DNA of 11,102 bases from Candidatus Thorarchaeota archaeon (GTDB taxonomy: Archaea > Asgardarchaeota > Thorarchaeia > Thorarchaeales > Thorarchaeaceae). The position numbers and the translations under genes are program-made. The first letter of the stretch is position 1. The number at the start of each line of letters is the position of its first letter. The notes below the pieces were generated by a model. The model ran no database searches, was not told the DNA's origin, and saw nothing but the letters and a program-made list of their open reading frames with translations. Positions 1 to 11,102 of this stretch are shown piece after piece. The stretch spans positions 222,855 to 233,956 of the forward strand of contig CP070761.1 of NCBI GenBank assembly GCA_020348985.1, given 5' to 3'.

Positions 1-147
1 TTTGATTTCAAGAAATACAATTTCGCAGTGAGAGCGCTGGTCAAGAGCATTATGAAAAGACAACTTGAGCCAGGTGAAGAACTCCCTGAAAGAATCGATT
101 TCCGAGATTGGGACAAAATAAGAGAGTGGACAGTCAATCTCTTCTGA
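1..147 (+). CDS. Flavodoxin-fold (HemG-like / Flavodoxin_5) protein, 3' end only
   Basis: Frame 1 is open from the window edge: FDFKKYNFAVRALVKSIMKRQLEPGEELPERIDFRDWDKIREWTVNLF*. The C-terminal 'DFRDWDxIREW' is typical of this family. Not in the ORF track because it is partial. Confidence 0.75.
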   Translation, partial: FDFKKYNFAVRALVKSIMKRQLEPGEELPERIDFRDWDKIREWTVNLF

Positions 148-159
148 TAGCATCCTCAC

Positions 160-738
160 CTAGTCTGTGGATGATTCGCCAATCACTGTGCCCGACGGAT
201 ACTTCTCCATGAATTCATCGCGAAGTATATCCATATACAACAGTCCAATGTGTTTCCCGTCCACAAGCTCGGTCTCTCGGAGAATGCCGACTCTCTTGAA
301 TCCCGCTTCTTCAAAAATATGGATCGCAATCAGATTATCTTCCATTGTATCTAGATTGATACTGTGAAAACCAAGAACATGAAAGCCTATCCAGAGCATG
401 ACCCGTACAGCATCTTTGCCATATCCCTTCGACCTATGCTGAGAGTCATAGATGGAAACGCTTAGTCTTGCTCTATTGTGTGCACTCTTTACTCCGAAGA
501 ATCTGGCTACTCCCAAAAACTCGTCATTCTTCTTGTCGACAATCACGAAGTAGACCATTCCATTCTTCCAAGGATTAGCCAAACTCGCTTTCTCAATCCA
601 GGTCTCCATCAGGCGACGAGATTTTGGAACGGGTACACCAGTCTGCCTACGAAGCTCCCAGTTATTGTAGTGTTTCATAATGTCATCAAGATCTGACACT
701 TCAAGAGCACGCAGACAGACAGAATCTCCAGAGTACAT
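160..738 (-). CDS. GNAT family N-acetyltransferase, RimJ/RimL type
   Basis: Motifs 'VCLRALEVSDL', 'HRSKGYGKDAV' (acetyl-CoA motif A) and 'NLIAIHIFEEAGFKRVGILRE'. The start is placed at ATG 738 (MYSGDSV...) because the longer track ORF overlaps the divergent SH3 gene. A TATA-like TTTATG (minus strand, 762-767) lies about 25 nt upstream. Confidence 0.88.
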   Translation of the reverse strand: MYSGDSVCLRALEVSDLDDIMKHYNNWELRRQTGVPVPKSRRLMETWIEKASLANPWKNGMVYFVIVDKKNDEFLGVARFFGVKSAHNRARLSVSIYDSQHRSKGYGKDAVRVMLWIGFHVLGFHSINLDTMEDNLIAIHIFEEAGFKRVGILRETELVDGKHIGLLYMDILRDEFMEKYPSGTVIGESSTD

Positions 739-835
739 AATGAAGCAAAGGTTGTCTGACACATAAACATCGTTATCCAGATTTGAATATCCAAGAGAGT
801 TATTATCACCAAAGGCATTAGCACATTTGAGAGGA

Positions 836-1213
836 ATGAGAATCGCAAGAGTTGCTAAGAAACACGAAAGTGAAAACCCTACACCACTTGTCGCCAAAAA
901 GGACGATGTTCTGAACGGAGAAGAAAAGGAGACCGAGTGGGAGGGGTGGATCTATTGCACAAATGAGGCAGGAGTAAATGGTTGGGTACCGAAGGCTTAT
1001 CTCAAACCTTTCGACGAAACTGGAAACTTCCAACTCCTGCAGGATTACTCTTCAAGAGAACTTTCAGTCGAGTCTGGGCAAGAAGTAATCGTCCTGCTTG
1101 AAGAGAGTGAGTGGGTCTGGGTTAGGAATCCCAATGGTGACGAAGGTTGGATCCCAAAGAGGAACCTTGTAGATGTCGAGGGGCAGCCCAGCTCCATTCC
1201 AGATTTATCTTAG
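836..1213 (+). CDS. Tandem SH3-domain protein (variant SH3 / SH3_2-like)
   Basis: Two repeats of W-x(8-11)-GWxP-xx-[YN]L: 'WEGWIYCTNEAGVNGWVPKAYL' and 'DYSSRELSVESGQEVIVLLEESEWVWVRNPNGDEGWIPKRNL'. ATG 836 is preferred over TTG 827. Confidence 0.85.
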   Translation: MRIARVAKKHESENPTPLVAKKDDVLNGEEKETEWEGWIYCTNEAGVNGWVPKAYLKPFDETGNFQLLQDYSSRELSVESGQEVIVLLEESEWVWVRNPNGDEGWIPKRNLVDVEGQPSSIPDLS

Positions 1214-1290
1214 ACATTCCAAGTCTAGTCAATACCTATCACGGCTTGACACGTCCGTTTTTTGACGAAACGGTGGTTTCGGCTTGAGTC

Positions 1291-1968
1291 ATGATTCAAA
1301 TGACCCAGAACACGGGTCAGCTGACAAAGAACCGAAGCTATCGCAAAAAAATAGAGCCGAGGGTCCTTGGCTTCAAGGAAGACTGGGCCGTTGCCCCTTA
1401 CATTGTATTCCTCATCGGTTTCATGGCATCAATCATTGATTTCGCAATGCTTCAGATGATAGTCTTTCAACTGGCTTGGGTGATTGTCGGCATTGTTCTG
1501 ATGGCCTTTGGTCGTGCTATGAGGAGCCTACCTCGAAGGACTCTAGCCAAGGTCGGCTTTGAAAGTATATGGAAGACGTCCTACCTACAGATTGTTGAGA
1601 TTCATAGATTGGTAACAGATGGCTACCATAAGCACATTCGTCATCCTGTCTACCTTGGTGAAATAGGACGCGTCCTCGGATGGGCTGTTGCTCTGTCAAG
1701 TCTTTATGGAATAGCATTCATGATTATCGGTTTTGTCTTCCTCATCATCCGAATAGAAATGGAGGAAAGAATGCTCACAGAAGCTTTTGGAAGCGAATTT
1801 GAAGAGTACAAGAGCCGAACAAAGAAACTGATTCCGTTTCTATACAAAAACTGTGCCAGAAATCTATGTTTGAAGCACTGGTCAATGAGCCTTGTCGAAA
1901 CCGTTTTAAGCATCCCTCAGAGTGGCAGCCAAGTCTGTCCCCTTCCAGAGGACAGCATAGAAGAATAA
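1291..1968 (+). CDS. Isoprenylcysteine carboxylmethyltransferase (ICMT/Ste14/PEMT) family membrane methyltransferase
   Basis: Several hydrophobic helices plus 'HRLVTDGYHKHIRHPVYLG' and 'EERMLTEAFGSEFEEYKSRTKKLIPFLY'. It has an atypical 40-aa tail after IPFLY. The start is uncertain (1291 or 1300). Confidence 0.85.
   Translation: MIQMTQNTGQLTKNRSYRKKIEPRVLGFKEDWAVAPYIVFLIGFMASIIDFAMLQMIVFQLAWVIVGIVLMAFGRAMRSLPRRTLAKVGFESIWKTSYLQIVEIHRLVTDGYHKHIRHPVYLGEIGRVLGWAVALSSLYGIAFMIIGFVFLIIRIEMEERMLTEAFGSEFEEYKSRTKKLIPFLYKNCARNLCLKHWSMSLVETVLSIPQSGSQVCPLPEDSIEE
1896..1910 (+). promoter_or_regulatory. Putative BRE/TATA promoter of EF-1alpha
   Basis: cgaaa-ccg-TTTTAAG: a purine-rich BRE followed by a TATA-like box, about 85 nt upstream of the EF-1alpha start. 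Confidence 0.5.
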
Positions 1969-1992
1969 CACATAGACGTGGTGAAACTTCAA

Positions 1993-3294
1993 TTGAGTAA
2001 GAAAGAGAAGGAGCACCTGAACATGGTAGTGATCGGCCACGTCGACCACGGTAAATCCACGATGACTGGCCGGCTACTATACGAAACAGGTGCCGTAGAT
2101 GAGCGAACCTTCCAGCAACACAAGGAAGAAGCTGAAAAACTAGGACGCCCCTCATGGGCATGGGCTTTCGCTCTAGACAGACTGAAAGAAGAACGTGAAA
2201 GAGGCCTTACTATCGATATCGCCTTCTTCAAGTTCCTTACAGACAGGTACTACTATACGATTATCGATGCTCCAGGTCACAAAGACTTCATCAAAAACAT
2301 GATCACAGGAGCCTCTCAGGCAGACGTAGCCCTGCTTGTTGTATCAGCCAAGCGTGGTGAGTTTGAGGCCGGAGTTGGTCCTGGTGGTCAGACAAAGGAA
2401 CACGCGTATCTTGCTATGACTCTTGGTGTTCCAAGCATGATTGTCTGTATTAACAAGATGGATGACGAGAGCGTCAAGTACAGCAAGGACCGCTACGATG
2501 AGGTCAAGGAGGAAGTCGGTGGTTTCTTGAAGAGCATTGGATTCAAGACCGACAACATGCCCTTCATCCCAACTTCAGCACTTGATGCTGCTAACCTCAA
2601 GGAAAAGACTCCTGACTTCACACCTTGGTACGATGGTCCATCACTTCTAGAAGCACTTGATCTGGTTGAGCTTCCACCCAAGCCAGTCGACAAGCCACTC
2701 AGAGTTCCGATTAACGACGTCTACTCGATCAAGGGAGTCGGAACTGTCCCAGTTGGCCGTGTTGAGACTGGAATCATGAAGCCAGGTATGGAAGTCACAT
2801 TCATGCCTCCTGGCAAGACTGGAGAAGTCAAATCCATCGAGATGCACCATGAGCAACTTGCACAGGCAGTTCCCGGAGACAACATCGGTTTCAATATCCG
2901 AGGTATTGAACGAAAGGATCTTGGCCGAGGCGATGTTGCAGGTCCGAAAGACAAGCCTCCAACAGTTGCAGCTGATTATACAGGTCAAATCATGGTCATC
3001 CAGCACCCATCAGCGATCACAGTGGGCTACACACCAGTGATTCACGCCCATACTGCTCAGGTGGCTTGCAGATTCGACCAAATCATGCAAAAGATTGACC
3101 AGAGAAGCGGCCAGGTTATCGAGGAGAACCCTGATTTCGTTAAGAAGGGTGAGAGCATGGTTGCGAAACTTGTTCCACTCAAGCCCATGTGTATTGAGTC
3201 GTACAAGGAGTTCCCGCAGCTCGGTCGATTTGCTGTCCGTGACATGGGCATGACTGTTGCAGTCGGTGTCGTGACTGGCGTCACTAAGAAATAG
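1993..3294 (+). CDS. tuf: Translation elongation factor EF-1alpha (aEF1A)
   Basis: G1 GHVDHGKST, 'ERERGLTID', G3 DAPGH, G4 NKMD, '[13 protein letters not shown]', 'GDNIGFN', '[10 protein letters not shown]'. The start is placed at TTG 1993 ([10 protein letters not shown]) with SD-like GGTGA at 1980-1984. The track start GTG 1978 is in the same frame. Confidence 0.98.
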
Positions 3295-3306
3295 TATCAA
3301 TTCATC

Positions 3307-3343
3307 GAAGCGGGTCGCAAGACCCGCGTTCCATTCTCTTTTT
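3307..3343 (+). terminator. Stem-loop plus T-tract terminator after EF-1alpha
   Basis: GCGGGTC-GCAA-GACCCGC (3310-3327; 7-bp stem, GNRA loop), followed by a pyrimidine tract ending in TTTTT (3339-3343). Confidence 0.7.
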
Positions 3344-3404
3344 CATGTATACCCAAATCATACTAGTTCTAGGGTCTTAATAGGTCCGGGCTAGACTCCA
3401 ATCC

Positions 3405-3965
3405 ATGCCAAGACCCTCTCTTCGATTGGTCACTTCACCCCCTAAGCCAAACAATCAGGCTCAGCTCTATGTCGGTGTCACAGATGAGAAGCTGTGGGAA
3501 CTCGTAAACGATTCCTCAATACATTTACTGCTCAGAGAACCTGCATTACGTGAGCTTGCAGATAGAAGAGCCCTAGGAATCATGATTCATTGTGATGAGA
3601 TGCTTGAGTCCAATGAAGTCGATGAGTGGTTCGCAGCAGTGCGCACATTAGGACAGCTTCGTACAGAAGACTCGGTCGAGCGATTGATCAGATTATACGC
3701 ACAGACAAATCTTAGAAACAGAAGAGTTGTTACGTGCGCTTTGGCTCGGAATCTAACAGCAGACCATATTCACCCCTTCAGTATTATGGTCAGAGAGCTC
3801 GCTGAGCCTGGAGTCCTTGATGTCACTGGATGGACTCTGGTTGCAATCGGGACTCTGAAGCATGTCTGTAAAAGGTTTGATATTCTTGTCGATGACTCAT
3901 CATTGGAGATTGCTGTACAGAACGAGTTTCTTGGTCTTGTTGAAAGCGGAATTGTAGAAAGATAG
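3405..3965 (+). CDS. Hypothetical protein with HEAT-repeat-like helices
   Basis: 186-aa ORF with HEAT/PBS-like segments 'LREPALRELA', 'EWFAAVRTLGQLRTEDSVERLIRLY' and 'RRVVTCALAR'. TATA-like TCTTAATA at 3375-3382 fits a leaderless start. Confidence 0.65.
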   Translation: MPRPSLRLVTSPPKPNNQAQLYVGVTDEKLWELVNDSSIHLLLREPALRELADRRALGIMIHCDEMLESNEVDEWFAAVRTLGQLRTEDSVERLIRLYAQTNLRNRRVVTCALARNLTADHIHPFSIMVRELAEPGVLDVTGWTLVAIGTLKHVCKRFDILVDDSSLEIAVQNEFLGLVESGIVER

Positions 3966-4062
3966 TTGAAGCTGCAAATTAACACTATTGGTTCAATCCT
4001 ACATGAACACTTGCGAAGGAGTCTTATTTGGAGACATTGAAGGCAGCATGGTTGGATGAAAG

Positions 4063-4479
4063 ATGATGGATGACCGATATCCTGCATATCATGATGAAGA
4101 GCCTACTTCTCCATCTCCTTTGAGATGGATTGCACTACCTCTTATCATCATACTAGGATCACTAACAGCCTACATTATCATGTTTGGATTTCCAGCTGAT
4201 CTAGCAACACCACTATTCATAGTCTCAATTCCAATGATTGTATTAGCATTATTCGCAGGTTGTCGATGGGCACAAGGTCGGAGCATGGGTCTCTCTACGG
4301 AGCATGATGAGGAGATATTCGAAGGCATGCGAAGACATGCACTTCCTGCAGACAGAGTGGGATTGGACACGATAAGGTGCACAGACTGTGGTCATTCGTT
4401 TGAGCTTGTCAACGCGAAGCCAGTTGATGACAAGGTTGTTCTATGCCCTTTCTGTGATGCTAGACTGTACATCGAATAG
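4063..4479 (+). CDS. Membrane protein with two TM helices and a C-terminal zinc ribbon
   Basis: Hydrophobic segments 'WIALPLIIILGSLTAYIIMFGF' and 'LFIVSIPMIVLALFAGC'. C-terminal CTDC-x18-CPFC. Confidence 0.75.
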   Translation: MMDDRYPAYHDEEPTSPSPLRWIALPLIIILGSLTAYIIMFGFPADLATPLFIVSIPMIVLALFAGCRWAQGRSMGLSTEHDEEIFEGMRRHALPADRVGLDTIRCTDCGHSFELVNAKPVDDKVVLCPFCDARLYIE

Positions 4480-4492
4480 CAAGTCTAATTGG

Positions 4493-4527
4493 AGAAATGG
4501 TGGCGCTGAGGGAGAGATTTGAACTCT
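4493..4527 (-). repeat. Duplicated 3' end of tRNA-Ser (att-like direct repeat, distal copy)
   Basis: agaaatgGtggcgctgagggagagatttgaactct matches 8175-8209 at 34/35 positions; the 27-bp core 4501-4527 is identical to 8183-8209. Confidence 0.95.
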
Positions 4528-4629
4528 TTTCTTCAAACAGTGTCCACCGAGGCATAACCATCCAACTCACTTTGCCAAATGGATTGAAAACATACCTTAG
4601 TGCTAATGGGTCCCAGACCAGCCATGAAT

Positions 4630-4860
4630 TCAGGCTTTCGTTATTCTAGAAGCGAAGAGAAAATCTGAGTTTTCATACATCTTGTATTCCACAACAACCC
4701 AGTCACCGATTTTCATGGACTCGACAGATTCAGCTGATTCAATCTTCAATTCCACCTTTTCGTGCCCATGAGTCTTGATTGTTACATAGCCGTATGACGC
4801 CCCTGTAGTGGGGTATCTCACAATGTGTAATCCAACAATTTCTCCCTTCATCTCAGGCAC
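4630..4860 (-). CDS. Small hypothetical protein, probable OB-fold
   Basis: 76 aa with a beta-rich pattern ('MKGEIVGLHIV', 'YGYVTIKT', 'MKIGDWVVVEY', 'LFASRITK'). GTG start preceded by SD-like AGGTGGTGGG. Confidence 0.7.
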   Translation of the reverse strand: MPEMKGEIVGLHIVRYPTTGASYGYVTIKTHGHEKVELKIESAESVESMKIGDWVVVEYKMYENSDFLFASRITKA

Positions 4861-4958
4861 CTAATCCCACCACCTTTTCCTCCACCAATGAAATAAGGGA
4901 ATCAGGGGAAGTCACCAAGTTTATTTCACGATTTCTCACATATCCTACGAAACACAAT

Positions 4959-5057
4959 TCATTCTCGACCGAAGAGACCTCGATGACTAATCATATCCAA
5001 CGTACGCTCAATATCATCTTGCCATCTGACTTCTCCAATACCTGCTATTCTTGTCAA
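4959..5057 (-). pseudogene. N-terminal remnant of an asparagine synthetase B-like (class II amidotransferase fold) gene
   Basis: The TTG at 5057 overlaps the TGA of the upstream gene (TTGA). It reads MTRIAGIGEVRWQDDIERTLDMISHRGLFGRE*, resembling the AsnB N-terminus 'MCGIAGI...ML..I.HRGPDG'. It stops after 32 codons. Confidence 0.6.
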
Positions 5058-6712
5058 TCCTTAGTACTCATACTACTCAAAATCACACCTAGTCCGAGTT
5101 TCTCGAGTCTTGTAATCTCATCTATGGGTTCATCCGCATCTTCGTCTATTGCCAAGCATGCACCGTTGACCAAGCGAGTTTCGATTTCGCCTTTCGCAAC
5201 TGGGTTCGACCTAAGGTGAGGGGCATCTAGAAGTCCAATCCGAACAGCGTCGATATATGCGGTCGGATCTGTCAGAGGGTCCCGATTTCTATCCGAGCTC
5301 AGTGTTGCTATCGCACGAATGAGTATCCTAGATTCCTGAACTAAATTCTCTTTCCGCTTTTTGACTTCCTTATCTTGAAGTGGATCAGGAGAGCCCAACA
5401 AACAGTTATGGATTACACGATGAGCAATCTTACAACTCTCGATTACTTCTTCAGATGTAGCAGCATGATCAGCCTCACAGAAACCAACTACGTGGACAAT
5501 ATGGGGCTTTAGCAGCATTCCAGTGGAAATTGAAACCGCTAACTGTCCTTTTCCAAGGTGAGGGTCTGGAGGATAAGAGAAGAGTCCCGGCCTGATCTGT
5601 CTGACAGAATTGAACCGATGATCATGCAATGATTCAATGAGCTCAATCTTTGCCAGCATTTTCGCCAAATCCATCTTCGGAGAGGTCCCAAGAGGAGTAT
5701 TGAGCATGTATTGAGCAACATAGTGATGAACGCCAGCAGCTTTCGCATTATAGGCAGATAAGTAGGCCATTGCAACTGCGATTGTGTCATGCGCACCTCG
5801 CAAGCTCCAATGATGTGCTTCATTTACTTCGACTGGAATGTTCCGAATAGCATGCCACTCATAGTTTACCTGATTCTCCTTAATGGCAGTTTCCAAAGAC
5901 CTGTTGCTTCTTCCATCGAGTTCGCTGTACCAAAGCAAAGGAGTCGCACACCAAGCGTTGTTGACAGTATCCTTGAGCATTTGTGCCCATCCTAGAAGGT
6001 CGCGTGTTCCACTGTAACATCTCAAAAGTGGATGGTTGCCCCTGCGTGATGCCTTGAACAACCTACGAAGGTCGTCAGCTTTTCTTAACGGAACTCCTCC
6101 ATCACCACGAAGATTTTCCGATATCTCTGAAGGCCGAAAGAATGATTCCTGTGCACTTTGGTCAGGGCCTATCGAGATCACATCCAGTACGGAAGCTTCT
6201 GCAATTTGCTCGACTCCTTTGATTGTATCTTCCACTGAGGGAAGGCCAAAGTGATGCCGGATGATTGGTATCGGACTCTTGACCATGATTCTTGCTATCA
6301 ATTCCTGGGGATGTCTTTCTGCTGCTTGAATGCGTGTACGACCTCTGAGAAAGGCAAGTGTATCTTCGTCAGTTGACAATCCCGTGAATATCTCTTCAAA
6401 TAGGCCAACCTCTTCAGCAATTGATTTGATTGGGGCAGTACAACCCAAAACCCATCTTTTCTTCTCCAATCCGTGTTCCAGAGCCTTGTCTCTAAGTTCT
6501 TGAAGTAGGTGTGTTGCACTCTCCAGTGAGAGCCGATAACTCACTCCAACGACATCTGGGTCTTGTTCCTTGACTTTTCTTATCAGGTGGTCCACTGATA
6601 CTGCTGGTCCGAGGAATACTGTGTCATGACCGTCGGCTTCAGCCAGAGAGAGAAATCGGAACACACCGGCAACGTGCACACAGTTTCCAATTGCAGCCCC
6701 AAGTATCTTCAA
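5054..6712 (-). CDS. Cobalamin-binding domain fused to a TIM-barrel; glutamate-mutase-like (S+E fusion) enzyme of unknown substrate
   Basis: N-terminal B12-binding domain 'GAAIGNCVHVAG...VFLG...DVVGVSYRL...WVLGCT'. The C-terminal ~400 aa have GlmE-like segments 'PLLRCYSGTRD', 'HVVGFCEADHAAT' and 'AVRIGLLDAP'. TTG start with SD GAGGTG (6721-6726), overlapping the upstream stop. Confidence 0.8.
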   Translation of the reverse strand: MKILGAAIGNCVHVAGVFRFLSLAEADGHDTVFLGPAVSVDHLIRKVKEQDPDVVGVSYRLSLESATHLLQELRDKALEHGLEKKRWVLGCTAPIKSIAEEVGLFEEIFTGLSTDEDTLAFLRGRTRIQAAERHPQELIARIMVKSPIPIIRHHFGLPSVEDTIKGVEQIAEASVLDVISIGPDQSAQESFFRPSEISENLRGDGGVPLRKADDLRRLFKASRRGNHPLLRCYSGTRDLLGWAQMLKDTVNNAWCATPLLWYSELDGRSNRSLETAIKENQVNYEWHAIRNIPVEVNEAHHWSLRGAHDTIAVAMAYLSAYNAKAAGVHHYVAQYMLNTPLGTSPKMDLAKMLAKIELIESLHDHRFNSVRQIRPGLFSYPPDPHLGKGQLAVSISTGMLLKPHIVHVVGFCEADHAATSEEVIESCKIAHRVIHNCLLGSPDPLQDKEVKKRKENLVQESRILIRAIATLSSDRNRDPLTDPTAYIDAVRIGLLDAPHLRSNPVAKGEIETRLVNGACLAIDEDADEPIDEITRLEKLGLGVILSSMSTKD

Positions 6713-7956
6713 ATGTCGTCCACCTCTATTTCATAGAGGTCCCAACCTTCCTGAAGACTAGCAACTTCTATTGGTCTCTTGCCATTCTGAACATATTCTA
6801 CAACGTCTAGAAGACTCATGCCCAATAATCCCATGCTGATGAGATTCCTTCCTGTGTGCCAGAAGTCACAATCATATAGATGACATGCGATATTGATTAC
6901 AGCATCAATGGCGGGAGTGTCAACACCGCACAGTTTTCCTAAACGAGAAATAGGTACGAGTCCTGTTGGGACATCTTCTAGAACATATCGATGTTGAAGT
7001 GTGTCTGGACTCCCGACTCCATCATATGCATCTATGCTTCGAAGACATTCACAGAGCGATTCACCTTCAGCACCATACGCGTCCTGAAGCCAATCCAACA
7101 GGGTCATTGGATTTCGTGAGAAGTGTTTTCCCACTTTCACTCGCTCAGTATCCATTCTTTCAATTAGCTGTCCTACTGATTCAGATATTGCATCATGATA
7201 ATGGTTGTATCCACCATGTTTTGACTCTAATAGTCCTGCACACAAGATTGTTGGAGCCGGGTGTAGCATCGCACCAACATTGTTCAGCCCTGTTTCCAAC
7301 ACAGTATTGGCACGAACAAGAGAAATTGGAAGTACCTTCAAGCGGCTTAGGTACTCTTGGTTTCTAGTTGCCGGAAACGCACTGACTTGAACTCGGTTTT
7401 TGATCTTAGATATCAAGACGGAACTTGACCCGGTGGTTCTGGAAACAAAGCTAAAGGTCTGCGCCTCTCCCAATAGAGCGTAGTCTCCATCCGGGCAGAC
7501 TCCAGCAATCTGTGCAAACTCTAATGCGCCGCCAGTACGTCCTGGCATCAGAAGAACTAGCTGATTCTCTTCTAAATGTGGAGACATCCTGTATGCGAAG
7601 AAACTGTGGGCCTGAGCTGGCACAGTCACAATCAGAATATCTCGATTGCGGATAGTCTCTTCCATGTTATCAGAAACAATGCGAATAGGAGCAAATCCAT
7701 TGATTACTCCATAGACATCAAGGCCACCTCGTTCTATGATCCCCCGAACATTGTTGAGTGTACGATTGTAGAGTGAAACATCAAAACCATGGAGAGCAAG
7801 GTATCCAGCAAGACCTCTACCTGCGTGTCCTCCGCCCAACACGGCTATCCTAACCGAATACGATTTTCTTTTCTCACTCTGCATCGTTTGAATACGCACC
7901 GAATCTCCAAGTTCAGTCTCTAATGATTGATTACTAATCTTGGCCTTGGTGACCAT
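6709..7956 (-). CDS. NAD/NADP-dependent octopine/nopaline (opine) dehydrogenase family protein
   Basis: Rossmann 'IAVLGGGHAG', 'GEAQTFSFVSR', 'LNNVGAMLHP', 'MDTERVKVG' and 'HRYVLEDVPTGLVP'. The start is ambiguous (GTG 7962, ATG 7956 or ATG 7884). Confidence 0.92.
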   Translation of the reverse strand: MVTKAKISNQSLETELGDSVRIQTMQSEKRKSYSVRIAVLGGGHAGRGLAGYLALHGFDVSLYNRTLNNVRGIIERGGLDVYGVINGFAPIRIVSDNMEETIRNRDILIVTVPAQAHSFFAYRMSPHLEENQLVLLMPGRTGGALEFAQIAGVCPDGDYALLGEAQTFSFVSRTTGSSSVLISKIKNRVQVSAFPATRNQEYLSRLKVLPISLVRANTVLETGLNNVGAMLHPAPTILCAGLLESKHGGYNHYHDAISESVGQLIERMDTERVKVGKHFSRNPMTLLDWLQDAYGAEGESLCECLRSIDAYDGVGSPDTLQHRYVLEDVPTGLVPISRLGKLCGVDTPAIDAVINIACHLYDCDFWHTGRNLISMGLLGMSLLDVVEYVQNGKRPIEVASLQEGWDLYEIEVDDI

Positions 7957-8075
7957 GTACACCCTTCAATTGACCAACTCAAGTTAGTAACCAATGAGCT
8001 CGTCTCATTCTCTTGGAAGCTTGGCTAATCCCTATTCCGCACATACCCTCGAATTTCAGCTTATTAGTATTATGA

Positions 8076-8095
8076 CCTTTATATACCTTATAAGG
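8076..8095. promoter_or_regulatory. TATA box with adjacent perfect palindrome upstream of the islet operon
   Basis: cc-TTTATATA (8078-8085; TATATAAA on the minus strand) abuts the perfect 10-bp palindrome CCTTATAAGG (8086-8095). Confidence 0.45.
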
Positions 8096-8174
8096 AGACA
8101 CCCATGCATACAATGTCCATCTTGGGGCATATAGACGAGATTATCCACTATTACTGTGCGGAACTGCAAATCGA

Positions 8175-8209
8175 AGAAATGATGGCGCTGAGGGAGAGAT
8201 TTGAACTCT
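8175..8209 (-). repeat. att-like direct repeat, tRNA-proximal copy
   Basis: agaaatgAtggcgctgagggagagatttgaactct. It covers the tRNA T-arm through CCA plus 8 nt of trailer. Confidence 0.95.
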
Positions 8210-8295
8210 CGAGTGCATAACACACTGGATGATTGCAGGACTGCCAATAGCATTCTTTAGCAATCCAGCGCCATACCAGGCTTGGCTACCTCAGC
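8183..8295 (-). tRNA. tRNA-Ser(GCT) with a 27-nt intron at 37/38 and encoded CCA
   Basis: Acceptor GCTGAGG/CCTCAGC with G73 and CCA; D-stem GCC/GGC; anticodon stem CTGGA/TCCAG with loop TT-GCT-AA after splicing; long variable arm GTGT-TAT-GCAC; T-arm GAGAG-TTCAAAT-CTCTC. Mature length is 86 nt. Confidence 0.97.
8231..8257 (-). other. tRNA intron with bulge-helix-bulge splice motif
   Basis: A 4-bp helix TTGC/GCAA is flanked by 3-nt bulges TA|A and TC|A. Intron sequence: AAGAATGCTATTGGCAGTCCTGCAATC. Confidence 0.92.
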
Positions 8296-8448
8296 ATGAG
8301 TAATGGCTTCGAGAAGGGTTCATCTCATAAACATTTTGACAGACTAGATAGAATCGATTTCAAATCTACCTGGCTGCAAGAAGATGTTGTATTGCGGAAC
8401 ACAAGCATCTTTTATTCAAATGATTACCTTCTCAGTGCAGGGATTCCG

Positions 8449-10365
8449 ATGGCGGGGGTGTCCGACAAGAAGCGCACACTGTTGATACTCTTCTTAGTTG
8501 GCTTGTTGGTAGGCGTGGGTTTCTATCTTGCCCCACTGAAAGAAACCAGATGGGGACCCGACGATTCTCAGAACGACGCCGATTCGGTTGCTATTCAGAA
8601 AGACATGGATCATGCCATTGAAGTTCGGTCAAATAGAGAACTCGAGCTGATTAGCAGGTCTGGAAGTGGAACGGCGGATAATCCTTTCATCATAGAGAAT
8701 CTCACAATCGGACTTAGTTCTCCACGGATTGATATTCGTCACGTGAATGTCCATTTCATAATTAGGAACGTATTTCTCCCGTCTTCAACTCCTTCTTCTA
8801 TGTACGGAATCTACTTTGAAGAGGTGGCATTTGGAACAATAGAATCTTGCAGGATTGACTTATACGCCACATATAGCATAGGGCTCTACAAATCCAATTC
8901 CTGTACTGTACATAACAATACAATTACAGGATCTCAGTACCAATCGATGTTGATATACAACTCCACTAACATCTTCGTTTCAGGAAACAAATTCCTGGAA
9001 CACAGAATAGAGCTAGGTTTTGTCAAAAACTGTACTATCAATGACAACGTGATTATTGATGCTGGACTTTCTCTCGGCAACGGCATGAATTGCAGCTTGG
9101 TCAACAACACCTTCACACGAGAAGGGATTACTGTTGATGGTGATTTGGTTGGCTATTTTGATCATATCATCTCCAACAACACTATAGATGGAAGACCAAT
9201 TGGATACTTCAATAATGTCAGTGACATCTCATTGAACCTTGAGGGTTACTCTATGGTGGTTCTCGCGAATTCGACGAATACTATACTGATGAATGGGCAC
9301 TTTCTGGATGTAACAACCGGAGTCTTCATCGCATTTTGCACCAACTCTAGAGCTATTGGAAATGTGATCCGAGATTCTGAATATGGAATCTCGGTTCATC
9401 GTTCAGATTCAATCTCAGTAACGAACAACACAATCTACAACATCACGAATTTTCCAATTCATCTGTATGGGTCACATAGATGCGTAGCAGAGGGGAATTC
9501 AATAGAGCGAATAGACACTTGGAACATTAACCAAGGTGTGAGGGTTCAGTCTTCAACAGAATGCAGAATTGAGAACAACGTGATTCATGGAACTGAGACT
9601 CCAATTTTCACTGTCTACTCAGTAGGCTGCATAGTTCACAACAACACCATCTATCGTGGTCACGGGCCTGGGGTTTTCATCTATCGTTCAACAAACATCA
9701 CTGTGATACAGAATACTGTTTATGAAAGTAGAGAGGGAGTCCATGTTCTTGCGTCGGATAGCTGCTCAATCTTCCATAATCACCTAATCAACAACACAAG
9801 TTCAGGCATTGGAGTCTATCATGCAGACTACCTACATATCTATGACAACACTATCGATGGAAATGGACACAATGGAATATCGCTCGATCTGTCTATGAAT
9901 TCAACACTTCTTGGCAATAACGTCACCAACAATATGCGCAACGGCGCCTTGATTTCTCATTCAAAGGGAACAGCAATTCTAGAGAACTCATTTTCGTACA
10001 ACAACCACTCTGGCCTTTTTCTTCACAACTCTGAAGATTGCGATATTAGAGGGAATGACATAGTGTTCAACAGAAGGTATGGAATTCGTATTGATTCAGA
10101 GTGCTCCTTCAACATCATTGTCCTCAACAGAATCGGATGGAACAACATCAGTAACGCTATCGATGACGGGACAACAAATTCATGGGATAATGGCACTCTT
10201 GGAAATCATTGGAGTGACTACAATGGCACCGGTGTCTATGTCATTCCAGGGACCGCAGGTGCAGTGGACAGATATCCGTCGCCATTGCTTGAAGCCCTGT
10301 CCCTCATAACCAATGAACAGATGGCGAATGTCCGGAATTCCCTTCGGGTTCAAGAACTAGAGTAA
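8449..10365 (+). CDS. Membrane-anchored right-handed parallel beta-helix (NosD/PbH1 repeat) surface protein
   Basis: N-terminal 'KKRTLLILFLVGLLVGVGFYLAPL' anchor; 'GSGTADNPFIIENL'; many 'GI.l..S.n..I.nN.I' repeats; terminal 'GNHWSDY..G.Y.IPG...D.YP'; numerous N-x-S/T sequons. The start is moved from 8296 (which abuts the tRNA 5' end) to ATG 8449. Confidence 0.88.
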   Translation: MAGVSDKKRTLLILFLVGLLVGVGFYLAPLKETRWGPDDSQNDADSVAIQKDMDHAIEVRSNRELELISRSGSGTADNPFIIENLTIGLSSPRIDIRHVNVHFIIRNVFLPSSTPSSMYGIYFEEVAFGTIESCRIDLYATYSIGLYKSNSCTVHNNTITGSQYQSMLIYNSTNIFVSGNKFLEHRIELGFVKNCTINDNVIIDAGLSLGNGMNCSLVNNTFTREGITVDGDLVGYFDHIISNNTIDGRPIGYFNNVSDISLNLEGYSMVVLANSTNTILMNGHFLDVTTGVFIAFCTNSRAIGNVIRDSEYGISVHRSDSISVTNNTIYNITNFPIHLYGSHRCVAEGNSIERIDTWNINQGVRVQSSTECRIENNVIHGTETPIFTVYSVGCIVHNNTIYRGHGPGVFIYRSTNITVIQNTVYESREGVHVLASDSCSIFHNHLINNTSSGIGVYHADYLHIYDNTIDGNGHNGISLDLSMNSTLLGNNVTNNMRNGALISHSKGTAILENSFSYNNHSGLFLHNSEDCDIRGNDIVFNRRYGIRIDSECSFNIIVLNRIGWNNISNAIDDGTTNSWDNGTLGNHWSDYNGTGVYVIPGTAGAVDRYPSPLLEALSLITNEQMANVRNSLRVQELE

Positions 10366-10400
10366 TATTGGCAAACAGTGTAGAATAAGTAACGCATAGT

Positions 10401-11102
10401 GTGATAGTGAACGTGGTGGGGAACAGTCAGATTCCATCTTTCTTTATGCTATTGACATTGATCATCGCAAGCTGTATGATTACTCCTTTACCATCTTCGG
10501 ATCTCGAGAATATTGAAGCTGAATATGGCGGAACATGGGATACTGATGGACAAGATACCTGCGAGGATCTCGAGATTAATAAGCATGGTGAAGCATATAC
10601 TGTAGGCACATCAATCCCTTCCCCAGGGAATCTAGATATCTCTCTTGTCAAATGGAATTCTGAGGCCAATGTGACATGGGTTAGAGTCATGCATGGCATA
10701 AACAGCAGCTATCCAAGGGCCAACGCGCGTGCTGTCGAAACATTTGGCGACTCGGTTTTTGTTGTCGGAGGATGTCAGAATCTGCTAAATGATGTCAGGA
10801 TGCTGTTAGCCAAGTGGTACTCAAACGGGACATTGGCATGGTATGTCATAAGTGAAGAAACCAGAGAAGGCACCGATCTGGGAATTGCGATTGACGGGTC
10901 CATCTATGTTGTCGGTCTAGCCAACGTAACCCAACCCGGGCTTTTCCTCGCTAAGTTCAACTCGTCCAACGGACATCGCGAATGGATGAAGCGGTTTTCT
11001 GGCTACTATACCGGCTATCTACCAAGATTGGAAATCTCAACTGACGACCATGTCATAACTTTCACATCATCAACAGTCATCAGGTGGAAGCTAAATGGTG
11101 AG
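10401..11102 (+). CDS. Secreted beta-propeller repeat (SBBP-like) protein, 5' part only
   Basis: The frame is open to the window end. Signal-like 'FFMLLTLIIASC' is followed by repeats 'GEAYTVGT..DISLVKWNSEANVTW', 'DSVFVVGG..MLLAKWYSNGTLAW' and 'DGSIYVVG..LFLAKFNSSNGHREW'. The start is uncertain (GTG 10401, 10407, 10413 or 10416). Not in the ORF track. Confidence 0.8.
   Translation, partial: MIVNVVGNSQIPSFFMLLTLIIASCMITPLPSSDLENIEAEYGGTWDTDGQDTCEDLEINKHGEAYTVGTSIPSPGNLDISLVKWNSEANVTWVRVMHGINSSYPRANARAVETFGDSVFVVGGCQNLLNDVRMLLAKWYSNGTLAWYVISEETREGTDLGIAIDGSIYVVGLANVTQPGLFLAKFNSSNGHREWMKRFSGYYTGYLPRLEISTDDHVITFTSSTVIRWKLNGE

Follow-up and report, generated by a model that had tools for sequence, protein, structure and literature searches.

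An opine dehydrogenase–B12 enzyme cassette in a tRNA-Ser islet of a Thorarchaeota archaeon

The locus and its tRNA-Ser islet

The window analysed here, a stretch of 11,102 nucleotides from a Candidatus Thorarchaeota genome (GenBank assembly GCA_020348985.1, contig CP070761.1), holds one copy of a cassette that is widespread and whose biochemistry is uncharacterised. On the minus strand, the gene of a predicted opine dehydrogenase is followed by that of a cobalamin enzyme and by the relic of a ligase gene (Table 1). The first junction, gacgacaTTTGAagatactt, combines the dehydrogenase stop with the TTG start of the B12 gene, and the second, aaggaTTGAcaaga, the B12 gene stop with the TTG start of the third frame. 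Reading the sequence confirms both 4-nt overlaps, as described in an earlier note on this DNA, which had joined three minus-strand frames by TTGA. A close relative (L002) has gene ends at 4207–5391, 5388–7049 and 7046–8395, coordinates that on their own give 4-nt overlaps at both junctions. The sequence thus shows translational coupling of two intact genes, one for a predicted opine dehydrogenase and one for a single-chain cobalamin enzyme that resembles glutamate mutase.

Table 1 Features of the window, ordered by position.
Feature	Positions	Strand	Evidence
Direct repeat, displaced tRNA-Ser 3′ fragment beside Zn-ribbon gene, far end of islet	4487..4527		Repeat and relative G007
76-aa ORF inside islet, downstream of relic	4630..4860	-	ORF list
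Relic (32 codons) of AsnB-like (glutaminase-dead) adenylating amidoligase	4959..5057	-	tblastn with L002 protein
TTGA stop/start overlap, B12 gene/AsnB-like relic	5054..5057	-	Sequence read
Single-chain B12 enzyme, N-terminal cobalamin-binding domain fused to GlmE-like TIM barrel, intact, 552 aa	5054..6712	-	Pfam, AF2, Foldseek
TTGA stop/start overlap, dehydrogenase/B12 gene	6709..6712	-	Sequence read
Opine dehydrogenase, Octopine_DH family, ArODH/CENDH-like, intact	6709..7962	-	Pfam PF02317 2e-43; 1bg6 E 6e-61
Direct repeat at complete tRNA (3′ end and trailer)	8169..8209		41 nt, 93% identical to 4487–4527
Intron-containing tRNA-Ser(GCU), 3′ end borders islet	8183..8295	-	Rfam tRNA 49.4 bits; ARAGORN intron option, tRNA-Ser (gct) c[8183,8295]

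The cassette sits in a 3.7-kb islet inserted at the tRNA-Ser(GCU) gene, as indicated by the tRNA with its direct repeat and by the content of this tRNA site, which varies in relatives. In one of these (G007), window positions 4399–4527 align beside the Zn-ribbon gene (L119 8261–8138), with a fragment of the 3′ part of the tRNA. Besides the dehydrogenase, the B12 enzyme and the relic, the only ORF between the repeats is that of 76 aa; it matches no Pfam family at E ≤ 0.01, and the 431 bases around it are unique in the genome, with no match in related loci. The ORF list and Pfam searches gave no integrase or recombinase gene between the repeats. The cassette of the islet was probably gained by horizontal transfer, and the window's copy is closer to that of another genus (74%) than to that of the same genus (66%).

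The two enzymes and the ligase relic

The Octopine_DH domain of the dehydrogenase scores 148.5 bits against a cut-off of 30, and the match to the Arthrobacter opine dehydrogenase 1bg6 (ArODH) covers the whole length, residues 38–385. The true start is uncertain, with candidates at GTG 7962, ATG 7956 and ATG 7884; homologues align from about residue 24–38 onward, and the N-terminal GxGxxG/A Rossmann motif, here GGGHAG, lies at residues 42–47. We take H202 and D297 of ArODH to be its catalytic His–Asp dyad and R292 its catalytic arginine (PMC10787698). The alignment to 1bg6 places the catalytic His, Arg and Asp in the ‘mlHPap’ and ‘hRYvleDv’ segments of the window enzyme; H208, R299 and D304 are invariant in alignment A3, and R..ED is found in 76/76 homologues. 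G-R-T-G-G and N-V-G-A-M-L-H align at ArODH positions 111 and 198, giving the window enzyme an Arg-111/Gly-198 pair that is nearly universal in the cassette (Arg in 74/75, Gly in 74/76). Telek et al. (2024, PMC10787698) showed with double mutants that the preferred amino acid changes from L-Phe to L-Asp with this pair; their hot-spring mODH enzymes, which share sequence blocks with the cassette enzyme, act on L-Asp or L-Glu together with pyruvate and NADPH. These features identify the window protein as a predicted opine dehydrogenase that depends on NAD(P)H and belongs to the subtype specific for acidic amino acids. With L-Asp, the related hot-spring enzyme reached only a low efficiency (kcat/KM 0.04 per s per mM, PMC10787698), so Asp and pyruvate may not be the native pair.

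In the B12 enzyme, Pfam detects the B12-binding domain (5e-9); Met_asp_mut_E (MutE) reaches 16.8 bits, below its cut-off of 26.6 and over residues 377–523 only, and a profile search with the protein did not reach GlmE by sequence. The top Foldseek matches of its AlphaFold model (pLDDT 91) are the GlmE chains 6h9e_B and 1cb7_B (E 4e-14 and 2e-13; TM 0.65 by target), followed by lysine and ornithine aminomutases and MCM. The B12-domain motif is CxHxxG (C11, H13, G16), with the His and Gly of the canonical base-off/His-on motif DxHxxG kept and Asp replaced by Cys; the first position is Cys in 74/82 homologues and Asp in 6/82. Many arginines (R152, R210, R231, R268, R305 and R374) are invariant among the homologues. 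A GlmL/MutL-type gene (PF13941) follows the B12 gene in L030, three further loci (L062, L064 and L067) are assigned likewise by clustering, and MutL is fused to the B12 enzyme in P0154, P0162 and P0164. In the window's own genome, 86% complete, no PF13941 gene was found; it encodes PduO-type and CobA-type adenosyltransferases, and canonical GlmE is absent from five carrier genomes tested. Because of the fold matches, the GlmL/MutL-type partners in relatives and the adenosyltransferases, the modelled protein is best read as a putative adenosylcobalamin isomerase rather than a methyl carrier.

The third gene survives as a remnant. The 449-aa AsnB-like protein of L002 aligns with it over residues 1–32 (18/32 identical, 56%; E 7e-6 in a small tblastn search), and the rest of that protein has no match in window positions 4400–5200. 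What the earlier note had listed as an AsnB-like ligase is consequently a stump, the remaining ~417 codons having been deleted; of its trio, the dehydrogenase and the B12 enzyme stand intact, and the window's pathway would have at most two enzymes. Elsewhere that note's wording, ‘a full-length asnB-like gene’, already implied a stump. The relic lacks the synthetase domain with its SGGxDS PP-loop, a motif kept in 24/24 cassette-linked AsnB-like proteins. At the position of the glutaminase Cys the relic reads M-T-R-I-A-G and L002 has T; most relatives carry A, S, T or G there, and Cys occurs only in L029, L033 and L058. The L002 protein matches asparagine synthetase B at E 1.5e-50, CarA at 2.3e-17 and beta-lactam synthetase at 1.1e-15, so its closest similarity is to AsnB and not to the beta-lactam synthetase/CarA type. 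Relics with other breakpoints are present in L124 and L125, the gene is intact in L126, and three AsnB relics fall within the archaeal family of the window. With at least 8–12 changes on the tree, the ligase is an optional part of the cassette that is often lost.

Distribution and the c-di-AMP riboswitch

Relatives are encoded by no fewer than 591 stretches of the species-genome collection, many of these archaeal. A gene-neighbourhood survey, which the earlier note had proposed, found the dehydrogenase adjoining the B12 gene in 76/82 loci and a full-length AsnB-like gene next in 25/82, from Thorarchaeota, Bacillota, Bacteroidota, Ignavibacteriota, Aminicenantes, Chloroflexota and Methanobacteriota. 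This recurrence of the trio, with the overlapping gene ends, agrees with that note's view of the three genes as one unit. A Ddl-like ATP-grasp ligase lies near the pair in 10 other loci and never together with the AsnB-like gene in the 82, a distribution that marks the ligase as an accessory step; in P0135 the B12 enzyme itself carries a fused ATP-grasp domain. Pairwise identities of the dehydrogenase and the B12 protein correlate (rho 0.75), and this correlation, the adjacency and the overlapping ends make a single predicted pathway the best reading of the pair.

The carriers are mostly anaerobes that ferment peptides and amino acids. Upstream of the cassette, Tissierellia have genes for 2-oxoacid:ferredoxin oxidoreductase, and downstream of it Aminicenantes have TldD/PmbA peptidase pairs, neighbours that would also fit catabolism; lgt follows the operon in some loci, and a weak, sub-threshold M15-peptidase-like match (E 5e-4) was seen in one homologue. 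The neighbourhood survey gave no recurring transporter, lyase or thiolase beside the pair.

A c-di-AMP riboswitch lies directly upstream of the operon in 23/86 sources, and all 23 matches in 1.18 Mb occupy this position. Thirteen bacterial cassette copies have a full-length RF00379 match (68–118 bits), and a model built from those 13 (R1) found ten further copies at 77–124 bits. The riboswitch occurs only in Bacillota, Armatimonadota and some unclassified bacterial contigs, and was not found in the archaeal loci searched or in nine scanned loci of other bacterial phyla, and the window matches neither RF00379 at E ≤ 1 nor R1. Riboswitches of this class are off-switches whose targets in Bacillales and Clostridia are mostly ion, osmoprotectant or amino-acid transporter genes; they also regulate cell-wall genes in Actinobacteria, and amino-acid transporters (PMC9960051).

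Possible function and comparison with known systems

The riboswitch of the 23 bacterial loci and the Arg/Gly pair of the dehydrogenase narrow the function. We favour, with moderate confidence, a so far uncharacterised pathway in which an acidic opine dehydrogenase and an AdoCbl mutase, with optional amidation, would lead to a rearranged acidic opine. The dehydrogenase would condense an acidic, Asp- or Glu-like L-amino acid with pyruvate to an N-(1-carboxyethyl) amino acid, and the AdoCbl enzyme would rearrange the carbon skeleton by a radical 1,2-shift, acting on the amino acid before it is condensed (a shift of the glutamate to 3-methylaspartate type) or on the opine afterwards. A ligase, where present (AsnB-like or Ddl-like ATP-grasp), would convert one carboxylate to an amide; the window archaeon would make a non-amidated product at most. 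More tentatively, and by analogy, the product may serve as a compatible solute or be a small organic anion, formed at low c-di-AMP, under osmotic or potassium stress, perhaps an osmolyte or a K+ counter-ion. This role is suggested by the riboswitch, seen in bacterial loci only, so that the link to stress is carried over from bacteria. Among the roles the earlier note had suggested, osmolyte gains support from the riboswitch, and there is no sign of a metallophore or secondary metabolite.

Alternatively, fermenting anaerobes could use the pair to degrade an acidic amino acid or an opine-like compound. Working oxidatively, the dehydrogenase would free a 2-oxoacid and an amino acid, and the mutase would rearrange the skeleton in the way known from the fermentation of glutamate, lysine or ornithine. 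The lifestyle of most carriers and the oxidoreductase and peptidase genes of Tissierellia and Aminicenantes speak for such a catabolic module, as does the pairing of a B12 mutase with a CH-NH dehydrogenase in the known fermentations of ornithine and lysine. We nevertheless consider it unlikely: the oxidoreductase genes lie 5′ of the riboswitch and so probably form a separate transcription unit, ATP-using amide ligases and a c-di-AMP off-switch suit synthesis better than breakdown, and the pair has no recurrent transporter, lyase or thiolase beside it.

We judge each of the remaining alternatives improbable. In the lactam route, the B12 enzyme would turn an N-(1-carboxyethyl) into an N-(2-carboxyethyl) compound that the AsnB-like enzyme cyclises in the manner of beta-lactam synthetase. 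Beta-lactam synthetase (1jgt), CarA (1q15) and lasso cyclases lack the glutaminase Cys, as do most cassette AsnB-like proteins, which would suit an enzyme that takes an amine of its substrate instead of glutamine, and the PP-loop is intact in relatives. The similarity to asparagine synthetase B is far higher, however, the ligase is missing in ~70% of loci and replaced by a Ddl-like ATP-grasp enzyme in others, a pattern that speaks for plain capping by an amide, its gene is deleted in the window, and other lactam-pathway genes are absent; cyclisation is thus very improbable. We give equally little credence to a methylcobalamin-type carrier or methyltransferase that methylates or demethylates an amine. 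By sequence the N-terminal domain is indeed nearer to corrinoid proteins of methyltransferase systems than to GlmS, with 4jgi, MttC and MetH as its closest matches, and public annotations name the protein ‘methionine synthase’, but the fold matches of the whole model are AdoCbl isomerases, GlmL/MutL-type partners are adjacent or fused, and no MtaA/MtaB-like methyltransferase subunits recur nearby. Slightly less probable still is a role in the cell envelope, with the cassette making an unusual amino acid for the peptidoglycan stem peptide and the ligases adding or amidating it. AsnB-like enzymes amidate Gram-positive peptidoglycan, and this reading could draw on the control of actinobacterial cell-wall genes by c-di-AMP riboswitches, the similarity of accessory genes to D-Ala-D-Ala ligase, the sub-threshold M15-peptidase-like match and the downstream lgt. 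Against it, the cassette, Ddl-like ligase included, occurs in Asgard archaea and Theionarchaea, neither of which is known to build peptidoglycan, and most loci have no envelope genes close by.

Set beside known systems, the cassette proposed to yield a rearranged acidic opine resembles several and fits the description of one. Its islet has the complete tRNA and displaced 3′ repeat of a tRNA-targeted integrated element, without an integrase. The RF00379 aptamer of the c-di-AMP (ydaO/kimA) regulon precedes 23 bacterial cassettes and is found neither in the window nor in the archaeal loci searched. The relatives' synthetase domain, with its SGGxDS PP-loop, strongly matches asparagine synthetase B (E. 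coli AsnB, 1ct9) and, more weakly, the NAGGN amidotransferase AsnO family, which serves osmolyte synthesis; unlike in AsnB, the N-terminal domain is ~55 residues shorter, the Cys is replaced in most and the window keeps 32 codons only.

With glutamate mutase (GlmS/GlmE, EC 5.4.99.1, Clostridium cochlearium, 1cb7, 6h9e) the B12 enzyme shares a cobalamin-binding Rossmann-like domain, a GlmE-type TIM barrel, the base-off motif's His and Gly and, in relatives, MutL-type genes corresponding to its GlmL/MutL partner. Whereas glutamate mutase has two subunits and DxHxxG, the cassette enzyme is one chain in sigma-then-epsilon order in all full-length homologues, with CxHxxG in most; it is ~14–15% identical to GlmE, its Pfam MutE score stays below the cut-off, and it is partnered with an opine dehydrogenase, with no methylaspartase among its recurring neighbours. 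The dehydrogenase is homologous over its full length to ArODH/CENDH (Arthrobacter sp. 1C, PDB 1bg6) and shares its catalytic His, Arg and Asp, but ArODH, whose preference is for hydrophobic amino acids, carries Ala-111/Asn-198. The Arg-111/Gly-198 pair is common to the mODHs and the window dehydrogenase, as are the blocks NPGRTGGALEF, AEAQTF, NIGAxFHP and RYIxEDVP to the mODHs and the cassette enzyme (PMC10787698); the mODH paper mentions neither B12 nor genomic context.

The earlier note had named a candidate undescribed pathway and knew of no characterised one with this combination. We likewise found no paper characterising it; the combination of genes itself is not new, having been noted in 2009. 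Zhang, Rodionov, Gelfand and Gladyshev (BMC Genomics 10:78, PMC2667541) proposed a new family of B12-dependent proteins whose N terminus holds a distant B12-binding domain and which was ‘always adjacent’ to an octopine/nopaline dehydrogenase (pfam02317); asparagine synthase and D-Ala-D-Ala ligase were noted in the vicinity. The window cassette matches this account, compared by description rather than by sequence. Their family spanned 11 bacterial genomes of four phyla, against the 591 or more stretches, many archaeal, found here, and to their prediction the present analysis adds a barrel like that of GlmE, the link to MutL, the riboswitch and a predicted specificity of the dehydrogenase, none of which they had assigned.

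Gene coupling and synteny

In the window, an Octopine_DH-family protein, a B12-binding protein of 552 residues and a 32-residue frame follow one another head to tail on the minus strand. The earlier note had described these three frames as coupled by TTGA overlaps. This observation is correct: the sequence letters read TTGA at each of the two junctions, and the gene coordinates of L002, a close Thorarchaeota relative in which all three genes are intact, imply 4-nt overlaps at both. The aEF1A gene marks the window as archaeal, as do the nearest homologues of its proteins, found in Thorarchaeota and other Asgard archaea. A TATATAAAG stretch upstream of the dehydrogenase may be an archaeal TATA box for the operon.

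Features of the window discussed in the text
Feature	Position	Strand	Remarks
aEF1A gene	1978-3294		archaeal marker
41-nt direct repeat of the tRNA-Ser(GCU) 3' end	4487-4527 and 8169-8209		93% identical
32-residue frame (AsnB-like stump)	4959-5057	minus
552-aa protein, N-terminal B12-binding domain	5054-6712	minus	B12-binding 5e-9; MutE match sub-threshold
Octopine_DH-family protein	6709-7962	minus	Pfam 2e-43
TATATAAAG stretch	8077-8085	minus	~115 nt upstream of longest dehydrogenase start
tRNA-Ser(GCU)	8183-8295	minus	contains an intron
689-aa parallel beta-helix (NosD-like) protein	8296-10365	plus	hydrophobic stretch at N-terminus
Beta-propeller-repeat protein	10401-11102	plus	3' of NosD-like gene; continues past window end

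A pattern scan across species, with one genome for each, returned 597 matching stretches, 591 of them encoding a relative, which places such relatives in at least 591 stretches of the collection, across bacteria and archaea, cultured thermophiles included. The best 80 of the matching stretches, together with metagenome loci, were used to analyse synteny, and 82 loci were tabulated. An opine dehydrogenase gene adjoins the B12 gene in 76 of these, upstream of it (after it in L036), and most loci that lack the dehydrogenase are truncated by a contig end. A full-length AsnB-like gene lies immediately downstream of the B12 gene in 25 loci and a Ddl-like ATP-grasp ligase gene nearby in 10 others, the two never together, while any further neighbour occurs in at most 11 of the 82. 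The synteny test proposed in the earlier note is positive: the linkage of the pair with an AsnB-like gene recurs across relatives.

Several other neighbours were noted. The apparent 927-residue dehydrogenase–B12 fusion of locus L033 is an ORF-calling artefact in high-GC DNA, its N-terminal part being wrong-frame sequence rich in Arg, Pro and Gly. On the 5' side of the L002 trio (405-2809) lie split IPCT/DIPPS-like genes, of a kind linked to the synthesis of inositol-phosphate solutes or lipids, and a gene resembling the cobamide-remodelling phosphodiesterase CbiR; all score below their family cut-offs and were discarded as evidence. In five Aminicenantes-type loci (L039, L044, L060, L072 and L089) the place of the ligase after the B12 gene is taken by genes that all belong to a single cluster; they are paired in four of these loci, with one copy within the L044 stretch, and the L039 pair belongs to the TldD/PmbA metallopeptidases (Pfam).

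Predicted chemistry of the conserved pair

The window dehydrogenase aligns over its full length with the Arthrobacter opine dehydrogenase ArODH (1bg6, E 6e-61) and retains its catalytic His, Arg and Asp. Six opine dehydrogenases from hot springs have been characterised by Telek et al. in 2024; they favour L-aspartate and L-glutamate, with their sulfonate analogues, in combination with pyruvate and NADPH, and reciprocal double mutants showed that Arg-111 together with Gly-198 (ArODH numbering) sets this acidic preference (PMC10787698). Exactly this pair is present in the window dehydrogenase when aligned to 1bg6, within G-R-T-G-G and N-V-G-A-M-L-H. It is nearly universal among cassette-linked dehydrogenases, with Arg at position 111 in 74 of 75 and Gly at 198 in 74 of 76, and the hot-spring sequences in the supplement of that study (PMC10787698) share characteristic blocks with the cassette dehydrogenase alignment. 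Because the efficiency reported for a related dehydrogenase on L-Asp is low (kcat/KM 0.04 per s per mM; PMC10787698), the native amino acid of the cassette enzyme may be a relative of L-Asp. The same study makes no mention of B12 or of gene context (PMC10787698).

The AlphaFold model of the B12 enzyme, made with 22 homologues in the alignment, has a pLDDT of 91 and a pTM of 0.90. Its top PDB matches are the epsilon subunits of glutamate mutase, 6h9e_B and 1cb7_B (E 4e-14 and 2e-13, TM 0.65 by target), followed by lysine 5,6-aminomutase, ornithine 4,5-aminomutase and methylmalonyl-CoA mutase, so that the best fold matches are all adenosylcobalamin radical isomerases. At the level of sequence, a profile search of PDB sequences with the B12-enzyme alignment did not reach GlmE and matched B12 domains only, and no canonical GlmE (PF06368) scored above the cut-off in five carrier genomes or in the genome of the window itself. 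The cobalamin motif of the window enzyme reads C-x-H-x-x-G as opposed to D-x-H-x-x-G; of 82 homologues, 74 have Cys and 6 have Asp at the first position.

Gene partners also bear on this assignment. GlmL is an accessory protein whose gene lies between the two glutamate mutase genes. In locus L030 the gene directly after the B12 gene encodes a GlmL/MutL-type protein (PF13941, 1e-148), in L062, L064 and L067 the B12 gene is followed by cluster-mates of that protein, and in three database homologues (P0154, P0162 and P0164) MutL is fused to the B12/GlmE-like protein. These partners, and the PduO-type and CobA-type adenosyltransferases encoded in the window's genome, count towards a GlmE-like isomerase. 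A complex prediction for the dehydrogenase and the B12 enzyme, with alignments of both, scored 0.00 and was counted neither for nor against. Among other database homologues, P0135 is fused to an ATP-grasp domain of the glutathione-synthetase/RimK type and P0139 shows weak M15-peptidase-like similarity (E 5e-4) that falls short of the Pfam cut-off. A sister family of 600-635 residues (P0167, P0170, P0218 and others) shares ~33-36% identity across the barrel and has an extended N-terminal region.

Optional ligase and tRNA-Ser islet

The third frame matches residues 1-32 of the 449-residue AsnB-like protein of L002, with 18 of 32 identical, and nothing of the remainder of the gene was found in window 4400-5200. 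The sole match elsewhere in the window's genome is a general paralogue, 26% identical, which was rejected as the cognate gene, so at most a two-enzyme version of the pathway would work in this archaeon. The AsnB-like ligase that the earlier note had placed as third gene therefore recurs in relatives but is gone from the window's copy. Related stumps of ~22 and ~24 codons, with breakpoints that differ from the window's 32 codons, occur in the same archaeal family (L124 in G005:C42 and L125 in G020:C78), and G020 has the cassette twice, once with the intact gene (L126, G020:C48) and once, in L125, with the stump. On a tree of B12 proteins it takes 12 gain or loss events to explain the distribution of the AsnB-like gene, and branches with good support require at least 8 of these; the window's protein clusters with the two Thorarchaeota loci in which the gene is intact (support 98). 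The window shows that the amide ligase can be dispensed with and has repeatedly been lost.

What the ligase would do can be read from the intact copies. The SGGxDS PP-loop is kept in 24 of 24 cassette-linked AsnB-like proteins, and in most of them the glutaminase cysteine is replaced by Ala, Ser, Thr or Gly. Their similarity to E. coli AsnB far exceeds that to beta-lactam synthetase or CarA, and the lactam route suggested in the earlier note is unsupported. Together with the recurrence of the gene, these features mark the predicted ligase as a real, recurrent and optional third step that probably converts a carboxylate into a capping amide without drawing on glutamine. The PP-loop gene that follows the cassette in Theionarchaea (L006) was rejected as a ligase: at 311 bits it exceeds the NadE equivalog cut-off of 255, and it is probably a housekeeping NAD synthetase.

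The cassette is bracketed by tRNA-Ser(GCU) and, 3.68 kb away, the 41-nt repeat of its 3' end, and the distal repeat copy adjoins a Zn-ribbon gene. The content of this site varies among relatives. Window 4399-4527 aligns in G007 beside a Zn-ribbon homologue, at a fragment of the 3' part of the same tRNA, where the neighbouring cargo is a different, orphan ORF of 490 residues (L119 6525-7997), and in G011 the gap between tRNA-Ser and the Zn-ribbon gene is filled by three unrelated genes. No integrase was found between the repeats, and islet DNA at 4528-4958 resembles neither the related loci nor any other part of the genome. Of 24 genomes in the archaeal family, 12 carry the cassette, 10 of them with strong, full-length matches, and the window's copy is nearer to that of another genus (74%) than to that of its own (66%). 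These observations fit a small integrated islet whose recombinase, along with most of the ligase gene, has been lost, and, for Asgard archaea, a cassette that moves in this form at a tRNA gene.

Probable c-di-AMP control in bacteria and relation to known B12 enzymes

In Rfam scans of 28 loci, 13 had the c-di-AMP riboswitch RF00379 immediately before the dehydrogenase gene, at 68-118 bits against a gathering score of 38. With a model derived from these hits, 86 sources (1.18 Mb) gave 23 matches, all at the same position and on the same strand, directly upstream of the dehydrogenase. The carriers are Bacillota, Armatimonadota and a few unclassified bacterial contigs; the riboswitch was absent from the window, the archaeal loci and nine scanned loci of other bacterial phyla. 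Among cultured carriers, Caldanaerobacter subterraneus and Thermoanaerobacter thermocopriae (loci L021, L029) have the trio together with the riboswitch, and Tepidanaerobacter acetatoxydans has the pair. The 2-oxoacid:ferredoxin oxidoreductase genes found upstream in Tissierellia are situated before the riboswitch and were rejected as part of the cassette, being probably another transcription unit. Riboswitches for c-di-AMP are off-switches, and in Bacillales and Clostridia they act mostly on genes for transporters of ions, osmoprotectants or amino acids (PMC9960051); c-di-AMP ranks among the main regulators of potassium and osmolyte homeostasis (PMC8517857). This suggests that the cassette product would be made when c-di-AMP is low, as a compatible solute or an organic counter-ion to K+; in this archaeon the same role would be transferred by analogy from bacteria.

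The best reading is that the cassette is an orphan pathway, likely with a role in osmotic or potassium homeostasis, to a rearranged and optionally amidated product of an acidic amino acid and pyruvate. The dehydrogenase would join the two, the glutamate-mutase-like AdoCbl enzyme would rearrange the carbon skeleton, and the ligase, where present, could amidate the product. A more specific proposal, which we put forward tentatively and consider rather unlikely, is that the product of the cassette belongs to a new class of small metabolites, in which an opine, its acidic part or the whole, is rearranged by a dedicated AdoCbl mutase to an organic anion or compatible solute, controlled by c-di-AMP in bacteria and optionally amidated.

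The earlier note had put the combination forward as a candidate undescribed pathway, but it had been anticipated: in 2009, Zhang, Rodionov, Gelfand and Gladyshev published it as an open problem, predicting the B12 family from 11 bacterial genomes, stating that it is always adjacent to octopine/nopaline dehydrogenase and listing D-Ala-D-Ala ligase and asparagine synthase among its other neighbours (PMC2667541). Literature searches linking opine or octopine dehydrogenase with cobalamin, glutamate mutase or c-di-AMP gave nothing relevant beyond that study, and no subsequent paper was found to give the family a function. A large B12 family has stood without an assigned function since it was flagged. 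Direct assay is now possible owing to three clues, namely the measured specificity of the dehydrogenase subtype (L-Asp or L-Glu with pyruvate), the adjacent or fused GlmL-type partners and the c-di-AMP off-switch. The known B12-dependent isomerase reactions are of few kinds, and additions to them are rare; if the specific proposal holds, this enzyme would be the first AdoCbl isomerase with a substrate from an opine pathway, and the first glutamate-mutase-type enzyme of biosynthetic, as opposed to fermentative, function common to Asgard archaea and many anaerobic bacteria.

Follow-up and report, generated by a model that had tools for sequence, protein, structure and literature searches.

The question raised by this Thorarchaeota locus is which reaction is catalyzed by a protein that carries a cobalamin-binding domain and a mutase-type barrel on a single chain and that is encoded next to an opine dehydrogenase. 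The window, i.e. the whole stretch of DNA analyzed here, comprises 11,102 nucleotides and corresponds to positions 222,855-233,956 of one 3.16-Mb contig (Candidatus Thorarchaeota archaeon, GCA_020348985.1, CP070761.1). The protein is probably a base-off/His-on adenosylcobalamin (AdoCbl) enzyme of the GlmS+GlmE type in which both parts are united in one chain and which acts by radical 1,2-rearrangement on some other substrate than glutamate. AdoCbl as the form of the cofactor, radical chemistry and the class of substrate are what we infer from the fold, the motifs, the conservation and the genetic surroundings described in the following.

The open reading frame pinpointed in the original prediction is real and specifies 552 amino acids (Table 1). 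Its TTG start and the TGA stop of the dehydrogenase gene share four bases (TTGA), and the start is credible because homologs begin at the same residue. By this arrangement, the two genes are translationally coupled. The true start of the dehydrogenase gene may be internal, near Met27. Downstream, the stop of the gene for the fused protein is overlapped by 4 nt by a remnant that shares 56% identity over 32 aa with an intact Thorarchaeota gene (L038:7659-9008; tblastn, E 8e-5) and then runs into a stop codon. Further signal of an AsnB-like gene beyond these 32 codons was not found in the window by tblastn, suggesting that the AsnB-like third gene of the module has decayed to a 32-codon stub at this locus. 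A gene for aEF-1alpha lies nearby, and an intron-bearing tRNA was detected by Rfam that was missed by ARAGORN.

Table 1. Features of the fused cobalamin protein and its neighbours in the window, and residues of the protein aligned with functional residues of GlmE
Feature	Position in window	Strand	Evidence or aligned residue
Fused B12-binding and GlmE-like barrel protein	5054..6712	-	ORF; AF2 model; at least 7860 homologs
N-terminal B12-binding Rossmann domain, residues 1-127	6332..6712	-	PF02310; VIA Z ~16
C11-V-H13-V-A-G16 motif replacing DxHxxG	6665..6682	-	Invariant in orthologs
GlmE-type (beta/alpha)8 barrel and C-terminal helices, residues ~131-534	5111..6322	-	VIA, Foldseek, hhalign
E413 codon, counterpart of GlmE E330	5474..5476	-	hhalign; conservation
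CENDH-type opine dehydrogenase	6709..7962	-	PF02317 at 2e-43; 1bg6 match
GAGGTG Shine-Dalgarno-like sequence	6721..6726	-	Direct reading, 8 nt before TTG start
32-codon N-terminal remnant, AsnB-like third gene	4959..5057	-	tblastn
GlmE R66 (arginine claw)			H154
GlmE R100 (arginine claw)			Q188
GlmE R149 (arginine claw)			Y233
GlmE E171 (contacts substrate amine)			D266, low hhalign confidence
GlmE K326			V409; counts against the mutase reading
GlmE E330 (binds adenosyl ribose)			E413, confident block

An AF2 model of the protein built from a 28-sequence alignment (pLDDT 92, pTM 0.91) finds its best fold match in the epsilon subunit of glutamate mutase, 1cb7_B (VIA Z 32.5, 374 residues, 2.9 A), with model residues 131-534 placed on residues 41-440 of the 1cb7 chain. 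Foldseek against the PDB also ranks 1cb7_B first (E 7.7e-15), followed by ornithine/lysine aminomutases and acyl-CoA mutases, and the other mutase barrels follow in VIA as well (lysine aminomutase, LAM, Z 28-30; ornithine aminomutase, OAM, ~26.5; methylmalonyl-CoA mutase, MCM, ~21). For this predicted model, the original expectation that glutamate mutase epsilon or another AdoCbl mutase barrel would lead the structural matches is thus borne out, as is the fused S-then-E order of the domains. Among the matches listed, barrels of the methyltransferase type do not fit better, since the pterin-binding DHPS barrels reach Z ~16 over 239 residues as opposed to 32.5 for GlmE; chains of MtaB and MttB are not part of this listing. 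The relationship is remote in sequence. Pfam model PF06368 (Met_asp_mut_E) scores 16.8 bits, below its cut-off of 26.6, which counts against the mutase reading, while canonical GlmE proteins exceed 700 bits; 14 of 28 family members are matched by the model, and family member P0136 passes the cut-off. Neither the single sequence nor the 28-sequence profile retrieved GlmE from the PDB sequences, the matches being B12 domains only, so that the fold search and hhalign were needed to establish the link. A second weak PF06368 match in the genome, considered as a possible paralog, turned out to be the canonical large subunit of methylmalonyl-CoA mutase, with no significant BLASTP similarity.

These comparisons also bear on the possibility that the protein is a PLP- and AdoCbl-dependent aminomutase resembling lysine 5,6- or ornithine 4,5-aminomutase, which would shift an amino group within a diamino acid. 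The barrels of LAM and OAM rank closely behind GlmE (Z 26-30), the B12 domain of OAM is among the sequence matches and the dehydrogenase partner implies an amino-acid context. We nevertheless regard this option as unlikely, as GlmE scores higher with more residues aligned (374 vs ~335) and as no lysine is conserved at 90% or above in residues 1-130, the region in which OAM and LAM carry their PLP-binding lysine.

The N-terminal domain is a B12-binding domain by several measures. PF02310 matches residues 2-74 with 36 bits (Pfam cut-off 32.1) and is found in 27 of 28 family members, and residues 1-127 of the AF2 model superpose on 4jgi, 2yxb and MttC (VIA). In proteins of this kind, the Asp of the DxHxxG motif normally forms a hydrogen bond to the cobalt-ligating His. 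Here this Asp is missing and C11 is present instead; the CVHVAG noted before corresponds to residues 11-16. Among 13 homologs with identities down to 53%, C11, H13 and G16 do not vary, and the three residues also occur in 107 of the 118 close homologs of full length and in every deep representative down to ~39% identity; the Cys of CxHxxG is present in all 35 orthologs aligned. The small subunit of methylmalonyl-CoA mutase from the same genome carries a canonical DGHDRG. The reading of the later GG as GC was likewise correct: G90-C91 aligns with the GG of 4jgi, is specific to this lineage and is replaced by GG in most orthologs. The canonical GlmS of Anoxybacter reads GADVHAVG, has SSL at +45 to +47 relative to its His and continues with VGGN; in our protein, S58 sits at exactly +45 from the His. 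An invariant R60 takes the place of the SxL leucine by gapless count from the His, while the pairwise alignment with 4jgi is shifted by one residue and pairs L61, not R60, with the 4jgi Leu. The His, Gly, Ser and Gly of the B12-binding motifs are all retained. A match to GlmS was proposed originally for the segment LRDKALEHGLE; this segment and FPQKCKEAGLDD of Anoxybacter GlmS are collinear by eye, but BLASTP found no significant similarity between the B12 domain and this GlmS. By sequence the domain is closer to corrinoid proteins of methyltransferases than to GlmS (4jgi 7.7e-6, MttC 1.3e-3 vs GlmS 0.04), which counts against the mutase reading.

Gene neighbourhoods point to a fixed partnership. 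The dehydrogenase matches CENDH (1bg6) over residues 38-385 with an E value of 5.7e-61, and the His and RY..ED motifs align. In 70 of the 73 loci with enough flank, across many phyla, the gene directly upstream belongs to the Octopine_DH family and has the same orientation. An AsnB-like gene follows immediately downstream in about 22 of 80 loci and in one more case ~0.5 kb downstream; the Cys-2 glutaminase nucleophile is missing in 22 of 24 AsnB-like copies, and they score below the AsnB equivalog cut-offs. Genes for ATP-grasp enzymes of the D-Ala-D-Ala ligase type reside near nine loci, and family member P0136 is itself fused to an ATP-grasp domain of the GSH-S type.

At least 7860 homologs were found, and at least 590 species genomes contain a relative. 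The closest ones are Thorarchaeota/Promethearchaeota sequences with 66-74% identity, and the host is an Asgard archaeon. The phyla with relatives include, among the archaea, Asgard, Bathyarchaeia and Euryarchaeota, and among the bacteria Bacillota, Bacteroidota, Ignavibacteriota, Aminicenantes, Chloroflexota, Armatimonadota, Cloacimonadota and Planctomycetota. Asgard archaea, gut-type Bacteroidales and thermophilic Clostridia that have been cultured are among its carriers, and orthologs from cultured organisms include those of Caldanaerobacter subterraneus, Thermoanaerobacter thermocopriae and Tepidanaerobacter acetatoxydans. Inside the host's phylum, 77 of 201 genomes have the gene; it is present in 38 of 85 high-quality genomes and in 17 of 43 genomes of the same family, and this patchy presence marks it as accessory rather than core. 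A model for the family was not found in NCBIfam. Many members bear the database labels "methionine synthase" or "methylmalonyl-CoA mutase subunit", which are to be seen as mislabels.

A representative search showed the barrel to be shared with proteins of ~600-636 aa and of more than 1200 aa. Sister proteins of 610-636 aa mostly have a canonical DAHTLG, while those above 1200 aa keep CxHxxG and are fused to PF13941 MutL, which is of the GlmL type. It was the representative library that yielded the MutL fusions; in the 5.8-billion set, fused relatives longer than 966 aa were not found. An Octopine_DH gene lies directly upstream in each sister-group example that was looked up, and the conserved pocket residues described below are also conserved in the sister groups. 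On the grounds of common pocket and dehydrogenase partner, all of these proteins can be grouped as one functional family, within which the exchange of Cys for Asp in front of the His would be a variant. The fusion of a GlmL-type chaperone in relatives argues for AdoCbl radical chemistry.

With the sister groups at hand, it can be asked whether the protein could be a non-radical corrinoid protein, i.e. an enzyme of methyl transfer or Co(I) chemistry, or else a carrier or sensor of B12, with the Cys doing thiol or redox chemistry at the cobalt. The relation of the B12 domain to MtaC/MttC-type proteins, a weak match to TIGR02370, the frequent name "methionine synthase" and the Cys in place of the canonical Asp would all fit such a function. 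The barrel, with a Z of 32 to mutases and ~16 to pterin-binding barrels, speaks against it, as do the conserved adenosyl-binding Glu, the MutL domain fused to relatives and the sister clade that combines the same pocket with a normal DxHxxG, and we judge this explanation just as improbable as the aminomutase. Distinctly less probable still is a degenerate B12 domain that binds no cobalamin, with the barrel being either an enzyme that needs no cofactor or a partner that supports the dehydrogenase without catalysis of its own. The loss of the canonical Asp and R60 at the position of the SxL leucine by gapless count (L61 in the 4jgi alignment) may be taken in its favor, but hundreds of species keep His, Gly, Ser and Gly unchanged in the binding motifs, PF02310 is matched above its cut-off and the domain as a whole is under purifying selection.

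The host offers the cofactor that an AdoCbl radical enzyme would need. Its genome encodes a canonical operon for the MCM small subunit, MeaB, MCM and epimerase as well as a PduO-type adenosyltransferase, from which it follows that AdoCbl is made and used in this organism. The absence of a GlmL-type reactivase, originally reported for the window, extends to the whole genome: no gene for a GlmL/MutL-type chaperone was found in the window or elsewhere in the 3.16 Mb, which counts against the mutase reading. In Anoxybacter, a canonical GlmS-MutL-GlmE set and an orphan member of our family are present side by side, and score patterns suggest the same combination of canonical GlmE and such an orphan for three more genomes.

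To compare the active site with that of glutamate mutase, a 58-sequence family profile including the sister groups was aligned by hhalign with 25 canonical GlmE sequences from genomes, and the residue equivalences given here derive from this profile-profile alignment; GlmE numbering was anchored on an alignment with 6h9e_B (gapless, offset 21). The match covers 385 columns (probability 90%, E 1.5e-6), and its span agrees with the structural alignment. The global mode of hhalign returned a meaningless 14-column match, and a 28-sequence profile misplaced the region around R66 and R100, which the 58-sequence profile with sister groups corrected. The blocks of GlmE that had been lined up originally are recovered in this alignment: RHHFGLP with QPRAGVA, DVISIGPD with DLLPTTID, PLLRCYSGTRD with P-LQVRHGTPD, VVGFCEA..AT with VKTPHEA..PT and AVRIGLLDAP with AFQAGVIDVP.

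In GlmE, the arginine claw R66/R100/R149 binds glutamate and E171 contacts the substrate amine (PMC10947579). Glu330 of glutamate mutase engages the adenosyl ribose, has its counterparts in Glu370 of MCM and Glu338 of OAM, and a role of this Glu in Co-C homolysis is documented for all three enzymes (PMC4413051). Its equivalent E413 is found in 34 of 35 orthologs and 21 of 23 sister sequences. The proposed replacement of the glutamate-binding residues holds for the arginine claw, each of the substitutes H154, Q188 and Y233 being conserved in the family, but is not established for the catalytic Glu: hhalign pairs E171 with D266, an invariant residue, at low confidence, and E171 may survive as this Asp. 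The mapping indicates that the Glu that handles the cofactor was kept, while the residues that bind glutamate were swapped for another conserved set. Strong conservation was noted for R152, H154, D177, S180, Q188, R231, Y233, D266, R268, E295, N297, R305, D309, Q334, K351, R374 and H407. The His-rich motifs described for the barrel are present, and H154, H300 and H407 are conserved, but H153, H301 and H404 vary. The loss of the claw and the coexistence with canonical GlmS-GlmL-GlmE in Anoxybacter together argue for a substrate other than glutamate, in support of the original proposal of a new one. It is most improbable that the protein is simply a working glutamate mutase (EC 5.4.99.1) in fused form, interconverting glutamate and 3-methylaspartate: GlmE is its best structural match, E413 preserves E330 and D266 possibly preserves E171, but all three claw residues are replaced, PF06368 stays below its cut-off, canonical GlmE is found in addition in Anoxybacter and, by score pattern, in three more genomes, and the constant neighbour is an opine dehydrogenase and not methylaspartase.

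In the single-chain AdoCbl enzyme that we favor, H13 of the N-terminal Rossmann domain would ligate the cobalt, C11 would stand in for the Asp that hydrogen-bonds this His and E413 of the barrel would hold the adenosyl group as E330 does in GlmE. The substrate would be bound in the remodelled pocket that includes R152, H154, Q188, R231, Y233, D266, R268, E295, N297, R305, K351, R374 and H407. The enzyme would act as an obligate pair with the coupled CENDH-type opine dehydrogenase, and this pairing makes it probable that either its substrate or its product belongs to the amino acids or to the N-(carboxyalkyl)amino acids of the opine type. In other lineages, the AsnB-like adenylating enzyme or an ATP-grasp ligase may extend the pathway.

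More tentatively, we propose that the dehydrogenase and the putative mutase, joined in many lineages by the AsnB-like enzyme and the ATP-grasp ligases, could make or break a new metabolite common among anaerobes, of the opine or branched amino-acid type, via an undescribed AdoCbl rearrangement, for example on an N-substituted amino acid, and that the Cys-His pair could represent a new way of tuning the Co-N bond of His-on cobalamin. To our knowledge, the AdoCbl isomerase reactions described so far number no more than about a dozen. If the enzyme is a new AdoCbl isomerase, the metabolism of anaerobes would gain a reaction class as well as a hidden metabolite, and models of cobamide sharing would have to include one more B12 demand. 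How the His-Asp pair controls the reactivity of the Co-C bond is a long-standing question, for which the swap of Asp for Cys beside sisters that keep the Asp and have the same pocket offers a natural comparison. PylB, PylC and PylD are a mutase, an ATP-grasp ligase and a dehydrogenase, and a dehydrogenase-mutase-ligase logic of the kind considered here would resemble this trio.

Among known systems, a close precedent is a family predicted as B12-dependent by Zhang, Rodionov, Gelfand and Gladyshev (Zhang et al., 2009, BMC Genomics 10:78, PMC2667541). It was described for 11 bacteria from four phyla, with an N-terminal distant B12 domain and an always adjoining pfam02317 octopine/nopaline dehydrogenase, and with genes for Asn synthase and D-Ala-D-Ala ligase nearby; the barrel was not identified as GlmE-like. 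Both the distant B12 domain and the adjoining dehydrogenase are found in our case, and the two families are the same. A characterization of the family was not found in the literature after 2009, which was also searched for opine dehydrogenases associated with cobalamin or mutases. New since then are the reach into archaea, the fold, the adenosyl-binding Glu, the Cys motif and the sister groups with fused MutL or with DxHxxG. CENDH of Arthrobacter resembles the partner dehydrogenase over the full length but is a stand-alone catabolic enzyme, while the partner dehydrogenase is translationally coupled to a B12 enzyme. The AdoCbl barrels of OAM and LAM fall into one superfamily with ours (Z 26-30), and OAM also carries barrel and B12 domain on one chain, but with the reverse domain order and with a PLP-binding Lys that is not conserved in the Rossmann domain of our protein. 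GlmS/GlmE (EC 5.4.99.1; Clostridium cochlearium; 1cb7, 1ccw, 6h9e) have in common with it the combination of a B12 Rossmann domain and a (beta/alpha)8 barrel, the collinear blocks, the adenosyl-binding Glu (E330/E413) and possibly the amine-binding acid (E171/D266). Unlike glutamate mutase, the protein described here is one chain in S-then-E order, has Cys instead of Asp before the His, His/Gln/Tyr for the claw R66/R100/R149 and Val for K326, lacks the ~9 residues that carry Y177 and Y181, and occurs without GlmL and without methylaspartase, paired instead with an opine dehydrogenase.

The 32-codon ORF that follows the fused mutase gene, overlapping it by 4 nt, is the N-terminal remnant of the AsnB-like gene that accompanies dehydrogenase and mutase in some loci. 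Beyond the stop codon ending this stub, no more of the gene was detectable; in the nearest Thorarchaeota locus it is uninterrupted (L038:7659-9008). The 76-aa ORF located further downstream has no Pfam match. As listed, the ORF for the CENDH-type dehydrogenase encodes about 37 residues ahead of the Rossmann GxGxxG motif and similarity to CENDH begins at residue 38; internal Met27 may be the true start.

A tRNA gene lies immediately upstream of the dehydrogenase-mutase operon. Since the Rfam match spans 110 nt for a model of 71 positions, the gene probably contains an intron; ARAGORN did not detect it. The NosD-like protein and the gene next to it, which probably also codes for a surface protein, have no relation to the mutase finding.

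Other genomes feature further gene arrangements. A MutL-fused paralog (L120:2450-4578) adjoins Mur-ligase and FemAB genes, and a Peptidase_C26/GATase gene follows an ATP-grasp-fused member (L122:3762-4463). These arrangements hint that genes surrounding the module deal with peptide or gamma-glutamyl chemistry. In the Tissierellia-type loci L053, L077, L089, L091, L101 and L116, the pair is flanked by genes for 2-oxoacid:ferredoxin oxidoreductase subunits and by fabH/fabK/fabG. As all six loci stem from one order, this neighbourhood may be plain synteny.

Feature	Position	Strand	Remark
Features in the window and, where a locus is given, elsewhere in the host genome
76-aa ORF	4630-4860	-	between AsnB-like stub and zinc-ribbon membrane protein gene
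AsnB-like N-terminal stub	4959-5057	-	overlaps mutase stop
R60 codon	6533-6535	-	conserved residue, B12 domain
N-terminal stretch of dehydrogenase ORF as listed	7885-7962	-	precedes possible internal start
tRNA	8186-8295	-	Rfam, 49.4 bits
Right-handed beta-helix/NosD-like protein	8296-10365	+	689 aa; numerous N-x-S/T sites
Second surface protein (probable)	10401-11102	+	after NosD-like protein
Methylmalonyl-CoA mutase operon	L008 (G000:C1:2089000-2105000), 5899-9388		canonical AdoCbl system

The host's canonical AdoCbl system is an operon encoding a B12 small subunit, the GTPase MeaB, the large subunit of methylmalonyl-CoA mutase and an epimerase of the glyoxalase type. In the B12 domain of the fused mutase, R60 is invariant among orthologs and kept in 21 of 23 sister sequences sharing the barrel pocket. 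When counted without gaps from the motif His against GlmS, R60 occupies the Leu position of the canonical SxL cobalamin-tail motif, while pairwise alignment with the corrinoid protein 4jgi places L61, not R60, there. If the equivalence with GlmS holds, an arginine at this position might point to an altered lower-ligand pocket.
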